From: an uncultured Gemmatimonadales bacterium
Lineage (GTDB): Bacteria; Gemmatimonadota; Gemmatimonadetes; Gemmatimonadales; JACORV01
Length of the DNA stretch: 64,000 bases
Direction: 5' to 3'
NCBI GenBank assembly: GCA_963835535.1
Contig: CAWIFL010000002.1
Location: forward strand, 582,405 to 646,404
Shown here piece after piece: positions 1-64,000 of this stretch (the stretch's first letter is position 1; each line of letters begins with the position of its first letter). Position numbers and translations under genes: made by a program. The notes under the pieces were generated by a model. That model did no database searches. It was not told where the DNA came from and saw nothing but the letters and a program-made list of their open reading frames with translations.

Positions 1-556
1 CCCCCTGCACCCGCGCCCCGATCAGCACGAGCTCCACGTGCGGCCAGCGCCGGGCGACCACCGCGACGATGTCGTGCCAGACCGCGCCCTCCGGACTCGT
101 GATCACCCCGATCACCTGCGGGAAGGCGGGAAGACGCCGCTTCCGCGCCGGATCGAGGAGCCCGTCCTTCTCCAGTGCCGCCCGGGCGCGGGCCAGGGCG
201 ATGGCGAAGAAGCCGCCCTGGGTGGTGGCCAGCAGCTCGCGCACCACGAGCTGCAGCTGGCCGCGCTTGGGATCCACCGACAGCTCGCCGCGCGCGAAGA
301 CCTTGAGGCCGTCCTCCGGCGTCGCGGGCACGCGCCGCGCGTCGCTGCGCCACATGACGCAGCGCAGCTGCGCCGACGGGTCCTTCAGCGAGAAGTACCA
401 GTGGCCCGACGGATACGTCTTGAAGTTCGAGATCTCCCCTTCGACCCAGAGCGGCGGCAGGGCGTGCTCGACCACGCGCCGCGCGGCCTCCACCGCCTCG
501 AGGACCGTGTACGGCCGCTCACGCGGCGCCTCGTCCAGCGGGAGGGGGAGCGTCAC
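1..556 (-). CDS. xseA: exodeoxyribonuclease VII large subunit, N-terminal part (gene runs off the left edge)
   Basis: Not in the ORF track because it is truncated. My reverse-strand translation from GTG at 556 reads VTLPLPLDEAPRERPYTVLEAVEAARRVVEHALPPLWVEGEISNFKTYPSGHWYFSLKDPSAQLRCVMWRSDARR..., the OB-fold N-terminus typical of XseA. It overlaps the folD stop as GTGA. The plus-strand ORFs 38..694 and 69..638 are its antisense shadows. Confidence 0.8.
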   Translation of the reverse strand, partial: MTLPLPLDEAPRERPYTVLEAVEAARRVVEHALPPLWVEGEISNFKTYPSGHWYFSLKDPSAQLRCVMWRSDARRVPATPEDGLKVFARGELSVDPKRGQLQLVVRELLATTQGGFFAIALARARAALEKDGLLDPARKRRLPAFPQVIGVITSPEGAVWHDIVAVVARRWPHVELVLIGARVQG

Positions 557-1434
557 GCGGACTGGCGCGCCGCCTGGACCGTGTTGCGCATCAGCAGGGC
601 GATGGTCATCGGCCCGACCCCGCCGGGCACCGGCGTGATCTTGCTCGCGACCTCCTTCGCCTCGGAGAACTTCACGTCCCCGACCAGGCGGTAGCCCTTT
701 TCCGCCTTCGGGTCCTCGACGCGGTTCACGCCGACGTCGATCACCACCGCGCCGGGACGGATCATGTCGCCGGTGACGACCTCGGGCCGCCCCGCCGCGA
801 CGATCAGGATTTCCCCCTGCCGGGTGATGCCCGCCAGGTCCCGCGTCCCGGTGTGCGCGACGGTGACCGTGGCGTTGGCGCCCTTCTCCTTCTGCATCAG
901 GATGTTGGCCACCGGCCGGCCGACGATGAGCGAGCGGCCCACGACGACCACGTGCTTGCCGCCCGGGTCCGCGCCGCTCCGGATCAGCAGCTCCTGGACC
1001 CCGGCCGGGGTGCACGGGCGGAAGCCCGTGTGGTCGCCGATCACCAGCTTGCCCACGTTCACGGGGTGGAAGCCGTCCACGTCCTTCTCCGGCATCATCC
1101 GCAGCAGGACCTTCGACGAGTCCATGTGCCCGGGGAGCGGGAGCTGGACCAGGATGCCGTGCACGGCCCGGTCCGCGTTCAGCCGGTCGAGGAGGGCGAG
1201 GAGCTCGCGCTCCGGCGTGTCGGCGGGCAGACGGATGGTGTCCGACTTCATCCCCAGCTCGTCGGCGGCCTTGCCCTTCATCCGCACGTAGACGTGGCTG
1301 GCGGGATCCTCGCCGACCAGCACGACCGTGAGGCCGGGAACGACGCCGCGCTTCCGCAGTTCGGCCACTTCGGCCTTCAGCTCCTCGCGGATCTGCTTGC
1401 CGATGGCCGTGCCATCGATGATGCTGGCGCTCAT
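553..1434 (-). CDS. folD: bifunctional methylenetetrahydrofolate dehydrogenase/cyclohydrolase
   Basis: ORF 553..1473 shows the FolD pattern throughout (VGEDPASHVYVRMKGK, GILVQLPLP, PCTPAGV, VVVGRSLIVGRPVA, TPVPGGVGPMT). I chose ATG at 1434 (MSASIIDG) over the upstream TTG at 1473. Confidence 0.95.
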   Translation of the reverse strand: MSASIIDGTAIGKQIREELKAEVAELRKRGVVPGLTVVLVGEDPASHVYVRMKGKAADELGMKSDTIRLPADTPERELLALLDRLNADRAVHGILVQLPLPGHMDSSKVLLRMMPEKDVDGFHPVNVGKLVIGDHTGFRPCTPAGVQELLIRSGADPGGKHVVVVGRSLIVGRPVANILMQKEKGANATVTVAHTGTRDLAGITRQGEILIVAAGRPEVVTGDMIRPGAVVIDVGVNRVEDPKAEKGYRLVGDVKFSEAKEVASKITPVPGGVGPMTIALLMRNTVQAARQSA

Positions 1435-1451
1435 TGGTCCTCGTCCCAAAG

Positions 1452-1613
1452 GCGTGAGAAGTGAGAAGAACAAGTGAGACGTGAGAGGGTGAACGGCGTG
1501 AGAGGTGAGCCGGGAAAGGCGTGAGACGGGACGTTCCCTCTCACGCAGGTCGCCCTCTCACTTCTCACGCAGTAGCCCTCTCACCTCTCACCGGTTCGTC
1601 TCACCTCTCACGC
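1452..1613. repeat. 162-nt modular inverted repeat: four direct copies of GCGTGAGAnGTGAGA followed by four inverted copies (TCTCACnTCTCACGC)
   Basis: Read directly from the rny-folD spacer. Hand pairing of arm modules gives 14/15, 15/16 and 13/14 matches. The inner stem is 12 bp with one bulge (1519-1531 against 1535-1546). Confidence 0.85.
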
Positions 1614-1616
1614 ATT

Positions 1617-3203
1617 TCACTTGGCAAACTCCACCGCCCTCGTCTCCCGGATCACGACCACCCGGATCTGCCCGGGATACTGCAACTCGCCCTCGATCTT
1701 GCGCGCGATCTCCTCGGCCAGCGCGTTCGCGCGGTCATCGTCCACGACGTCCGGCGTCACCATGATGCGGATCTCGCGGCCGGCCTGGATCGCGAAGACC
1801 TTCTCGACGCCCTGGAAGCCCGACGCGATCTCCTCGAGCTTGGTGAGCCGCTTCACGTAGCTCTCGAACGCCTCGCGGCGCGCGCCGGGCCGGGAGCCCG
1901 AGACCGCGTCGGCGGCCTGCACGATCACCGAGATCGGCGTCTCGTGCGGCACGTCGTCGTGGTGCGCGGCGATGCAGTTGATCACCACCGGCGGCTCGCC
2001 GTACTTGGTCGCCACCTCGACGCCGAGCTGGACGTGCGTGCCCTCGCTCTCGTGCGTGAGCACCTTGCCGATGTCGTGGAGCAGCGCGCCGCGCTTCGCG
2101 AGCGCCACGTCGAGCTTCAGCTCGGCGGCCATGATCCCGGCCAGCCAGGCCACCTCCTTCGAGTGCTTCAGCATGTTCTGGCCGTACGAGGTCCGGAACC
2201 GCATCCGCCCGACCAGCTTGATCATCTCGGGGTGCAGGCCGTGGATGCCGACCTCGTACGCCGCCTGCTCGCCGGCCTCCTGGATCTGCTGGTCCACGTC
2301 GGCCTGGGCCTTCTTGACGACGTCCTCGATCCGCCCGGGATGGATGCGGCCGTCGCTGATCAGCCGTTCCAGGGCGAGGCGCGCCACCTCGCGGCGCACC
2401 GGATCGAAGCACGAGACGATCACGGTGTCGGGCGTGTCGTCGATGACCACGTCCACGCCGGTCGCGGTCTCGAACGCGCGGATGTTGCGGCCCTCGCGCC
2501 CGATGATCCGCCCCTTCATCTCGTCGTTGGGCAGGGTGACCGTCGCGACCGTGCTCTCGGCGGTGTGGTCGGCCGCGATGCGCTGGATGGCGAGGGCCAC
2601 GATCTTCTTCCCCTCGCGATCGGCGTCGCGCTTCGCCTGCTCCCGCAGGTTCCGCACGAGCGCGGCGGCCTCGGACCTGGCCTCCTCCTCGATCGAGCGG
2701 ACCAGCTCCTTCTTGGCGTCCGCCGCCGACAGCCCCGCGACCGCCTCGAGCCGGCGCTTCCGGTCGGCGATCAGCGTCTGCAGCTCCGCGTCCCGCGCCT
2801 GGACCCGCTGCTCGGACTTGCCCAGCTCTCCGATCCTCGTCTCGAGCTCCCTGTCCCGCCGGTCCAGGACCTGGAGCTTCTTCTCGAGCCCGTCCTCCCG
2901 CTCCTCGAGGCGCCGCTCGATGCGGTCGATCTCCTCGCGCCGGCGGCCGACTTCGACCTCCCACGCCTCGCGGGCCTTCGCCAGCTCTTCCTTGCCGGAG
3001 AGGAGCAACGTGTTGCGGAAGGCCTCGGCGTTGGTCCGGGCGTCCGCGAGTATGCGTTCGGCGAGCGCCTCGGCGGTCGCCTTTGCGCGCACCGCCCTGC
3101 GCCGCTCCACCCAAACGCCGATGAAGAAGAAAGCGAGCCCCGCCCCCGTCCCCGTCGCCCCGATGGCCACGAGGAGGGCCGCAAAGCTGAAAGCCGTCGT
3201 CAT
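1617..3203 (-). CDS. rny: ribonuclease Y
   Basis: 528-aa ORF with an N-terminal TM helix, a long coiled coil, a KH motif ([15 protein letters not shown]) and an HD domain (LLHDIGK ... AAHHDD). Confidence 0.95.
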
Positions 3204-3301
3204 ATGACCACTCCGGCGGTCGCCCGCCTCGAGTGATGCCGGATATCAGAGTTCGTGAACTGCGCCGCTAAGTTACGACCGGAGGGAGCCCGGGGACAAG
3301 T

Positions 3302-3601
3302 TCAGGCGCCGACGCTCTGCCGCTTCTGCGGCGGGAGGAGCCGGGCCAGCTCGCCGGAAAGCTGCTTCAGACGGTGGGCCAAATCCTGCTGCTGCCGGCG
3401 GGATTGGAACAGCTCGTCCGTGATCGCCAGGGCGGCGAGGATCGCCGCCTTGTGGGTTTCCACCAGCGGGCCGGAAGCGAGCACGCGGCGGATGGCGGTG
3501 TCCACGTGCGCGGCGACCTGGCGCGTGTAGTCGGGGTCCAGCTCCGACCTCACCGTGTACTCCTCGTCCACGATGACGACTTTCACGGCGTTCTTCTTCA
3601 C
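3302..3601 (-). CDS. zapA: cell division protein ZapA
   Basis: C-terminal 100 aa of ORF 3302..3823, starting at GTG 3601 (VKKNAVKVVIVDEEYTVRSELDPDY...LAALAITDELF). GTGA overlap with the upstream ORF stop. Usual position downstream of pheT. Confidence 0.85.
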   Translation of the reverse strand: MKKNAVKVVIVDEEYTVRSELDPDYTRQVAAHVDTAIRRVLASGPLVETHKAAILAALAITDELFQSRRQQQDLAHRLKQLSGELARLLPPQKRQSVGA

Positions 3602-3909
3602 TTCCCCGCCTCGCTTCCCTGGTCGGCGGTGATGGGCGCCTGCTGCTCGAGGAAGTCGAGCCGCCCGACGAGCTCCGTGACCCTGAGGCGCGCCGCCTCG
3701 AGCCGCTGCTCGAGCAGACGGTTGGTCTCTTCGAGCTCCCGCAGCCGACTCGGTCCTTCCCCGCCCGACGCGCGCGAGTGATCGGAAACGCGAGCCTCGG
3801 CCGTCAGCGCCCGGCGCCGCCACGCGGCGAGCTCCTCGGCGAGGTGCCGCAGCACCTCCTCGAGCTCGCGCAGCGCGTCGAGATCAGGCCTCTCGCCTGC
3901 GGACCCCAT
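3598..3909 (-). CDS. small coiled-coil protein (ZapB-like / cell-division associated, hypothetical)
   Basis: ATG at 3909 gives 103 aa (MGSAGERPDLDALRELEEVLRHLAEELAAWRRR...LEQRLEAARLRVTELVGRLDFLEQQ) with heptad-like, Leu/Glu/Arg-rich sequence. It sits between pheT and zapA and overlaps the pheT end by 26 nt. Confidence 0.55.
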   Translation of the reverse strand: MGSAGERPDLDALRELEEVLRHLAEELAAWRRRALTAEARVSDHSRASGGEGPSRLRELEETNRLLEQRLEAARLRVTELVGRLDFLEQQAPITADQGSEAGK

Positions 3910-6247
3910 GTCGCCTTTCCACCTCCGCCAGCGCCCGAGTGAGCGCGGCCTCCACTTCCTTGTCGCGCAGCGTGCGGTCGGCGGCCCGGAACACCAGGCG
4001 CCACGCCACGCTGCGCTGCCCCGCGGCCAGGGGCGCCCCCCGGTACTCGTCGAACGGCCGGAGGGACTCCAGCAGCGCGCCGGCCCCGGCCCTGAGCGAC
4101 GCCTCCACTTCGGCCGCCGCCAGAGCGTCCGGGAGCACCAGCGCCACGTCCTGCTCGACCGCCGGCCACGCCGGCAGCGGGCGGATCCTGAGCGGCTCCC
4201 GCGCCGAGGTGCCCAGCGCCAGCTCGAAGCCGAACACCCTCGCGCCCCAGGCGGGCCGGTCGGCGGACAACTCCCCCGCCCAGCCAACCTGCTGGCCGGC
4301 GGCGTCTTTCGCAACGAGGTGGTCCCCTTGGGCCGCGATCCGTGCGTCGGGCCGGCCCTGCGCCACCGCGGCGTCGAGCAGGGTCTTGGCGTCGAACAGG
4401 TCCGCGTCCGGCGGCTTCGGCTCACTCCAGTGCGAGGGCCGCTGCGCGCCCGAGACGACACCGGCGACGTGCGGCTCCTCGCGCGGAAGCTGCTCGGCGC
4501 TCCTGTGAAATACGTGCCCGATCTCGAAGAGGCGGACGTCGCGCTGCTGCATCCGCCAGTTGTGCTCCACGCGGCGCACCAGAGCCGGCAGGAGCGCGGG
4601 CCGGAGGAACGCCTCCTCCTGGCTCAGCGGGTTTTGAATCTCGACGCAGCTGTCGTCCGCGCACGGGCCCAGGGGCACCGTCAGCGCCTCGTGCAGCCCG
4701 AGGGCGGTCAGGCTCCGCCGCAGCCGCCCCGCCTGCTGCTCGGACGGCGCGTCGGGCACGATGCCGAGGCGCTGCGGCCGAAGCTCGTCGGGGAACCGGT
4801 CGTACCCGACGATGCGGGCCACCTCCTCGATCAGGTCCACTTCCCGGGTGAGGTCGGGCCGGCCGCCGGGCACCTGGACCGCGAGCCGGTCCCCCTTGGG
4901 GCTCACCACGCACCCGAGCGCGGTGAGCACGCGCTCGATCTCGGTGCGGGGGATCTCCACGCCGAGCAGGTGGCCGACGCGCGCGTCCCGGAGGAAGATC
5001 GTGGTCGGCGGCGCGGGCGAGGGATAGACGTCCACCGGCGTGCCGTCCACCGCCCCGCCGGCCACGGCGACGATCAGCTCGAGCGCCCGCGCCAGGTTGG
5101 CGGGCAGCGCGCCCAGGTCCATCCCGCGCTCGAAGCGGTAGCTCGCCTCGGTGGACATCCCGAGCGCGCGGCGCGTGGCGCGGATGCGCCTGGGATCGAA
5201 ATACGCCGCCTCGAGGACGATGTCGGTCGTGCCGGCGGACACTTCGCTGGCCGCGCCGCCCATGACCCCGCCGACGCCCTGCGCCTCCTTCGCGTCGGCG
5301 ATCACGGTCATCGCCGGCGTGAGCGTGCGCCGGATGCCATCCAGCGTGGTGAGCAGCTCGCCGGCTCGGGCCCTCCGCGCGACCAGCGCCGGCCCCGCGA
5401 GCTTCGCGAGGTCGTAGGCGTGCATCGGCTGGCCCACCTCGAGCAGGATGTAATTGGTCGCGTCCACGACGTTGTTGATCGACCTGGAGCCGGCGGCCTC
5501 GAGCCGCATCCTGAGCCACGGCGGCGAGGGCGCGATCCTGACGCCGCGCACCACGGCGGCGGTGAAGCGCGAGCAGCCCTCCGCATCCTCGATCGTCACG
5601 CGCACGCCCGCCGTCTCGCCGGAGGCGCCGCCGGCGCGTGCGGCGCGCGGCGCGCGGGGCGCGGCGGCCTCGAGGAACGCCGGCAGCCGGACGGGCTTGG
5701 CGAGCGAGGCGCCGAGGTCCCGCGCCAGCCCGGCGTGGGAGAGCAGGTCGGGCCGGTTGGGGGTGACGTCGATCTCGAAGCGGGTGTCGGCGATCGGCAG
5801 CACCTGGAGCAGCGGGGTGCCCGGGGCCGCATCCGTCTCCAGCTCGAGGATGCCCTCGTGGTCCTCGCCGAGGCGCAGCTCGCGCGCCGAGCAGAGCATG
5901 CCCTCGCTGTACTCGCCGCGGATCTTCCGCCGTTCGAGCACGACGCCGCCGGGCAGCGTGGTGCCGACCGCGGCGAAGGGGTAGCGCTTGCCCGCCACGA
6001 CGTTCGTCGCGCCGCAGACGACCGAGAGCACCGGCCCGCCCGCGTTCACCTTGCAGAGCGAGAGCCGGTCCGCGTTCGGGTGGCGCGCCACCTCGAGCAC
6101 CTCGGCGACGACCACCTGCGCCAGGTCCTGGTGCAGCGGCTCGGCGCCCTCGACCAGCGCGCCCAGCATCGTCAGGCGCGCGCGCGTCTCGCCCGGCTCG
6201 AGCGGGGTGCCGAGCAGGTCGGAGAGCCAGCGCAGCGACGCCTTCAC
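3884..6247 (-). CDS. pheT: phenylalanine--tRNA ligase beta subunit
   Basis: ORF 3884..6697 trimmed to GTG 6247 (VKASLRWLSDLLG), which overlaps the pheS stop as GTGA. The translation upstream of that point is low-complexity Arg/Gly/Pro. The remainder is typical PheT (tRNA-binding, B3_4, B5 and FDX-ACB regions). Confidence 0.95.
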   Translation of the reverse strand: MKASLRWLSDLLGTPLEPGETRARLTMLGALVEGAEPLHQDLAQVVVAEVLEVARHPNADRLSLCKVNAGGPVLSVVCGATNVVAGKRYPFAAVGTTLPGGVVLERRKIRGEYSEGMLCSARELRLGEDHEGILELETDAAPGTPLLQVLPIADTRFEIDVTPNRPDLLSHAGLARDLGASLAKPVRLPAFLEAAAPRAPRAARAGGASGETAGVRVTIEDAEGCSRFTAAVVRGVRIAPSPPWLRMRLEAAGSRSINNVVDATNYILLEVGQPMHAYDLAKLAGPALVARRARAGELLTTLDGIRRTLTPAMTVIADAKEAQGVGGVMGGAASEVSAGTTDIVLEAAYFDPRRIRATRRALGMSTEASYRFERGMDLGALPANLARALELIVAVAGGAVDGTPVDVYPSPAPPTTIFLRDARVGHLLGVEIPRTEIERVLTALGCVVSPKGDRLAVQVPGGRPDLTREVDLIEEVARIVGYDRFPDELRPQRLGIVPDAPSEQQAGRLRRSLTALGLHEALTVPLGPCADDSCVEIQNPLSQEEAFLRPALLPALVRRVEHNWRMQQRDVRLFEIGHVFHRSAEQLPREEPHVAGVVSGAQRPSHWSEPKPPDADLFDAKTLLDAAVAQGRPDARIAAQGDHLVAKDAAGQQVGWAGELSADRPAWGARVFGFELALGTSAREPLRIRPLPAWPAVEQDVALVLPDALAAAEVEASLRAGAGALLESLRPFDEYRGAPLAAGQRSVAWRLVFRAADRTLRDKEVEAALTRALAEVERRHGVRRREA

Positions 6248-7284
6248 GTGGCGTCCACGAACTGGGCGTGGAACCGCATGTCGGCCTCGAACAGCTGGCG
6301 GATGTCGTTGATGCCGTAGCGGTTCATCGCCGTCCGCTCGATCCCCATGCCGAACGCCCAGCCGGTGTAGCGCTCGCTGTCGATGCCGACCGCGTCGAAC
6401 ACCGCCGGGTCCACCATCCCGGCGCCGAGGATCTCCACCCAGCCGCTGCCCTTGCACACCGGACACCCGGAGCCGTGGCAGATCTGGCACTGCACGTCCA
6501 CCTCGGCCGACGGCTCGGTGAACGGGAAGAAGGACGGCCGGAAGCGCACCTTGACCGAGGGATCGAAGAAGCGGCGGATGAAGAAGGTGATCGCCGCCTT
6601 GAGGTCCACGAAGCTGATCCCCTCGTCCACCGCCAGCCCCTCGATCTGGGTGAAGACCGGGGCGTGCGAGGCGTCGAACGGGTCGCGGCGGTAGCACAGG
6701 CCGGGAATCACCACGCGGATCGGGGGCTGGTAGGCCTCCATCACGCGGATCTGCACCGGCGAGGTGTGGGTGCGCAGCAACGTCCCGCGCCCGAGGTAGA
6801 ACGTGTCGTGCTGGTCGAGCGCCGGATGCTCGGGCGGGAAGTTGAGAGCGGTGAAGTTGTTGCGCTCGGTCTCCGCCTCGGGGCCGACGGCGCGCGTGAA
6901 GCCGAGCTCGCGGAAGATCCCGCAGATCTCGTCGGTGACGGCGGTGACGGGATGGAGGGCGCCGCGCCAGATCGGCCGCGCGGGCATCGTGAGGTCGGCC
7001 GTCTGCGCCGGGGAAGCGGCGACGAGCGCGGCCTCGGCCGCGGCGAGGGCCGCCTCGATGGCCGCCTTCACCTCGTTGCCGGCCTGCCCCACGGGGCGGC
7101 GGGCCTCGTCCGGCAGCGACGGCAACTCCTTGAGGATGGCGGTCACACGCCCCGCCTTGCGGCCCAGGTAGTCGGTCTTGAGCCGTTGGAGCGCGTCGCC
7201 GTCGGATGCGGAGCGGATCTGCTCTTCCGCCTCCGCCTTCAGGCCGGCGAGCGCGGCGACGAGTTCCGCCGCCCGGTCGCTCAC
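6244..7284 (-). CDS. pheS: phenylalanine--tRNA ligase alpha subunit
   Basis: 346 aa with class II aaRS motifs (FRPSFFPFTEPSAEVDV, GAGMVDP, WAFGMGIER). Confidence 0.96.
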   Translation of the reverse strand: MSDRAAELVAALAGLKAEAEEQIRSASDGDALQRLKTDYLGRKAGRVTAILKELPSLPDEARRPVGQAGNEVKAAIEAALAAAEAALVAASPAQTADLTMPARPIWRGALHPVTAVTDEICGIFRELGFTRAVGPEAETERNNFTALNFPPEHPALDQHDTFYLGRGTLLRTHTSPVQIRVMEAYQPPIRVVIPGLCYRRDPFDASHAPVFTQIEGLAVDEGISFVDLKAAITFFIRRFFDPSVKVRFRPSFFPFTEPSAEVDVQCQICHGSGCPVCKGSGWVEILGAGMVDPAVFDAVGIDSERYTGWAFGMGIERTAMNRYGINDIRQLFEADMRFHAQFVDAT

Positions 7285-7287
7285 CGG

Positions 7288-7641
7288 TCAGGCCTTGGTC
7301 TTGGCCAGCTCCGTGAGCTTGGCGAACGCTTCGGGATCCCGGACCGCGATGTCCGCGAGCACCTTCCGGTTGATCTCGACGCCCGCCGCCTTCAGGCCGC
7401 TCATGAACCGGTTGTAGGACAGGTCATGCTCGCGGGCCGCCGCGTTGATGCGCAGGATCCAGAGCCGCCGGAACTGCCGCTTCTTCTGCTTGCGGTCCCG
7501 GTACGCATAGGCCCAGCCGCGCTCGACGGTCTCCTTGGCGGCCTTCCACAGCTTGCTGCGGCCGCCCCGGTTCCCGCGCGCCTCCTTCATGATCTTGTTC
7601 TTGCGCTTGAGGCGCACGACGTTGCTCTTGACGCGTGGCAT
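7288..7641 (-). CDS. rplT: 50S ribosomal protein L20
   Basis: 117 aa: [33 protein letters not shown]... Confidence 0.97.
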
Positions 7642-7650
7642 GGTCGCTCC

Positions 7651-7842
7651 CTACGAGGTCAGCAGAGTCTTGAGGCGCCGCTCGTCGGCGTGCGACGCGA
7701 TGGCCGCCTTGCGGAGGTGGCGCTTCCGCTTCGGGCTCTTCTTGGTCAGGATGTGGCTCTTGTAGGCTTTGCGCCGCCGCACCCGGCCCTTGCCGGTGAG
7801 CCGGAACCGCTTGGCGGCCGCCTTGTTCGTCTTCTTCTTCAC
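7651..7842 (-). CDS. rpmI: 50S ribosomal protein L35
   Basis: 63 aa: [35 protein letters not shown]... Confidence 0.95.
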
Positions 7843-7882
7843 GGAATCTCCTGGTCTCCCACGGCCCGACGCGGCCGGTGGC

Positions 7883-8413
7883 TCACTTCGGCGTGAGCAG
7901 CATGGTCATGTTGCGGCCCTCGAGCTTCGCTTCCTGCTCCATCTTGGACACGTCGGCCAGGACCACGGCCACGCGATCCAGCACGTCCCGGCCCAGCTCG
8001 GGGTGCGCCATCTGCCGCCCCCGGAACATCATCGTCACCTTCACCTTGTTGCCTTCCTCGAGAAACTGCTTCGCGTGCCGGCACTTGAAGTCGAAGTCGT
8101 GCTCGTCGATCCCGGGCCGGAACTTGATCTCCTTCAGCTGGATCGAGTGCTGCTTCTTCTTCGCGGCACGCGCCGCCTTCGCCTGCTCGAACTTGAACTT
8201 CCCGTAGTCCATGATGCGGCACACCGGAGGCCGCGCCGTCGGAGCTACTTCGACGAGGTCGAGCCCGCGGGCATCCGCCGCGGCCAGGGCCTCTTCCACC
8301 GTCAGGATCCCGAGCTGGGCACCGTCCGGTGCGATCACGCGGACGGGGCTGATCCGGATCATTCGGTTCACACGTGTACGGTTCTTGTTGTCCGGCGTGG
8401 GCTTTTCGAGAAT
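7883..8413 (-). CDS. infC: translation initiation factor IF-3 (ATT start codon)
   Basis: IF-3 sequence ([33 protein letters not shown]...). An in-frame ATT at 8413-8411 is preceded by AGGAGG (8427-8422) with an 8-nt spacer. The TTG at 8482 used by the ORF track has no SD and lies inside a terminator-like hairpin. Confidence 0.88.
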
Positions 8414-8446
8414 TGGGCGCGCCTCCTGTTCAGGGTTCACACCAGC

Positions 8447-8478
8447 AAAAGCGGACTCCAGAACCCTCCGGAGTCCGC
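8447..8478 (-). terminator. intrinsic-terminator-like hairpin plus U-tract in the infC leader (candidate attenuator)
   Basis: Minus strand reads GCGGACTCC-GGAGGGTTCT-GGAGTCCGC-TTTT: a 9-bp GC-rich stem and a 10-nt loop, then a T-tract. It ends 34 nt upstream of the infC ATT. Confidence 0.5.
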
Positions 8479-8597
8479 ACAAGCATCACGCCCGCCACAG
8501 TGCGGGGGCGACATCGTCGCGAGAACCCGAATCCGCCACCCCAAGGGGGTCGGAGGGTGAGGAGCCACCGGCTCCTGCTTGCACCTGCGCCCGGAAG

Positions 8598-9503
8598 CTA
8601 GGAACCACTCGCGACGGTGTCAACCGGTTCGGACGCGTAGCCGTGCCTGGCGTCGGGCGCCACGAAGGCCCGCGCGACCTCCGGATCGTGCTCGAAGATC
8701 AGCTGCCAGTGCTCCTGGGCCGCCCGCGTGAGCAGCTGCTTCTTGCTCTGCAGCGTCACCAGGGGCTCCAGGTCGTAGCCCATGATCCAGGGCGCCGGCA
8801 GATGCGCCGTCGTGGGCACGAGGTCGCCCAGGAAGCAGGCCGCCTCGCCGCCGTCCGTCACCAGGATGGACTGGTGGTACGGCACGTGGCCCGGCGTCGG
8901 CAGGAGGTGGATGCCGGGGAGGATCCCCACCTCCCCGTTCACCAGGCGGAAGCGGCTCGCCTCCGCCACGGGCACGAAGTTGGGCGGGAGGTAGCTCGCG
9001 GCGGTGCGCTCGTTGGTGTGGGACGCGAAGCCCAGCTCTCCCTTCTGCACCACGTACGTCGCGTTCGGGAACGCGAGGACGGTCTGGTCGCCGGAGCGGG
9101 CGGTGTTCCCACCCGCGTGGTCGAAGTGCAGATGGGTGTTGATCACCCAGCTGACGGAGGCCGCCGCGTGGCCGGTCTCGTGCAGCGCGTCCTCCAGCTG
9201 GGTCGGGCCGGCCTGGCCGTCGTTCGCCACGCCGTAAATGTCCCGGAACTTCGCGCTCTCCTTGTTGCCCAGCCCGGTGTCCACGAGGACCAGGCCGTCC
9301 GGGTGCTCGATCAGGAGGCAGCGCAGGCCCAGGGGGATGCGGTTGCGCTCGTCGGGACGGATCCGCCGCTCCCAGAGCGGGCGCGGGACGACGCCGAACA
9401 TCGCGCCCCCGTCGAGCCACTGGCGGCCGCCCTCCAGCGTCCAGCAGGTGAAGCGGCCGACACTGAAGCGCGTGGCGAGCGGGCGGCTTGAGGCGGGCGT
9501 CAT
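8598..9503 (-). CDS. MBL-fold metallo-hydrolase
   Basis: ATG 9503 (MTPASSRPLATRF...) gives 301 aa with the HxHxDH motif (NTHLHFDHAGG) and downstream His/Asp ligands. ATGA overlap with the upstream gene stop. Confidence 0.85.
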   Translation of the reverse strand: MTPASSRPLATRFSVGRFTCWTLEGGRQWLDGGAMFGVVPRPLWERRIRPDERNRIPLGLRCLLIEHPDGLVLVDTGLGNKESAKFRDIYGVANDGQAGPTQLEDALHETGHAAASVSWVINTHLHFDHAGGNTARSGDQTVLAFPNATYVVQKGELGFASHTNERTAASYLPPNFVPVAEASRFRLVNGEVGILPGIHLLPTPGHVPYHQSILVTDGGEAACFLGDLVPTTAHLPAPWIMGYDLEPLVTLQSKKQLLTRAAQEHWQLIFEHDPEVARAFVAPDARHGYASEPVDTVASGS

Positions 9504-10279
9504 GGGGCGAGGAGCTTGAGGGTGTGCCACGTCTGGATGCCCCTTTCCTCGGCGCGCTTGAGGAGCCGCCGGAGCACTTCCGCGGTCACCAGGGCGTCGC
9601 CGGAGGCGCGGTGCCGCCGGTCGGTCTCGATGCCGAAGAAGAAGCGGACGGTGTCGAGGTCCCGGCGCTCCAGCTCCGGCACCAGCGCGCGCGACAGGCG
9701 CACCGTGCAGAGGCGCTGGACGCGCGGCGCGACGCCGCAGGCCCGCTCCACCTCGGCGCGCACGAACGCCCAGTCGAAGCGCACGTTGTGCGCCACGAAG
9801 ATGCGCCCGCTGAGGGCCGCGAGCACGCTGTCCGCCACGTCCTCGAAGCGCGGCGCGTTCCGGACCAGCGCGTCGTCGATCCCGGTGAGCATCGTGATCC
9901 GCGGCGGGATCGGCACGCCGGGGTTGAGCAGCGTCTCGAACGCCACCTCGGCGCGCGCGCCGTCTCCGGCCACGTGCACCACCGCGACCTCCGTCATCCG
10001 GTCGCCGTGCCGGGCGCTCATGCCGGTCGTCTCGACGTCCACGACGGCGAAGCGGAGATCCGAGAGCGGAGCCGAGCCGAGTCCCGGCTCGGCGACCGCG
10101 CCCCACCGCCCGTCCACGTCGAACGCGAAGCGCGGGTCGGCCCCGAGCAGGGCGAGCACGAGCCGCTCGGCCACCGTGCGCGAGGCCTGCGGGAGCCCCA
10201 GCACGTCATGGCAGATCTCCAGCGGCGGCCGCGGCCCGTCCTTCAGAAACGCCGAGGCGCGCTCGGCCAAGGTGGTCAC
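9500..10279 (-). CDS. DEDDh 3'-5' exonuclease (DNA polymerase III epsilon-like) with N-terminal extension
   Basis: GTG 10279 (VTTLAERASAFL...). Exo motifs VVDVETTG, FVAHNVRFD and HRASGDA. GTGA overlap with the arcA stop. Confidence 0.8.
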   Translation of the reverse strand: MTTLAERASAFLKDGPRPPLEICHDVLGLPQASRTVAERLVLALLGADPRFAFDVDGRWGAVAEPGLGSAPLSDLRFAVVDVETTGMSARHGDRMTEVAVVHVAGDGARAEVAFETLLNPGVPIPPRITMLTGIDDALVRNAPRFEDVADSVLAALSGRIFVAHNVRFDWAFVRAEVERACGVAPRVQRLCTVRLSRALVPELERRDLDTVRFFFGIETDRRHRASGDALVTAEVLRRLLKRAEERGIQTWHTLKLLAP

Positions 10280-11508
10280 GGGTCGTCCCGCCGCAGCGGC
10301 ATCGTCATGCAGCGCGGCCCGCCGCCGCCGCGCACCAGCTCGCTCCCCCGGATGGCGATCACCGCCTTCTCCCCGTCGGCCACGTCCTGCTCCCCCTTGA
10401 GCAGCTTCGCGGCCGGCACGATCCGGTAGCCGGCCTTCGCCATCTCGGCCAACGTCGCCTCGTTGCGTTCGTACGCGACCAGGACGCCGGGGCGCACCGA
10501 CAACACGTTGCAGGCCGAGCCCCACTGTTCCCGCTCCTGGTCGGCGCGGCGCGCGCCGCCGCAGAAGACCGGCTCCAGCGGCAGGTCCACCGCGGCCAGT
10601 GCCGCGAACAGGTTCGGCGTCTCGCGCATCCCCGCCTCGCCCTTGCGCCGGTGCAGCACCGCGAGCCGCTCCGGCCCCACGCAGTGCGGCGGATAGACGA
10701 GGCACCGCTCGCGGTCCATCTGGTTGAAGATCATGTCGAGGTGGATCGCCGTCGGCTCCTTCGGCAGGACGACGACGATCACGTCCCGCACGCCGCACCG
10801 CTCGAACAGCAGCTCGGTGAGATGGTCCAGCGCCGCGGGCGAGGAGCGCTCCGAGAAGCCGAGGACGACGAGGTCGGCGCGCAGCGGATGCACGTCCCCG
10901 CCCTCCAGCGTGTAGTTGAGCCGCTTCTCCTCGGAGCCGTCGTACAGGATGCCGGCGTTCTCGAACGCCGGATGGTGCCGGAACAGCGCCGAGATGAGCA
11001 GCTCCTCCGTCCAGCGCGCCCCATACCGCATCGAGCCCACGATGGCGTGGTCGCCGATCACCATCCCCGCGTCGCGCGTGAAGAAGAGGTTGGGGAGCGG
11101 CGGCAGCATGTACGCGGTCTCGTTCAGGGCCGCGGCGATCGGGCCCGCCTCCTCGAGCGCGCCGGCCACGAGCACGTCCAGCAGCTCGCCGACCGGCAGG
11201 CGGGCCAGCCGCTGGGCGAGCGCATCCGACGGCACGACGTCGAGGGTGCGGCCGACCAGTGCCTCGCGCACCTCGGCGCGCTTCAGGATCTCTTCCAGGA
11301 CCGTGCGCGTCTCGAGCACGTCGGCGAAGCGCCGCAGCACGGCGACGAGCTGGCGGTGCTCCTTCCGCGCCAGCTCCAGGTCGATCACGTCGTCGTAGAG
11401 GTAGTCCTCGCGCGTTCCCGGCGTCACGGCGAGCAGCTCGGCGCCGGGCGTGTGCAGGAGCACCGCGCGCAGCGGGCCGATCTCCGAGGCGACGTGGACC
11501 CGGCTCAG
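10276..11508 (-). CDS. arcA: arginine deiminase (start codon uncertain, probably CTG 11508)
   Basis: ADI pattern: VHVASEIGPLRAVLLHTPG, FFTRDAG, C-terminal GGGGPRCMTMPLRR with the catalytic Cys. There is no ATG/GTG/TTG between the conserved SEIGPL motif and far upstream inside rex. CTG at 11508 forms a CTGA overlap with the rex stop and gives 410 aa. Confidence 0.85.
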   Translation of the reverse strand: MSRVHVASEIGPLRAVLLHTPGAELLAVTPGTREDYLYDDVIDLELARKEHRQLVAVLRRFADVLETRTVLEEILKRAEVREALVGRTLDVVPSDALAQRLARLPVGELLDVLVAGALEEAGPIAAALNETAYMLPPLPNLFFTRDAGMVIGDHAIVGSMRYGARWTEELLISALFRHHPAFENAGILYDGSEEKRLNYTLEGGDVHPLRADLVVLGFSERSSPAALDHLTELLFERCGVRDVIVVVLPKEPTAIHLDMIFNQMDRERCLVYPPHCVGPERLAVLHRRKGEAGMRETPNLFAALAAVDLPLEPVFCGGARRADQEREQWGSACNVLSVRPGVLVAYERNEATLAEMAKAGYRIVPAAKLLKGEQDVADGEKAVIAIRGSELVRGGGGPRCMTMPLRRDDP

Positions 11509-12173
11509 GGCGACCCCCGGGTCAGCGCGTAGCTGAGGCCTTCGAGCTCCATCGCCATGTTCACGTCGGTGACCGCCACGTGGGGCGGCACCGTCAGGGC
11601 CACCGGCGCGAAGTTGAGCAGGGCCCGCACGCCTCCGCGCACCAGCCGGTCGGCGAGCACCTGCGCCGCGTCCGCGGGCGTGCCGATCACGGCGATGTCG
11701 GCCGGCTCCGCCGCCAGGTCGGCCTCGAGCGTGTCCACGCTCTTCACCGCGAGCCCGTCCACTTTGGTGCCGATGCGGGCCGGATCCGCGTCGTACACCG
11801 CCACGACGTCGAACCCGCGGGCGCGGAATCCCGGATAGGCCGCCAGCGCGGAGCCGATCCGCCCCGCCCCCAGCAGGATCACCCGGTAGTGCCGGACGAG
11901 GCCGAGGATCTCGCGCAGCCGCGCCGCGAGGTGCGCCACGCCGTAGCCCACGCCGCGGCGTCCGAACGAGCCGAAGAAGGAGAGGTCCTTGCGCACCTGC
12001 GCCGACGAGGCGCCGCCGCGCCGCGCCAGATCGGCGGAGGAAACCGTGGTCTGGCCCCGGCGCTCGCATTCGTCGAGGAACTGGAGGTACAGCGACATCC
12101 TCCGGACGGTCGAATCCGCAACGGCGCGCAGCGGTGGCACTCGTGTCCTTCCCGGATCGAGCGGGCGGCGCAT
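11505..12173 (-). CDS. rex: redox-sensing transcriptional repressor Rex
   Basis: 222 aa with an N-terminal winged helix (RRMSLYLQFLDE...VSSADLA...QVRKDLSFFGSFGRRGVGY) and a Rossmann fold (ILLGAGRIGSAL). Confidence 0.9.
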   Translation of the reverse strand: MRRPLDPGRTRVPPLRAVADSTVRRMSLYLQFLDECERRGQTTVSSADLARRGGASSAQVRKDLSFFGSFGRRGVGYGVAHLAARLREILGLVRHYRVILLGAGRIGSALAAYPGFRARGFDVVAVYDADPARIGTKVDGLAVKSVDTLEADLAAEPADIAVIGTPADAAQVLADRLVRGGVRALLNFAPVALTVPPHVAVTDVNMAMELEGLSYALTRGSP

Positions 12174-12218
12174 CGGAGGCGTCGTGCGCGGGTCGGCCCG
12201 CGTCCGGCGCGCCCTGTC

Positions 12219-12236
12219 TCGTGAATGGATTCACGA
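12219..12236. promoter_or_regulatory. candidate Rex operator (ROP-like palindrome)
   Basis: TCGTGAATGGATTCACGA has the GTGAA-N4-TTCAC core of Rex operators. It lies 46 nt upstream of the rex ATG and overlaps the rsmA stop codon. Confidence 0.6.
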
Positions 12237-13004
12237 AGCTAGACGAGGCCCCAGAGCGCGGGCAAGGGCCACCAGCTGCTCCGGCGGGAGCACCTCGACG
12301 CGCGCGCCGGGCGCCACGCCCACCTGGACCAGGAGGCGCTCCGCCTCCGGGCGCTCGATGCCGAAGGCCTCGTGCAGCGTGCGCGCGAGCTGCTGGCGCC
12401 GGCGCTGGAACGCCGCCCGGATCAGCCGCCGCACCCGCCGCTCCTCCTCGAGCGAGGCGACCAGCGGCGCCGCCCGCGGCGTGAGCCGGACCAGGGCGGA
12501 GTCCACCCGCGGCTTCGGCCGGAAGGCGCCGGCCTTCACCGTGAACAGCCGCTCCACGGTCGCGACCAGCTGAACGCCGGCCGTGAGCGCGCCCCAGGTC
12601 CGCCCGCCGGGCTCGGCGGCGAGCCGGTCTGCGACCTCACGCTGCACGAGGAAGACGATCCGGGCCGGACGCGGCGGCTGGAGGGCCCGCTCGATCAGCG
12701 GCGACGTGATCTGGTAGGGGATGTTGCCGCAGACGACGTCGGCGGCGGGCCACGGCACCTCGAGCGCGTCGCCGGCGACGATCCGCACGTTGCTTCCGCT
12801 CGACTCCGCCAGCGCCGCCGCGAGACGCCGGTCGGCCTCGATCGCGACGACCTGCGCCGCGCGGACCGCGAGCGCGCGGGTCAGCGTGCCCTTCCCCGGC
12901 CCGATCTCCAGCACGGTCTCGTCCGGCCCGCCGACCGCGGCATCGGCGATCCGGTCGAGGATCGAGGGATCGAAGAGGAAGTGCTGGCCGAGGCGCGCGC
13001 CCAC
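12231..13004 (-). CDS. rsmA: 16S rRNA (adenine1518/1519-N6)-dimethyltransferase
   Basis: 257 aa: GQHFLFD, LEIGPGKGTLT, GNIPYQITSP. Confidence 0.93.
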   Translation of the reverse strand: MGARLGQHFLFDPSILDRIADAAVGGPDETVLEIGPGKGTLTRALAVRAAQVVAIEADRRLAAALAESSGSNVRIVAGDALEVPWPAADVVCGNIPYQITSPLIERALQPPRPARIVFLVQREVADRLAAEPGGRTWGALTAGVQLVATVERLFTVKAGAFRPKPRVDSALVRLTPRAAPLVASLEEERRVRRLIRAAFQRRRQQLARTLHEAFGIERPEAERLLVQVGVAPGARVEVLPPEQLVALARALGPRLAS

Positions 13005-13005
13005 G

Positions 13006-14604
13006 TCAGCGGCGCAGCAGGACCAGCGTCCGGTCGTCCGTCGCCACGTGACCGGAGAAATCCTCGACGTCGTGGAAGACGGCGTCCACGATCTCCGGCG
13101 CGGGCCGCGCGGCGTGGGCGCGCACCAGGTCGAGAAGCCGTTCCTCGCCGTAGGCTGCGCCGGCGGCGTTGCACGACTCGGTGAGCCCGTCGGTGAAGAG
13201 GCAGAGCAGGTCCGCGTCGCGGCGCCACGCGACCTCGGCCCCGCCGATCTCCCGGTCGCGCGCGAGGCCGAACGGGGGCGCCGTCGCCCGGAGCCGGCGC
13301 GGCACGCCGTCGCCGCCCGGGACCAGGAAAGCCTGCGGGTGGCCGGCGTTCGCGTAGCGCAGCACCCCGTGCTCGGCGTCCACGACGCCGTAGAAGAGCG
13401 ACACGAACATCTCGGTGCGCTCCAGCTCGTCGCCCAGGAGCTGGAGCAGGCGGTTGAGCGCCTCCTGCGGCGTCGCCGCCGACTGCGCGAGCACGTTCGC
13501 CGCCGAGATCGTGTTCGCCATCAGCAGCGCCGCGCCCAGGCCGTGGCTCGAGACGTCGCCGATCATCATCCCGACCGCGCCGCCCGCGAGCGGGATGACG
13601 TCGAAGAAGTCCCCGCCGATGGACTCCGCGCTCTGGCAGCGGGCGCCCACGTTGCCGACGCCCGCCAGCAGCGGCGCGCTCGGCAGGAGGGCGAGCTGGA
13701 GGTTCTGCGCCGCGGCCAGCTCGGTGGACATCCGCTCGCGGTGCTTCTCTTCCGCGGCCAGCCGCGAGTTCTCGATCGCCGCGCCCACCTGGTTGGCGAT
13801 GGCCATCACCAGCTTCTTGTTGCCGGCCGAGAACGCGTCCTCGCCGAGGCGGTCGGTGAGGTTGATCACGCCGACCGGCCGGGCCGCGCCGTTCTCGCTC
13901 GCGTACATGATGGGCACGGACAGGAACGACTGGCCGTGGTAGTCGCGCCCCGTGGGGCACCCGGGATTCGGCGCGGGATCGCTGGGGTCGTACGTGATCG
14001 CCTCGCGGGCGCGGAAGACCTGGGCGGCGATGCTGCACTCGTCGTCCACCCGCACCGCCTGGAGCTGCGCGACGTCGAAGCCGCGGCCGGCGACGATCCG
14101 GAGCACGCCGGCCTCCTCGTCGTACACCATGATCGAGGCGCGGCGCGCCCCCACCACGTCCGAGACCTCGCGCACGATCCGGTGGGCCGCCTCCTCGAGC
14201 GCCACCGTCCGCCCGAGGATCTCGCTGATGGTGTAGAGGAGGTCGATCTCCTCGTAGCGCGCCGCCAGCTCCGCCGCGACCTGCCCCGCCTCGCGCTCGG
14301 CGGCGAGCGCCTCCGCGACGATCTTCGCGGCCGCCTGCGCCCGCTGCGGGCGCGTCTTCTCCCTGGAGCCGTCGGGGCCGAGCTGGACCCAGGTGCCGGG
14401 GACGCCGGGCACGGGCTCGAGCCACGCCGATCCCTTCCGCGCCTGGATCGCGTGCCCCACGGTGCCTTCGAGCTGCGGCCACCACGCCCCGTGCTCGCCC
14501 GAGAGCGCGATCGCGCGCTGGCGACCCGCCTCCTGACGCCACAGGCGGACGTCTCCCCCGGTCAGCTCCTGGAGTGCGGCGAGAAGAGTGTCGAGACGGC
14601 TCAG
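13006..14604 (-). CDS. GAF-domain PP2C/SpoIIE-family serine phosphatase (RsbU-like); start uncertain
   Basis: C-terminal PPM domain (GGDFFDV, MMIGDVSSHG, LFTDGLTE, ATDDRTLVLL), preceded by a GAF-like region. The upstream part of ORF 13006..15024 overlaps rsbW in another frame. Candidate starts are CTG 14604 (CTGA overlap with the kinase stop) or GTG 14460. Confidence 0.8.
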   Translation of the reverse strand: MSRLDTLLAALQELTGGDVRLWRQEAGRQRAIALSGEHGAWWPQLEGTVGHAIQARKGSAWLEPVPGVPGTWVQLGPDGSREKTRPQRAQAAAKIVAEALAAEREAGQVAAELAARYEEIDLLYTISEILGRTVALEEAAHRIVREVSDVVGARRASIMVYDEEAGVLRIVAGRGFDVAQLQAVRVDDECSIAAQVFRAREAITYDPSDPAPNPGCPTGRDYHGQSFLSVPIMYASENGAARPVGVINLTDRLGEDAFSAGNKKLVMAIANQVGAAIENSRLAAEEKHRERMSTELAAAQNLQLALLPSAPLLAGVGNVGARCQSAESIGGDFFDVIPLAGGAVGMMIGDVSSHGLGAALLMANTISAANVLAQSAATPQEALNRLLQLLGDELERTEMFVSLFYGVVDAEHGVLRYANAGHPQAFLVPGGDGVPRRLRATAPPFGLARDREIGGAEVAWRRDADLLCLFTDGLTESCNAAGAAYGEERLLDLVRAHAARPAPEIVDAVFHDVEDFSGHVATDDRTLVLLRR

Positions 14605-15062
14605 GTGCGCCGGAGGATCATGCAGATGGAGTTCCCCGCCTCGTTGAAGCGCACTTCGTCGACGAGCTGGCGGATCAGGAAGAGCCCCCGGCCGTACGGC
14701 CGCATCAGGTTCCCACGGAGCGTCGGGTCGGGCACGTGCCGGAAGTCGAAGCCGCACCCCTCGTCGGTCACTTCCATCTCCACCGCGTTCCGGCCGAACA
14801 GGACGCGGATGCCCACTCCTTTGGCGCGGTCCTCGCAGTTGCCGTAGAGGATCGCGTTGGCCACGGCCTCGGCGAGGGCGACGCGCAGGTTGAAGCGGAT
14901 GGTGTGGCGGTCCACGAACGCGGCCTCGAGATGCCGCGTCACCACCTCGACGGCCTCGTCCACGAGGTTCACGTCGCTGGGCAGGCGGACCCGCAACTCG
15001 GCATCGAGGCCGCCCTCGGCGCACTCCCGGCGCGCGAACTCGGCGAACAGCGGAGCGCTCAT
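14601..15062 (-). CDS. anti-sigma-factor-type serine kinase (RsbW/SpoIIAB family, HATPase_c)
   Basis: 153 aa with an N-box-like EAVANAILYG and G-boxes DEGCGF and GRGLFLIRQL. Confidence 0.85.
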   Translation of the reverse strand: MSAPLFAEFARRECAEGGLDAELRVRLPSDVNLVDEAVEVVTRHLEAAFVDRHTIRFNLRVALAEAVANAILYGNCEDRAKGVGIRVLFGRNAVEMEVTDEGCGFDFRHVPDPTLRGNLMRPYGRGLFLIRQLVDEVRFNEAGNSICMILRRT

Positions 15063-15069
15063 CGGCAGC

Positions 15070-15405
15070 TCAGAACGCGGCGAGCGCCTCCGTCGCCGTA
15101 TCGGTGATCGCGAAGAGCGTGTCCAGCTTCGTCAGCTCGAACAGCGTCTTGAGGTCGTCGTTGAGGCCGGCCAGGCGCAGGTCGCCTCCCTCGTCCCGGA
15201 TCTTCTTCGAGAGCGAGACCAGGACGCCCAGGCCCGAGGAATCGATGTAGCCGGTCTTGCTGAAGTCGATGAGGAACTTCTTGTCCCCCGCCTCGAGGGC
15301 GTCGAGCACCTTCTGCTTCAGCTCCTGCCGGTTGCCGACGATCAGCTGGCCGTCCACTTCGACGACCACGACGCCGCCGGGGTGCTTCCGCGCATTGAAC
15401 GCCAT
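15070..15405 (-). CDS. STAS-domain anti-sigma-factor antagonist (RsbV/SpoIIAA family)
   Basis: ATG 15405 (MAFNARKHPGG...) gives 111 aa with the conserved GYIDSSGLGVLV phospho-serine region. GGAGGA lies upstream of the ATG. Confidence 0.85.
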   Translation of the reverse strand: MAFNARKHPGGVVVVEVDGQLIVGNRQELKQKVLDALEAGDKKFLIDFSKTGYIDSSGLGVLVSLSKKIRDEGGDLRLAGLNDDLKTLFELTKLDTLFAITDTATEALAAF

Positions 15406-15439
15406 CAATCCTCCGAAGGAATCGCTCTCAAGCGCCCGC

Positions 15440-16414
15440 TCAAGCCGCCTGCGATTGGAGCAGCGCGATGGCGGACACCAGCACGATGTCGTCCGCCGTG
15501 GCGCCGCGCGAGAGGTCCGAGCAGGGCCGCCGGAGACCCTGGACCACGGGCCCCAACGCCGGAACCTGCGCGATCCGCTGTACCAGTTTGTACGCAATGT
15601 TCCCGCTGTCAAGGTCCGGGAATATCAAGATGTTAGCCCGTCCCGCCGCCGGGCTGTCGGGGGCCTTCCGGCGGGCCACGGAGGCCAGCAGCGCGGCGTC
15701 CCCCTGGAGGTCGCCGTCGGCCGGAATGCCGGGCTCGAGCGTCCGGAATAGCTCGACCGCCCGCTTCACCTTGACCACGCTCTCGCCCTCGGCGCTCCCG
15801 AGCGTCGAATGCGAGAGGAACGCCACGACCGGCTCGTCGCCGACGACCAGCCGGCGGTCGCGCGCGGCCGCGACCGCGATGTCGGCAAGCTGCTCGGCGG
15901 TGGGATACTGGACCACGCCGCAGTCGGCGAAGGTCAGGACGCCCGACGTGCGGGTGACCATGTAGAAGCAGCTCGACACGGTCTTGATGCCGGGCGCCGG
16001 CCCCACCGCCCAGAGCGCCGCGCGCAGCACGTCGGCCGTCGCGTGGACCGCGCCGCCCACGGTCGCGTCCGCTTCGCCGAGCGCGACCAGGCCGGCCGCG
16101 AAGCGGAGCGGATCGGCGGCGAGCGCCAGCGCCGCCACCCGGTCGGGAACGGCCTGCGGCTTCCGGCTCGTCAGGAGATCGGCGACGGCCTTGAGACTGG
16201 GGTCGGATCCGGGGATGCGGACCGAGACGCCGGGCGCCTCGCGCGCCGCCCAGGACGCCGTCGAGCCGGTCCCGATCAGGGTGACCTCGGCCACGTGCCC
16301 CGCGACCAGGGAGATCGCGGCCTCGCGCACCCGCTCGTCGTCGCCTTCGGAGAGCAGCAGGCGGGCTCGCGCGCGGCGCGCGCGATCGAGGAGGGACTCG
16401 ACGAAGCCGCTCAA
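15440..16414 (-). CDS. pta: phosphate acetyltransferase (PTA_PTB family, short form)
   Basis: C-terminal 324 aa of ORF 15440..17872 (SHSTLGSAEG, IFPDLDSGNIAYKLVQ). TTG 16414 forms a TTGA overlap with the coaD stop. Confidence 0.85.
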   Translation of the reverse strand: MSGFVESLLDRARRARARLLLSEGDDERVREAAISLVAGHVAEVTLIGTGSTASWAAREAPGVSVRIPGSDPSLKAVADLLTSRKPQAVPDRVAALALAADPLRFAAGLVALGEADATVGGAVHATADVLRAALWAVGPAPGIKTVSSCFYMVTRTSGVLTFADCGVVQYPTAEQLADIAVAAARDRRLVVGDEPVVAFLSHSTLGSAEGESVVKVKRAVELFRTLEPGIPADGDLQGDAALLASVARRKAPDSPAAGRANILIFPDLDSGNIAYKLVQRIAQVPALGPVVQGLRRPCSDLSRGATADDIVLVSAIALLQSQAA

Positions 16415-16896
16415 CGCCGCTTCGTCTTGGCGGCCAGGGCCTTGGAGACCGCGGGGTGGACCAGGTCCTTCACGTCGCCCCCGAACCGCGCGACCTCGCG
16501 CACCAGGGAGCTGGAGAGATAGGTGAGGTCGAACGCGGGCACGAGGAAGAGCGTCTCGATCTCCGGGGCCAGCTTCCGGTTCATCAGCGCCATCTGGTAC
16601 TCGTACTCGAAGTCGCTGACGTAGCGCAGCCCGCGGACGATCACCTTCGCGCCGACGGTGCGGGCGAAGTCCACCAGCAGGCCGTCGAACGACCGCACCT
16701 CGAACCGGGCATCGCGACCCAGGACCTGGGCGACCAGGTCGCACCGCTCCTCGAGGGTGAACAGCGGCTGCTTGGACACCTGAGTGGCCACGGCCACCAC
16801 GACGCGGTCGGCGAAGACCAGGCTGCGGCGGATGAGGTCTTCGTGCCCATGGGTGATGGGATCGAACGAGCCGGGATAGACGGCGAGCCGCGTCAT
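16411..16896 (-). CDS. coaD: phosphopantetheine adenylyltransferase
   Basis: ATG 16896 (MTRLAVYPGSFDPITHGHEDLI...) gives 161 aa. ATGA overlap with the rsmD stop. Confidence 0.93.
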   Translation of the reverse strand: MTRLAVYPGSFDPITHGHEDLIRRSLVFADRVVVAVATQVSKQPLFTLEERCDLVAQVLGRDARFEVRSFDGLLVDFARTVGAKVIVRGLRYVSDFEYEYQMALMNRKLAPEIETLFLVPAFDLTYLSSSLVREVARFGGDVKDLVHPAVSKALAAKTKRR

Positions 16897-17405
16897 GGAG
16901 CCTCGAGAAAAGTGAGGACGGTCCTGCCGTAGTGGCGGTGATCGCCCGGGCCGACGTCTTCGTGCCGGTCGTGCTCGACGCCCAGAATGCGTGCGAACGG
17001 CCGCTCGCGGAAGAGGGCGGCGATCCGCGAGGCGTGATTCGTGGTGTACGGCGGGTCGGCGAAGGCGACGTCGAAGGCGAGCGGCTCCAGCTTGGCGGCG
17101 TAGCGCAGGGCGTCGGCGCGGTGGACCCGCGTCCCCGCGGCGCCCAGCGCGGCGATGTTGCGGTGCAGCGCGGCGAGGCTGGCGGGCGAGAGCTCGACGA
17201 AGTCGCACGCGCTGGCGCCGCGCGACAGCGCCTCGAGCCCCATCGCGCCGGAGCCGGCGAACAGGTCCAGGGCGCGTGCGCCCACGAGGTGGTCGGCGAC
17301 GATGGACATCCACGCCTCCCGCACCCGGTCGGTGGTGGGGCGCGCCCGCTCGTCGGGGGGCGGCTCGATCCGCCGGCTCCGCCACTGCCCTCCCACGATC
17401 CGCAC
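16893..17405 (-). CDS. rsmD: 16S rRNA (guanine966-N2)-methyltransferase
   Basis: 170 aa: RPTTDRVREA, DLFAGSGAMGLEALSRGA, FADPPY. Confidence 0.88.
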   Translation of the reverse strand: MRIVGGQWRSRRIEPPPDERARPTTDRVREAWMSIVADHLVGARALDLFAGSGAMGLEALSRGASACDFVELSPASLAALHRNIAALGAAGTRVHRADALRYAAKLEPLAFDVAFADPPYTTNHASRIAALFRERPFARILGVEHDRHEDVGPGDHRHYGRTVLTFLEAP

Positions 17406-17406
17406 C

Positions 17407-19131
17407 TCAGGCCGCCTCGAAGGCCACGAGCCGGCCCTCGACTTCGTCCCGACCCTGCCAGGTGTCGCGCTCCAGCCGCAGCGCGGCCCGGAACGGCCCC
17501 GAGGAGCCGCGGACCGCGCTCTCGATCTCCTCGCGCATCCCGAAGCCGACGAGCCGGAACGTCCCGGTGTCGTCGCGCACGCTGAAGCGGACGTGCTGAT
17601 CGCCCATCCGGCGCAGCGGGCCGGCCAGTGAGAGGCCGGTGAGCCCGAAGACCGCGCCCGGATTGCCGAGCCCCGTCGGCTCGAGGGCGCGGAGCGCCTG
17701 TTCCAGCTCGCGAGTCAGGTCGGCGATGGTGAGCACGGCGTCCACCCGGCGGCTCGGCGTCAGCTCCGCGGGCGCCACCTGCTCCGCGCAGGCGGCGTTG
17801 AACGCCTCGCGGAACGCGTCGAACCGGTCGCGGCGCACCGTGAGACCGGCGGCCATCCTGTGCCCGCCCCACCGCTCGAGGTGGCCGGCGCAGCGCTCCA
17901 GGGCGAGGTGGAGATCACAGCGCGCCACCGACCGGCCCGACCCCTTCCCCACGTCGCCGTCGAACGCCACGAGGAAGGTCGGCCGCGCGATCCGCTCGAC
18001 GACGCGCGAGGCGACGATCCCGATCACGCCGGGGTGCCAGGTGTCGCGCGCGAGCACGACGCCCACGTCGCGCGCCGGGTCGAAGGTCTTGTCCAGCTCC
18101 TCCAGCGCCTCATCCAGCGTGCGCTGGTCCAGCGCCTGCCGCTCCGTGTTCTGCCGCTCCAGCTGGGCCGCGAGCGCGTATGCCTCGGCGGTGTCGTCGG
18201 TGAGGAGGAGTCGCAGGCCGTCGCCCGCGTCGCCGACGCGCCCGGCGGCGTTGAGCCGCGGCCCCAGGGCGAAGCCCAGGTTGACCGCGCGGATCGGCTT
18301 CGTGCCGAGGCCGGCCGTGGTCACGAGGGCGGCGAGGCCCGCCGAGCGGCTCGCCCCGATCAGTTTGAGGCCGAGCCGCACCAGGATCCGGTTCTCGCCC
18401 ACCAGCGGCACCAGGTCGGCGACCGTCGCGAGCGCGACCAGGTCCACGAAGTGCCAGGGAGCGCCGGCCGGGACGCCGAGCGCGGGGGCCAGCGCCTGCG
18501 CGAGCTTGAAGGCGAGCCCCGTCGCGCACAGATCGGGGAATGGGTACGTGCTCTCCGGCCGGCGCGGATTGACCAGCGCGGCGGCCTCGGGCCGCACCGG
18601 GCCCGGGAGGTGATGGTCCACGACGATCACGTCGATGCCGGCCGCACGCGCCGCAGCGACCGCTTCGACGGCCGTGGTGCCGCAGTCCAGCGCGAGGATC
18701 ACCTGCGCGCCCGCCTCGCGCGCGGCGGCGACGCCCGCGGCCGAGAGGTCGTAACCGTCGCGCAGGCGATGCGGGATGAACGGCACGACGCGCGCGCCGC
18801 CCAGGCGCAGGACCCGCGTGGCGAGCGCCGCCGCGCACTGGCCGTCGGCGTCGTAGTCGCCGTGCACGAGGATGGTCTCCTGGCTCTTCACCGCGGCCGC
18901 GAGTCGCGCCACCGCGACCGCCATGTCGGGAAGGAGACCGGGATCGTGGAGATCGTCCCGGGAAGGCCGGAGGAAATGCCGGGCGGCGTCCGCCTCGGCG
19001 ACGCCGCGCTGGACCAGCAGTCCGGCGAACGGGAGCGGCGCGCCGAGCTCGCGCGCCAGCGCCGCTACGCGCGCCGGATCGGGCGTCGGCTCACACTGCC
19101 ACCGGCGGGGGAGCCGCTCATTCCTCCGCAT
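17407..19131 (-). CDS. recJ: single-stranded-DNA-specific exonuclease RecJ
   Basis: DHH family motifs (VHGDYDADG, VVDHH) and a DHHA1 region. I chose ATG 19131 (MRRNERLPRRW...); the upstream 32 aa of the ORF overlap the preceding gene. Confidence 0.9.
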   Translation of the reverse strand: MRRNERLPRRWQCEPTPDPARVAALARELGAPLPFAGLLVQRGVAEADAARHFLRPSRDDLHDPGLLPDMAVAVARLAAAVKSQETILVHGDYDADGQCAAALATRVLRLGGARVVPFIPHRLRDGYDLSAAGVAAAREAGAQVILALDCGTTAVEAVAAARAAGIDVIVVDHHLPGPVRPEAAALVNPRRPESTYPFPDLCATGLAFKLAQALAPALGVPAGAPWHFVDLVALATVADLVPLVGENRILVRLGLKLIGASRSAGLAALVTTAGLGTKPIRAVNLGFALGPRLNAAGRVGDAGDGLRLLLTDDTAEAYALAAQLERQNTERQALDQRTLDEALEELDKTFDPARDVGVVLARDTWHPGVIGIVASRVVERIARPTFLVAFDGDVGKGSGRSVARCDLHLALERCAGHLERWGGHRMAAGLTVRRDRFDAFREAFNAACAEQVAPAELTPSRRVDAVLTIADLTRELEQALRALEPTGLGNPGAVFGLTGLSLAGPLRRMGDQHVRFSVRDDTGTFRLVGFGMREEIESAVRGSSGPFRAALRLERDTWQGRDEVEGRLVAFEAA

Positions 19132-19822
19132 ACAGGAGTACGCCGCACACCTCGCAGCCCTCGATGGACTGCCCCTGCTGGATGAGGACGCGCCGCTGCA
19201 TCGGGACCGCCGTGTGGCAGTGCCCACAGGCGTCGTGCTGGAGCGGATAGAGCGCCGCCGGGGCGCGGCCCCGCCGGATCCGCTCGTACTTGACCAGCAG
19301 CGGCTGCTTCACGGCCTTCGTCGCCGCCTTCCGCTCGGCTTCCGCCGCCTCGAGCTGCGTGGCCAGCTCGGCCCGCTTCACGGCCAGCGCCTCGCGCGCC
19401 TCGGTCTGCTTCGCCACCACCGCCTGATGGTTCTTCTGCGCGTCCTTGACCCTCTTCTGCGCTTCGACGATGAGGTCGCCGCTGCGCATGTACTCGGTCT
19501 CCTCCTTCACGAGCACCCCGCGCGCCAGGTCCAGCTCGGCCATCAGCGCCGAGGCCTCCTTGGCGCCGCGCACGTAATCGAGCTGCTGCCGCCGCTGCTC
19601 CTGCATCCGCTTGTAGCCGGCGATGCGCTGCTCCAGCTCCACCTTGCGCGCCTCGGCCCCGGACGCCGCGCGCTCCGCGTCCTCCAGCGCCTTCGTGTGT
19701 GCGCCCAATTCCGCGTCGAGCGCCTCTTCTTCGGGGCGCAACGCGTCCATGGCCTTCTTCGCGGCGCTGACGGCCTTGTCGCGCTCCTGGAGCGCCAGGA
19801 GGGGTTCGAGATCGGGATGCAA
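19118..19822 (-). CDS. zinc-ribbon/coiled-coil protein (COG1579 / DUF164-like)
   Basis: 234 aa with a long coiled coil and a C-terminal CxxC...CxxC pair (CGHCH ... CEVCG). Confidence 0.75.
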   Translation of the reverse strand: MHPDLEPLLALQERDKAVSAAKKAMDALRPEEEALDAELGAHTKALEDAERAASGAEARKVELEQRIAGYKRMQEQRRQQLDYVRGAKEASALMAELDLARGVLVKEETEYMRSGDLIVEAQKRVKDAQKNHQAVVAKQTEAREALAVKRAELATQLEAAEAERKAATKAVKQPLLVKYERIRRGRAPAALYPLQHDACGHCHTAVPMQRRVLIQQGQSIEGCEVCGVLLYAEE

Positions 19823-19862
19823 CTCAGACTCCTTTGATTGACGTGGAACGTTGATGCGACCA

Positions 19863-21632
19863 TCAATGTCGTGGTTCCTGCTCCGCCTTCAGCGCCTTGC
19901 GCCGGAAGCGCATCGCGCCCCCGGAGATGAGCGCACGCTTCTCGTTCATCAGCTCGTCCTTCTCCGCCGCACCCGCCAGGCCGATCAGGCGGTCGATCTC
20001 CTCCAGGCGCTCGCGCTTCGGGCGATCCAGCACCCAGGCGATCGCCTGCACCAGGTCCACCTCGGGTTCGGGCCGTTCGTACGGCGCGGAGGCGAGCCGC
20101 TCCCACGTGTCGCGCTCGGCGCCCGCGTCCGGCGGGCCCGCGCCCGCGTAGAGCAGCTCCGCCAGGCGGCGGTAGACCGGATGCCGGAACTCGGTGGCCG
20201 GCAGCTCCGCCTTGACCCGGGCGACGTTCTCGGGCACCGCGAGCATCAGGTGGACCAGCGTGCGCTCGGTGGGGATCTCGGTGACCGGCCGCCCCGCGGG
20301 TTGCCGCTCGGGCTCGGGGCCGGCTCGCCCCCGTGCCCCCGTGCCCCCGTGCCCCCGTGCCTCCTGTCTTCCCACCTCCTGCTCCAGCACTTCCTTCCCC
20401 ACCCCGCTCCACTCGGCCGCGCGCGACATGTACAGCTCCCGCGTAATCGGGTCCTGCGCCGCGCGGATCGTGGGCAGCAGGCGGTCGAGCGCCTCGCGCC
20501 GGCCCTCGAGCGTGCCCGCCAGCCCCTTGCGGTCGAGCAGCTGGATCTTGCGCTCGAAGACGTCCACGGCCGCGTCGAGCAGGGCCTTGAACGCCTCCGC
20601 GCCGCCGCGCCGCACCAGGGTGTCGGGATCCTCTCCGGAGGGGAGCGTCACCAGGCTCACGCTCGCGCCCTGCCGGAGCAGCTCGTCGGCGTTGCGGAAC
20701 GAGGACTTCTGCCCCGGCGCGTCGGCGTCGTAGGCCAGCGCCACCTGCTTGGTGTAGCGCCGGAGGAGCCGCGCCTGCTCCGGCGTCAGCGAGGTGCCGA
20801 GCGGCGCGACCGCGTTCAGGATCCCCGCGGTCTGGAGCCGGATGGCGTCCACGTACCCTTCGACGAGGACGGCGAGCGACTCGGTGCGGATGGCGGTGCG
20901 GGCCCGGTCCAGGGCGTAGAGCAGCGTGCCCTTGTGGAAGACCGGCGTCTCGGGCGAGTTGAGGTACTTCGGCTCGCCCTCGCCGAGGAGGCGCCCGCCG
21001 AACCCGACCACGCGCCCGCGCACGTCGGCGATCGGGAAGATGAGGCGGCCGCGGAACCGCGGGACGACCGACTTGTCGTCCCGCTCCGTCACCAGGCCGG
21101 CCTTCCGCACCACGTCGTCCTCGACGCCGAGCCCCTTCAGCGCCTCGAGCAGCTCCTCGCCGCGCGCGGGCGCGAAGCCGAGCTGGTACTGGTCGCGCAC
21201 CGCCTCGTCCAGCTCGCGGCCGTCGAGGTAGTCGCGCGCCCCCTTCGCGTCGGGGGCCTCGCGGAGCCGCCGCGCGAACCAGTCGGCGGCCGTGCTCAGC
21301 GCGGAGTACAGCGGCTCGTTCGGGTCGGGCCCCGCGGTGCGCACGTCCGGCACGGCGATCCCCACCTTCGCCGCGATCTCGCGCACCGCCGTCGGATAGT
21401 CCAGCCCGAACCGCTTCATCAGGTAGGTGAAGACGTCGCCCGACTCGTGGCAGACGAAGCAGTGGTACATCTGCTTCCGCGGCACGACCGAGAAGTTGCG
21501 ATGCGTCCCGCCGTGGAACGGGCACGGCGCGCGCCAGTCGCTCCCCGTGCGCTTGAGCTCCACCGACTCGCCGATGATGGCGACGATGTCGGCCGCGTCG
21601 CGGATCTGCTCGATCAGCTCGGGAGCGATCAC
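19863..21632 (-). CDS. dnaG: DNA primase
   Basis: 589 aa with a zinc finger (CPFHGGTHRNFSVVPRKQMYHCFVCHESGD), a TOPRIM domain (LVEGYVDAI, AYDADAPG) and a C-terminal helicase-binding region. Confidence 0.94.
   Translation of the reverse strand: MIAPELIEQIRDAADIVAIIGESVELKRTGSDWRAPCPFHGGTHRNFSVVPRKQMYHCFVCHESGDVFTYLMKRFGLDYPTAVREIAAKVGIAVPDVRTAGPDPNEPLYSALSTAADWFARRLREAPDAKGARDYLDGRELDEAVRDQYQLGFAPARGEELLEALKGLGVEDDVVRKAGLVTERDDKSVVPRFRGRLIFPIADVRGRVVGFGGRLLGEGEPKYLNSPETPVFHKGTLLYALDRARTAIRTESLAVLVEGYVDAIRLQTAGILNAVAPLGTSLTPEQARLLRRYTKQVALAYDADAPGQKSSFRNADELLRQGASVSLVTLPSGEDPDTLVRRGGAEAFKALLDAAVDVFERKIQLLDRKGLAGTLEGRREALDRLLPTIRAAQDPITRELYMSRAAEWSGVGKEVLEQEVGRQEARGHGGTGARGRAGPEPERQPAGRPVTEIPTERTLVHLMLAVPENVARVKAELPATEFRHPVYRRLAELLYAGAGPPDAGAERDTWERLASAPYERPEPEVDLVQAIAWVLDRPKRERLEEIDRLIGLAGAAEKDELMNEKRALISGGAMRFRRKALKAEQEPRH
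20328..20359 (-). repeat. octamer microsatellite (CCCCCGTG)x4 inside dnaG; sense strand (CACGGGGG)x4
   Basis: Four perfect 8-nt units read directly. Translated as ARGHGGTGARG in the primase linker. Confidence 0.9.
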
Positions 21633-21644
21633 CTCGGGCGCGCC

Positions 21645-23708
21645 TCAGTGCACCGGGGAAAGCGTCGCCGCGGGCACGCGCACGCGCCGCCCGCGCACCA
21701 GGACCGTGGCCTCGTTGCCCTGCACCGTCTCGAGCTGCCCCTCGATGCCGAGCGTGGCGATGCGCACCCGGTCGCCGGGCGAGACCGGCCCGGCCGGGAG
21801 CTCGGGGAGCGGCAGCGGCGCTTCGTCGCGCGCTGCGGTGGCCGCGATCGCCTCCTCCACCAGCCGGCGCGCCTCCCGTTCCCGCTGCGCATCCCGTGCC
21901 AGCGCGATCGCCTTCTCGACCTCGGCGCGCGCCTCCAGCAGATAGGCGCGCTGCGCCTTCTTCCCGGCGCGCTCCAGCTCCTTTTCCCGGCGCCGCACGT
22001 CCTCCTCGCGCGCCGCCACCTCGGCGCGGGCGCGGGCGAGCCCGCCGTCCTCGACGTCCAGCTCCGCCTCCCGCGCGGCCAGCTCCGCGTCGCGGCGGTC
22101 CGCCTCCTGGATCCGCTGCTCGAGCTGGGCCAGCGTCGTCTCGAGCGCGCGCACGTCGGCCGGCAGGGCGCGCTCCGCCTCCTCCAGCACCCCCGCGTCC
22201 ACGCCCAGTCGGCGCGCGATCGCCAGGCCGTACGAGCGGCCGGGGATCCCCTTCGTGAACCGGAAGGTCGGCGTGAGCGTCGCGGCGTCGAACTGCAGCG
22301 AGCCGTTCACGATCCCCGGCTCGCGCTCGGCCAGCTCCTTGAGGGAGCCCAGGTGCGTGGTCGCGATCGTCGTCGCGCCGCGCGCCGTCAGGGCCCGCAG
22401 CACCGCGCCGGCGAGCGCCGCGCCCTCCGCCGGATCGGTCCCGGTCCCCAGCTCGTCGAGCAGGACCAGCGCGCGCTCGTCCGCGCCCTCCAGCACGTCC
22501 TTGATCGCCGCCACGTGGGCGCTGAAGGTCGAGAGGCTCTCCTGGATGCTCTGCCGGTCCCCGATGTCGGCGAACAGGGCGGCGAAGACCGGGAGCCGCG
22601 TCGCCGGCCCGACGGGCGGGATCACGCCGCTCTGGGCGAGGGCCACCACCAGACCGACCGCCTTGAGGAGCACCGTCTTCCCGCCCGTGTTCGGGCCGGA
22701 GACGAGGACGGTGCGCTCTTCCGGCTCGAGCGCGAGATGGAACGGCACCGCGGGCGCCTCGCCGCGGAGCAGGAGCGGGTGCCTCCCGTGCACGATGGCC
22801 AGCGCGCCGCCCTCGCCGACCTCGGGGCGGGTCGCCTTGGCGTCGAGCGCGAACCGGGCGCGGGCCGAACAGCAGTCGGCGGCGATGAGCATCTCGAAGA
22901 CGCCGTCGAGCGCGTCGGCGTGGGGCCGGAGCCGCTCGGTCAGGGTGCGGAGCACGCGCATCGCCTCGCGCGCCTCCGCGGCCTCGGCCTCGCGGAGCTG
23001 GTTGCCCAGCTCGATGGCCTCCGCCGGCTCGACGAAGAGCGTGGCGTGCGTCGCCGACTCGTCGTGGACGATCCCGCCCAGGCGCGAGCGCGCCTCGCGC
23101 CGGACCGGGATGACGTACCGGCCGCCGCGCAGCGTGGGCGTGGCGTCGGACGGGACGAGCCGCGCATCGAGCGACGCCGCCAGGGCGCCGAGCTTCCGGA
23201 TCAGCGTCTCGCGCACCTCGCGGACGTCGCGGCGCGCGCGGGCGAGGTCCCGCGAGGCCGCGTCCCGGACGAGGCCGTCGGGCTCGAGCGACGTCGCCAG
23301 CGCGTCCTCCAGCTCGCGCGGGGGGAGCGCCGCGGCGAGCGCCGCGACCAGCGGGGCCGTCTGCGCCGCCCGGGTCAGGCGGCCGTGCACGGCGCGGGCG
23401 GCGGCGAGCACGCGGCCGATCGCCGCCAGCTCCGCGCCCTCGAGCACCGAGCCCTCGAGGCGGAGCCGGGCCACAGCGGACGTGACGTCGTCGAACGGCT
23501 CGGGGGCGAGGTCGTCGCCGGCGCCGAGGCGCACGGCATACTGCTCGACGCGATCGAGCTCGTGCGAGACCAGCCAGGCGTCGGTTCGGGGGCGGAGGGC
23601 CCGGACGCGGGCGGCGCCCAGGGCGGAAACTGCGTGGTCTGCTACAAGATCGAGCGCGGCGTGGAACTCGATGGCGACGAGGGCGGGCTCGGCAAACCCC
23701 TCTCTCAT
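21645..23708 (-). CDS. mutS2: MutS2-family protein without a recognisable Smr domain
   Basis: 687 aa with Walker A GPNTGGKT, DELGTGTDP and a long coiled-coil C-terminal region. It ends at ...VRGRRVRVPAATLSPVH, 12 nt before dnaG. ATGA overlap with the yqeY stop. Confidence 0.88.
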   Translation of the reverse strand: MREGFAEPALVAIEFHAALDLVADHAVSALGAARVRALRPRTDAWLVSHELDRVEQYAVRLGAGDDLAPEPFDDVTSAVARLRLEGSVLEGAELAAIGRVLAAARAVHGRLTRAAQTAPLVAALAAALPPRELEDALATSLEPDGLVRDAASRDLARARRDVREVRETLIRKLGALAASLDARLVPSDATPTLRGGRYVIPVRREARSRLGGIVHDESATHATLFVEPAEAIELGNQLREAEAAEAREAMRVLRTLTERLRPHADALDGVFEMLIAADCCSARARFALDAKATRPEVGEGGALAIVHGRHPLLLRGEAPAVPFHLALEPEERTVLVSGPNTGGKTVLLKAVGLVVALAQSGVIPPVGPATRLPVFAALFADIGDRQSIQESLSTFSAHVAAIKDVLEGADERALVLLDELGTGTDPAEGAALAGAVLRALTARGATTIATTHLGSLKELAEREPGIVNGSLQFDAATLTPTFRFTKGIPGRSYGLAIARRLGVDAGVLEEAERALPADVRALETTLAQLEQRIQEADRRDAELAAREAELDVEDGGLARARAEVAAREEDVRRREKELERAGKKAQRAYLLEARAEVEKAIALARDAQREREARRLVEEAIAATAARDEAPLPLPELPAGPVSPGDRVRIATLGIEGQLETVQGNEATVLVRGRRVRVPAATLSPVH

Positions 23709-24151
23709 GATGTCGCGGCGAGTTCCTCGCGGGCGACGCGGTTGACGTCCTTCCCCTCCGCGCGCCCCTTGAACTGCGGCATCACGGTCTTCATCAGGGC
23801 GCCGAGGTCCCTGGCGCCGGCCGCGATGGCGGCGCGCACGGCCGCCCGGATCTCCTCCTCGCTCACCGCCGGCGGGAGGTACTTCTCCAGCTCGGTGATC
23901 TCGAACTGCTCCTTGTCGGCCGCGTCGCCGCGGCCGCCCGCCCGGAAGGCGTCGACGGACTCCCGGCGCCGCTTGATGCCGCGGCGCAGGACCTCGACGA
24001 CCTCGGGGTCCTCGAGGGCGTGCCCGAGCTCGATGTCGCGGTTACCGATGTCGGAGAGGATCGTGGAGTAGAGGAGGGTGCGGTGCTGGTCCCGACCCTT
24101 GCGCGCCGCATTCAGCGCGGCGCGGAGCTGCTCGGCGAGACTACCGTTCAC
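23705..24151 (-). CDS. GatB/YqeY domain protein
   Basis: 148 aa of typical YqeY sequence ([12 protein letters not shown]...[10 protein letters not shown]...ELEKYLP...[23 protein letters not shown]). Confidence 0.85.
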
Positions 24152-24332
24152 TACGGCTGCGGCGATTCTTGCGGCGCGCAGCGTTCATCTTGCGCTTCCG
24201 GCGCTCACTGGGCTTCTCGTAGTGCCGATGCTTGCGGAGGTCGGAGAGGATCCCCGCCTTCTCGCACTTCTTCTTGAAGCGCTTCAGCGCGCGCTCGAAG
24301 TTCTCGTCTTCGTGGATGATCACTTCAGGCAT
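24141..24332 (-). CDS. rpsU: 30S ribosomal protein S21
   Basis: [48 protein letters not shown]... I preferred ATG 24332 over TTG 24344. Confidence 0.9.
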
Positions 24333-24377
24333 GTAGCCCGCCAACCTCCAAGAGGGTGTATCCAGCGCAACCTTGAA

Positions 24378-24406
24378 AATTTACGCGGGTCAGTGTGGCC
24401 GGACAA
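24378..24406 (-). promoter_or_regulatory. candidate sigma70-type promoter of rpsU
   Basis: Minus strand reads TTGTCC, a 17-nt spacer, then TAAATT. This AT-rich patch lies about 45 nt upstream of the rpsU ATG, directly after the hinT hairpin. Confidence 0.45.
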
Positions 24407-24410
24407 GTAC

Positions 24411-24437
24411 GAGGGGTTAGGGGTCCCCTGACCCCTC
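24411..24437 (-). terminator. GGGG-heptamer hairpin after hinT (short member of the NTAGGGG repeat family)
   Basis: GAGGGGTTAGGGG-T-CCCCTGACCCCTC has 13-nt arms that are complementary except for one G.U position. It starts 7 nt after the hinT stop and has no U-tract. Confidence 0.5.
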
Positions 24438-24443
24438 TCCTTC

Positions 24444-24782
24444 TCATCCCGGAGGCCAGTGCATCGCCCGGCCGCCGAGCACGTGGACGTGGATGTGCGG
24501 CACGGTCTGCCCCGCCTCGGCCTTGGTGTTGAGGACCACCCGGTAGCCGCGGGCGGCCACCTTCTGCTGGCGGGCCACTTCCCGCGCCGCCACGAGCAGC
24601 TCGCCGAGGAGCGCCACGTCCTCGGCCTCGTTCAGGGACTCCACGTGCAGCGTCGGGATCACGAGCACGTGCACCGGCGCCTGCGGATTGATGTCCTTGA
24701 TGGCGATCACCGTGGGGGTCCTGTAGACGACGTCGGCCTTGACCTCGCCCTTGATGATCTTGCAGAACAGGCAGTCGTTCAC
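24444..24782 (-). CDS. hinT: HIT-family (histidine triad) nucleotide hydrolase
   Basis: 112 aa: CLFCKII, HIHVHVLGG. Confidence 0.9.
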   Translation of the reverse strand: MNDCLFCKIIKGEVKADVVYRTPTVIAIKDINPQAPVHVLVIPTLHVESLNEAEDVALLGELLVAAREVARQQKVAARGYRVVLNTKAEAGQTVPHIHVHVLGGRAMHWPPG

Positions 24783-24792
24783 CGCACCCTCC

Positions 24793-25545
24793 TCACTGGT
24801 CTTTCCGCCCCCTCATCGCCGCCGTCATCGCCAACGCCGCCACCGCCGCCGTGTCGAAACGCAGGGTGGACCGGCCCAGCGTCACCGGCTTGAAGCCCGC
24901 CCCCTTGAGCGCGGCCAGCTCCGCCTCGCTGAAGCCGCCCTCGGGCCCGATGGCCCACTGCACCGCCGCGCCCTCCCTGAGCGGCGGCATCGGGCCGCCC
25001 TCGGGATCGGCCAGAAACCGCATCGGGGCGTGCGCCGGGCCCACGCCGGGCGGCTGCCGGATCGCCTCGCCCAGCGAGACTGGCGTGCCGATGGCCGGCG
25101 TCCAGGTCGCCCCGCACTGCTTCACGGCCTCGCGGGCGCGCGCCGCCGCCTTCTCGACGTGCATCGCCTGGAAGCGCGAGGCCACGCCGGCCACCCGCTC
25201 CGCCAGCACCGGGACGATCCGGGTCGCCCCCAGCTCCGTCGCCTTCTCCACCGCGCTCAGGAACCGGTCGCGGTCCCCCGCGCCCAGGATCAGCTCGGTG
25301 GGCGGCGGCGCGCCGATCATCGTGGTGGCCATCACGCGCGCCGACACGATCCGCTCCTCGATCGAGATCCGCGCCGTCGCCACCGCGCCGCGCCCGTCCA
25401 CCAGCCGGATGACCGAGCCCTCGCCGACCCGCCGCACCTTGAGGTGATGCGCTTCGTCCTCGTCCAGGATGACGACACCGCCGGCCAGGAACGGCCCGCG
25501 CGCGACCACGGTCGCCGACGGGGGAGCGCCGCCCCTGAGGCTCAT
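24793..25545 (-). CDS. rsmE: 16S rRNA (uracil1498-N3)-methyltransferase
   Basis: 250 aa of RsmE pattern (EAHHLKVRRV, VEKATELGATRIVP, IGPEGGFSEAE). ATGA overlap with the dnaJ stop. Confidence 0.88.
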   Translation of the reverse strand: MSLRGGAPPSATVVARGPFLAGGVVILDEDEAHHLKVRRVGEGSVIRLVDGRGAVATARISIEERIVSARVMATTMIGAPPPTELILGAGDRDRFLSAVEKATELGATRIVPVLAERVAGVASRFQAMHVEKAAARAREAVKQCGATWTPAIGTPVSLGEAIRQPPGVGPAHAPMRFLADPEGGPMPPLREGAAVQWAIGPEGGFSEAELAALKGAGFKPVTLGRSTLRFDTAAVAALAMTAAMRGRKDQ

Positions 25546-26690
25546 GCGCCGAGCGCGTCCCGCATCCGGTTCCAGAACGACCGGCCGGCGCGGCCCGCGG
25601 GCGGCTCGCCCTCGTGCTGCGACAGCTCGCGGAACAGCTTCTCCATCTCGGGCGAGAGCCGCTCGGGCGTCCAGACGCCGATGCGCACGTGCAGGTCGCC
25701 CTTGCTCCCGGCGCCGAGGTGCGGCAGCCCCCGGTGCTTGAGGCGCAGCACCGTCCCCGCCTGCGTCCCCGGCGGGACCTTCAGCTTCTCGTCGCCGTAC
25801 GGCGTCGGCACGACCACCTCGGCGCCGAGCGCCGCCTGGCTGAAGGAGAGCGGGAGATCGTACACGAGGTCGTCCTCGTGCCGCTCGAACCGCTCGTCGT
25901 CCTCGACCTCCAGCATCACGACCAGGTCGCCGGCCGGGCCGCCGCGCGGCCCCGCGTGTCCCTGCCCCCTGAGCGTGATGTAGTTGGACGACGACACGCC
26001 GGGCGGCACGTCCACCGCGACCGTGCGGTCGGTCCGGGTGCGCCCGTCGCCCCGGCAGATCGGACAGGGCTCGGCGATCACGCGCCCCTCGCCCGCGCAG
26101 GTCGGGCAGGGCGAAACGGAGACGAACTGGCCGAAGATGGAGCGCTGCGCGCGCCGCACTTCCCCGCTTCCGCCGCAGGTCTGGCAGGTCTTCGCCGACG
26201 TCCCGGGCTTGGCGCCCGAGCCGCCGCAGGTCTCGCAGGGGACGAGCACCTTGTACTTCAGCGTCTTCTTGGCGCCCGTCGCCACCTCGGTCAGCGTGAG
26301 CGTCACCGCCGCCCGCAGGTCGTTGCCCTGGCGATCGGCGTGGTGCGAGTGGCGCCCGCCGAACAGGTCCTCGAATCCGCCGAAGCCCCCGCCCCCGAAG
26401 TCGCGCATGAAGATGTTGAGCGCCTCGGAGAGGTCGAACGCATGGAAGCCGTACGCCTGCCCCGCCCCGCCCTTGAGCCCGGCTTCGCCGTAGCGGTCAT
26501 ACACGGTGCGCTTCTGCGGGTCGCGGAGCACCTCGTACGCCTCGGTCACTTCCTTGAAGCGCGCCTCGGCCTCGCGGTCGCCGTCGTTGCGGTCGGGGTG
26601 GAATTCCATCGCGAGCCGGCGATACGCCTTCTTCAGCGTGGCCTCGTCGGCATCCCGGCTCACGCCCAGGACTTCGTAGAAGTCGCTCAT
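25542..26690 (-). CDS. dnaJ: molecular chaperone DnaJ
   Basis: 382 aa with a J domain (EFHPDRN), a G/F-rich region and four CxxCxGxG zinc motifs. Confidence 0.96.
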   Translation of the reverse strand: MSDFYEVLGVSRDADEATLKKAYRRLAMEFHPDRNDGDREAEARFKEVTEAYEVLRDPQKRTVYDRYGEAGLKGGAGQAYGFHAFDLSEALNIFMRDFGGGGFGGFEDLFGGRHSHHADRQGNDLRAAVTLTLTEVATGAKKTLKYKVLVPCETCGGSGAKPGTSAKTCQTCGGSGEVRRAQRSIFGQFVSVSPCPTCAGEGRVIAEPCPICRGDGRTRTDRTVAVDVPPGVSSSNYITLRGQGHAGPRGGPAGDLVVMLEVEDDERFERHEDDLVYDLPLSFSQAALGAEVVVPTPYGDEKLKVPPGTQAGTVLRLKHRGLPHLGAGSKGDLHVRIGVWTPERLSPEMEKLFRELSQHEGEPPAGRAGRSFWNRMRDALGA

Positions 26691-27724
26691 TTGAGGAGGT
26701 CGCCGACCAGCTTCGAGGTGTGCGCCACGAGCGAGGCGACCTTGTCGTAGGGCATCCGCGTGGGACCCAGGACCCCGATCACGCCCGAGAGCGGACCGGA
26801 CCGGTACGGCGCGGTGACGAGCGTGAGCTTGGAGAGATGGCGGCTCTGGTTCTCGCCGCCGATCGTCACGGTGAGTCCGACCGCGTTGCTCCGCGTCTCG
26901 AGTGCCTTCCGCAGGACGTCGCGCTGCTCGGTCAACTCGATCAGCTCGCGCATCCGCTCGCCCGACGAGAACTCCGGCTGTTCCGCCAGCACGGACGTGC
27001 GGCCGAGGACGACGTCCTGCGCGTCCGCCGCGGGCACGTCGAACAGCTGGTCGCCGGTCGCGATGAAGATGTCGAGCAGATCCCCCTCGGCCGGCGTGCT
27101 CGCGCTGTCGCGCACCCGTTCCGGCAGCGTCTGGCGGATCTCGCGCAGCGTCAGGCCGCCGAGCCGCTCGTTCAGGACGACGTTGAGGCTCGTGACCGCC
27201 TCCGGGTGCAGCGTGCCGGGCACCTCGACGAAGATGGTGCGCACCACGCCGCTCTTCAGCGTGAGGACCAGCAGCAGCCGATCGTTCGAGACCGCGATCA
27301 GCTCGATCCGTTCGAGGGTGGCCGCGTCGAGCGACGGCGCCACCGCCACGCCCAGCTCCTGCGTGAGCACGCTCAGCACCTGCGCGGCCCGCCGCACGAC
27401 CGCGGAGACCGCCGAGCCCTCGGCCATGAGGTCCTCGCGCAGCCTCTCTTCCTGCCGCGGCGTGAAGGACGGGAAGCGCATCAGCGAATCCACGTAGAGG
27501 CGGTAGGCGCGGTCGGTCGGCACGCGCCCGGCCGACGTGTGCGGATGGAAGAGGAACCCCTTCTCCTCCAGGTCGCTCATCGCGTTGCGGATGGTCGCGG
27601 CGGACACGCCGAGGCCGAACCGCCGGGCCACGGTGCGGCTGCCCACCGGCTCGGCGGTCTCGACGTAGCTCAGCACGACGGCCTCGAGGACCCGCCGCTC
27701 GCGCTCGGTCAGGGATTCTTGCAT
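26687..27724 (-). CDS. hrcA: heat-inducible transcription repressor HrcA
   Basis: 345 aa: LTERERRVLEAVVLSYVETAEPVGSRTVAR...IRNAMSDLEEKGFL. ATGA overlap with the dnaJ start. Confidence 0.93.
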   Translation of the reverse strand: MQESLTERERRVLEAVVLSYVETAEPVGSRTVARRFGLGVSAATIRNAMSDLEEKGFLFHPHTSAGRVPTDRAYRLYVDSLMRFPSFTPRQEERLREDLMAEGSAVSAVVRRAAQVLSVLTQELGVAVAPSLDAATLERIELIAVSNDRLLLVLTLKSGVVRTIFVEVPGTLHPEAVTSLNVVLNERLGGLTLREIRQTLPERVRDSASTPAEGDLLDIFIATGDQLFDVPAADAQDVVLGRTSVLAEQPEFSSGERMRELIELTEQRDVLRKALETRSNAVGLTVTIGGENQSRHLSKLTLVTAPYRSGPLSGVIGVLGPTRMPYDKVASLVAHTSKLVGDLLK

Positions 27725-27751
27725 GGTCTCAAATTCAAGTCCCGCAGCAAT

Positions 27752-28924
27752 TTAGATACTGGCGACCAACTCGTCTAGGCGCAGCCAGCCCTGGGGGGTA
27801 AGACGCGCACGGGGGCACGGAGGCACGGAGGCCCGGGCGCCGCCGGAATCGGACGCACCGACGCACCGACGCACGGACGCACGGGCAGGTATTGGCTCCA
27901 CTTCCAGAACGGCCCAGCCGGCAGCTACCCAGCGCTCCAGCGTCTCGAGGAGCTTGGCCGGACAGGGATCCGGCAGCGCGATCCCGCGCCGCGTCCTCAG
28001 GCCGAGGTACAGCTGCTCCAGCCGGCGCTGGTGGTGGTTCAGGATCTCGTGCCCGGCCATCGGCGTCCTCCCCTGCTCCAGCTTCTCCTGCCACCGCACG
28101 TACGTCGGCTCGTTCCACCACCGGCTCACGCCGTCGAAGCTGTGGGCCGCGGGGCCCAGGCCGAGGTACGGCTCCAGCTGCCAGTAAGCGCGGTTGTGCA
28201 CCGCCTCCCGGCCCGCGCGCGCCGCATTCGACACTTCGTAGAACACGTACCCGGCGGCGCCGAGACATTCGTGCGCCAGCAGGTACTCCTCCTCGTAGCG
28301 CTCGTCCTCCGCGGGCGCGACGTCGCCGCGGTCCACCTGGCGGAACAGCGGCGTCCCGTGCTCGACCGTGAGCCCGTAGAGCGAGACGTGATCCGGCTCC
28401 AGCGCGATCGCCGCCTCGAGGTCGCGCCGCCAGTCGCGCCGCAGATCGGGAGGGAGCGCGAAGATCAGGTCGAGCGAGAGGTTGCCGATCCCGGCGGCGC
28501 GCGCCGTGCGCACCGCCGCGCCGATCCGGGCCGCGTCGTGGGTCCGGTGCATCCAGGCCAGCACGCGGTCGTCGAACGACTGCGCGCCGAGCGAGATGCG
28601 GTTCACGCCGGCCGTGGCCCAGGCCCGCACGCTCTCCGGGGTGACGTCCTCGGGGTTCGCCTCGAGCGTGAACTCGGCGAGGGCGGGCTCGAAGGTGAGC
28701 AGTCGCGCCAGCGCCGCGATCCCGTCGCCGCCCAGCCGCGAGGGCGTCCCGCCGCCCAGGTACAGGGTCTCGACCGCCCGCGCGCCCGTCAGCGCGACCT
28801 CGCGCCCGAGCGCGGCCAGGTACGCGGCGACCGGCACGGTGCGCCGCACCGCGATGCTGAAGTCACAGTAGGTGCAGCGCCGCCCGCAGAACGGCACGTG
28901 CACGTACAGATGGCGCGTCGTCAC
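27752..28924 (-). CDS. hemW: radical SAM heme chaperone HemW (HemN-like, oxygen-independent coproporphyrinogen oxidase family)
   Basis: GTG 28924 (VTTRHLYVHVPFCGRRCTYCDF...) carries the CxxxCxxC radical SAM motif. GTGA overlap with the dprA stop. The C-terminus carries a repeat-encoded insertion. Confidence 0.9.
   Translation of the reverse strand: MTTRHLYVHVPFCGRRCTYCDFSIAVRRTVPVAAYLAALGREVALTGARAVETLYLGGGTPSRLGGDGIAALARLLTFEPALAEFTLEANPEDVTPESVRAWATAGVNRISLGAQSFDDRVLAWMHRTHDAARIGAAVRTARAAGIGNLSLDLIFALPPDLRRDWRRDLEAAIALEPDHVSLYGLTVEHGTPLFRQVDRGDVAPAEDERYEEEYLLAHECLGAAGYVFYEVSNAARAGREAVHNRAYWQLEPYLGLGPAAHSFDGVSRWWNEPTYVRWQEKLEQGRTPMAGHEILNHHQRRLEQLYLGLRTRRGIALPDPCPAKLLETLERWVAAGWAVLEVEPIPARASVRRCVGASDSGGARASVPPCPRARLTPQGWLRLDELVASI
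27803..27887. repeat. 8-nt periodic GCACGG-type repeat array inside the 3' end of hemW
   Basis: Plus strand reads GCGCACGG GGGCACGG AGGCACGG AGGCCCGG ... ACGCACCG ACGCACCG ACGCACGG ACGCACGG. It shares GCACGGAGGCAC with 33617-33628 and GGCACGGGGGCAC with the dnaG array. Confidence 0.8.
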
Positions 28925-29904
28925 GACGCGGTGGTACTCGTCGCGCGGCGGGACCCAGCGGGCGGCGCATCGGAAGTGTCGTTCGCAGGTCGGTCCCCGT
29001 CCGGCGCCAAGACGAACTGCTTGCCCGGGAGCTGGACCGCGAGTCCCTTGAGCTCCAGCGACGAGAGCGCCGCCAGCAGGGTGCCGGCATCGAGCGCCGT
29101 GCGCTCCGCGATCTCGTCCACGTGCACCGGCTGGGCCGCCAGCAGGTCGAACACCTTCGCTTCCGCGTCGAGCAGGTCCGGCTCGGCGGCGAAGGCCAGC
29201 TCCACCTGTGCCGCCAGCTCGCGCCGCTCCCGCGCCTCGATCGCGTCGCCTTGGATCCCGTACGCGTCGAACAGGTCCTCGGGGCCGCGGTACACCGTCG
29301 CCCCTTCGCTGATGAGCTTGTTGGGGCTCTCCGCCGTCGCCTCGTCGATCCGGCCGGGCACGGCCAGAACGTGTTTGCCCAGGTTCAGCATCCAGCGCGC
29401 GGTGTTGCTCGTGCCCCCCGCGACCTTCCCTTCCACGACCAGCAGGTACTCCACCAGCCCCGCGATGATCCGGTTGCGGCGGGGGAAATGCTCCGGCCAC
29501 GGGCGGGTGCCCGGCTCCATCTCGCTCAACAGGAGCCCCTTCCCGCGCACTTCGTCGTAGAGATCGCGGTTGCTCAGCGGGTAGCAGACGTCCACGCCGC
29601 CGCCCAGGACGGCGATGGTCCTCCCGCCGGCGTCGAGCGCGCCGCGGTGCGCGCGGGCGTCGAGGCCGCGGGCGAGTCCGCTCACGACCACGAGCGCGGC
29701 CCGCGCCGCCGCCTTCGCGGCGTCGTAGGTGACACGGATGCCGTACGATGAAGGGTGGCGGCTCCCGACGATGCCGACGCGCCGTCCCTCGAGCATCCCG
29801 AGGTCGCCGAGGGCGTAGAGGCGCTCCGGTGGCTTCTCGACCAGCAGGACCGACTTGGGGAAGCACGGGTGGTCCCGCTCGAGGACCTGGATCTCCCCGT
29901 TCAC
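28921..29904 (-). CDS. dprA: DNA-processing protein DprA
   Basis: GTG 29904 (VNGEIQVLERDHPCFP...). Rossmann-like DprA core (GIVGSRHPSSYG, VVSGLARGLDARAH, FPRRNRIIAGL) and a C-terminal winged-helix-like region. GTGA overlap with the obg stop. Confidence 0.88.
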   Translation of the reverse strand: MNGEIQVLERDHPCFPKSVLLVEKPPERLYALGDLGMLEGRRVGIVGSRHPSSYGIRVTYDAAKAAARAALVVVSGLARGLDARAHRGALDAGGRTIAVLGGGVDVCYPLSNRDLYDEVRGKGLLLSEMEPGTRPWPEHFPRRNRIIAGLVEYLLVVEGKVAGGTSNTARWMLNLGKHVLAVPGRIDEATAESPNKLISEGATVYRGPEDLFDAYGIQGDAIEARERRELAAQVELAFAAEPDLLDAEAKVFDLLAAQPVHVDEIAERTALDAGTLLAALSSLELKGLAVQLPGKQFVLAPDGDRPANDTSDAPPAGSRRATSTTAS

Positions 29905-30905
29905 GAAGGCGCCTCGGCCTCCCGCCGCACCTCGGCCAGCCGCTGCCAGAGCGAGCCGAGGAAGTGCTCGAGCCCCTGGCGCGACAAGGACGAGATGACG
30001 AACAGAGGCACGTCGCCGGGCAGCGCGAGCGTGTCCGCCGGGGAGACCGCCCGCACCAGGTCGGCCTTCGTGATGGCGATGACGTGCGGCTTCGCGGCCA
30101 GGGCCGGAGAGAACGCTTCCACCTCGCGCCGCAACACCGCGTAGGCTTCGGCGAAGGGCTGAGCGTCCACAGGAAGCATGTACACCAGCAGACGCGTGCG
30201 CTCGATGTGGCGGAGGAACTTGAGGCCCAGCCCCTTGCCGTGGTGCGCTCCCTCGATGATCCCCGGGATGTCGGCGATCACGAAGCTGCGGTGGTCGCTC
30301 AGCTGTACGACGCCGAGGTTGGGCTCGAGCGTCGTGAACGGATAATCCGCGATCTTCGGCCGCGCGGCGGTCACGGCCGCCAGGAGCGTGCTCTTGCCGG
30401 CGTTCGGCTGGCCGAGCAGGCCGACGTCGGCGATGAGCTTCAGCGTCAGCTCGATCTTCCTCCGCTCGCCGTCCTCGCCCGGCTGGTACTCGTGCGGCGT
30501 CTGATGGGTCGGCGTCGCGAAGTGCTGGTTGCCGTAGCCACCCCTGCCCCCCTGCGCGACGAGCATGCGCTCGCCCGGGCGCACGACCTCGCCCAGCATC
30601 TCGCCGGTCGCCGCGTCGCGCACCTCCGTCCCGCACGGCACCGGCAGCACGAGGTCCTCGGCCGAGCGCCCCGACTGCTGCGAGGGACCGCCCGGCTGGC
30701 CCGAGTCGGCCTCCCATTTCGGTCTGTAGGTGTAGTCGAGCAGGGTCCAGAGCTGCGGATCGGCGCGCAGGTACACGCTCCCACCGCGCCCGCCGTCCCC
30801 GCCGGAGGGACCGCCCTTGGGGACGCGACTCTCCCGCCGGAACGCGGTCATTCCGGAGCCGCCGTTCCCGGCGGTCACGTCGACGAGGACCTGGTCGATG
30901 AACAT
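29901..30905 (-). CDS. obgE: GTPase Obg
   Basis: 334 aa with a glycine-rich Obg fold (GGDGGRGG), G1 GQPNAGKST and DIPGIIEGA. Confidence 0.95.
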   Translation of the reverse strand: MFIDQVLVDVTAGNGGSGMTAFRRESRVPKGGPSGGDGGRGGSVYLRADPQLWTLLDYTYRPKWEADSGQPGGPSQQSGRSAEDLVLPVPCGTEVRDAATGEMLGEVVRPGERMLVAQGGRGGYGNQHFATPTHQTPHEYQPGEDGERRKIELTLKLIADVGLLGQPNAGKSTLLAAVTAARPKIADYPFTTLEPNLGVVQLSDHRSFVIADIPGIIEGAHHGKGLGLKFLRHIERTRLLVYMLPVDAQPFAEAYAVLRREVEAFSPALAAKPHVIAITKADLVRAVSPADTLALPGDVPLFVISSLSRQGLEHFLGSLWQRLAEVRREAEAPS

Positions 30906-30907
30906 CG

Positions 30908-31540
30908 TCAGTCGTGGACGAGAGTGTCCTTGAGCTCCTGCCAGAGGCTGCGGGCGACCTCGAGGTTGCGCGAGCGCACCGGCAGCGCGGTGGCGACGTT
31001 CAGGACTTCATCCACCTGCTCGGCGGTCGCCCCGGCGTTGAGCGCGCCGCTCAGATGCGAAAGGAGCTGGCGCTGGACGCCCTGCGGCACCAGCATCGCG
31101 ACCGAGCACAGCTCGCGGTGCAGGAGGTCGAGACCGCCGCGGCTCAGCGTCTTCCCGTATCCGTCCACGACCATCCACTGGTCGAGCGCGGGGTGTAGCG
31201 CGTGGATGTTGTGCCGCAGCTGCTCGTAGTGCTTCCCGTAGACCTTGCGGCAGGTCGCCTCGCCCCGCGCCAGCCATTCCTGCCACCCCGCGTAGTCGGA
31301 CGGCTCGCTCCCCGGCGCTGCTTCGGGTTCGAGCCGCCGATAGACCGACCACGCGACGATGGCGCGCGGGAAGCCGATGTAGAGCACGCTCGCGAGGAGC
31401 AGCTCCTCCAGCCAGAGCGCCGGCGTGCCTTCCTCACGCGCCCGGCGCATCCAGTCGCCCAGCTCGTTCTCGGCGGCGTGCGGCAGCAGCAGCGCCACGC
31501 GCAGCAGTCCCTGCGTCGGAGAGTCGAGCACGGCGGTCAC
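30908..31540 (-). CDS. carboxymuconolactone decarboxylase (AhpD-like) family protein
   Basis: GTG 31540 (VTAVLDSPTQGLL...). CMD-like helical pattern (HRELCSVAMLVPQGVQRQLLSHLSGALNAGATAEQVDEVL). Confidence 0.65.
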   Translation of the reverse strand: MTAVLDSPTQGLLRVALLLPHAAENELGDWMRRAREEGTPALWLEELLLASVLYIGFPRAIVAWSVYRRLEPEAAPGSEPSDYAGWQEWLARGEATCRKVYGKHYEQLRHNIHALHPALDQWMVVDGYGKTLSRGGLDLLHRELCSVAMLVPQGVQRQLLSHLSGALNAGATAEQVDEVLNVATALPVRSRNLEVARSLWQELKDTLVHD

Positions 31541-31589
31541 GGTACGCGCTCCGGGACGGCAGCCGTCACCGTTCGGTTGCAGCTGTGCT

Positions 31590-32636
31590 TCATCGGGCGC
31601 GCTCCAGGGAAACGCGGGCCTCCAGGTGGCCCACTTCCTCGCCCAAGGTGTTCTTGATCCGCGGCGAACGGAAGGAGTCCGCCACGCGCACGGCGCCGGG
31701 CGCCAGGATCTCCAGGAAGGCGAGCAGGGCCGGCCGCGCGGCATCCATGTCGCCGTCCTCCACCTTCATCGCCAGGCCGAGGCGCGCGCCCGGAAGCGCC
31801 GCGCAGTAGACGCCGTCGGCGCCGACCTTGGTGATGACCGCGCCGCGGGAGGAAGCGATGACTTCGGTGCAGAGGCGGCCGGTGCCGGCGATCAGGAATG
31901 GCTCTGCAGTCACGGCGCGGATGACACGGAGGGCCGCGCGGGAGGGGTTAGGGGCTAGGGAGTAAGGATTAGGGCCCGCCGCGCCGACTTCCCTAACCCC
32001 TAACCCCTCACCCCTAGCCCCTAGTCGTGCATACGCCAGCGCCATGTTGCGCAGAGGCAGCGCGTAGGAGACCACGCCGCACCCATCCGTGCCCTGCCCG
32101 ATCTTGTCTTCGGCCACGCCCGTCCACGCCGCCACTTCCTCGAGCAGGCGCCGCTGGACCGGATGCTCCGCCTTCCGGTAGTTCGCCGTCGGCCAGCCGT
32201 GATGGCGCGCGAGCGCGAGCATCGCGGCGTGCTTCCCCGAGCAGTTGCTGTGGAGCTTGCGCGGCTTCTCACCGCGGCCGGCCATCTCGCGCGCGATGGT
32301 GGGCGAGAGCGACGGATGGGGGCCGCATTCCAGGTCCTGCTCCGCGCAGCCGGCTTTCTCGAGCAGGCTCTGGGCGACGGCGAGGTGGCGCGGCTCCCCG
32401 TTGTGCGAGGCGCAGGCGAGCGCGATCTCGGCGTCCGTAATGCCGAGCGCGTCGGCGCCGCCCTCCTCGATCAGTGGCAGGACCTGGATCAGCTTGGCGC
32501 ACGAGCGCCAGTACGTCACCAGATCGCTGTCGCCCGTCGCGCTCACGAGCCTTCCGTCCGCATCCACGACGGCGGCGGAAACCCGATGGCGCGACTCGAC
32601 AATGTGGCCGCGGATGGCGTCTACGGTGGATGTCAC
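31590..32636 (-). CDS. asparaginase II family protein (PF06089-like) carrying an in-frame repeat insertion
   Basis: 348 aa: RSCAKLIQVLP, ASHNGEPRH, SNCSGKHAAML, GTDGCGV, TKVGADGVY, LAMKVEDG. Confidence 0.85.
   Translation of the reverse strand: MTSTVDAIRGHIVESRHRVSAAVVDADGRLVSATGDSDLVTYWRSCAKLIQVLPLIEEGGADALGITDAEIALACASHNGEPRHLAVAQSLLEKAGCAEQDLECGPHPSLSPTIAREMAGRGEKPRKLHSNCSGKHAAMLALARHHGWPTANYRKAEHPVQRRLLEEVAAWTGVAEDKIGQGTDGCGVVSYALPLRNMALAYARLGARGEGLGVREVGAAGPNPYSLAPNPSRAALRVIRAVTAEPFLIAGTGRLCTEVIASSRGAVITKVGADGVYCAALPGARLGLAMKVEDGDMDAARPALLAFLEILAPGAVRVADSFRSPRIKNTLGEEVGHLEARVSLERAR
31941..32024. repeat. 84-nt heptamer dyad element (NTAGGGG-type units, 16-nt spacer, inverted units) inside the asparaginase CDS
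   Basis: Left arm 31941-31974 is GGAGGGGTTAGGGGCTAGGGAGTAAGGATTAGGG. Right arm 31991-32024 is CCCTAACCCCTAACCCCTCACCCCTAGCCCCTAG. By hand, 24 of 34 positions are complementary. Confidence 0.9.
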
Positions 32637-32685
32637 GGGGGCGAAAGCTAACCGGTCGGCTGGGCTGAGCGAGCCCGGACTCGCC

Positions 32686-33600
32686 TCACGCCGACGGCGA
32701 ACTGTGGGCCGGCGCGGAGTCTCCGCCGGCGCCTGCCAGGGCCAGGGCGATGCCTCCCAGGGCCAGGACGCCCCCCGTGACAGCCCCGAGGCCGGGCGGT
32801 TCGGCGATGGCCGGCAGGAGCCAGGCGAGAAGCGTGGCGCCCACCGGCTCGCCCAGGGCGGCCACGTTGACCGTGTAGGCCGGGAGGTAGCGCAGGGCGT
32901 AGTTGAGGCCGCCGTGGCCCACGAGCATCGGGCCCGCGGCCAGGGCGGCGAAGATGAGCCAGTCCTTCGCCGGGTAGGCCACGAACGCCTGGTGGAGGCC
33001 CGCTGCCCAGACGAGCAGAACGGCCGCCGCGACGCCGTAGACTGGGGTGATGTAGGCGACGAGTCCGAGGTCGGCGCGGAGCCGGCGGCCGATGACGAAG
33101 TACGCGCCTCCGAAGGCTGCTCCGGCCAGGGCGAGCAGGTCCCCGATCAGAGCGCCGCGGCCCGCGCGGCTGGCGTCGCCCAGGGCGATGACGGCGGCGC
33201 CGACGATGGCGAGGACGATCCCGAACGCCTGGCGGCGGGCGGGGCGCTCGCCGAGGAAGATGCGGGAGAAGACCCAGGCGAAGACGGGTGAGAGCGAGAC
33301 CAGGACGGCGGAGGCTGCGACACTGGTGAGGCGCAGCGACGTGATCCAGGAAGCGAAGTGGAGTGCGAGTGCCACGCCCGCGACGGCGGCGATGCGTCGC
33401 TCGGGGCCGCCGAGCCTCGCCCACTCACGGCGCGCCGGGGAAACCGCGAGCGCGGGAGCGAGGAGGAGGGTCGCGAAGGTGAGCCGCCAGGCGGCGATGG
33501 CCAGGGGCGGCGCGGCGCTGAGCCGGATGAGGGGCGCGGCCCACGACATCGCCACGACCGCGATGGCCATCACGAGGAGCGGATGTGGCCGCTTCGGCAC
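32686..33600 (-). CDS. EamA/DMT-family transporter
   Basis: C-terminal about 304 aa of ORF 32686..35202, with about 10 predicted TM helices and duplicated EamA-like halves. The start is GTG 33600 (VPKRPHPLLVMAIAVV) or the ATG 10 codons downstream. Confidence 0.8.
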   Translation of the reverse strand: MPKRPHPLLVMAIAVVAMSWAAPLIRLSAAPPLAIAAWRLTFATLLLAPALAVSPARREWARLGGPERRIAAVAGVALALHFASWITSLRLTSVAASAVLVSLSPVFAWVFSRIFLGERPARRQAFGIVLAIVGAAVIALGDASRAGRGALIGDLLALAGAAFGGAYFVIGRRLRADLGLVAYITPVYGVAAAVLLVWAAGLHQAFVAYPAKDWLIFAALAAGPMLVGHGGLNYALRYLPAYTVNVAALGEPVGATLLAWLLPAIAEPPGLGAVTGGVLALGGIALALAGAGGDSAPAHSSPSA

Positions 33601-33612
33601 GGGGCCAATATA

Positions 33613-33659
33613 GGACGCACGGAGGCACAGGCGCACGGGCGGACGGGCCGGACGCCCGG
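33613..33659. repeat. GCACGG-type octamer array in the divergent eamA/wzi intergenic region
   Basis: GGACGCACGGAGGCACAGGCGCACGGGCGGACGGGCCGGACGCCCGG, bracketed by AATATA (33607-33612) and TATATT (33660-33665). Confidence 0.75.
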
Positions 33660-33672
33660 TATATTCGGCGAC

Positions 33673-35214
33673 ATGCGACGATGCCTCCTGGCGGCGCTCC
33701 TGTCTCTTACGGCTGCCGCCCCGCTTGCGGCGCAGGCGCCGGAGAGCAACCTCTACCTTCCGATCACCTCCTGGGCGACGCCCTATGTGGAGCAGCTGAT
33801 CCGCGCCGGCGTGCTCCGGGGGCTCGACCCGCTCACGCGGCCCCTGAGACGCGCGGACGTGGCGCGGGCCGTGGCCAGGGCGGACACGACGCGCCTGGCG
33901 GAGTCGGTGAAAAGCAGCCTGCGGCTGCTGGCCTGGGAGCTGTCTGAGCGTCCGGACACGGTGCGATGGAAGATCGACGGCGGCGTGGGACTCACGGCCG
34001 CATCCGATGCCAGCCGGTGGCCCGACCGGCCATCGCGCGACTCCACGGGCCTCTACCCGCGCGGTGACCTGGAGATGTCGCTGGAGGTACCGCACGCGGC
34101 CTTCGTGACGCATCCGTACTTCGACAACCGGCTCAAGTACGACCCCGAGTACATCGGGCGAAAGGACCAGCCCATCGCGGGGCGAACGGACGAGGCGTAC
34201 GGCATCGCTTCGTGGAAGTACTTTGCGGTGTTCTTCGGCATGGTCGACCGGAACTGGGGGCCGCCCGAGACGCAGGGGCTGATCCTCTCCAACGCTCCAT
34301 ACTCCTACGACCACTTGTTTCTGCGACTCGGCCCCCAGCGCTTCAGACTGGAGATGGTCGCAACCCAGCTCAACAGCCTTCCCGGCTGGGGGCAGACTGT
34401 TCCACAGCACCGTTTCCTCTCGGCGCACCGCCTGGTGGTGATTCCGTCCGACCGGTTCGCGTTCTCGCTTTCGGAGGCCGAGCTGTACGCCGACACCGCC
34501 AGCCTCGGGCGGTCGTTCGAGCCGTGGTACCTCAATCCGCTCGGTCTGTGGACGTTGGTCCAATACCAGAACAGGCCGGTCGGGAACGCGCTGATCGGCG
34601 CGGACGCGTCGTATCAGATCTCGCGCGCGGTCCGCCTGGCTGCGCAGATCTACGCCGACGACATCCAGACGAGTCGAAACAACCAGCACGACAAGAAGCC
34701 GGAGGAGCTCGGCTACACCTTCTCCGCCACCGGCGGCGCCCTGCGGGGCCGATGGAGCTGGTCGGCGCTGTACACGCGGGTCGACGCACTCGACTACCGG
34801 ACCGAGGTCAACCAGGAGCAGTACTCGAGCGACAGCGTGGGCCTGGCCCGGAACCACAGCGACTACGACCAGTGGACTTTCCGCGCCACCACGGCACCCG
34901 CTCCGCGGGCACTCGTAGCCGGCGAGATCACCTACATCAGGCAGGGGCAGGGCGACTTCCGAAAGCCGTATCCTCCCGACTCGGCGTTTTCCGATTCGCT
35001 CGTTTTCCTCACGGGGGTGGTGGAACGGACGCTGCGTCTCGCCGTGCAGGCGAATTGGACGCCGGTGCCAGGGATCAACCTGAGCACCGACATCGGCCGC
35101 CACTTCATCTGGAACGCGAACCACGTGCAGGGCGTGCGTGGCGACCGCTGGGTGTGGCGAATCAAGGCCGAGATCCGGCACCGGATCAGCGGCGGGATCC
35201 ACTGGGGGGACTGA
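33673..35214 (+). CDS. wzi: capsule assembly Wzi-family outer-membrane protein
   Basis: ATG 33673 begins a signal peptide (MRRCLLAALLSLTAAAPLAAQA). N-terminal helical motif (PYVEQLIRAGVLRGLDPLTRPLRRADVARAV), then an aromatic-rich beta-barrel-like sequence. Confidence 0.68.
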   Translation: MRRCLLAALLSLTAAAPLAAQAPESNLYLPITSWATPYVEQLIRAGVLRGLDPLTRPLRRADVARAVARADTTRLAESVKSSLRLLAWELSERPDTVRWKIDGGVGLTAASDASRWPDRPSRDSTGLYPRGDLEMSLEVPHAAFVTHPYFDNRLKYDPEYIGRKDQPIAGRTDEAYGIASWKYFAVFFGMVDRNWGPPETQGLILSNAPYSYDHLFLRLGPQRFRLEMVATQLNSLPGWGQTVPQHRFLSAHRLVVIPSDRFAFSLSEAELYADTASLGRSFEPWYLNPLGLWTLVQYQNRPVGNALIGADASYQISRAVRLAAQIYADDIQTSRNNQHDKKPEELGYTFSATGGALRGRWSWSALYTRVDALDYRTEVNQEQYSSDSVGLARNHSDYDQWTFRATTAPAPRALVAGEITYIRQGQGDFRKPYPPDSAFSDSLVFLTGVVERTLRLAVQANWTPVPGINLSTDIGRHFIWNANHVQGVRGDRWVWRIKAEIRHRISGGIHWGD

Positions 35215-35282
35215 CGGCGGACGCGAGCACGGAGCTTCGCGCCCGGCTGAGTGGGGGCACGAGCGACGCCGCGATCTACGCC

Positions 35283-35900
35283 ATGGTGAGGCGCGCCCTC
35301 GAGGCGCGCGGGGCGCGCGGCACCGTGGTGGACCTCGGCTGCGGGAGCGGCCGGCTGGGTGCTTGTCTGGGCGACCTGGCCTCGCGGTACGTCGGCGTGG
35401 ACGCGGTGCGCTACGAGGGTTTCCCGGACGCAGGCACGTTCCTCGCCTGCGATCTCGACTCGGGAGCCGTGCCGCTGCCGTCCGCCACGGCCGACGTCGC
35501 GGTCGCAGTCGAGGTCATCGAGCACCTGGAGAACCCGAGGGCATTCGTGCGGGAGCTGACGCGACTCGCCAAGCCCGGAGGCTGGATCGTGGTCACGACG
35601 CCGAACCAGCTCAGCGCGCTCTCCCTCGCCACTCTCGCGATCAAACACCGCTTTTCGGCCTTCCAGGACGTGAGTTATCCCGCCCATCGCACGGCGCTCC
35701 TCGAAGTGGACCTGCGGCGGATCGCCCTGGAGTGCGCGCTGACGGACGCGAGCTGCGCGTTCAGCCTGCAGGGACGCATCCCGCTCACGCCGTGGCGGTG
35801 GCCCCGGTGGGTGTCGCGCGCGTTTCCCTGCGCCCTGTCGGACAACATCCTGTTGATCGCGCGGAAGCCGGAAACCTCCGGAGGCGATCGCGGACGCTGA
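35283..35900 (+). CDS. class I SAM-dependent methyltransferase (possible upstream CTG start at 35211)
   Basis: VVDLGCGSGRLG motif I, AVEVIEHLENP, LAKPGGWIVVTTPN. ATG 35283 leaves only 17 aa before motif I. CTG 35211 overlaps the wzi stop as CTGA. Confidence 0.75.
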   Translation: MVRRALEARGARGTVVDLGCGSGRLGACLGDLASRYVGVDAVRYEGFPDAGTFLACDLDSGAVPLPSATADVAVAVEVIEHLENPRAFVRELTRLAKPGGWIVVTTPNQLSALSLATLAIKHRFSAFQDVSYPAHRTALLEVDLRRIALECALTDASCAFSLQGRIPLTPWRWPRWVSRAFPCALSDNILLIARKPETSGGDRGR

Positions 35901-37011
35901 CGTCGTCGTCATCGGCGCCGGGGTCGTGGGCCTGGCGTGCGCCCGCGAGCTGGCGGTGCGTGGACGCGACGTCATCCTGATCGAGCGGCACGAGCGCTTC
36001 GGCGTCGAGACGAGCAGCCGCAACAGCGAAGTCATCCACGCCGGCATCTACTATCCGGTCGGCAGCCTCAAGGCGCGGCTCTGTGCGCGCGGCAATCGGA
36101 GTCTCTACGCCTGGTGCGCGGCGCACGGAGTCCCGCACGCGCGGCTCGGGAAGCTGATCGTCGCGACCGCGGAGGACGAGGAGCCGAAGCTCGATCAGAT
36201 CCTCCGGCAGGCGGTCGAGAACGGCGTCACCTCACTTCAGCGGTTCGCCCCGGCTCAGGTCCGCAGGATCGAGCCCCACGTCCGTGCGACGCACGCCCTC
36301 TGGTCCCCCGACACGGGGATCGTGGACTCGCACCAGCTGATGGCGAGCCTCGAAGCGGACGCACGGGCGCACGGCTGCACGGAAGCACTGCGCCACGAGG
36401 TGGTTGCGGCCGAGCCCGTCGCCGGGGGTTATCGCCTCGCCGTCCGGAGCGGCGACGAGACCACGTCGCTGGAAACAAGCTCCGTCGTAAATTCGGCGGG
36501 ACTCGACGCGGACCGGGTCGCCGCGCTGCCCGGTCTCGACGTGGCGGCCGCCGGCTATCGCCTGCACTATGCGCGTGGGCACTACTTCCGCGTGCATCCG
36601 CGGAAGCGCCAGCTCGCGAGCCATCTCATCTACCCCGCCCCGCACGCGACGCACCTGGGCATCCACGTCACGCTCGACCTGGCTGGCGGCGTGCGGCTGG
36701 GGCCGGACCTCCAGTACCTGAAGGACCGCACGCAGGACTACGCGGTGGCCGAGAGCCTGCGGCCCGCCTTTCACGCTGCGGTCTCGCGCTACCTGGAGGG
36801 GCTGGACGAGGCCGACCTGTCGCCCGACCTGGCCGGCATTCGCCCCAAGTTGCAGGGCCCCGGTGAGCCGGTCCGCGATTTCGTGATCCAGGAGGAGTCG
36901 GCGCGGGGCCTGCCGGGGTGGGTCAACCTTGTGGGTATCGAGTCGCCGGGGCTAACCTGTTGCCTCGAGATCGGCCGTCTGGTCGCCGACACCCTGGGGG
37001 CCGTCAGGTGA
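35887..37011 (+). CDS. FAD-dependent oxidoreductase (DAO family, LhgO-like); start codon non-canonical or unresolved
   Basis: Translation DVVVIGAGVVGLACARELAVRGRDVILIER (the FAD-binding beta-alpha-beta motif) begins at 35899, upstream of the first canonical start (GTG 35926). C-terminal GIESPGLT. Confidence 0.82.
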   Translation: MADADVVVIGAGVVGLACARELAVRGRDVILIERHERFGVETSSRNSEVIHAGIYYPVGSLKARLCARGNRSLYAWCAAHGVPHARLGKLIVATAEDEEPKLDQILRQAVENGVTSLQRFAPAQVRRIEPHVRATHALWSPDTGIVDSHQLMASLEADARAHGCTEALRHEVVAAEPVAGGYRLAVRSGDETTSLETSSVVNSAGLDADRVAALPGLDVAAAGYRLHYARGHYFRVHPRKRQLASHLIYPAPHATHLGIHVTLDLAGGVRLGPDLQYLKDRTQDYAVAESLRPAFHAAVSRYLEGLDEADLSPDLAGIRPKLQGPGEPVRDFVIQEESARGLPGWVNLVGIESPGLTCCLEIGRLVADTLGAVR

Positions 37012-38024
37012 TCACCCGCGAGCGCGTCAACCTGCTTTTGGAGGAGATGCCCAAGCGGCGCGTCGTCGTCGTGGGCGACGCGATGCTCGACATCTACATG
37101 CTCGGGGACGTCGAGCGCATCTCTCCGGAGGCGCCGGTGCCGGTGGTCCGCGTGCAGGATCGCCGCTACGCCCTCGGCGGCGCGGCCAACGTCGCGGCCA
37201 ACGTGGCTGCCATCGGCGCCGAGGTCACGCTCGTGGCCACGGTCGGCGACGACCGGCGCGGCGAGCAGCTGCGCACCGAGCTGGTGGCCGCCGGTATCCG
37301 CGACGAAGGGATCGTGGTGACGCCCGAGCGGCCCACCACATCGAAGACGCGCGTGGTGGCCCGCGGCCAGCAGATGCTGCGGTTCGACGAAGAGGAGGAC
37401 GCGCTCCTCGAGGGCTCGACCCTCGAGATCCTGCAGAAGCGGATGGCCAAGTCGCTCAAGGGCGTCGACGCGGTGCTGCTCGAGGACTACAACAAGGGAA
37501 CGCTGACGCCGGCGGTGATCGCGAGCGCGCTGTCGACCGCCCGGTCGCGGGGCATTCCGTCGGTGGTGGACCCCAAGTTCAAGCACTTCTTCAACTACAA
37601 GGGCGCCACCGTCTTCAAGCCGAACCGCCGGGAGCTGGAGGCGGCGCTGGGCGCGGCCGTGGACGTCGAGCACGCCGACACGCTACCTGCCGTAATGGAG
37701 CGGCTCGAAGTGGACAACCTGCTCTTGACCCTGGGGCCGAACGGCATGGCCCTGCTCACGAAGAACGGAACGATCGATCGCTTTCCCACGCACGCGCGCG
37801 AGGTGTACGACGTCTCGGGCGCGGGCGACACGGTCACGGCGTGGGTGGGCACCGCCCTGGCCTCCGGGGCGACGATGCGGGAGGCGGCTGAGCTGGCGAA
37901 CTACGCCGCGGGCATCGAGGTGGGCAAGGCCGGCGTCGCCGTCGTCTCGCGCGCGGAAGTGCGCGACCTCTTCGAGCGGAAGTACGACGAAGTCGGGATG
38001 TTCCGGCGCGGAGGCGTACTGTAG
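37008..38024 (+). CDS. hldE: D-glycero-beta-D-manno-heptose-7-phosphate kinase (HldE/RfaE domain I, PfkB family)
   Basis: GTG 37008 (GTGA overlap with the previous stop) gives 338 aa: VVVGDAMLDIY, GGAANVA, DVSGAGDTV. Confidence 0.82.
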   Translation: MITRERVNLLLEEMPKRRVVVVGDAMLDIYMLGDVERISPEAPVPVVRVQDRRYALGGAANVAANVAAIGAEVTLVATVGDDRRGEQLRTELVAAGIRDEGIVVTPERPTTSKTRVVARGQQMLRFDEEEDALLEGSTLEILQKRMAKSLKGVDAVLLEDYNKGTLTPAVIASALSTARSRGIPSVVDPKFKHFFNYKGATVFKPNRRELEAALGAAVDVEHADTLPAVMERLEVDNLLLTLGPNGMALLTKNGTIDRFPTHAREVYDVSGAGDTVTAWVGTALASGATMREAAELANYAAGIEVGKAGVAVVSRAEVRDLFERKYDEVGMFRRGGVL

Positions 38025-38116
38025 GACTCTCGGCGTGGTGGGACGCCGCGGCCGCCTTCGCCCGCCGCCGCGGAACGCGCGATGTCGGATGGTCGCTGGG
38101 CGGCAGCACCGCGCAG

Positions 38117-39343
38117 ATGCTCGTGGGGATCGCGACCACGACGCTGCTCGCCCGCGCCCTCGGCCCGTCGGGCTTCGGCATATTCAGCATCGTCCTCGCC
38201 CTCATCTTCATCGTCAGCGGCCTGTCGGACCTCGGCTGGTCGGCGGCCTTCGTGCGCCTGGGCAGCCCCGAGGTCATGCGCGGCGGCGATCTGCGCCGCC
38301 TCAACGAGACCTTCCTGGGGCTGCGCGTGGCGCTGGCCCTGCTCATCGGGGCCGTCCTGCTCGCGGCCGGGCGCTGGCTGCTGCCGTCGCTGCAGCTCCC
38401 CGCCGACCTGGCCTGGCTCGCAGGCGCCGCGGCCGCTGCCGGGGTGACGCTGGCGGTCGGCACGCACTTCGCCACCGCGATGCAGGTGGCGCGGAACCAG
38501 CGCGGCATCGCGACCCTGCGCGCCTCCGCAGGCATGCTGCGGCTCGCCGCCTATGCCACGTTGGCATTCGGGCCGGGCCTCTCGCTCCACTCCGCGCTCG
38601 CGGTCGCCCTGGCCGCGATCCCGGTCGAGGCCGGCCTCATGGTCTGGGGCGCGCACCGCTCCCTGCGCCTGTGGCCGCCCCTCTTGCAGGCTCCACCGGT
38701 CGCGTGGCTGGTGCTCTCAGCCTGGACCGCCGTCCCGGCGCTGGCATTCGCCCTCATCGGGCAGACCGACACGTTGCTTCTCGCATCGCTCTCGAGCAGC
38801 ACCGAAACCGGGCTGTGGAACGCTGCGAGCCGCGTGGCGGGTATGGTGACGCTGGTGAGCGGCTCGCTCTGGTCCGTCGCCTTCCCCTACGCGACCGGGA
38901 CCATCGAGATCGCCCAGCTCGAGCGCTACCTGCGCCTGGCACGCCTGGCCTCGCTGGGCGTGGGGCTCATGTGCGCCCTCGGCATCGCGCTGGCGCCGTG
39001 GGTGAGCCTGCTCTTCTTCGGGCACGCCTATGACGGCGCCGTGCCGGCGCTGCGGTGGCTGCTGGCCGCCTACGGCCTCGCGGCCGCGGGCCTGCTGCTC
39101 ATCCCCGTCGCCTACCGATTGGGACGCGAGCGCCTGGTCGCGACCATCGCACTCCTGCAGTTCGCCGTGAACCTGGGCGGCGACGTGCTGCTGATCCCGC
39201 GGTTCGGCGCCTCCGGGTGCGCCGCCGCCACCTTCGTCATGCACGTGCTCAGCCTCGCGATTCTGTTGCCCGCCGTGGGGCGCAGCGCCACGTGGCGGCG
39301 TCAGCCGTCCGGCGCGCCGGCTGCGGGGTCCTCCGGCTCGTGA
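38117..39343 (+). CDS. wzx: polysaccharide flippase (Wzx, MOP superfamily); N-terminus probably longer
   Basis: 408 aa with multiple TM helices, LLARALGPSGFG near the N-terminus and a PRFGASG motif late in the protein. Confidence 0.78.
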   Translation: MLVGIATTTLLARALGPSGFGIFSIVLALIFIVSGLSDLGWSAAFVRLGSPEVMRGGDLRRLNETFLGLRVALALLIGAVLLAAGRWLLPSLQLPADLAWLAGAAAAAGVTLAVGTHFATAMQVARNQRGIATLRASAGMLRLAAYATLAFGPGLSLHSALAVALAAIPVEAGLMVWGAHRSLRLWPPLLQAPPVAWLVLSAWTAVPALAFALIGQTDTLLLASLSSSTETGLWNAASRVAGMVTLVSGSLWSVAFPYATGTIEIAQLERYLRLARLASLGVGLMCALGIALAPWVSLLFFGHAYDGAVPALRWLLAAYGLAAAGLLLIPVAYRLGRERLVATIALLQFAVNLGGDVLLIPRFGASGCAAATFVMHVLSLAILLPAVGRSATWRRQPSGAPAAGSSGS

Positions 39344-40533
39344 GAATCCTCGTGGCCAACTGGGCCCGCCGCGTCGGGGGCGGCGCCGAGCGATACCTGC
39401 AGGCCCTGCTCCCGGCGCTGGCCGCGCGCGGCCACGCCGTGGGACTGCTCGTGGAGCACGACGAAGCGGACCCTCGGCTCCGCATCGACGATCCGGCGGG
39501 GGGCGTCGCGCTCATCTCGGCCGAGAGCCTGGGCCCGGAGCGCGGCTCGGCGGCCGTCCGCGCCTGGAGGCCCGACCTGGTGTTCGTCCAGGGCCTGGAG
39601 AACCCGGCCCTCGAGCGGAACCTGGTGAGCGACTGCCCCGCGGCGCTCTTCACGCACGGGTATTACGGCACCTGTGTCTCCGGCACCAAGCGGTTCGCTC
39701 TTCCGGCGCCTCGCGCCTGCGCACGGGCGCTCGGCCCGGCTTGCCTGGGGTTGTACTACCCGCGCCGTTGCGGCGGCCTCGATCCCCGGACGATGGTACG
39801 TGAGTACCGCCGGCAGACGGCGCGGCGCTCGCTCCTGCCCCGGTACCGCGCAGTGGTGGCGGGGAGCGACCACATGGCGCGGGAATACGCGGCCCACGGA
39901 GTCGCGGCGAGCCGGCTGTTCACGGTGCCGATGCCGCCGACGGGAATGACGCCCGATTCCGAGGCCCCGGGCGTCCGGCCCGCGACCGGGCGCGTGCTCT
40001 TCCTGGGGAGGCTCACGTCTCTCAAGGGCGCGCACTACCTGCTGGAGGCGGCGCCGCTCGCCGAGCGCGCACTGGGCCGGCATCTCGCGCTCGATGTGGC
40101 CGGCGACGGCCCCGACGAGCGTATGCTGCGCTCTCGCGCACGGCGCCTGGGGGTGGATGCGACCTTCCACGGGTGGGTCGAGCCCGAAGCACGTGCGCGG
40201 CTCATGCGTGGGGCGGACGTGCTCGCCATGCCGAGCCTGTGGCCGGAACCTTTCGGCCTCGTGGGCGTGGAGGCCGCGTGCCTCGGCCTGCCGACCGTGG
40301 GGTATGCGATGGGCGCCATACCGGAGTGGCTGGTGGCCGGAGAGACCGGCGAGGTCGCGCCCGCGACTCCGCCGACGGCCGAAGGGCTGGCGGCCGCCCT
40401 CGTGCGGGCCCTGGCGAGCGCCGACCACCTCCAGCACCTCCGGCTCGGAGCCTGGGAGGGGTCGCGCCGCAGAACGATGCACCACCACGTCGAAGCACTC
40501 GAAGACATCTTTCGGACCGCGGCCACGGGCTGA
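39340..40533 (+). CDS. GT4-family glycosyltransferase
   Basis: GTG 39340 (GTGA overlap with the wzx stop). PSLWPEPFGLVGVEAACLGLPTV (EX7E region). Confidence 0.85.
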   Translation: MRILVANWARRVGGGAERYLQALLPALAARGHAVGLLVEHDEADPRLRIDDPAGGVALISAESLGPERGSAAVRAWRPDLVFVQGLENPALERNLVSDCPAALFTHGYYGTCVSGTKRFALPAPRACARALGPACLGLYYPRRCGGLDPRTMVREYRRQTARRSLLPRYRAVVAGSDHMAREYAAHGVAASRLFTVPMPPTGMTPDSEAPGVRPATGRVLFLGRLTSLKGAHYLLEAAPLAERALGRHLALDVAGDGPDERMLRSRARRLGVDATFHGWVEPEARARLMRGADVLAMPSLWPEPFGLVGVEAACLGLPTVGYAMGAIPEWLVAGETGEVAPATPPTAEGLAAALVRALASADHLQHLRLGAWEGSRRRTMHHHVEALEDIFRTAATG

Positions 40534-40575
40534 GGCACACTCACGCCGGGCGGGTGCGCGGTCAGGAGAGGCGCT

Positions 40576-41334
40576 GTGCTGCAGGAGAACGTCGAGGCGT
40601 TGCTCGCGCGGCTGACGCCCAGCGATCTGGTCCTGGACGTCGGCGGGTGGGCGTGCCCCTTCAACCGCGCCCAATGGGTGCTGGACGCGGAGCCCTATGA
40701 AACCCGCGGCTTCTACCACACTTTCGGCGCGCCGGCGTCGCAGGGGCCGGCCGAGGAGTGGTTCACGCGCGAGACCTGGGTGCAGCGGGACATCTGCGAT
40801 CGCTCACCCTGGCCCTTCGCCGACAAGCAGTTCGACTTCGCGGTGTGCTCGCACACGCTGGAGGACCTCCGGGATCCCGTGGGCGTGTGCGTCGAGCTCC
40901 AGCGCGTGGCCAGGCGCGGCTACATCGAGGTACCGTCCCGCGAGTGGGAGTCGTGCCGTGGGATCGAGCGCCCGCGGCAGGCCGGGCTGTCCCACCACCG
41001 GTGGCTCGTGGAGATCCGCGGCTCCACGGTGTCGTTCCTCCCGAAGTACCACATGATCAACGCCGACTGGCGCTTCTCCCTCCCCGCGAGCCATGCGCGC
41101 ACGCTGGACGCACGCGCGTCGATCGCCTGGCTGTGGTGGAACGACCGGTTCGACTGTCGCGAGGTCACGATTCACGGGCTCGCCGCGCAGGAGGCGGCGC
41201 TGCAGGAGTTCGCGCGCAGCATCGTTCCGCAGCCCGGCTGGCTGCTCGCCCTGGATCGCGCCTATCGCGCGGTCACCGCACTTTCAGCTCGCGCGATGCG
41301 GTCGCTCCGCCGCTCGGCCGCGCCACCGCGGTGA
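40576..41334 (+). CDS. methyltransferase-domain protein (class I SAM-dependent, divergent)
   Basis: 252 aa: VLDVGGWACPFNRAQWVLD, FAVCSHTLEDLRDP, RRGYIEVP. Confidence 0.55.
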   Translation: MLQENVEALLARLTPSDLVLDVGGWACPFNRAQWVLDAEPYETRGFYHTFGAPASQGPAEEWFTRETWVQRDICDRSPWPFADKQFDFAVCSHTLEDLRDPVGVCVELQRVARRGYIEVPSREWESCRGIERPRQAGLSHHRWLVEIRGSTVSFLPKYHMINADWRFSLPASHARTLDARASIAWLWWNDRFDCREVTIHGLAAQEAALQEFARSIVPQPGWLLALDRAYRAVTALSARAMRSLRRSAAPPR

Positions 41335-42053
41335 CGCGGGCCTCGGGCTCGGGCGACCCGGCGGGCGCGCGTGCCGGCTACGACGCCTGGCACGCGACGC
41401 TCGACGTGGACGGCGAAGCCGCCGCCCCGTGGCATTTGCTGGTGCAGAAACACCTGGCTCCGGTGGCGGGTCGGCGGGTCATCGAGATCGGCTGCGGCCG
41501 GGGCGGCTTCTCGGCGTGGCTGGCGCGCCAGGGCGCGGACGTCGTGGCGATCGACTTCTCGCGCGTCGCCATCGCGAAGGCCGCCGCGTTCGGAAAACGG
41601 CTCGCCCCCCTGTGCTTCGCAGTGGGCGACATTCAGGCCATCCCGCACCGCTCCGAGGCCTTCGACGTCGCCGTCTCGTGCGAGACCGTCGAGCACGTGA
41701 GCGACCCCGCACGCGCGGTCCGTGAGCTGGCGCGGGTGCTGCGCCCCGGCGGTCGCCTCTATCTCACGACGCCCAACTACCTCGGGATGATGGGGCTCTT
41801 CCGGCTGTATCGGCGCCTGACCGGCCGACCGTACACGGAGGTCGGGCAGCCGATCAACAACCTCACGCTGCTCCCGCGGACCTGCGGCTGGGTGCGGCGC
41901 GCCGGCCTCCGCATCGTGGCGGTGGCCGGCGTGGGCCACTATCTGCCGGTTCCGGGACGCCCTCCGGTCGCGCTCCCGGCGCTCGACCGCGGGCCTCGCG
42001 TCCTGCGGTGGCTGGCGCTGCACTCGCTCGTCGTCGCGGAGAAGCCGCGCTAG
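41331..42053 (+). CDS. class I SAM-dependent methyltransferase
   Basis: GTG 41331 (GTGA overlap). VIEIGCGRGGFS, SCETVEHVSDP, LRPGGRLYLTTPN. Confidence 0.85.
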   Translation: MTRASGSGDPAGARAGYDAWHATLDVDGEAAAPWHLLVQKHLAPVAGRRVIEIGCGRGGFSAWLARQGADVVAIDFSRVAIAKAAAFGKRLAPLCFAVGDIQAIPHRSEAFDVAVSCETVEHVSDPARAVRELARVLRPGGRLYLTTPNYLGMMGLFRLYRRLTGRPYTEVGQPINNLTLLPRTCGWVRRAGLRIVAVAGVGHYLPVPGRPPVALPALDRGPRVLRWLALHSLVVAEKPR

Positions 42054-42070
42054 ATTTGTCAGCGCACTGC

Positions 42071-42144
42071 GGGCCCTTAGCTCAGGTGGTTAGAGCGGCG
42101 GACTCATAATCCGTTGGTCGGAGGTTCGAACCCTCCAGGGCCCA
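42071..42144 (+). tRNA. tRNA with CAT anticodon (Met by anticodon; overall resembles lysidine-modified tRNA-Ile2)
   Basis: Hand-folded 74-nt cloverleaf: acceptor GGGCCCT/AGGGCCC, D arm GCTC-AGGTGGTTA-GAGC, anticodon loop CTCATAA, T arm GGAGG-TTCGAAC-CCTCC, discriminator A. CCA is not encoded. It lacks initiator features. I recall it as similar to E. coli ileX. Confidence 0.9.
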
Positions 42145-42273
42145 TTCCAAGCAAGCGACGGCGGCTCAACGTGGACGGTGGCTGGCGGGCGAGTCGCCCG
42201 CTACTGCGGCGCATCTAGTCGGGCACATGCGCCATGGGCAATGGCGCCGCGGTGGCGAGCCGGGAGGAGAGCC

Positions 42274-43023
42274 GTGTTCGTCCTTGGGAAAACCATCGAG
42301 TGGCTTCTGAAGCCGTCTACGGTGGCCATGCTATTACTCACAGCTGGGTGCATCGTTCAGTGGTTTGAGCGCAACCGGCGAACCGGGCGTATTCTCACAT
42401 CGACCGGTGCGGTGATTCTTCTTCTTCTTGGGTTCGGGATTCCCTGTAATGAGATCGCGCGCGTTCTCGAAAGCCGCTACCAGGCCGTTCTGAACCCCTC
42501 CAGGATCACCGGGACACCGTGGATTGTCGTCCTTGGCGGTGGGCATCGCTCGGTCTCTGCTCTCCCGCTTTCAAGTCGGCCGAGTACAGCCGCGTTGTAT
42601 CGACAAGTCGAGGGCCTCCGACTCCTCCACGCCATTGCAGGAAGCCGGCTGCTACTCTCTGGGGGTGCGGTGTTTGACTCGGTCTCCGAAGCGCGGATAG
42701 CGCACGATCTCGCGAGTTCGCTCGGGGTCAGTGACGACGCAATGAAGATTGAGGAACGAGGTCGCACCACCGCAGAGGAAGCCGATGCCATACGCGGGAC
42801 GGTTGCTGACGAGCCATTTCTGCTCGTCACGTCGGCGCTGCACATGCCACGCGCGATGCTCTTGTTTCAGAGCCGAGGGATGCATCCGATTCCGGCGCCG
42901 ACCGACTATCGCACGCCTCTCTCGTCAGCCCCTTCGGCCTACAATGTCGACGTTGCCGACGCCACAATGCACGAACTCCTCGGACTCGCGTGGGCGTGGC
43001 TTCGGCGCAATTCGGGATCGTGA
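42274..43023 (+). CDS. DUF218 / YdcF-ElyC-family envelope protein
   Basis: GTG 42274 is preceded by GGAGG with a 6-nt spacer. TM segments followed by the DUF218 pattern (WIVVLGGG ... TTAEEA ... LLVTSALHMPRA). GC content is visibly lower than in the flanks. Confidence 0.75.
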   Translation: MFVLGKTIEWLLKPSTVAMLLLTAGCIVQWFERNRRTGRILTSTGAVILLLLGFGIPCNEIARVLESRYQAVLNPSRITGTPWIVVLGGGHRSVSALPLSSRPSTAALYRQVEGLRLLHAIAGSRLLLSGGAVFDSVSEARIAHDLASSLGVSDDAMKIEERGRTTAEEADAIRGTVADEPFLLVTSALHMPRAMLLFQSRGMHPIPAPTDYRTPLSSAPSAYNVDVADATMHELLGLAWAWLRRNSGS

Positions 43024-43135
43024 CATGGTCTGTGGCACAATCTCCAGTGACGGCCTTGGCCGGACGCCCCACGGGAAGACGGCTTGGCACGGCTCGATAG
43101 GACTCCTAACCGTGCGGCCCCTCACGCGCGCAGCT

Positions 43136-44020
43136 TCAGGGGACGAGCAGATTCCAGGCGTCGAGCTGGGCCCGCGCGCGCGCATCACGGAAATCCGTCG
43201 CTCCCTCGAGCACGGCCCCCAACACGGCCCTTGGATCCTGAGCCGACGCCGCATAGCGCCGCAGGGCACCGGGCGAGACGTTCGCCGCGTTGTCTCCGCG
43301 CAGGCCGGAGTGCACGAACCGATAGCGCCGTCGAGCAACCGCCAGCGCGGTCTGGCTGATGCTGGCGAGGTCCCCGTACGTCCAGGCGAAGTGCTCGATC
43401 GGCACACCCAAGCGCCGCTCCAGTGCGTCGCCGCTTGCGACGATCTCCTTCTCGAGCCCCTCTATCGACTCGAGCCGCGACAGACGAGGGTGCGTGCACG
43501 TGTGCGCGCCTACGGTGTGGCCCTGCTCCAGCAGAGCTTCGAGGTCCGCCCAACCCATGTTGGACCAGTGCTCCGGCAGCGCTCCGGTGCGGGCGGCCGG
43601 ATAGAGTTCCGCCATGAAGCGCCGCGCCTCCATCCGATCCTCAATGGCAACGAGATCGGACATTGCGAAGAACAGGGCGCGAATCCGCATCGGGTTCAGC
43701 ACCTGCTCCGCTACCGCGCGCTGAGAAGCGAAGCCGTCGTCAAACGTCAGCAGAAGATGCGATCCGCGGATGGGCTCCTGTCCCGCGACCATCGCGGCGA
43801 AACGCTCGGGGGTGACGAAGTTCCAGGTGCGCCCCAGCCAGCGCAGCTGCGACGCGAATCGTTCCCGGTCCTCCGGCGCCACGTCGTGGTAGTACAGCAC
43901 GCGCAGACGACGCGAGGAGGACAAGCCGAGCGGTCGCGTGACTGCTCTGGCCAACCGCAGCGGCGCGCAGGACCAGGCAAGAGCGTTACGCCGCACCCAG
44001 GCACGCATCTGCCCCCTCAC
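43136..44020 (-). CDS. polysaccharide deacetylase (NodB homology domain)
   Basis: 294 aa: LLLTFDDGFASQ, VGAHTCTHPRL. Confidence 0.82.
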   Translation of the reverse strand: MRGQMRAWVRRNALAWSCAPLRLARAVTRPLGLSSSRRLRVLYYHDVAPEDRERFASQLRWLGRTWNFVTPERFAAMVAGQEPIRGSHLLLTFDDGFASQRAVAEQVLNPMRIRALFFAMSDLVAIEDRMEARRFMAELYPAARTGALPEHWSNMGWADLEALLEQGHTVGAHTCTHPRLSRLESIEGLEKEIVASGDALERRLGVPIEHFAWTYGDLASISQTALAVARRRYRFVHSGLRGDNAANVSPGALRRYAASAQDPRAVLGAVLEGATDFRDARARAQLDAWNLLVP

Positions 44021-44040
44021 ATCTCATGAGCCCTGTGGAT

Positions 44041-44065
44041 CAGGCGGGATTCGAACTCGCGGCTG
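44041..44065 (-). pseudogene. tRNA 3'-fragment (T-arm only)
   Basis: Minus strand reads GCGAG-TTCGAAT-CCCGC-CTGATCC, a canonical T-loop with one A.C mismatch in the stem. No matching 5' acceptor strand lies upstream. Confidence 0.35.
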
Positions 44066-44130
44066 CAACGCACCGCCCCGCAACTGAACGAAGAACATAG
44101 TTGGCGCCGATTCGGACCGCGAGCGCCACC

Positions 44131-44150
44131 TTCGAACCCTCCAAGGCCCA
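44131..44150 (+). repeat. direct repeat of the 3' end of the tRNA at 42071-42144 (att-like)
   Basis: TTCGAACCCTCCAAGGCCCA against TTCGAACCCTCCAGGGCCCA at 42125-42144: 19/20 identical, same orientation. Confidence 0.75.
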
Positions 44151-44154
44151 CTGA

Positions 44155-46449
44155 TTACGGCTTCGCGTAGGCCTCGGCGCTCTGCGTGAACACCGCCCCG
44201 TCGAATCCCCCGGCCGCCACGATCCGGCCGTCGGCGACGGTGGCGCAGCCCTGGCCCTCGCGCGCCGTCCCCAGACTCGCCACCTGGCTCCACGTGTTGG
44301 ACGCCGCATTGTAGGCGAAGACCGTCGTCACCGTAGCCGACCCGTTGTCGCCGCCGATGAGGTACACGGTGCCCTTAGCGTCCACCGCCCCGCACGCGCT
44401 GTAACGCGGCGCCGGCAGATTGGCGAGCGTGCGCCACGTCCCGCTCGCAGCATTGAACGCCCAGACGGTGGCCTGCGGCGCGCTGTCGGTCAGCGCGGCC
44501 AGGCCACCCATGACGTAGATCTCTCCGCTCGGCGCGAGCACCACCGCCGCGTCCTGCCGCGGCGCCGGCAACGGCACGCCCGCGGACCACGTGTGGAGGG
44601 TGAGGTCGTACGCCTCCACCGTGGCGATCGTTACGGTGTCGCCCCAGCTGACCCCGCCGAACACGTAGAACTTCCCGTTCGCGATCGCCCCGACGGCCTC
44701 GGCGTGCGGGACCGCCATCGGCGGCAGCGCCGTCCACGTGTCGGTGGACGGGTCGTAGACCTGTGCGTCGGCCACCGCTGAATCGGTGTCGTACCCGCCG
44801 GCGGCGTAGATCCTGCCGTCGGGCCCGAGCGCTGCGGACTGGCCCGTTCGCGGGGCGACCAGCGGACTGACGGCCGTCCACTGGCCGGACGCCGGATCGA
44901 AGCGCTCGACGGCCGCGGTGAGGTTCTGCGTGGCGTCCCACCCGCCGATCGCGTAGGCCCGTCCCTGGTTGTCGGCCACCAGCGGGTTCAGGAAGTGCGG
45001 GCCCAGCATCGACGCGATCGGCGACCAGGCGCGCGGCGTTCCGCCGGTCCTGACGGCGCCGCAGCCCTCGAACTCGCCCCGGTCCCTGCCCTCATCCACC
45101 GGGCCGGACAGGCACGCCCCGGTCGCGCCGGGAGTGAGGGTCAGCGCGTTGATCGGGAAGCGGAAGATCCGTTCTCTCGCATGGTCGCCCCTATGGTCGC
45201 CCCCGCGGCCGCCATCACGCCGGGTCGGAAGGTGCTCGTCACAGGCCCGCTCGCCGCCGTTGCTGCCGCCACGCAGCTGGAGCGCCGACGCACCCGCAAA
45301 CTGCAGGGCGCATCCCTCGGCGTGCTGGACGTCCACATCCCCACCACTCAGCAGTCCGACGCGGACGTAACCGGTGTCCACGCTCAGGTCCACGTGGTGC
45401 GTCGAATCACCGGGCTGGATGTCGATCCGCGCGCGCATCGGAAGCGCGGGGCGGAATGCCTCGACCGAGCCCAACGGAACGTTCGTCGAGCTGAGCCCAC
45501 CGATGGCGTACAGCGTGCCGTCCGGGCCGGCGACGGTGGCACCGAGGCGCCGGGGAACCGACAGGAGCGGCAGGCCGGTCCATGCGTTGGTCGCCGCGCT
45601 GTATTGCTGGGCCAGCGTGCCGTTGGTGACGCCGGCGTTCTCCCCGCCCGCTATGAAGAGGCGCCCCGCGAGAGCTGCCGCGCCCAACGCGTCACGCCCG
45701 ACGTCGAGGGGCGTGGACACACTCCAGGCGTCTCCACCCGGCGTGTACACCAGGACCTGCGTCAGTGGCCCGGACCCGTCGTTGCCGCCGATCAGGTAGA
45801 CTCGACCGTCGCCCGCCGTGGCCGCCGCCGCCATGAAGCGCGCCGCGGGCAGGCCGCTGGCCGCAGTCCAGGTGTTGGTGGCGGGACTGTAAGCCTCGAC
45901 GGCAGGGCTCAAGCCGCCGGCGTCACCGCCGATCGCGTAGATCGTCCCGTCCACTCCCAGCGCCACCGCCAGGTAGCTGCGCGGCGTGGGTAACGGAGCC
46001 ACAGGAGTCCAGGTGCCAGCGGCGGGATCGAGCCGGAGCACCGTCGGGTTGGGGCTGCCGAATGGCGGGCTTCGGCCGCCGATGACGTACACCATGCCGT
46101 CGGCGCCCGTCACGGCTGCCAGGCCAGCGCGCGGCTCGGGCAGTGGGGGGCCCGCGGTCCAGCGGTGGCTGAGCGGGTTATAGATCTCTGTGCTTGCGAG
46201 CGTGGAGGCTCCGACCCCGATACCGCCGATGACGTAGATCTTCCCGGCGGCGGTCGCGGCGCCGAACGCGTAGCGCGGCGTGGCGAGGGGCGCCATGGCC
46301 GTCCAGGATGACGGCGACCTGTCGAGGGACGGGGTGAGGGCGAGGGCGGCGACCTGCGACGCCGGAGCCGTAGCGTCGCGACAGGACGCGAGGGCCAGGG
46401 CGGCGGACACACCAACCACGCCCCTGGGGAAAGCCGCTCTCCAGCGCAT
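44155..46449 (-). CDS. lipoprotein with two Kelch-repeat beta-propellers
   Basis: ATG 46449 begins MRWRAAFPRGVVGVSAALALASC (lipobox LASC). Many Kelch-type units (YxxGG, W..v..lp.pR) fall in two blocks, separated by a roughly 130-aa middle region. Confidence 0.8.
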   Translation of the reverse strand: MRWRAAFPRGVVGVSAALALASCRDATAPASQVAALALTPSLDRSPSSWTAMAPLATPRYAFGAATAAGKIYVIGGIGVGASTLASTEIYNPLSHRWTAGPPLPEPRAGLAAVTGADGMVYVIGGRSPPFGSPNPTVLRLDPAAGTWTPVAPLPTPRSYLAVALGVDGTIYAIGGDAGGLSPAVEAYSPATNTWTAASGLPAARFMAAAATAGDGRVYLIGGNDGSGPLTQVLVYTPGGDAWSVSTPLDVGRDALGAAALAGRLFIAGGENAGVTNGTLAQQYSAATNAWTGLPLLSVPRRLGATVAGPDGTLYAIGGLSSTNVPLGSVEAFRPALPMRARIDIQPGDSTHHVDLSVDTGYVRVGLLSGGDVDVQHAEGCALQFAGASALQLRGGSNGGERACDEHLPTRRDGGRGGDHRGDHARERIFRFPINALTLTPGATGACLSGPVDEGRDRGEFEGCGAVRTGGTPRAWSPIASMLGPHFLNPLVADNQGRAYAIGGWDATQNLTAAVERFDPASGQWTAVSPLVAPRTGQSAALGPDGRIYAAGGYDTDSAVADAQVYDPSTDTWTALPPMAVPHAEAVGAIANGKFYVFGGVSWGDTVTIATVEAYDLTLHTWSAGVPLPAPRQDAAVVLAPSGEIYVMGGLAALTDSAPQATVWAFNAASGTWRTLANLPAPRYSACGAVDAKGTVYLIGGDNGSATVTTVFAYNAASNTWSQVASLGTAREGQGCATVADGRIVAAGGFDGAVFTQSAEAYAKP

Positions 46450-46562
46450 CGCCAGCACCACAGTCACCCACTCTGTTGGGGAACTTCAGCGAGGCACCAA
46501 GTTAGAGGCGCCCCGACTAAATTACCAGGATGATTCTCACGTTCTAGCGGGCGCGGCTTCGC

Positions 46563-47339
46563 ATGGACGATCGGAACGGCGTCACCCAGGGGCACTACTA
46601 CCGCAAGCAGCTCGGCTGCGCGAGCGGCATCATCGCGTGGAGCCACCGATCGCGCTTCCGGCTCGCCGTGCGGCTCGCGGGGCGCGCGCCCGGACGGATG
46701 CTGGACTACGGCTGCGGCGACGGGACGTTCCTGGCCATGGTCGCGGACCGCATCCGCGAGGGCTGCGGCGCCGACATCGCCCCGGACCAGATCGCGGATT
46801 GCCGGGAGCGCCTCGCCGCCTTCACGAACCTCCGCTTTTGCACTGTCGCCGAGCTGGCCGACGCGTCCCGGGACGGGGCATACGACGTCGTGATGTGCAT
46901 GGAGACGCTGGAGCACTGCACGGATGCGGCGGCCGAGGCCGTTCTCCGGGACCTCGCCCGCCTGGTGTCGCCGGGCGGCCGGGTGATCATCAGCGTCCCG
47001 ATCGAAACCGGGCCGACGTTCCTGCTGAAGACGGTGATCCGCAAGCTCGCCGCGTGGCGCGGCCTGAGCGACTATCGGTTTTACGAGTCGTACACGCTGC
47101 GCGACGCGTTCCGCATGCTGCTGGCGAAGCGCAGCACCGCTCTCGACCGGCCCGTCTACGGCGAGCCGGACTCTCCGTTTCACTCGCACTACGGCTTCAA
47201 CTGGCGAGCGACGCGGGAGCGTGTGGCCACCCACCTCAGGATCGAGCGGACGGTGTTCTCCCCGCTCGGGCTGCTCGGCGGCGTCGTGAGCAGCCAGGCA
47301 TGGTTCCTGTGCCGGCCGCTGGCGCGGGGCCCCTCCTGA
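46563..47339 (+). CDS. class I SAM-dependent methyltransferase
   Basis: 258 aa: MLDYGCGDGTF, CMETLEHCTD, VSPGGRVIISVP. Confidence 0.82.
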   Translation: MDDRNGVTQGHYYRKQLGCASGIIAWSHRSRFRLAVRLAGRAPGRMLDYGCGDGTFLAMVADRIREGCGADIAPDQIADCRERLAAFTNLRFCTVAELADASRDGAYDVVMCMETLEHCTDAAAEAVLRDLARLVSPGGRVIISVPIETGPTFLLKTVIRKLAAWRGLSDYRFYESYTLRDAFRMLLAKRSTALDRPVYGEPDSPFHSHYGFNWRATRERVATHLRIERTVFSPLGLLGGVVSSQAWFLCRPLARGPS

Positions 47340-47440
47340 ACGGCCCGCCGCCGGACGGCCCGGCCGGGCCCATTCCCGAATGCCCGCCGCCGTGGCACGA
47401 TGCGCCGGCCCCGTCTATCTTGTTCGCGGTCCGCAGGCCC

Positions 47441-47514
47441 GGGTGGTTAGCTCAGCTGGTTAGAGCGCCGGTCTCACATACCGGAGGTCGAGGGTTCGAG
47501 TCCCCCACCGCCCA
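47441..47514 (+). tRNA. tRNA-Val (CAC)
   Basis: Hand-folded 74-nt cloverleaf: acceptor GGGTGGT/ACCGCCC (one G.U), D arm GCTC-AGCTGGTTA-GAGC, anticodon stem CCGGT/ACCGG with loop CTCACAT, T loop TTCGAGT (one A.C in the T stem), discriminator A. Confidence 0.88.
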
Positions 47515-47537
47515 CTGACGCCACGCGTCCCCCGCTC

Positions 47538-48761
47538 GTGCTGAACCCCATGCAGATCCGCCGCCTTCTGGCGCGCACCCTCCGCGTCGCGCTCGACGGT
47601 GGCCCCGCCCACGCGCAGCTCATCCAGCGGTGGGCGCAGGCCCAGGCGGCCGAGGCGTCGTGGCTCGCGGCCCTCACGTGGGACGGTGTCGGCGCCGCCG
47701 CCGGCTGGGCGCTGCGGGCGCTGGATCTCGGGGGGGTCGCCCCGCCCGAGGTGGACGCCGCAGCGTCCGAGGCGTACGAAGAGGCCCGCCAGATCAGCCT
47801 GGTGCAGGTCGCCGACCTCACGCGCCTCGGCGTCGAGCTGGCCTCCGTCCAGATTCCGTGCATCGCGCTCAAGGGCTCCGCGCTCCTGGTCGGGAGTCTC
47901 TGCCCCGCCCTCGGCATCCGGTGGATGGCCGACGTCGACGTCCTGGTGCGCGAGCAGCAGGTCGAAGACGCGGCCTGGGTGCTCGAGTCGCTCGGTTTCG
48001 CGCGCGGTGTGACGCGCGACCTCTCGGTGCCCGAATTCTCCCGTCCGTATCACGACACCTTCACCAGCGTCGACGGCCGCTCGATCGAGCTGCACTGGCG
48101 CGTCGGCCCCGCCCGCTGGGGAAAGACCGCCGCGGCCGACCGGTGGTTCGAGCGCGCCACGCCGTCGTCCGCCGACGGCATCCTCCTGCCCTCGGCGCTC
48201 GACCTGTTCTGGCATTTCCTGGTGCACGACGCGCGCAATCACGCCTGGAGCAGCGGCTCCCTGCGGGCCGCTCTCGACCTGGCGCTCGTGGCGCGGGCGC
48301 CGGGCTTCACGCTCGTGGACGTGATGCGGCGACTGGACGAGGACCCGCGGCCGGGGCCGCTCCTGGAGGCGATCGCCGACGCCGCGACGCTCTCGCCGAT
48401 CCTCGCGGCGGAGATCGAGCCGTCTCCGGACCCGCGGTATCTCAGGCTGGCGCGGTGGCGCGACGGCATCGGCCGGCGGTCCTGGAAGCTCCAGCGGCGG
48501 TCCGAGGCCATCGCGTGGGGGGTGACGCTGGACCGCGCCCGGCGGTTCGGCGGCTGGGGCACGGTGGCCGATCACGCGCTGCGCGCCGTCCCCGAACCCA
48601 CGCCGCGCCGCTCGCCCGGTGCGCTCCTCCGCCGCTGGTTCCTCACGCTCCGTCACGTCGCGTTCGTCGGCGCGCTCGCGGCCTCGCACCTGATCTCGGT
48701 GAGTGGCGGTGTCACGGGCCGGCGCGCGCTCCCTAGCCCAGCGCCTCCCGGTACACGGTGA
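47538..48761 (+). CDS. uncharacterised nucleotidyltransferase-family protein (NTP_transf_5-like)
   Basis: 407 aa: IPCIALKGSALL ... RWMADVDVLV ... IELHWRV, typical of that family as I recall it. The 3' end overlaps the convergent GT4 gene by 29 nt. Confidence 0.6.
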   Translation: MLNPMQIRRLLARTLRVALDGGPAHAQLIQRWAQAQAAEASWLAALTWDGVGAAAGWALRALDLGGVAPPEVDAAASEAYEEARQISLVQVADLTRLGVELASVQIPCIALKGSALLVGSLCPALGIRWMADVDVLVREQQVEDAAWVLESLGFARGVTRDLSVPEFSRPYHDTFTSVDGRSIELHWRVGPARWGKTAAADRWFERATPSSADGILLPSALDLFWHFLVHDARNHAWSSGSLRAALDLALVARAPGFTLVDVMRRLDEDPRPGPLLEAIADAATLSPILAAEIEPSPDPRYLRLARWRDGIGRRSWKLQRRSEAIAWGVTLDRARRFGGWGTVADHALRAVPEPTPRRSPGALLRRWFLTLRHVAFVGALAASHLISVSGGVTGRRALPSPAPPGTR

Positions 48762-49836
48762 GATAGCGCTCCCCCATCAGGGCGCTGGAGTACTCGCGCT
48801 CGAAGATCTCCCGTGCGCGGCGGCCCATGGCGGAGCGCTGCGGCGCGTCCCCCAGCAGGGAGCGCAGGGCCTCCCGCAACGCGGCCGCGTCGCCCGGCGG
48901 CACGACCAGTCCCGTCAGGCCTTGGCGGTTCACCGCCGAGACGCCGGTGGGCAGCGCGGTGGTGACCAACGGCTTTCCGCTCGCCATCGCCTCGAGCAGC
49001 ACCACGCCGAAGGCCTCCGCGATCGTCACCGACGGGAGGCAGAAGACGTCGCACGCGTGGTAGAAGGCGGGCAGGAGCGCGTCGTCCACTCGCCCGGCGA
49101 ACACGACGTTCTGCGCGGCGAGGCTCCGCAACGCGCGCTCGAGTGGCCCGGACCCCACCAGGACGGCCACGGCGTCGAGCCCCCGGACCGCCTCGAGCAG
49201 CACGTCGAGGCCCTTGTAGCCGACCAGCCGGCCCACCGCGAGCACGACCGGCCGGTTGCCGGCGCCCCAGGCCTCGCGCAGCTCGCGCGCGCGCGCCGCC
49301 GTCTCCGGCCGCGCCCCGAAGCGCGAGCCGTCAATCCCGTATGGGATGACACGCACCTTCTGCTCGAACCCCGCCAGCTCGCGCGACGCCGTGACGTACT
49401 GCTCGGAGGCGACGACGATGCGCTGCGCCCGCGCGAACGCCCGCCGCACCAGCGGTCCATACAGCGGCCAGAAGGCCCGCTGCCGCACCACGTCGCTGTG
49501 CTGCGTGACGACCAGCGGCCGGACGCGATCGCTCAGAACCGCCAGGTCGCCCAGCGGGTTGGGATGGTGGAGGTGGACGACGTCGCCCGCTTCCCGGCGC
49601 ACCAGGCCGGGCAGACCCGGTGCGATCGGCTGCGACAGGAAGGTCCCGAGCGTGCGCGCGCGCACCACGCGCACCCCGTCAACCTCGGATACGCCGCCCG
49701 CGCCGCGCACGGCCGACACGACGCAGGTGACCGCCACGCCGCGCCGCACCAGCTCGGCGTGGAGCGCGACCACAGCCGACTCCAGGCCGCCGTAGTATTC
49801 GGGCGGATAGAACTTCCCGACGCCGAGAACGCGCAA
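48733..49836 (-). CDS. GT4-family glycosyltransferase
   Basis: 367 aa with a TTG start: PSVTIAEAFGVVLLEAMASGKPLV. Confidence 0.85.
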   Translation of the reverse strand: MRVLGVGKFYPPEYYGGLESAVVALHAELVRRGVAVTCVVSAVRGAGGVSEVDGVRVVRARTLGTFLSQPIAPGLPGLVRREAGDVVHLHHPNPLGDLAVLSDRVRPLVVTQHSDVVRQRAFWPLYGPLVRRAFARAQRIVVASEQYVTASRELAGFEQKVRVIPYGIDGSRFGARPETAARARELREAWGAGNRPVVLAVGRLVGYKGLDVLLEAVRGLDAVAVLVGSGPLERALRSLAAQNVVFAGRVDDALLPAFYHACDVFCLPSVTIAEAFGVVLLEAMASGKPLVTTALPTGVSAVNRQGLTGLVVPPGDAAALREALRSLLGDAPQRSAMGRRAREIFEREYSSALMGERYLTVYREALG

Positions 49837-49846
49837 GCGTCCCGGG

Positions 49847-51313
49847 CTACGCGCGCGCCGGCGCCGCGACGCGGGTGGTGGCCGTCGCCAGCGAGGGCCG
49901 GAGCACGTCCACGAGCAGGTTCACGTCCGTGAGGAGATCGCCCCGGCCGTAGCGCCGGAACACAGCCAGCTCGCCGTACACCGTGCCGCCGGGCCCGAGC
50001 TGGAATGGCATGTGCACGCCCCACTCGTCCGCCTTCACCGGGACCGGCTGCTCGATGACGACGCCCCCCTCCAGCAGGAACTCGCGCCGCTTCGTGCCGG
50101 GCCCGCCCTCGTAGAGCGAGAGGCGCACGGCGTCGAATTCGCTGCCGGTGAACAGCTTCGCCAGCGCCGTCACGACGTCCTCCCACGAGGATGCCAGCTC
50201 CAGCGCCCGGGCCGCCTTGCGCACCTCGACGTTGAACGCGATGACCCGCCGGTGGAGCAGCCCGCGCTGGGCCATGCGCGCCAGCTCCGTGAACTCGAAC
50301 AGGCGCAGGTGGCGGACCGACAGCCAGACCAGGATGCCCACCATCGTGAGCAGCACGGCCAGGCCGCGGACGTTGGGGTTCAGGAACAGCATGCTCGCCA
50401 GGGCGAACGCCGCCGACACCGCATAGAGCACCGCGACGGCCTGTCGCGGCGTGAGCCCGACGTCCAGCAGCCGGTGGTGCAGGTGCTCGCGGTCGCCCCG
50501 GAAGATCGGCGCCCCTCGGGCCGCGCGGCGCGCCATCGCGATCAGCGTGTCCATCACCGGCAGTCCGAAGGCCACGATCGGGATCGCGATCGCCACCAGG
50601 GTCGGTGACTTGGTCGCGCCGCGGATCGAGAGCGTGGCGAGGAGGAAGCCAAGGGTCAGGCTCCCGGCGTCGCCGAGGTAGATGCGCGCCGGGGCGAAGT
50701 TGTAGCGCAGGAAGCCCAGCGTGGCGCCGGCGAGCGCGACGGTGAGCAGGGCCACGAGGGGCTGGCCCAGCGCCACGGACGTGACGAACACGGCGAGCAG
50801 GGCGAAGACCGCCGCGCCGGCCGCAGCTCCGTCGATCCCGTCCAGCAGGTTGAACGCGTTCGTTATCCCGACGATCCAGAGCACCGTAAACGCCAGGCCC
50901 CAGACGTTTCCCAGCTCCACGATGCCGAACGGGAGCCACATTGTGGCCGCCCGGACGCCGGCCACGTACAGGGCGACGGCGACGGCGATCTCGATCAGGA
51001 ACTTGGGGGTGGCCTTGAGGCTCCAGATGTCGTCCGCGACGCCGAGCGCCAGAATCACGAGCGCCCCGAGGTACACGGCCTGCAACTCCAGACGCGAATA
51101 GGCGAGGAGCGCGCGGACCGGCGCGAAGACCGCCGCCAGCAGCGCCAGCGCGAGCACCCAGGCCGCCGCGATGCCCAGCCCGCCCGAGCGAGGGATCGGC
51201 GGGTCCCTCGTGAGGTCCACCGCGCCGATCCGGCGGCCCAGACGCCCGGCCGCCGGGACCAGGACGAGCCCCAGCAGCAACGCAAGGACGAACACGGAGA
51301 GGTATGAGCGCAT
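49847..51313 (-). CDS. wecA: polyprenyl-phosphate sugar-1-phosphate transferase (MraY/WecA family) with C-terminal extension
   Basis: 488 aa with about 10-11 TM helices: VADDIWSL, NAFNLLDGIDG, GDAGSLTLGF. A soluble tail of about 140 aa follows. Confidence 0.85.
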   Translation of the reverse strand: MRSYLSVFVLALLLGLVLVPAAGRLGRRIGAVDLTRDPPIPRSGGLGIAAAWVLALALLAAVFAPVRALLAYSRLELQAVYLGALVILALGVADDIWSLKATPKFLIEIAVAVALYVAGVRAATMWLPFGIVELGNVWGLAFTVLWIVGITNAFNLLDGIDGAAAGAAVFALLAVFVTSVALGQPLVALLTVALAGATLGFLRYNFAPARIYLGDAGSLTLGFLLATLSIRGATKSPTLVAIAIPIVAFGLPVMDTLIAMARRAARGAPIFRGDREHLHHRLLDVGLTPRQAVAVLYAVSAAFALASMLFLNPNVRGLAVLLTMVGILVWLSVRHLRLFEFTELARMAQRGLLHRRVIAFNVEVRKAARALELASSWEDVVTALAKLFTGSEFDAVRLSLYEGGPGTKRREFLLEGGVVIEQPVPVKADEWGVHMPFQLGPGGTVYGELAVFRRYGRGDLLTDVNLLVDVLRPSLATATTRVAAPARA

Positions 51314-51408
51314 GCCTTTGAATAACGTGGCGCGGCGACCTCTGCAACCCCATATTCCGGCGTGACCTACGCCGCGTTCGCCGCCGGCGCCCGGACCGGA
51401 GCGCCCGA

Positions 51409-52494
51409 GTGACGAAGCGCGTCGTTCTTTATTGCCCGGACCTGCCTCCGATCGCCGGCGGCGTATCCGACCACACGGGCGCCCTGGCGCGTGCGCTCGC
51501 GGCGCGCGGCGTGGACCTCGAGGTACTCGGCCGGCGCGGCGACCCCGCCCTGCTCGCCCCCATCGCCTGCCGGACTGGAATCACCCCGCACGCCGTCGCC
51601 TCCGCAGCGTCCGGCGCGAGCGGCGTGATCGTCCAGTACGTGCCGTTCCTGTACGCGCGGCTCGGCGTCGCCCCGTCGCTGGTGCGCGCCGTCGCGGCGC
51701 TCCGGCGCGCGCGGCTGGCGGTCGGCGTGCTGCTGCACGAGCCGTTCGTCCCATTCACACGGCTGCCCTGGCTGGTGACCGGGTGGCCGATGCGGTGGCA
51801 GTTCCGCGCGATCATGCGCCGCGCCGACGTCATCTGGTCGCCGGTCCCCGCCTTCCTGGAGCTGGCGCGCGCGGCGGCGCGAGCGGGGACGCGTCTCGCC
51901 GTGACGCCGGTGGGCTCCACCGTCGCCGTGGCCCCCGTCGCCCGGGCGCAGGCGCGCGACGCCCTCGCCCTCGGCCCGGCCGACGTCGCCCTCGGACTCT
52001 TCAGCCCCGATGCGTCCGGCGCGTTGCCCGGCTGGATTGCCGCGGCCGCGGCCGCCGTGCGGGACCTGCCCCAGGTCGTATGGGTGGCGTTCGGCAAAGG
52101 GAGCGAGCGCGCCGTGGACTCGCCCGTCGGCGGCGCGCGCGTCCTGCGGCTGGGATGGCTCTCCCCGGAGCGGATCAGCCACGTCTTCCAGGCGCTCGAC
52201 GTATCGCTCGCGCCGTTCATGGACGGGCTGACGCTGCGGCGCACCAGCGCCATGACGGCGCTCGCCCACGGAATCCCGCTGGTCTCCTCGCGCGGACATC
52301 TCTTCGATCCGGCCCTCGCCGGCGCGGCCGCGTGCGAGCGCACGCCCGAGGAGTTCGGCGCCACCGTCCGGGCGCTGGTCACGGATCCGGTCCGTCGGCG
52401 TGCACTGGGGGCGGCGGGGCTGGCGTTCTATCGAGACCACGCGTCGGTGGACGTGCTCGCCGCGCGCGTGGCCGCGGACGTGGCGGCATGGTGA
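51409..52494 (+). CDS. glycosyltransferase (GT-B fold, GT1/GT4-like, divergent)
   Basis: 361 aa with a GTG start. N-terminal VVLYCPDLPPIAGGVSDHT and C-terminal TSAMTALAHGIPLV. Confidence 0.6.
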   Translation: MTKRVVLYCPDLPPIAGGVSDHTGALARALAARGVDLEVLGRRGDPALLAPIACRTGITPHAVASAASGASGVIVQYVPFLYARLGVAPSLVRAVAALRRARLAVGVLLHEPFVPFTRLPWLVTGWPMRWQFRAIMRRADVIWSPVPAFLELARAAARAGTRLAVTPVGSTVAVAPVARAQARDALALGPADVALGLFSPDASGALPGWIAAAAAAVRDLPQVVWVAFGKGSERAVDSPVGGARVLRLGWLSPERISHVFQALDVSLAPFMDGLTLRRTSAMTALAHGIPLVSSRGHLFDPALAGAAACERTPEEFGATVRALVTDPVRRRALGAAGLAFYRDHASVDVLAARVAADVAAW

Positions 52495-53585
52495 CGAACG
52501 GCGTCCTGTTCGTTCCCGACCTCGCGCTGGAGCGGTGGGCCAGCATGGAGCGGTATGCCGAGGAGATCGCTCGCCGCCTGAGCGTCGTGGTCCCGAGCGA
52601 GGCGGCCACCATGAGGGGGCCCCGCTATGTGGCGCGCTACCTCCTCTACCCCCGCCGCCTCGCGCGCTACCATCCCCGGGCGGTCCACGTCGCGGATCAC
52701 GCGTACGCCCACTGCCTTCGCGGCTTCCCGGGCATCCCGTCCGTCGTGACCATCCACGACCTCTACCCGGTCCATGCGCTCGCGGCGCGCGGGCGGTCGC
52801 CGCGCGCCGGCCTGCGCAACGCGCTGCTCGCGCATACGCTCCGCTGGCTGCGGCAGGCATCGCGCTGGATCGCGGTCAGCGACTTCACCGCGGGCGAGGC
52901 CATGCGGCTGCTGGCGCTCCCGGCGGAGCGCGTGACCGTCATCCACTCGGGAGTGGACGCCGCGTTTGCCGCCGTTCCGGAGAGCGCCGCGGTGGCGGCG
53001 CTGAGGCGCGCGTGGCTGGGCCGGATGCACGGCGTCGTCGAGGGGGGCACTCGGGTGGTCCTGCACGTCGGCTCCTGCGTGCCGCGCAAGCGGGTGGAAG
53101 TGGCGATCGGCGCCGTGGGCGAGCTGTGCCGCGCCGGGGTGGACGCCGCACTGGTCCAGATCGGCGGGCGGTTCGGCGCGGAGCACCGCCGCGCGGCCGC
53201 CGCCGCCGGCGTCGGGGACCGCGTGCTGGAGTGCGGCGCCGTGGACGAGGCGACGCTGCGACTCGCCTACCACGCCGCCGACGCGCTCGCCCTCCCGTCC
53301 AGCTACGAAGGATTCGGTTTCCCCGCGCTCGAGGCGCTGGCGGCCGGCCTGCCGGTGGCCACCAGCGGAGCCGGTGGGCTCGCGGAGGCCGTCGGCGAGG
53401 CCGGTCTGCTGGTCGAGCCCTGCACGCCGCGCGCTCTGGCGGACGCGCTGGCCCGCCTCCTGACCGATGCCGCCCTCCGCGATGGGCTCGTCGCCGCAGG
53501 CCGCGCACGGGCGAAGCTGCGCACGTGGGACCGCACGGCCGCCGCGGTGCGCGAGGTCTACGCGGCCCTTGGAGCGGCCGCGTGA
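52488..53585 (+). CDS. GT4-family glycosyltransferase
   Basis: ATG 52488 (7-nt overlap with the previous gene): PSSYEGFGFPALEALAAGLPV. Confidence 0.85.
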   Translation: MVTNGVLFVPDLALERWASMERYAEEIARRLSVVVPSEAATMRGPRYVARYLLYPRRLARYHPRAVHVADHAYAHCLRGFPGIPSVVTIHDLYPVHALAARGRSPRAGLRNALLAHTLRWLRQASRWIAVSDFTAGEAMRLLALPAERVTVIHSGVDAAFAAVPESAAVAALRRAWLGRMHGVVEGGTRVVLHVGSCVPRKRVEVAIGAVGELCRAGVDAALVQIGGRFGAEHRRAAAAAGVGDRVLECGAVDEATLRLAYHAADALALPSSYEGFGFPALEALAAGLPVATSGAGGLAEAVGEAGLLVEPCTPRALADALARLLTDAALRDGLVAAGRARAKLRTWDRTAAAVREVYAALGAAA

Positions 53586-54118
53586 CGGCCCCGCTCACGG
53601 ACCCGACCTCCCTCAACCTGGGGGCCGGCGCCGCCGGGCACCTGCCGGGGGCGGTGCGGCTCGATCGCGCCCGCGGGACCCGTCCTCACGTGGTCGCCGA
53701 TCTCGACCACCCACTGCCCTTCCGGGACGCCAGCTTCGCGACGGTCGGGGCCTTCGACGTCGTGGAGCACGTGGCTGACCTCGTGGCCTTGTTCGAGGAG
53801 GTGCACCGCGTGCTGCGGCCCGGCGGCCGGTTCGTCCTCACCACGCCCCACTACTCGAGTGCCAACGCGCACACCGACCCCACGCACCGCCGGTCGCTCG
53901 GCCTGCGGTCGTTCGACTACTTCACCGTCGGCCACCCGCTCGCGTTCTATTCTCGCGCGCGGTTCCGGAAGGCCGCGGTCACGCTCCACTTCAAGGGCGC
54001 GCTCCTCGGCCGGCTCCTGTTCCACCTGGCGCGCCGGTGGCCGGCGTGGTACGAAGAGCGTCTCGCCTGGATCTTCCCGGCGTGGTTCCTCTATGCCGAG
54101 CTGGAGGCGGAGAAGTGA
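53582..54118 (+). CDS. SAM-dependent methyltransferase (type 11-like)
   Basis: GTG 53582 (GTGA overlap) gives 178 aa: FDVVEHVADL, LRPGGRFVLTTPH. Confidence 0.75.
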   Translation: MTAPLTDPTSLNLGAGAAGHLPGAVRLDRARGTRPHVVADLDHPLPFRDASFATVGAFDVVEHVADLVALFEEVHRVLRPGGRFVLTTPHYSSANAHTDPTHRRSLGLRSFDYFTVGHPLAFYSRARFRKAAVTLHFKGALLGRLLFHLARRWPAWYEERLAWIFPAWFLYAELEAEK

Positions 54119-55317
54119 GCGAGGTCGCGGCACCCGTGCGGGTCGCGTGCGTCTCGGTGAGCGCCGCTCTGGGCGGATCGGAGCGGGTGCTGCTCGAGTT
54201 CGCCGCGCGGGCCGCGCGCTACGGCATCGAGCCGACGGTCGTGCTGCCCAAGGACGGCCCGCTCGCCGAGGCGCTGGGGACGGCGGGCGTCGCGGTCGCC
54301 GTCGCACCCGCATCGGAGGGGTTCCTCGCGCTGTCGCAGCGCACGCGCGGCGCGCCCGACGTCTGGGAGCTGGTCCGCGGACTGCGGGACTGGGCGCGCG
54401 CCATCCGCGCGCAGCTTCCCGCCGGCACCCGGGTGCTCTACTCCAACGGCTTCAAGGCCCACCTCGCGTGCGCCGGCATTCCGGGGTATCGCCGCATCTG
54501 GCACCTGCACGAGTTTCCGCCGGAGCGAACCGGCCCGATCTGGCCGCTGCTCGCGGCCGCGCTGTCCCACCGCACCATCGCGGTCTCCGAGGCCGTCGCC
54601 CACGCCTGGCGCGTGCCGCGCCTCCTGACGCCCACGGTGGTGCTGAACGGCGTGGACCTCGAGTTGTTCCGCCCCGCCGAGCGCACCTTCTGGGTTCACG
54701 ACGCGCTCGCCGTGCCGCGCGCCGCCAGGCTCATCGGGATGCCGGCGGTCTTCGCGAAGTGGAAAGGCCAGCTTCTCGTGGTCGAGGCGTTCGAGCGCGC
54801 CGCATCCCAGCTCCCCGACGTCCACCTCGTCATCGTGGGCGGGGCGATCTACGACACGGCGGCCGAGCGGGGCTACGCGGAGCAGCTGGTGCGCCGCGTG
54901 TCGCGCGCCTCCCAGGGCGGCGCCGCCGCGCCGCGCCCGCTCAACGACCGGATCCACTTTCTCAAGTTCCAGCCCGATCCGTGGCGGCTCTACCCCGAGT
55001 TCGATCTGGTGGTGCACTACTCCACCAGGCCCGAGCCGTTCGGCCGCGTCGTGCTCGAGGCGCTCGCGTGCGGGATACCGGTGCTCGCGGCGCAGGCGGG
55101 TGGCCCCCTGGAGATCGTGGAGGCGGGACGGTCGGGCTGGCTGGTGCCGCCGAACGACCCCGCCGCGCTGGCCGGCGCGATGATCCGGGCCGCCGGCGCG
55201 GATCTCGCGCCGCTCAGGGAGGCCGCCCGGCGCCGGGCGGAGAGCCGCTTCTCGGCGGACCGCCACGCCGAGGAGGTGGCACGACTCCTCCGCACCGTGG
55301 CGTCCGGCAATGGCTGA
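54115..55317 (+). CDS. GT4-family glycosyltransferase
   Basis: GTG 54115 (GTGA overlap): STRPEPFGRVVLEALACGIPVL. Confidence 0.85.
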   Translation: MSEVAAPVRVACVSVSAALGGSERVLLEFAARAARYGIEPTVVLPKDGPLAEALGTAGVAVAVAPASEGFLALSQRTRGAPDVWELVRGLRDWARAIRAQLPAGTRVLYSNGFKAHLACAGIPGYRRIWHLHEFPPERTGPIWPLLAAALSHRTIAVSEAVAHAWRVPRLLTPTVVLNGVDLELFRPAERTFWVHDALAVPRAARLIGMPAVFAKWKGQLLVVEAFERAASQLPDVHLVIVGGAIYDTAAERGYAEQLVRRVSRASQGGAAAPRPLNDRIHFLKFQPDPWRLYPEFDLVVHYSTRPEPFGRVVLEALACGIPVLAAQAGGPLEIVEAGRSGWLVPPNDPAALAGAMIRAAGADLAPLREAARRRAESRFSADRHAEEVARLLRTVASGNG

Positions 55318-56419
55318 CCGTCACGCGGCGCCGCGCGTCACGCACGTCGTGCCGGCGCTGTTCGACCGCGCGGCCGGCGTGATCGGCGGCGCTGAGCGCT
55401 ACGCGTTCGAGCTGGCCCGCTACATGGCTTCCCGCGTTCCGACCACCCTGCTCGCTTTCGGCGACGCCGCCCGGGAGGAAACGGACGGCCCCCTCCGCGT
55501 GCGCGTGCTCGGCCCGGCGCGCTACGTCCGCGGGCAGCGCGCCAATCCGTTCACGCTCTCCCTGTTCGGCGAGCTGCGGCGCGCCGACGTCGTTCACTGC
55601 CACCAGCAGCACATTGTGGCCAGCTCGGCCGCGGCGCTGTTCGGCCGGTGCACCGGCCGCCGCGTCTTCGTGAGCAATCTCGGCGGCGGCGGCTGGGACG
55701 TCTCCGGCTACGTCTCCACTGACCGCTGGTACGCAGGCCACCTGCACATCAGCGAGTACAGCCGGCGCCTCGCCGGCCACGAGGGCAAGCCGTGGGCCCG
55801 CGTGATCCTGGGCGGCGTGGACCTGGAGAAGTTCTCTCCCGAAGCTGCCGCGGCGCGCTCCCGCGCCGTCGCCTTCGTCGGGCGCCTTCTGCCCCATAAG
55901 GGCGTGGACGTGCTCGTACGGGCCCTGCCGCCGGGCGTCGCCGCCGAAGTCGTGGGCCCGGCACCCGACGCGCGCTATCGGGCCGATCTGGGCCGCCTGG
56001 CGGCGGGCAAGCCGGTGCGATTCCGCGGGGCCTGCGACGACGAGGAGCTGGTGGAGGTGTATCGCTCGGCGCTGTGCGTCGCCCTGCCGAGCGTCTACCG
56101 CTCGATGTACGGGCAGGAAACACGGGCGCCGGAACTGCTCGGCCAGACCCTTCTGGAGGCGATGGCGTGCGGGACGCCGGTCCTCGGCACCACGGTGGCG
56201 AGCATCCCCGAGGTCATCGAGGACGGTGTCACGGGGTTCCTCGTCCCGCCCGGCGACGCGGAGGCGCTTGGCGCCAGGATCGCCTGGCTGGCCGCGCATC
56301 CGGCGGACGCGGCGCGGATGGGCGAGGCGGCGCGCCGGCGCGCCGTCGAGCGCTTCGACTGGATGCGGGTCGTGGACCGCTGCCTCGAGGCGTACGCGGC
56401 GCCCCACGGAGCCGGCTGA
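55310..56419 (+). CDS. GT4-family glycosyltransferase
   Basis: 369 aa: APELLGQTLLEAMACGTPVL, GFLVPPGD. Confidence 0.85.
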   Translation: MADRHAAPRVTHVVPALFDRAAGVIGGAERYAFELARYMASRVPTTLLAFGDAAREETDGPLRVRVLGPARYVRGQRANPFTLSLFGELRRADVVHCHQQHIVASSAAALFGRCTGRRVFVSNLGGGGWDVSGYVSTDRWYAGHLHISEYSRRLAGHEGKPWARVILGGVDLEKFSPEAAAARSRAVAFVGRLLPHKGVDVLVRALPPGVAAEVVGPAPDARYRADLGRLAAGKPVRFRGACDDEELVEVYRSALCVALPSVYRSMYGQETRAPELLGQTLLEAMACGTPVLGTTVASIPEVIEDGVTGFLVPPGDAEALGARIAWLAAHPADAARMGEAARRRAVERFDWMRVVDRCLEAYAAPHGAG

Positions 56420-56425
56420 ACCGCC

Positions 56426-57541
56426 ATGCGCATCGTGCTGGCCTCGTTCGTCGCCGACGATCCCGACACCGGAATGGGAAGGTGGCAGCACCGGATCGCC
56501 GCCGCGCTGCGAGCCATGGGGCACGACACCACGATCTGGTTCGCGGAGGACTTTCCCGCCGTCGGTCGAACGGGCCGCTTTGCGTTCCTCACGTATCCGC
56601 CCGCGGTCGCGCTGCGGCTGGTCCGCCGCCGCGGGGATTTCGACGCGGTGGTGCTGCACGAGCCGGCGGGTCTCTGGTACGGCCTGGCGCGGCGCGTCCG
56701 GCCCGCGCTGCCGCCGCTGGTCGCGATGTGTCACAACGTGGAAGCCAAGGTTCACGACGTGATGCGGGCGGCTGAGCGGCGCGGCCTCGCCGCGCGACGA
56801 CCGTGGACGGCGATCAGCACCCGCCTGCTGCGCCTGCCGCAGTCGCGCGCCGCGATCCGGCGCGCCGACCACGTGGTGTGCCTCTCCAGTGAGGATGAGC
56901 GCTACATCGCCGAGGCGCTTCGGGTCGCGCCGGCGCGCATCACCCGGCTCACGAACGGCCTCGCGGCCGGCGAGGCGGGTGGCGGCCGCGAGCCGCCGTC
57001 CGGCCGCCGCGTGCTGTTCGTCGGCGGCTGGCTGGACGTGAAGGGGCGCAGACTCCTCCCGCCGCTGTGGCGCGCGGTGCGCTGCGCGCTGCCCGACGCG
57101 TCGCTCACCCTGGTGGGCGTCCACGACGCGGGGGCGGCGGTGGCGTCGGAGTTCGCCCCGGAGGATCGGGCCGATCTCGTGTGCATTCCGGTCGTCCGGG
57201 ACGGCGCGGAAATGCGCCGGCTCTTCGCGGAGCACGACGCGCTGATCGTGCCGTCGCTCTCCGAGGGGAGCCCGCTCACCGTGCTCGAGGCGATGGGCGC
57301 CGGCCTTCCCGTCGTGGCCGCGGCCGTCGGCGGCATTCCGGACATCGCCGCCGACGGGAGCGAGGCGTTGCTGTTCCGGCCGATGGACGCGGCCGACGGC
57401 GCCGCGAAGCTGATCCGACTCCTCGGCGACCCGGCCCTGGCGGGGCGTCTGAGCGCCGCCGCCGCCGCGCGCGTCCGAGGCTTCACCTGGGAGGCCGCGG
57501 CCCGCGCCCTGGTCCGCGCCATCGAACGGACGCGCGCGTGA
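56426..57541 (+). CDS. GT4-family glycosyltransferase
   Basis: 371 aa: PSLSEGSPLTVLEAMGAGLPVV. Confidence 0.85.
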   Translation: MRIVLASFVADDPDTGMGRWQHRIAAALRAMGHDTTIWFAEDFPAVGRTGRFAFLTYPPAVALRLVRRRGDFDAVVLHEPAGLWYGLARRVRPALPPLVAMCHNVEAKVHDVMRAAERRGLAARRPWTAISTRLLRLPQSRAAIRRADHVVCLSSEDERYIAEALRVAPARITRLTNGLAAGEAGGGREPPSGRRVLFVGGWLDVKGRRLLPPLWRAVRCALPDASLTLVGVHDAGAAVASEFAPEDRADLVCIPVVRDGAEMRRLFAEHDALIVPSLSEGSPLTVLEAMGAGLPVVAAAVGGIPDIAADGSEALLFRPMDAADGAAKLIRLLGDPALAGRLSAAAAARVRGFTWEAAARALVRAIERTRA

Positions 57542-58674
57542 GGCTGTGCTTCGTCGTGGAGAGCGGCACGGACGTGCGCATGGTCGAGGGGCTCGCGGAG
57601 CGCTGCGATCTGACCGTCGTCGCCCGCCGGATCCGGGGCGGAGTGGAAATCAGCCGGGAGCCGACGCGCCCGGTGCGCCTGACCGTCGGCTCCGCGTCCC
57701 GGTCCCGCTTCGCCGCCGGCGTGTTCAGCACCATCTGCTTCGGCCGCATGCGATTCGACCAGGTGCTCGTGCAGGGGTACGGGCCCGCGGCGCTCGCCGC
57801 GAACCTCGCGGGCCGCCTGACGCGCACGCCGGTGACGATGCTGGTGTGCAGTCCGGTCGAGAGCTACTACCGCTGCCGCCGGGCGCACGCCGAGCCGGGC
57901 AAGCCATTCCGGGCCTGGGAGCTGCGCACGCTGACCGGGCTCGCCCGGCTCAACGCCCTCGTGGGCGGGCGCTATGTGGTGGTGAGCGAGTATCTGGCCG
58001 GCGTCGTGCGCTCGCACGGGGGTCGGCGGCCGGTCCACGTGGTGCCGGTCTACGGGGTCGACATGGACGTGTTCAGGCCGGCATCAGCGCCGAAGGAGGA
58101 GCTGCGTCGCCGCCTGGGCATCGGCACGGGCGGCTCCCTGATCTTCTTCAGCAGCCGCGTGAGCCCCGAGAAGGACAGCGACACGCTGCTCGATGCGCTG
58201 GCGCTGCTGCGCCAGGAGGGGCGCGACGTGCGGCTGCTGCACCGCAGCGGCGGCCACCGCGCCCTGCAGGCGCTCGCCGCCGCGCACGGACTCGCGGACG
58301 CGGTCCTCGCGACCGACGCAGTGCATCCCGAACGGGAGCTGCCGTTGTCCTATCAGGCGTCGGATCTGTGCGTGCAGGCGAGTCGCGACGAGGGGCTGGG
58401 GTTTTCCCCGCTCGAGGCGCTCGCGTGCGAGGTGCCCGTGGTCGCGACCGCGGTGGGGGGCCTGCGGGAGACGATCGTCGAGGGCGAAACCGGGTGGAGC
58501 GTTCCCGCGGGCGACGCGGCTGCACTGGCCCGCGCCATCGCCGACGCCCTCGACCATCCGGAGCAAGCGCGCCGGCGCGCCGCGGCCGGTCGCGCGATGG
58601 TGGCGCGACGCTTCGAGCGGCGCGCCGTGTTCGACCGCCTCTTCGAGGTGTGGGCCGCCGCGCGGCCCGGCTAG
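57538..58674 (+). CDS. GT4-family glycosyltransferase
   Basis: GTG 57538 (GTGA overlap): ASRDEGLGFSPLEALACEVPVV. Its TAG stop shares the palindrome CTAG (58671-58674) with the convergent gene's stop. Confidence 0.85.
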   Translation: MRLCFVVESGTDVRMVEGLAERCDLTVVARRIRGGVEISREPTRPVRLTVGSASRSRFAAGVFSTICFGRMRFDQVLVQGYGPAALAANLAGRLTRTPVTMLVCSPVESYYRCRRAHAEPGKPFRAWELRTLTGLARLNALVGGRYVVVSEYLAGVVRSHGGRRPVHVVPVYGVDMDVFRPASAPKEELRRRLGIGTGGSLIFFSSRVSPEKDSDTLLDALALLRQEGRDVRLLHRSGGHRALQALAAAHGLADAVLATDAVHPERELPLSYQASDLCVQASRDEGLGFSPLEALACEVPVVATAVGGLRETIVEGETGWSVPAGDAAALARAIADALDHPEQARRRAAAGRAMVARRFERRAVFDRLFEVWAAARPG

Positions 58675-59759
58675 GGCGTTCCCTCGCCCGCGACGCGCCG
58701 GTAGACCTCCAGCGTCCGGGCGGCGATGCGATCCCACCCCAGCTCCGCGACCGCCTGCCTCGCAGCCCTGCCCATCGCCATTCGGCCGGTCTCGTCCGCG
58801 AGGACGGAGTCCGCGGCCGCGGCGAAGGCGGGGGCGTCGCGCGGATCCGCGATGACGCGTCCGGAGACGCCCTCCCGGATCAACTCGGCGGCCCCGGCGG
58901 CCGCGCTGGTCACGACCGGAACTCCGCAGGCCATCGCTTCGGCGATGACCATCCCGAACGGCTCGTAGCGCGTGGGAAAGAGAAACAGGTCCGCATCCGC
59001 CATCACCGCGGCGATTCCGCCGCGGGGCGGCTCCAGCCGCACGCGGTCCCCGACGCCGGCCCGCGCCGCCTGGCGGCGGAACGCCGCCCGGTCGCCATCG
59101 CCGACCGCCACCAGCTCCGCATCGCACCTCATCGCGGCGAGCGCCGCGATGGCGGTTTCGAGCCCCTTCCGCCCGTAGGCGCCTACGAACAGGATCCGCC
59201 GCCGCCGGCCGGCCTCCCGGGCTCCTCCGCTTCGGGGAGCGAAGGTCTCGAGGTCCACCCCGTTCGGAATGACCGTGAGCGGCGCGGCCAGGGGGCCGTA
59301 GTGGCGCTCCAGCTCGGCAGCGGTGCGCGCCGACACGGCGATGACCGCCGCCAGACGCGGGTGGCGGTAGGCCCGACGCTCGTCGCGCACCGCCTGCAGG
59401 CTCACCAGCCGCTGATAGGCCGACCGCGGCCCGCCCTGGGCACGCCACGCCGCGTGGCAGAACGGCGCGGTGATGACCGAGGCGCCGGGGAGCGCGCCGC
59501 CGATGCCGTGGACGACGTCGCAGCCGAGGGGCGCGACGGCGCGCGCCGCCGCGCGGCGGAACAGGGGCGCGGCCAGCAGCAGCGGGCGACGCGGCACGGC
59601 GAGCCGATGCACCCGCACCGCCGCGGGAAGCGGACCCTCGACGCGCGCCGCGATGATGTGCACCTCACAGGTGCCGGCGAGGTGGCGCGCCAACTCCAGC
59701 ACGTAGCGATCCTGGCCCCCGGTCGCTCGCACCTGGTGTACCGCGAGCGCGACCCTCAC
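58671..59759 (-). CDS. GT4-family glycosyltransferase
   Basis: 362 aa with a GTG start (GTGA overlap with the upstream stop): PTRYEPFGMVIAEAMACGVPVV. Confidence 0.85.
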   Translation of the reverse strand: MRVALAVHQVRATGGQDRYVLELARHLAGTCEVHIIAARVEGPLPAAVRVHRLAVPRRPLLLAAPLFRRAAARAVAPLGCDVVHGIGGALPGASVITAPFCHAAWRAQGGPRSAYQRLVSLQAVRDERRAYRHPRLAAVIAVSARTAAELERHYGPLAAPLTVIPNGVDLETFAPRSGGAREAGRRRRILFVGAYGRKGLETAIAALAAMRCDAELVAVGDGDRAAFRRQAARAGVGDRVRLEPPRGGIAAVMADADLFLFPTRYEPFGMVIAEAMACGVPVVTSAAAGAAELIREGVSGRVIADPRDAPAFAAAADSVLADETGRMAMGRAARQAVAELGWDRIAARTLEVYRRVAGEGTP

Positions 59760-60889
59760 CGCCGCACGACCGCCCGGTACAGCGCCTCCACGCTGCGCGT
59801 CATGCGCGTCACGTCGAACCGCTCGCGCACCGTCCGCTCCCCCGCCGCGGCCAGCACGGCGCGGCGCGGCGGATCGTCACACAGGTCGAGCAGGGCCACC
59901 GCCAGCGCTTCGTGGTCCCCCGGCGGCACCAGCAGGCCGTCGGAGCCGTGTCGCACGATCTCCCGGGCGCCCCCGCCGTCGGCCGCCACCAATGCCGTGC
60001 CCGCGGCCATGGCCTCGATCAGCACCAGGCCGAACGGCTCCGGGTGCACCGAGGCGTGCACGGCCACGTCGAGCCCCGCGAGGCAGTCCGGGACGTCGTC
60101 GCGGTGGCCCGTAAAGACGGTCTGCCCGGCGATGCCGAGCTGCTGGGCCAGGCGGCGCAGCTCGGCCTCGAAGTCCTTTTCGAGCCCGAACAGCGACCCG
60201 CCGATCACGAAGAGGCGCGAGTGCGGCCGCGCGCGGATCAGGGATGCCGCCGCGCGCAGCACCACGTCCTGCCCCTTCCAGCGCTGCAGGCGACCCACGA
60301 TCCCGACGGCGAACTCTCCCTCCCCGACGCCGAGCGCGGCGCGGCCCCGCTGCCGCCGCAGCGCGCGGGGCTCCGTCGGCAGACGAGTGCCCAGATGGAT
60401 CACGGCAATCGGTCGCCGCAACGGATTCAACCGCCGCTGGGCCGCGGCGGTGAAATGCGAGTTGGCGATGATCGTGTTGGTCTTCACGAGGGCGGCCCAG
60501 AGATCGAGCGGACGGAGAGCCGGAATGACCTGCTGGAACCACACGCTCGGTCGTCGCGCACGACGGGCCGCACGCCCGCCGTAGACGTGCCCCCACGCCA
60601 TCGAGCTGTTCACGAGGTCCACCTGCTGGGCGACGATCAGATTGGCCAGGGCGCCGACCACACGGCGCGCCTTGAGGGGCCGCCTGAGGCGCGGCGCCAC
60701 GAGCAGCGACGTCTGTATGCCCAGCTCGTCCCGGCACCGCGCCACGAGCGGACCGTCGCGCAGGAAGCAGATCGACGGCTCGACGGCCGCCCGGTCGTGC
60801 AGCGCCAGCAGATCCAGGATCGTCCGCTCCGCCCCGCCGAGTTCGGCGAAGGGGGACACGTAGAGCACGCGCAGCGCGCCGCTACGCAC
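59756..60889 (-). CDS. GT4-family glycosyltransferase
   Basis: 377 aa: ASVHPEPFGLVLIEAMAAGTALV. Confidence 0.85.
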   Translation of the reverse strand: MRSGALRVLYVSPFAELGGAERTILDLLALHDRAAVEPSICFLRDGPLVARCRDELGIQTSLLVAPRLRRPLKARRVVGALANLIVAQQVDLVNSSMAWGHVYGGRAARRARRPSVWFQQVIPALRPLDLWAALVKTNTIIANSHFTAAAQRRLNPLRRPIAVIHLGTRLPTEPRALRRQRGRAALGVGEGEFAVGIVGRLQRWKGQDVVLRAAASLIRARPHSRLFVIGGSLFGLEKDFEAELRRLAQQLGIAGQTVFTGHRDDVPDCLAGLDVAVHASVHPEPFGLVLIEAMAAGTALVAADGGGAREIVRHGSDGLLVPPGDHEALAVALLDLCDDPPRRAVLAAAGERTVRERFDVTRMTRSVEALYRAVVRR

Positions 60890-62354
60890 GCTGCGGCACG
60901 AGCTGCTGAGGCGCCGTGGCAGCCGCCGCTTCCCGGTCCATGCGCAGCACGGCCGCGTACAGCCCCGCGAACATCCAGAAGTACGCCGTGATCGGGTTGC
61001 TCATGAGCGGTTGCGACCCCCACGACATGACCAGGAAGGCGAAGAACAGTCCGGCGATGGACGCGCACACGTCCACGTAGAGCGGATCGGAGACGCGCGC
61101 GGCGAGCCGCATCGCCCCCACCATCAGCCCGATCAGCACCGTCACCATCATGATCACTCCCGGCAACCCCGTCTCCGTGATCATGTCGGCGAAGTAGTTG
61201 TCGGACCACCCGACCTCCTCCTCGATGCGGGCGCTCGCCGGATCCGCCGTCAGCTGCGCGGTCATGTTCCCCCCCACGGGCCCGGTCCGCCCCAGACCCG
61301 CCCCGAACGGGTAGTGCTCGATGCGGAACATGACCCGTCCCAATGCCCCCGAGCGAGCGGTGGACAGCGTGCCGAGCTGGGTCAGCGACTTGAGGCGGTC
61401 CGTGACGTCCTGCTGGCGCCAGATGGTCAGCGACCGGGGATCGCTGATCACCGCCTCGCGGGAGATCGGCTCCAGGACTTCCGTGACCGCCACGAAGCCG
61501 CCGACGCCCAGCACCGCCACCGCCAGCAGCGTGACCACCCCTCGCCCCCCGCGCCGGCCCATCGCGATCGCGGCCATCGCCAGGACGGCGAGCAGCGCGC
61601 CGACGTCCAGCGACCGGATCCCTGATGCGATGAACGTCCCGACCGCACCCAGGATGGAGACCACCGCCAGGAGCCGCGCGCGCCCCGACACGCCGGGGGC
61701 ACGCAACAGGGCGATGGCCGCGGGCGTGGCCAGCAGGGCGAACACCGCCGCACCGCCGGGGACGTTGCTCGTGCCGAAGGGCCGCCACTCGTGATACGCG
61801 CTGATGCGGGCCCAGTAACGCTCCGAGAGGTCGAGCACGCTGGACGGGCCGAGGGCGTATTGCAGCAGCGCGGCGGCGAACGGCACCAGCGAGATCGCGG
61901 TGAGCGCCACCAGCAGGCGGACCACGTCCTTCCGCGTGCGCACCAGCATCGCCGTCATGAGGTACAGGGGGATCATCGTCAGGTGCATCTTGAACGAGGC
62001 GACGCTGACGTAGAGGCCGGCGCTCAGCGGATGGAACACGAGCAGCAGCACCCACGCCACGAACAACGCCACCACCCGGATCCACGGCAGGTCGGGGAGC
62101 CGCGCCCGGTGCTGGGCGATCGCGCCGGCCAGCCAGTAGGCGGCCACCGTGAGGACGATGAGGTCGATGCCGACGTGGACGATGGGATTGTTGTTGGAGA
62201 TGAGCTTCAGCGTGCCTTCGATGGCCAGGTAGGCGAAGATCACCACCAGGACGAGCAGCCGCCGGCCCAGCCACAGGCACAACGCCGACAGCAGGATCGG
62301 GATGAGCGCGTACTCCACGCCAACAATATCAGCGCCGCCACGGCGCGACGCCAC
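60882..62354 (-). CDS. wzy: O-antigen ligase/polymerase-family membrane protein (Wzy-like)
   Basis: 490 aa with about 11-12 TM helices and a large loop between late helices, as in the Wzy_C/O-antigen ligase family. The start could be the internal GTG at 62318. Confidence 0.72.
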   Translation of the reverse strand: MASRRGGADIVGVEYALIPILLSALCLWLGRRLLVLVVIFAYLAIEGTLKLISNNNPIVHVGIDLIVLTVAAYWLAGAIAQHRARLPDLPWIRVVALFVAWVLLLVFHPLSAGLYVSVASFKMHLTMIPLYLMTAMLVRTRKDVVRLLVALTAISLVPFAAALLQYALGPSSVLDLSERYWARISAYHEWRPFGTSNVPGGAAVFALLATPAAIALLRAPGVSGRARLLAVVSILGAVGTFIASGIRSLDVGALLAVLAMAAIAMGRRGGRGVVTLLAVAVLGVGGFVAVTEVLEPISREAVISDPRSLTIWRQQDVTDRLKSLTQLGTLSTARSGALGRVMFRIEHYPFGAGLGRTGPVGGNMTAQLTADPASARIEEEVGWSDNYFADMITETGLPGVIMMVTVLIGLMVGAMRLAARVSDPLYVDVCASIAGLFFAFLVMSWGSQPLMSNPITAYFWMFAGLYAAVLRMDREAAAATAPQQLVPQRA

Positions 62355-62360
62355 AGCGGA

Positions 62361-64000
62361 TCATGGCCCTGGAGTCCCCCGCAGGAAGCGGAACCACGCG
62401 GCCGACGAGTCCCGCGCCACCCAGGCCGTGCGGCCGTCGAGCGCCGCCGCGACCGCGCCCGCGCGGCGGACCTGCGAGCGCCCGAGCGCCAGAGCGAAGC
62501 CCGGCAGGACCGTGCAGCTCCCTCGCAGCGCGGGAGCTTCGCGCGCCAGCCGGGCCACCGCTGCCGCCTCCCGCCGGGCGAGCACCGGCATCAGCGCGAA
62601 GTACGACCGCACGCCGGCGAGCGAGACGTCCGCGGGCCGCCCGTCGGGCCAGACCGTCGCGAAGCGCTCGCGGGGCGTCGCGCGGCGGAGCGTTTCGGCG
62701 CTGTCCTCGCCGGTCAGAAGGGCCGCGCACACCGTGCGGGTGAACAGCGCCGTGTCGCTCACGCCCCACGCCTCGAGAAACGGATACCAGTACGGAGTGT
62801 TGGGCAGCGCGAGGGTGAGAGCGAAGCGCGCCGGGCGCGGCACCGCGATCTGGACACCCCCTTCCGGCGGCACGCCGCCCAGCGCCGCCAGCCGCCGCGC
62901 GTTCTCCCACGCGATCGCCGGCTGGTCGCCCGCCGCCGCGAGCCCCCGCAGTGCCAGCCAGGGTCCCAGCAGCGCCGCTCCCGCCACCAGCACGCAGCCG
63001 GCCGCACACAACCACCGGGACCGGCGCGCCCAATGCCTCCATCCGTACCACGCCGCCGCAGAGTATGTCAGCGCCGAGAGCGGACCGAGGGCCATGTCGT
63101 AGTGGTGGCTCTGGACGTCCCAGCCGGTGATCGGGGTGTGCACCAGCACCAGCGCCCACGCACCGACGGCGGCGATGCCCAGCGCGCGCGCGGCCGGCGC
63201 GACGCGCCAGGGCGCCAGAGCGAGCAGAGCCGCCACTGCGGCGGCGAACCAGAAGCCGGCGTGCGTCAGGAAGACGGGCCGGCTGGTGCGGATGAAGCCG
63301 ATGCGCAGGGCATGCTCCACCAGGTCGTCGCGGCTCCCGACGCCGTTCAGCGCGACCAGGAGCAGCATCGCCAATCCCGCCGGGACCAGCCAGCGGAGCA
63401 CCGCCCGCCTCCGCGGGTGCACGAGGACCACCGCGACGGCGCTCGCCAGCGCGGTCGTCCAGTAGAAGAAGTACCCCGCGAGACCGAGCGCGGCGAACGC
63501 GCCCACTGCGACCGCGGCGGATGGGCGGCGGCCTCGTGGACCGGCCGAACGCACCAGCACCAGGAGCACACCGGCGAAGAACGGGAGGAGGAAGCTGGGC
63601 GTGTAGAGACGTGCCATCGGCAGCGACTCGGCATCGAACGCTGCCCACCGGCCCGTGAACAGGAGCACCAGCGGCTTGCCGTTGTAGGTCCCGGGATCGA
63701 GCAGCGCCAATGTCGCCGCCGCCGCGCCTACGGCCGGCGACGCGACCGCGGCGCCCACTCGAATCAGCAGGTAGGCGCCGGTCGCGCTCGCCGCCCACCG
63801 CGACAGGTCGGACCAGAGGCCCGGGGGAACGCCCAGCCGCAGCGGCAAGCCCACGAGCTGCGGCAGCATCCAGCCGTAGGGGCTCGAGGCCTGCCGCCAC
63901 TCGCGATCGAAGGGATCGGTGGTGGTCGGCGGCGTGGCCGCGGCGCGGCGCACCAGCGACGCGTAGAACATCTCGTCCACGGTGCCGTAGTAGCCTCCGG
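62361..64000 (-). CDS. polytopic membrane protein, probable GT-C-fold glycosyltransferase (N-terminus beyond the right edge)
   Basis: The frame stays open to the window edge (…GGYYGTVDEMFYASLVRR). The DE..Y motif sits in what would be the first extracytoplasmic loop, as in ArnT/PMT-type GT-C enzymes. Many TM helices are followed by a soluble C-terminal domain of about 170 aa. Confidence 0.55.
   Translation of the reverse strand, partial: GGYYGTVDEMFYASLVRRAAATPPTTTDPFDREWRQASSPYGWMLPQLVGLPLRLGVPPGLWSDLSRWAASATGAYLLIRVGAAVASPAVGAAAATLALLDPGTYNGKPLVLLFTGRWAAFDAESLPMARLYTPSFLLPFFAGVLLVLVRSAGPRGRRPSAAVAVGAFAALGLAGYFFYWTTALASAVAVVLVHPRRRAVLRWLVPAGLAMLLLVALNGVGSRDDLVEHALRIGFIRTSRPVFLTHAGFWFAAAVAALLALAPWRVAPAARALGIAAVGAWALVLVHTPITGWDVQSHHYDMALGPLSALTYSAAAWYGWRHWARRSRWLCAAGCVLVAGAALLGPWLALRGLAAAGDQPAIAWENARRLAALGGVPPEGGVQIAVPRPARFALTLALPNTPYWYPFLEAWGVSDTALFTRTVCAALLTGEDSAETLRRATPRERFATVWPDGRPADVSLAGVRSYFALMPVLARREAAAVARLAREAPALRGSCTVLPGFALALGRSQVRRAGAVAAALDGRTAWVARDSSAAWFRFLRGTPGP

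Follow-up and report, generated by a model that had tools for sequence, protein, structure and literature searches.

Probable remnants of serial integration downstream of a tRNA(CAT) gene in an uncultured Gemmatimonadales bacterium

We analyzed a 64,000-nucleotide stretch of DNA (hereafter, the window) from an uncultured Gemmatimonadales bacterium. A tRNA(CAT) gene lies at 42071-42144 on the plus strand, as detected by ARAGORN and by Rfam (71 bits). Its last 20 nt (TTCGAACCCTCCAGGGCCCA, 42125-42144) reappear at 44131-44150 in the same orientation; 19 of the 20 positions agree, and the exception is a G-to-A change. The initial annotation had reported this duplication, and it withstands comparison with chance: a second match to TTCGAACCCTCCAGGGCCCA arose in 0 of 100 dinucleotide-preserving shuffles, and from base composition we estimate a probability of about 1e-5 that the window would contain a copy differing at no more than one position. 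Integration at tRNA genes is a well-known route by which bacterial genomes gain foreign genes.

Pfam searches bear out the earlier observation that the interval between the tRNA and its partial copy carries only two genes, encoding a DUF218 protein and a NodB-type deacetylase. The unit nearest the tRNA, the DUF218 islet (42145-43120, plus strand, GC 0.627), was delimited by comparison with L023, one of the metagenome or Logan contigs used as comparators, whose arrangements are given as assembled; the sources include peat metagenomes (Ga0187849, Ga0187854, Ga0187889, and SRR13201824). Its cargo is an ElyC-like DUF218 gene (42274-43023, plus strand, GTG start) encoding a protein of 249 amino acids that matches Pfam PF02698 at 2.9e-24 and 85.9 bits (cut-off 27.6). 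Against the NCBIfam ElyC equivalog model, the alignment spans residues 1-247 of 249 (4.2e-47), with a score of 160.8 bits versus a cut-off of 205. Homologs with 70-79% identity to this gene were found in four distinct settings, where the similarity does not extend past the gene ends. One of them (L001, 79% identical) lies upstream of the tRNA beside a different remnant, so the gene moves by other routes too. The L001 arrangement might have pointed to an inversion or a transposition within the window, but the 98%-identical strains made that idea unnecessary, and L001 is simply one more setting in which this mobile gene occurs.

The second unit, the deacetylase islet (43126-44130, minus strand, GC 0.678), was delimited by Pfam and the sister strains. 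It contains a Polysacc_deac_1 gene (PF01522, 4e-15) that runs on the minus strand from 43136 to 44008 if an ATG start is used or to 44020 with a GTG start. Outside the sister strains, its nearest homologs (67-69% identity) are found in sugar operons of organisms of ≈63% GC. At 44036-44060, on the minus strand, there is a piece resembling the T-arm and acceptor 3' strand of some other tRNA (GCGAG-TTCGAAT-CCCGC-CTGATCC-A), which has one mismatch in L008 and L023. The second, oppositely oriented T-arm fragment described previously is thus present, but its tRNA origin is not provable: the window contains 6 matches to a loose T-arm pattern, against 2.2 ± 1.4 in simulations, which does not separate the minus-strand piece from chance. 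Run at permissive thresholds, Rfam reported neither this piece nor the tRNA fragments, all of which are too short for it.

Both genes are less GC-rich than their surroundings, as first proposed. We obtained a GC3 of 0.66 for the DUF218 gene (GC 0.608) and 0.81 for the deacetylase gene (GC 0.68), compared with 0.88-0.95 for neighboring genes, among which the Kelch, methyltransferase, and NTP_transf_5 genes described below span 0.88-0.93. GC climbs with distance from the tRNA, from 0.627 through 0.678 to 0.718, and stands at 0.73-0.74 in the flanks.

In L008, L023, L026, and L021, which share 97-98% nucleotide identity with the window, the copy at 44131-44150 (frag_c) is 36 nt long (ATCCGTTGGTCGGAGGTTCGAACCCTCCAAGGCCCA) and carries the identical G-to-A change. 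Alignment places a 16-nt deletion in the window's frag_c; read this way, the 20-mer is all that is left of a tRNA 3' copy once 36 nt long. Frag_c (plus strand, 20 nt left) would then be the displaced tRNA(CAT) 3' fragment marking the attR scar of the deacetylase islet. The identity block copied at island ends is the last 42 nt of the tRNA (42103-42144, CTCATAATCC...GGGCCCA). Fragments of this length, running from CTCATAA in the anticodon loop to the discriminator A, occur in L023 (two copies), L026, L021, L015, L030, L024, and L019, and isolated tRNA(CAT) fragments of at least 32 nt number 10 in 20 metagenome stretches. Every fragment reaches the tRNA 3' end and either begins at the common position in the anticodon loop or falls short of it; the 3' part is always kept and the 5' part never. 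A block that begins in the anticodon loop and reaches the 3' terminus of the tRNA is what defines the anticodon-loop (‘A’) class of att sites. The intact gene at 42071-42144 is the putative regenerated integration target, on the attL side. A scan of the 22-nt tRNA end against viral contigs (IMG/VR) gave no match and no sign of a phage attP.

L023 also resolves what lies between the two genes. In this contig, the DUF218 unit spans 1.2 kb between two perfect 42-nt repeats, of which frag_b separates it from the deacetylase unit; the latter, 98% identical in the sister strains, is bordered there by the 42-nt frag_b and by frag_c, which measures 36 nt. The element-side arm of the window's DUF218 islet (42145-42169) corresponds to the flank after frag_a in L023 and L030, and window positions 42170-43124 are 94.7% identical to the L023 unit. 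Missing from the window are L023 positions 5447-5330, that is, 38 nt of the 42-nt frag_b plus 80 nt of flank, or 118 nt; a frag_b vestige (CTCA, 43121-43124) is left at the deletion junction (43121-43125, plus strand, alignment to L023). As judged from this alignment, the 2-kb stretch is two separately acquired islets fused by a 118-nt deletion, with loss of the middle att copy. The initial annotation's single 2-kb att-like islet therefore stands in part: the integration scar is real, but frag_b in L023 and the occurrence of the deacetylase without DUF218 in L026, L021, and L008 reveal two islets.

No integrase gene is found in 42145-44150, where DUF218 and deacetylase are the only genes, and tblastn with the sister-strain integrase gave no match in the window, in agreement with the first description of the interval. 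The sister strains do carry one. After tRNA(CAT) in L026/L032 and L018/L021 comes a 14.2-kb island, the tRNA-proximal end of which also appears in L022 and L027. Its first gene encodes a tyrosine integrase (L032:3985-5124; Phage_integrase PF00589, 3.8e-12), followed by genes for DUF3631, a Ser/Thr kinase, and RCC1-repeat proteins; we saw none for conjugation in the island. At its far end, a perfect 42-nt fragment abuts the deacetylase unit, and the DUF218 unit is absent from these contigs (L026/L032 and L018/L021), as it is from L008. Excision of the DUF218 unit or of the 14.2-kb island would join the tRNA to CTTCGATAC, and excision of all DNA as far as the Kelch gene would join it to CTGATTACGG. 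Decay or repeated use of the site had been suggested to explain the missing integrase, and a tyrosine-integrase island at the same tRNA with a perfect 42-nt repeat supports this suggestion. Together with the 36-nt copies, the island likewise supports the view that a second copy of the tRNA 3' end past foreign-looking DNA marks site-specific integration. In addition, the DUF218 unit of L023 and L030 includes a 232-nt stretch, missing from the window, that holds a degenerate integrase remnant in the expected position and orientation. The match is weak (tblastn 52% over 40 aa, E 0.007), and the L023 remnant has in-frame stops and has lost the catalytic motif.

The variable array extends past 44150 to just before a second tRNA gene, tRNA-Val(CAC) (47441-47515, plus strand, ARAGORN), which forms the right border of the variable interval. 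An NTP_transf_5 gene (47538-48761) follows this tRNA, and L001 and L004-L007 conserve the pair. Nearly every Gemmatimonadales relative has a gene content of its own between tRNA(CAT) and tRNA-Val (L001, L004, L005, L007, L019, L028), and both the DUF218 and deacetylase units are absent from L001, L004, L005, and L028. Breakpoints of unit presence and absence coincide with the tRNA or its fragments. Element-side arms vary from unit to unit, indicating that several distinct elements were involved. The initial annotation had named as contrary evidence the same two genes, host-like in composition, in relatives; since the interval instead differs in nearly every genome, its reading is not overturned.

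Beyond frag_c, the array begins with a Kelch-repeat protein gene (44155-46467, minus strand, 770 aa, Pfam Kelch_1 1.7e-96, GC3 0.88), which is also absent from L001, L004, L005, and L028 and is probably an older variable unit. Next is an SAM-dependent methyltransferase gene (46563-47339, plus strand, 258 aa, Pfam); in L028, the methyltransferase is the sole gene between the two tRNAs, and the window gene is 76.6% identical at the nucleotide level to L028 720-1659. We found no scar between the Kelch and methyltransferase genes (46468-46562). Downstream, the 11-nt GGGCCCATTCC (47366-47376, plus strand), in which TTCC follows the final 7 nt of the tRNA, repeats 42138-42148, lies 19 nt before the tRNA-Val promoter block, and matches the tRNA end and flank of L001. 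At the equivalent place in L007, L016, L019, and L020, directly upstream of the tRNA-Val promoter, there is a 32- to 42-nt fragment. We tentatively regard 47366-47376 as a candidate for the oldest scar, given the 11-nt match, its position, and weak alignments to L028 and L007. The hot spot is embedded in a gene cluster that encodes glycosyltransferases, methyltransferases, and a Wzy_C homolog.

Taken together, 42145-44150 is very probably the residue of two site-specific integrations into the 3' part of tRNA(CAT), within a longer tandem array reaching to tRNA-Val. On this reading, the window holds an integrase-less residue of serial integrations, a tandem accretion of CIME-like remnants. Each element would have arrived with a tyrosine integrase and with an attP that duplicated the tRNA sequence from anticodon loop to 3' end, 42 nt in all. 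Each integration would regenerate the tRNA and push the previous 3' end and the older elements downstream, leaving the old end as a fragment. We infer the order and age of the events: the deacetylase element would have come first, leaving frag_c beside the Kelch gene, and the DUF218 element later, leaving frag_b. Both would then have lost the integrase and nearly all other genes, becoming single-gene CIME-like units, and the window strain would have undergone small deletions that took 16 nt from frag_c, a 118-nt segment with frag_b in it, and the 232-nt stretch. Each small unit presumably once had its own integrase, as the weak remnant suggests for the DUF218 unit. Because the islets in the window have none, we infer their past mobility from the other strains. 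The scheme agrees with published descriptions of tDNA islands and CIME accretion (PMC4383910; PMC5704250).

The DUF218 unit does not entirely follow this scheme. Between the window and L023, it is 94.7% identical versus 98% for the flanks, an extra divergence that a single shared integration does not predict and that hints at possible recombination or independent acquisition. Such exchange would be in keeping with a proposal in which the small units are integrase-less CIME-like cassettes that still move, either because a co-resident island supplies an integrase that excises and integrates them in trans or because strains swap them through homologous recombination at the tRNA and the 42-nt repeats. 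The two perfect 42-nt repeats around the 1.2-kb unit of L023 and the presence or absence of the unit exactly at repeat boundaries among 98%-identical strains fit this proposal, and mobilization of CIMEs in cis or in trans has been documented elsewhere (PMC5704250). However, serial integration and decay suffice for every arrangement seen, and neither an excised circle nor an empty junction appeared among those arrangements. With one of its boundary repeats gone and the other shortened, the window copy has lost the ability to be excised as a unit. We consider ongoing movement unlikely. Quite improbable, too, is an extension of the same idea, in which the gap between tRNA(CAT) and tRNA-Val would be an integron-like cassette site with ≈1-kb single-gene units flanked by 42-nt att repeats and shuffled in trans by the integrase of the resident island. 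If true, it would provide strain-level variation of envelope- or glycan-modifying genes inside a polysaccharide locus.

Serial integration also accounts for the two genes better than a single 2-kb island, the product of one integration by an element that bore both DUF218 and deacetylase and whose integrase was lost afterward. The window shows no repeat pair but the outer one, and in other bacteria (L009-L014) sugar operons contain a deacetylase gene overlapping a DUF218 gene, which made a shared origin look plausible. Yet in L023 a full 42-nt fragment stands between the genes, L026/L021 and L008 hold the deacetylase unit without the DUF218 unit, and GC3 is unequal (0.66 versus 0.81). The two window genes are, moreover, convergent and form no operon, and the DUF218 partner in the sugar operons is only 28-29% identical to that of the window. 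A single island is thus very unlikely, and we rejected a native functional pair as the origin on account of the same low identity and the separation of the genes in sister strains.

That the repeat is no scar at all, being a chance match, a decayed tandem tRNA duplicate, or a conserved functional element such as a Kelch-gene terminator, is scarcely credible: it is short (20 nt), lies 4 nt past the Kelch stop codon, and has further 19-20-nt near-matches in this GC-rich region, but it found no second match in 100 shuffles, is 36 nt long in sister strains, belongs to a set of fragments that keep the tRNA 3' part and never the 5' part from a common anticodon-loop start, varies in length among strains and so is decaying rather than conserved, and in the window lacks the 5' strand of the T-stem, so that no hairpin is possible.

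The Gemmatimonadales represent a phylum common in soil and peat whose mobile elements have been little described. For this group, the locus documents a hot spot of integration at a tRNA together with the integrase and the 42-nt att block that belong to it; it is a structure of known kind in a little-studied phylum and conceptually nothing new. Strains with 98%-identical flanks offer an unusually clean series of island stacking and wear, from the intact 14.2-kb island, through the 1.2-kb unit in which the repeats are still perfect and an integrase remnant survives, to the fused and truncated copy in the window. For annotation, the ElyC-like and NodB-type genes are to be treated as strain-variable acquisitions and not as core members of the polysaccharide cluster.

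Islander identifies tandem tyrosine-integrase genomic islands in tRNA genes (PMC4383910). As in such tDNA islands, the target here is the 3' part of a tRNA that is regenerated, the far end is recognizable by a displaced 3' fragment, several elements lie head to tail at one tDNA, and the integrase of the 14.2-kb island sits beside the tRNA. The 42-nt block from the anticodon loop resembles the anticodon-centered ‘A’ attP class of Islander; crossover sublocations in the anticodon loop and T-loop are attributed to Williams (2002), as cited in PMC4383910. An intact tRNA and a same-strand fragment at the other end are present (42071-42144 and 44131-44150), and the units are absent from relatives with boundaries at att copies, but a tyrosine integrase lies inside only the 14.2-kb island of the sister strains. 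The window units, in contrast, are very small (≈1 kb, one gene each), have two boundary repeats damaged by deletion, and, lacking integrases, would be missed by the Islander filter of one integrase per fragment.

CIMEs and their site-specific accretion were described for streptococcal ICESt1-type elements (PMC5704250, which cites Pavlovic 2004 and Bellanger 2011 as sources), with a three-step scheme of integration, decay, and renewed integration that fits the window array. As in CIMEs, integration and transfer genes have been lost, leaving one cargo gene per unit, att copies still bound the element, and later integrations at the same target have stacked the units. Our case differs in its host (Gemmatimonadota), its CAT-anticodon tRNA target, and its damaged att sites; attL and attR that appear functional by sequence bound only the DUF218 unit of L023 and none in the window. 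Hypervariable hot spots linked to tRNA genes within surface-polysaccharide loci are a general concept, and the locus resembles them in that the retained cargo (ElyC-like protein, NodB-type deacetylase, and SAM methyltransferase) is predicted from family membership to be envelope- or glycan-related.

The stretch behind the tRNA gene with anticodon CAT (42071-42144, + strand; ARAGORN; Rfam, 71 bits) had been read in the initial annotation as one 2-kb low-GC islet bounded by a duplicated tRNA end. A same-strand copy of the 20 3'-terminal nucleotides of the tRNA is indeed present at 44131-44150, identical at 19/20 positions with a single G-to-A difference, and a second match to this 20-mer appeared in none of 100 shuffles of the sequence. 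ARAGORN types the tRNA as Met; in overall sequence and in the acceptor stem (C4-G69, C5-G68), we take it to be reminiscent of tRNA-Ile2 (ileX). Domain searches agree that the interval from tRNA to repeat holds two genes only, a DUF218 gene (42274-43023, +), which has an end-to-end alignment to the NCBIfam ElyC model at a score under the cut-off, and a NodB-type deacetylase gene with a Polysacc_deac_1 match (43136-44008/44020, -). Both are lower in GC than their surroundings, as had been noted, with GC3 values of 0.66 and 0.81, respectively, against 0.88-0.93 in the surrounding Kelch, methyltransferase, and NTP_transf_5 genes. A glycan-synthesis cluster lies on either side, with GT4 and methyltransferase genes upstream and NTP_transf_5 downstream; in the syntenic metagenome contig L001, GT4, Glycos_transf_4, and Wzy_C genes come next. 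The 431-aa ORF upstream of tRNA(CAT) (40576-42053) is actually two genes, separated by a GC3 frame switch near 41340: a 252-aa ORF without known function (40576-41334) and a Methyltransf_11 gene (about 41340-42053).

With the conserved NTP_transf_5 gene as the anchor, a genome scan retrieved four Gemmatimonadales MAGs at 65-71% identity, and L001 was reached via the DUF218 protein. The order tRNA-Val, then NTP_transf_5 is kept in all of them, and the content between tRNA(CAT) and tRNA-Val(CAC) (47441-47515, +, in the window; ARAGORN; Rfam, 66 bits) is different in every one. The window has DUF218, deacetylase, Kelch, and methyltransferase genes (5.3 kb); L001, a single FkbM-type methyltransferase gene (0.9 kb); L004, DUF4440, RsgA, BTAD/TPR regulator, and LysR genes (7.5 kb); L005, an Ig-domain protein, DUF2277, and a beta-lactamase-fold protein (4.8 kb); and L007, an IS3-like start, DUF4440, and an isolated 32-nt tRNA(CAT) 3' fragment 70 nt before tRNA-Val. 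These relatives do not carry the window's DUF218 and deacetylase genes at this place, the finding that in the initial annotation would have counted against its integration reading.

Near-identical strains reveal that the 2-kb stretch is two decayed islets, part of a longer tandem array, joined by deletion. A search with the deacetylase protein returned a 97%-identical protein on contig L008, which shares 97.7% nucleotide identity with the window, and a metagenome scan with the last 32 nt of tRNA(CAT) yielded 20 stretches, several of them 98% identical to the window; every copy was compared together with its flanks, and full tRNAs were told apart from isolated fragments by ARAGORN. In sister strain L023, read in window orientation, the order is tRNA fragment frag_a, DUF218 unit, frag_b, 80 nt, deacetylase, frag_c, Kelch, methyltransferase, and tRNA-Val, with frag_a and frag_b each a perfect 42 nt. 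The 25 nt 3' of the window tRNA(CAT) match those 3' of frag_a, so the tRNA itself stands at the frag_a position in the window. A comparison with L023 shows 118 nt missing from the window, namely 38 nt of frag_b and the 80-nt flank, with CTCA at 43121-43124 left over from frag_b. The repeat at 44131-44150 is frag_c, which measures 36 nt (ATCCGTTGGTCGGAGGTTCGAACCCTCCAAGGCCCA) in L008, L023, L026, and L021 and shares the G-to-A change; its first 16 nt are gone from the window. Contig L015, over its whole length, represents a further deletion variant of the array, in which the DUF218 gene's 3' portion directly abuts sequence lying ≈2.7 kb closer to the tRNA in L023.

In L026/L032 and L018/L021, the DUF218 unit is absent and a 14.2-kb island stands directly behind tRNA(CAT), its far end a perfect 42-nt fragment directly abutting the deacetylase unit; the tRNA-proximal end is also seen in L022 and L027. 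Its first gene, adjoining the tRNA, encodes a 379-aa tyrosine recombinase (PF00589, 3.8e-12) that in NCBIfam weakly matches XerA and integron integrases, and after it come DUF3631, a Ser/Thr kinase, RCC1-repeat proteins, and a Big_1 protein. The motifs GTGCCGAGT/GTGCCAAGT recur in arms of this type (L026, L021, L024, L007, L016, and L020), located just inside the right end of several islands (L026 3512-3560, -; L021 4256-4303, +; L024 130-164; L007 860-894), and may be arm-type integrase binding sites. The longer fragments and this integrase island at the same tRNA support the initial annotation in treating the tRNA 3' repeat as an att scar; its foreign, att-bounded DNA stands, but its single islet does not.

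The L023 and L030 versions of the DUF218 unit contain a 232-nt stretch, missing from the window between 42169 and 42170, that matches residues 297-336 of the intact L032 integrase (52% identity over 40 aa). This degenerate tyrosine-integrase remnant (L023 6458-6574, +; L030 187-303, +) is interrupted by in-frame stops and no longer has the catalytic motif; it sits where the unit's own integrase would be expected, in the expected orientation, which lends weak but consistent support to the 1-kb unit having formerly been a full element. Window and L023 are 94.7% identical across the unit and 98% in the flanks, which suggests recombinational exchange or separate acquisition. The gene also travels alone: its closest homologues (70-79% aa) occupy four different genomic contexts, including a site upstream of tRNA(CAT) in L001, with DNA homology bounded by the ribosome-binding site and stop codon and a low GC3 (0.66-0.73) kept in all copies. 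A shared remnant encoding ..LTDHVWTIEEMPAMMD, which presumably resembles a transposase C-terminus, precedes the gene in metagenome contigs L001 (560-650) and L003 (1-90); if so, the gene would also move by an att-independent route.

The nearest non-self deacetylase homologues (67-69%) reside in sugar operons of organisms of about 63% GC, each with a DUF218 gene immediately downstream. The deacetylase gene overlaps the downstream DUF218 gene in the unrelated dTDP-sugar/aminotransferase operons of L009 (5029-6724) and L012 (10001-11675). Since the sugar-operon and window DUF218 proteins are only 28-29% identical, the adjacency in the window was assembled independently. The two seem to form a recurrent functional pairing, and one might speculate that selection brought these functions together.

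The variable array extends past 44150. The Kelch gene is missing from L001, L004, L005, and L028, and in L028 a methyltransferase homologue (76.6% nt) is the sole gene between the two tRNAs. No scar was found in the Kelch-to-methyltransferase gap of the window. At 47366-47376, GGGCCCATTCC matches the last 7 nt of tRNA(CAT) and the TTCC following it; the corresponding position is occupied by a 32- to 42-nt fragment in L007, L016, L019, and L020, and the site is, in weak alignments, a probable older scar. It precedes by 19 nt a promoter-like block (GTGGCACG, about 14 nt, CCGTCTATCTT) conserved upstream of tRNA-Val (window 47392-47430; L001 about 2360-2400; L007 about 955-990; L028 about 1540-1575) in Gemmatimonadales relatives only about 73-77% identical. 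In L019, a 2.4-kb islet without an integrase (161-2696) runs from tRNA(CAT) to a 42-nt fragment with one mismatch abutting tRNA-Val and carries a DUF1254/DUF1214 protein and a HicA/HicB toxin-antitoxin pair. The second T-arm fragment reported initially is present at 44036-44060 (-) as a piece resembling the T-arm and acceptor 3' strand of a different tRNA (GCGAG-TTCGAAT-CCCGC-CTGATCC-A), but in a loose T-arm pattern scan of the window, it was indistinguishable from chance. The piece, some 70 nt away from the att scar, is conserved in sister strains; TTCGAA occurs only three times in the window, once within this piece.

The element-side arms beside the fragments differ from unit to unit, which argues that several distinct elements used the tRNA(CAT) site. 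The intact tRNA would be the target of each newcomer, which would leave the younger units nearer to it, and the climb in GC away from the tRNA accords with this order (DUF218, 0.627; deacetylase, 0.678; Kelch and methyltransferase, 0.718; flanks, 0.73-0.74). Each integration would be followed by decay to an att-bounded remnant and then by the next integration, the same overall scheme as the published accretion/CIME (cis-mobilizable element) model (PMC5704250). The 42-nt block runs from the anticodon loop (CTCATAA) to the last base of tRNA(CAT) and thereby belongs to the anticodon-centered att class of tDNA islands (PMC4383910). This type of structure is well known, and the array in the window is another example of it.
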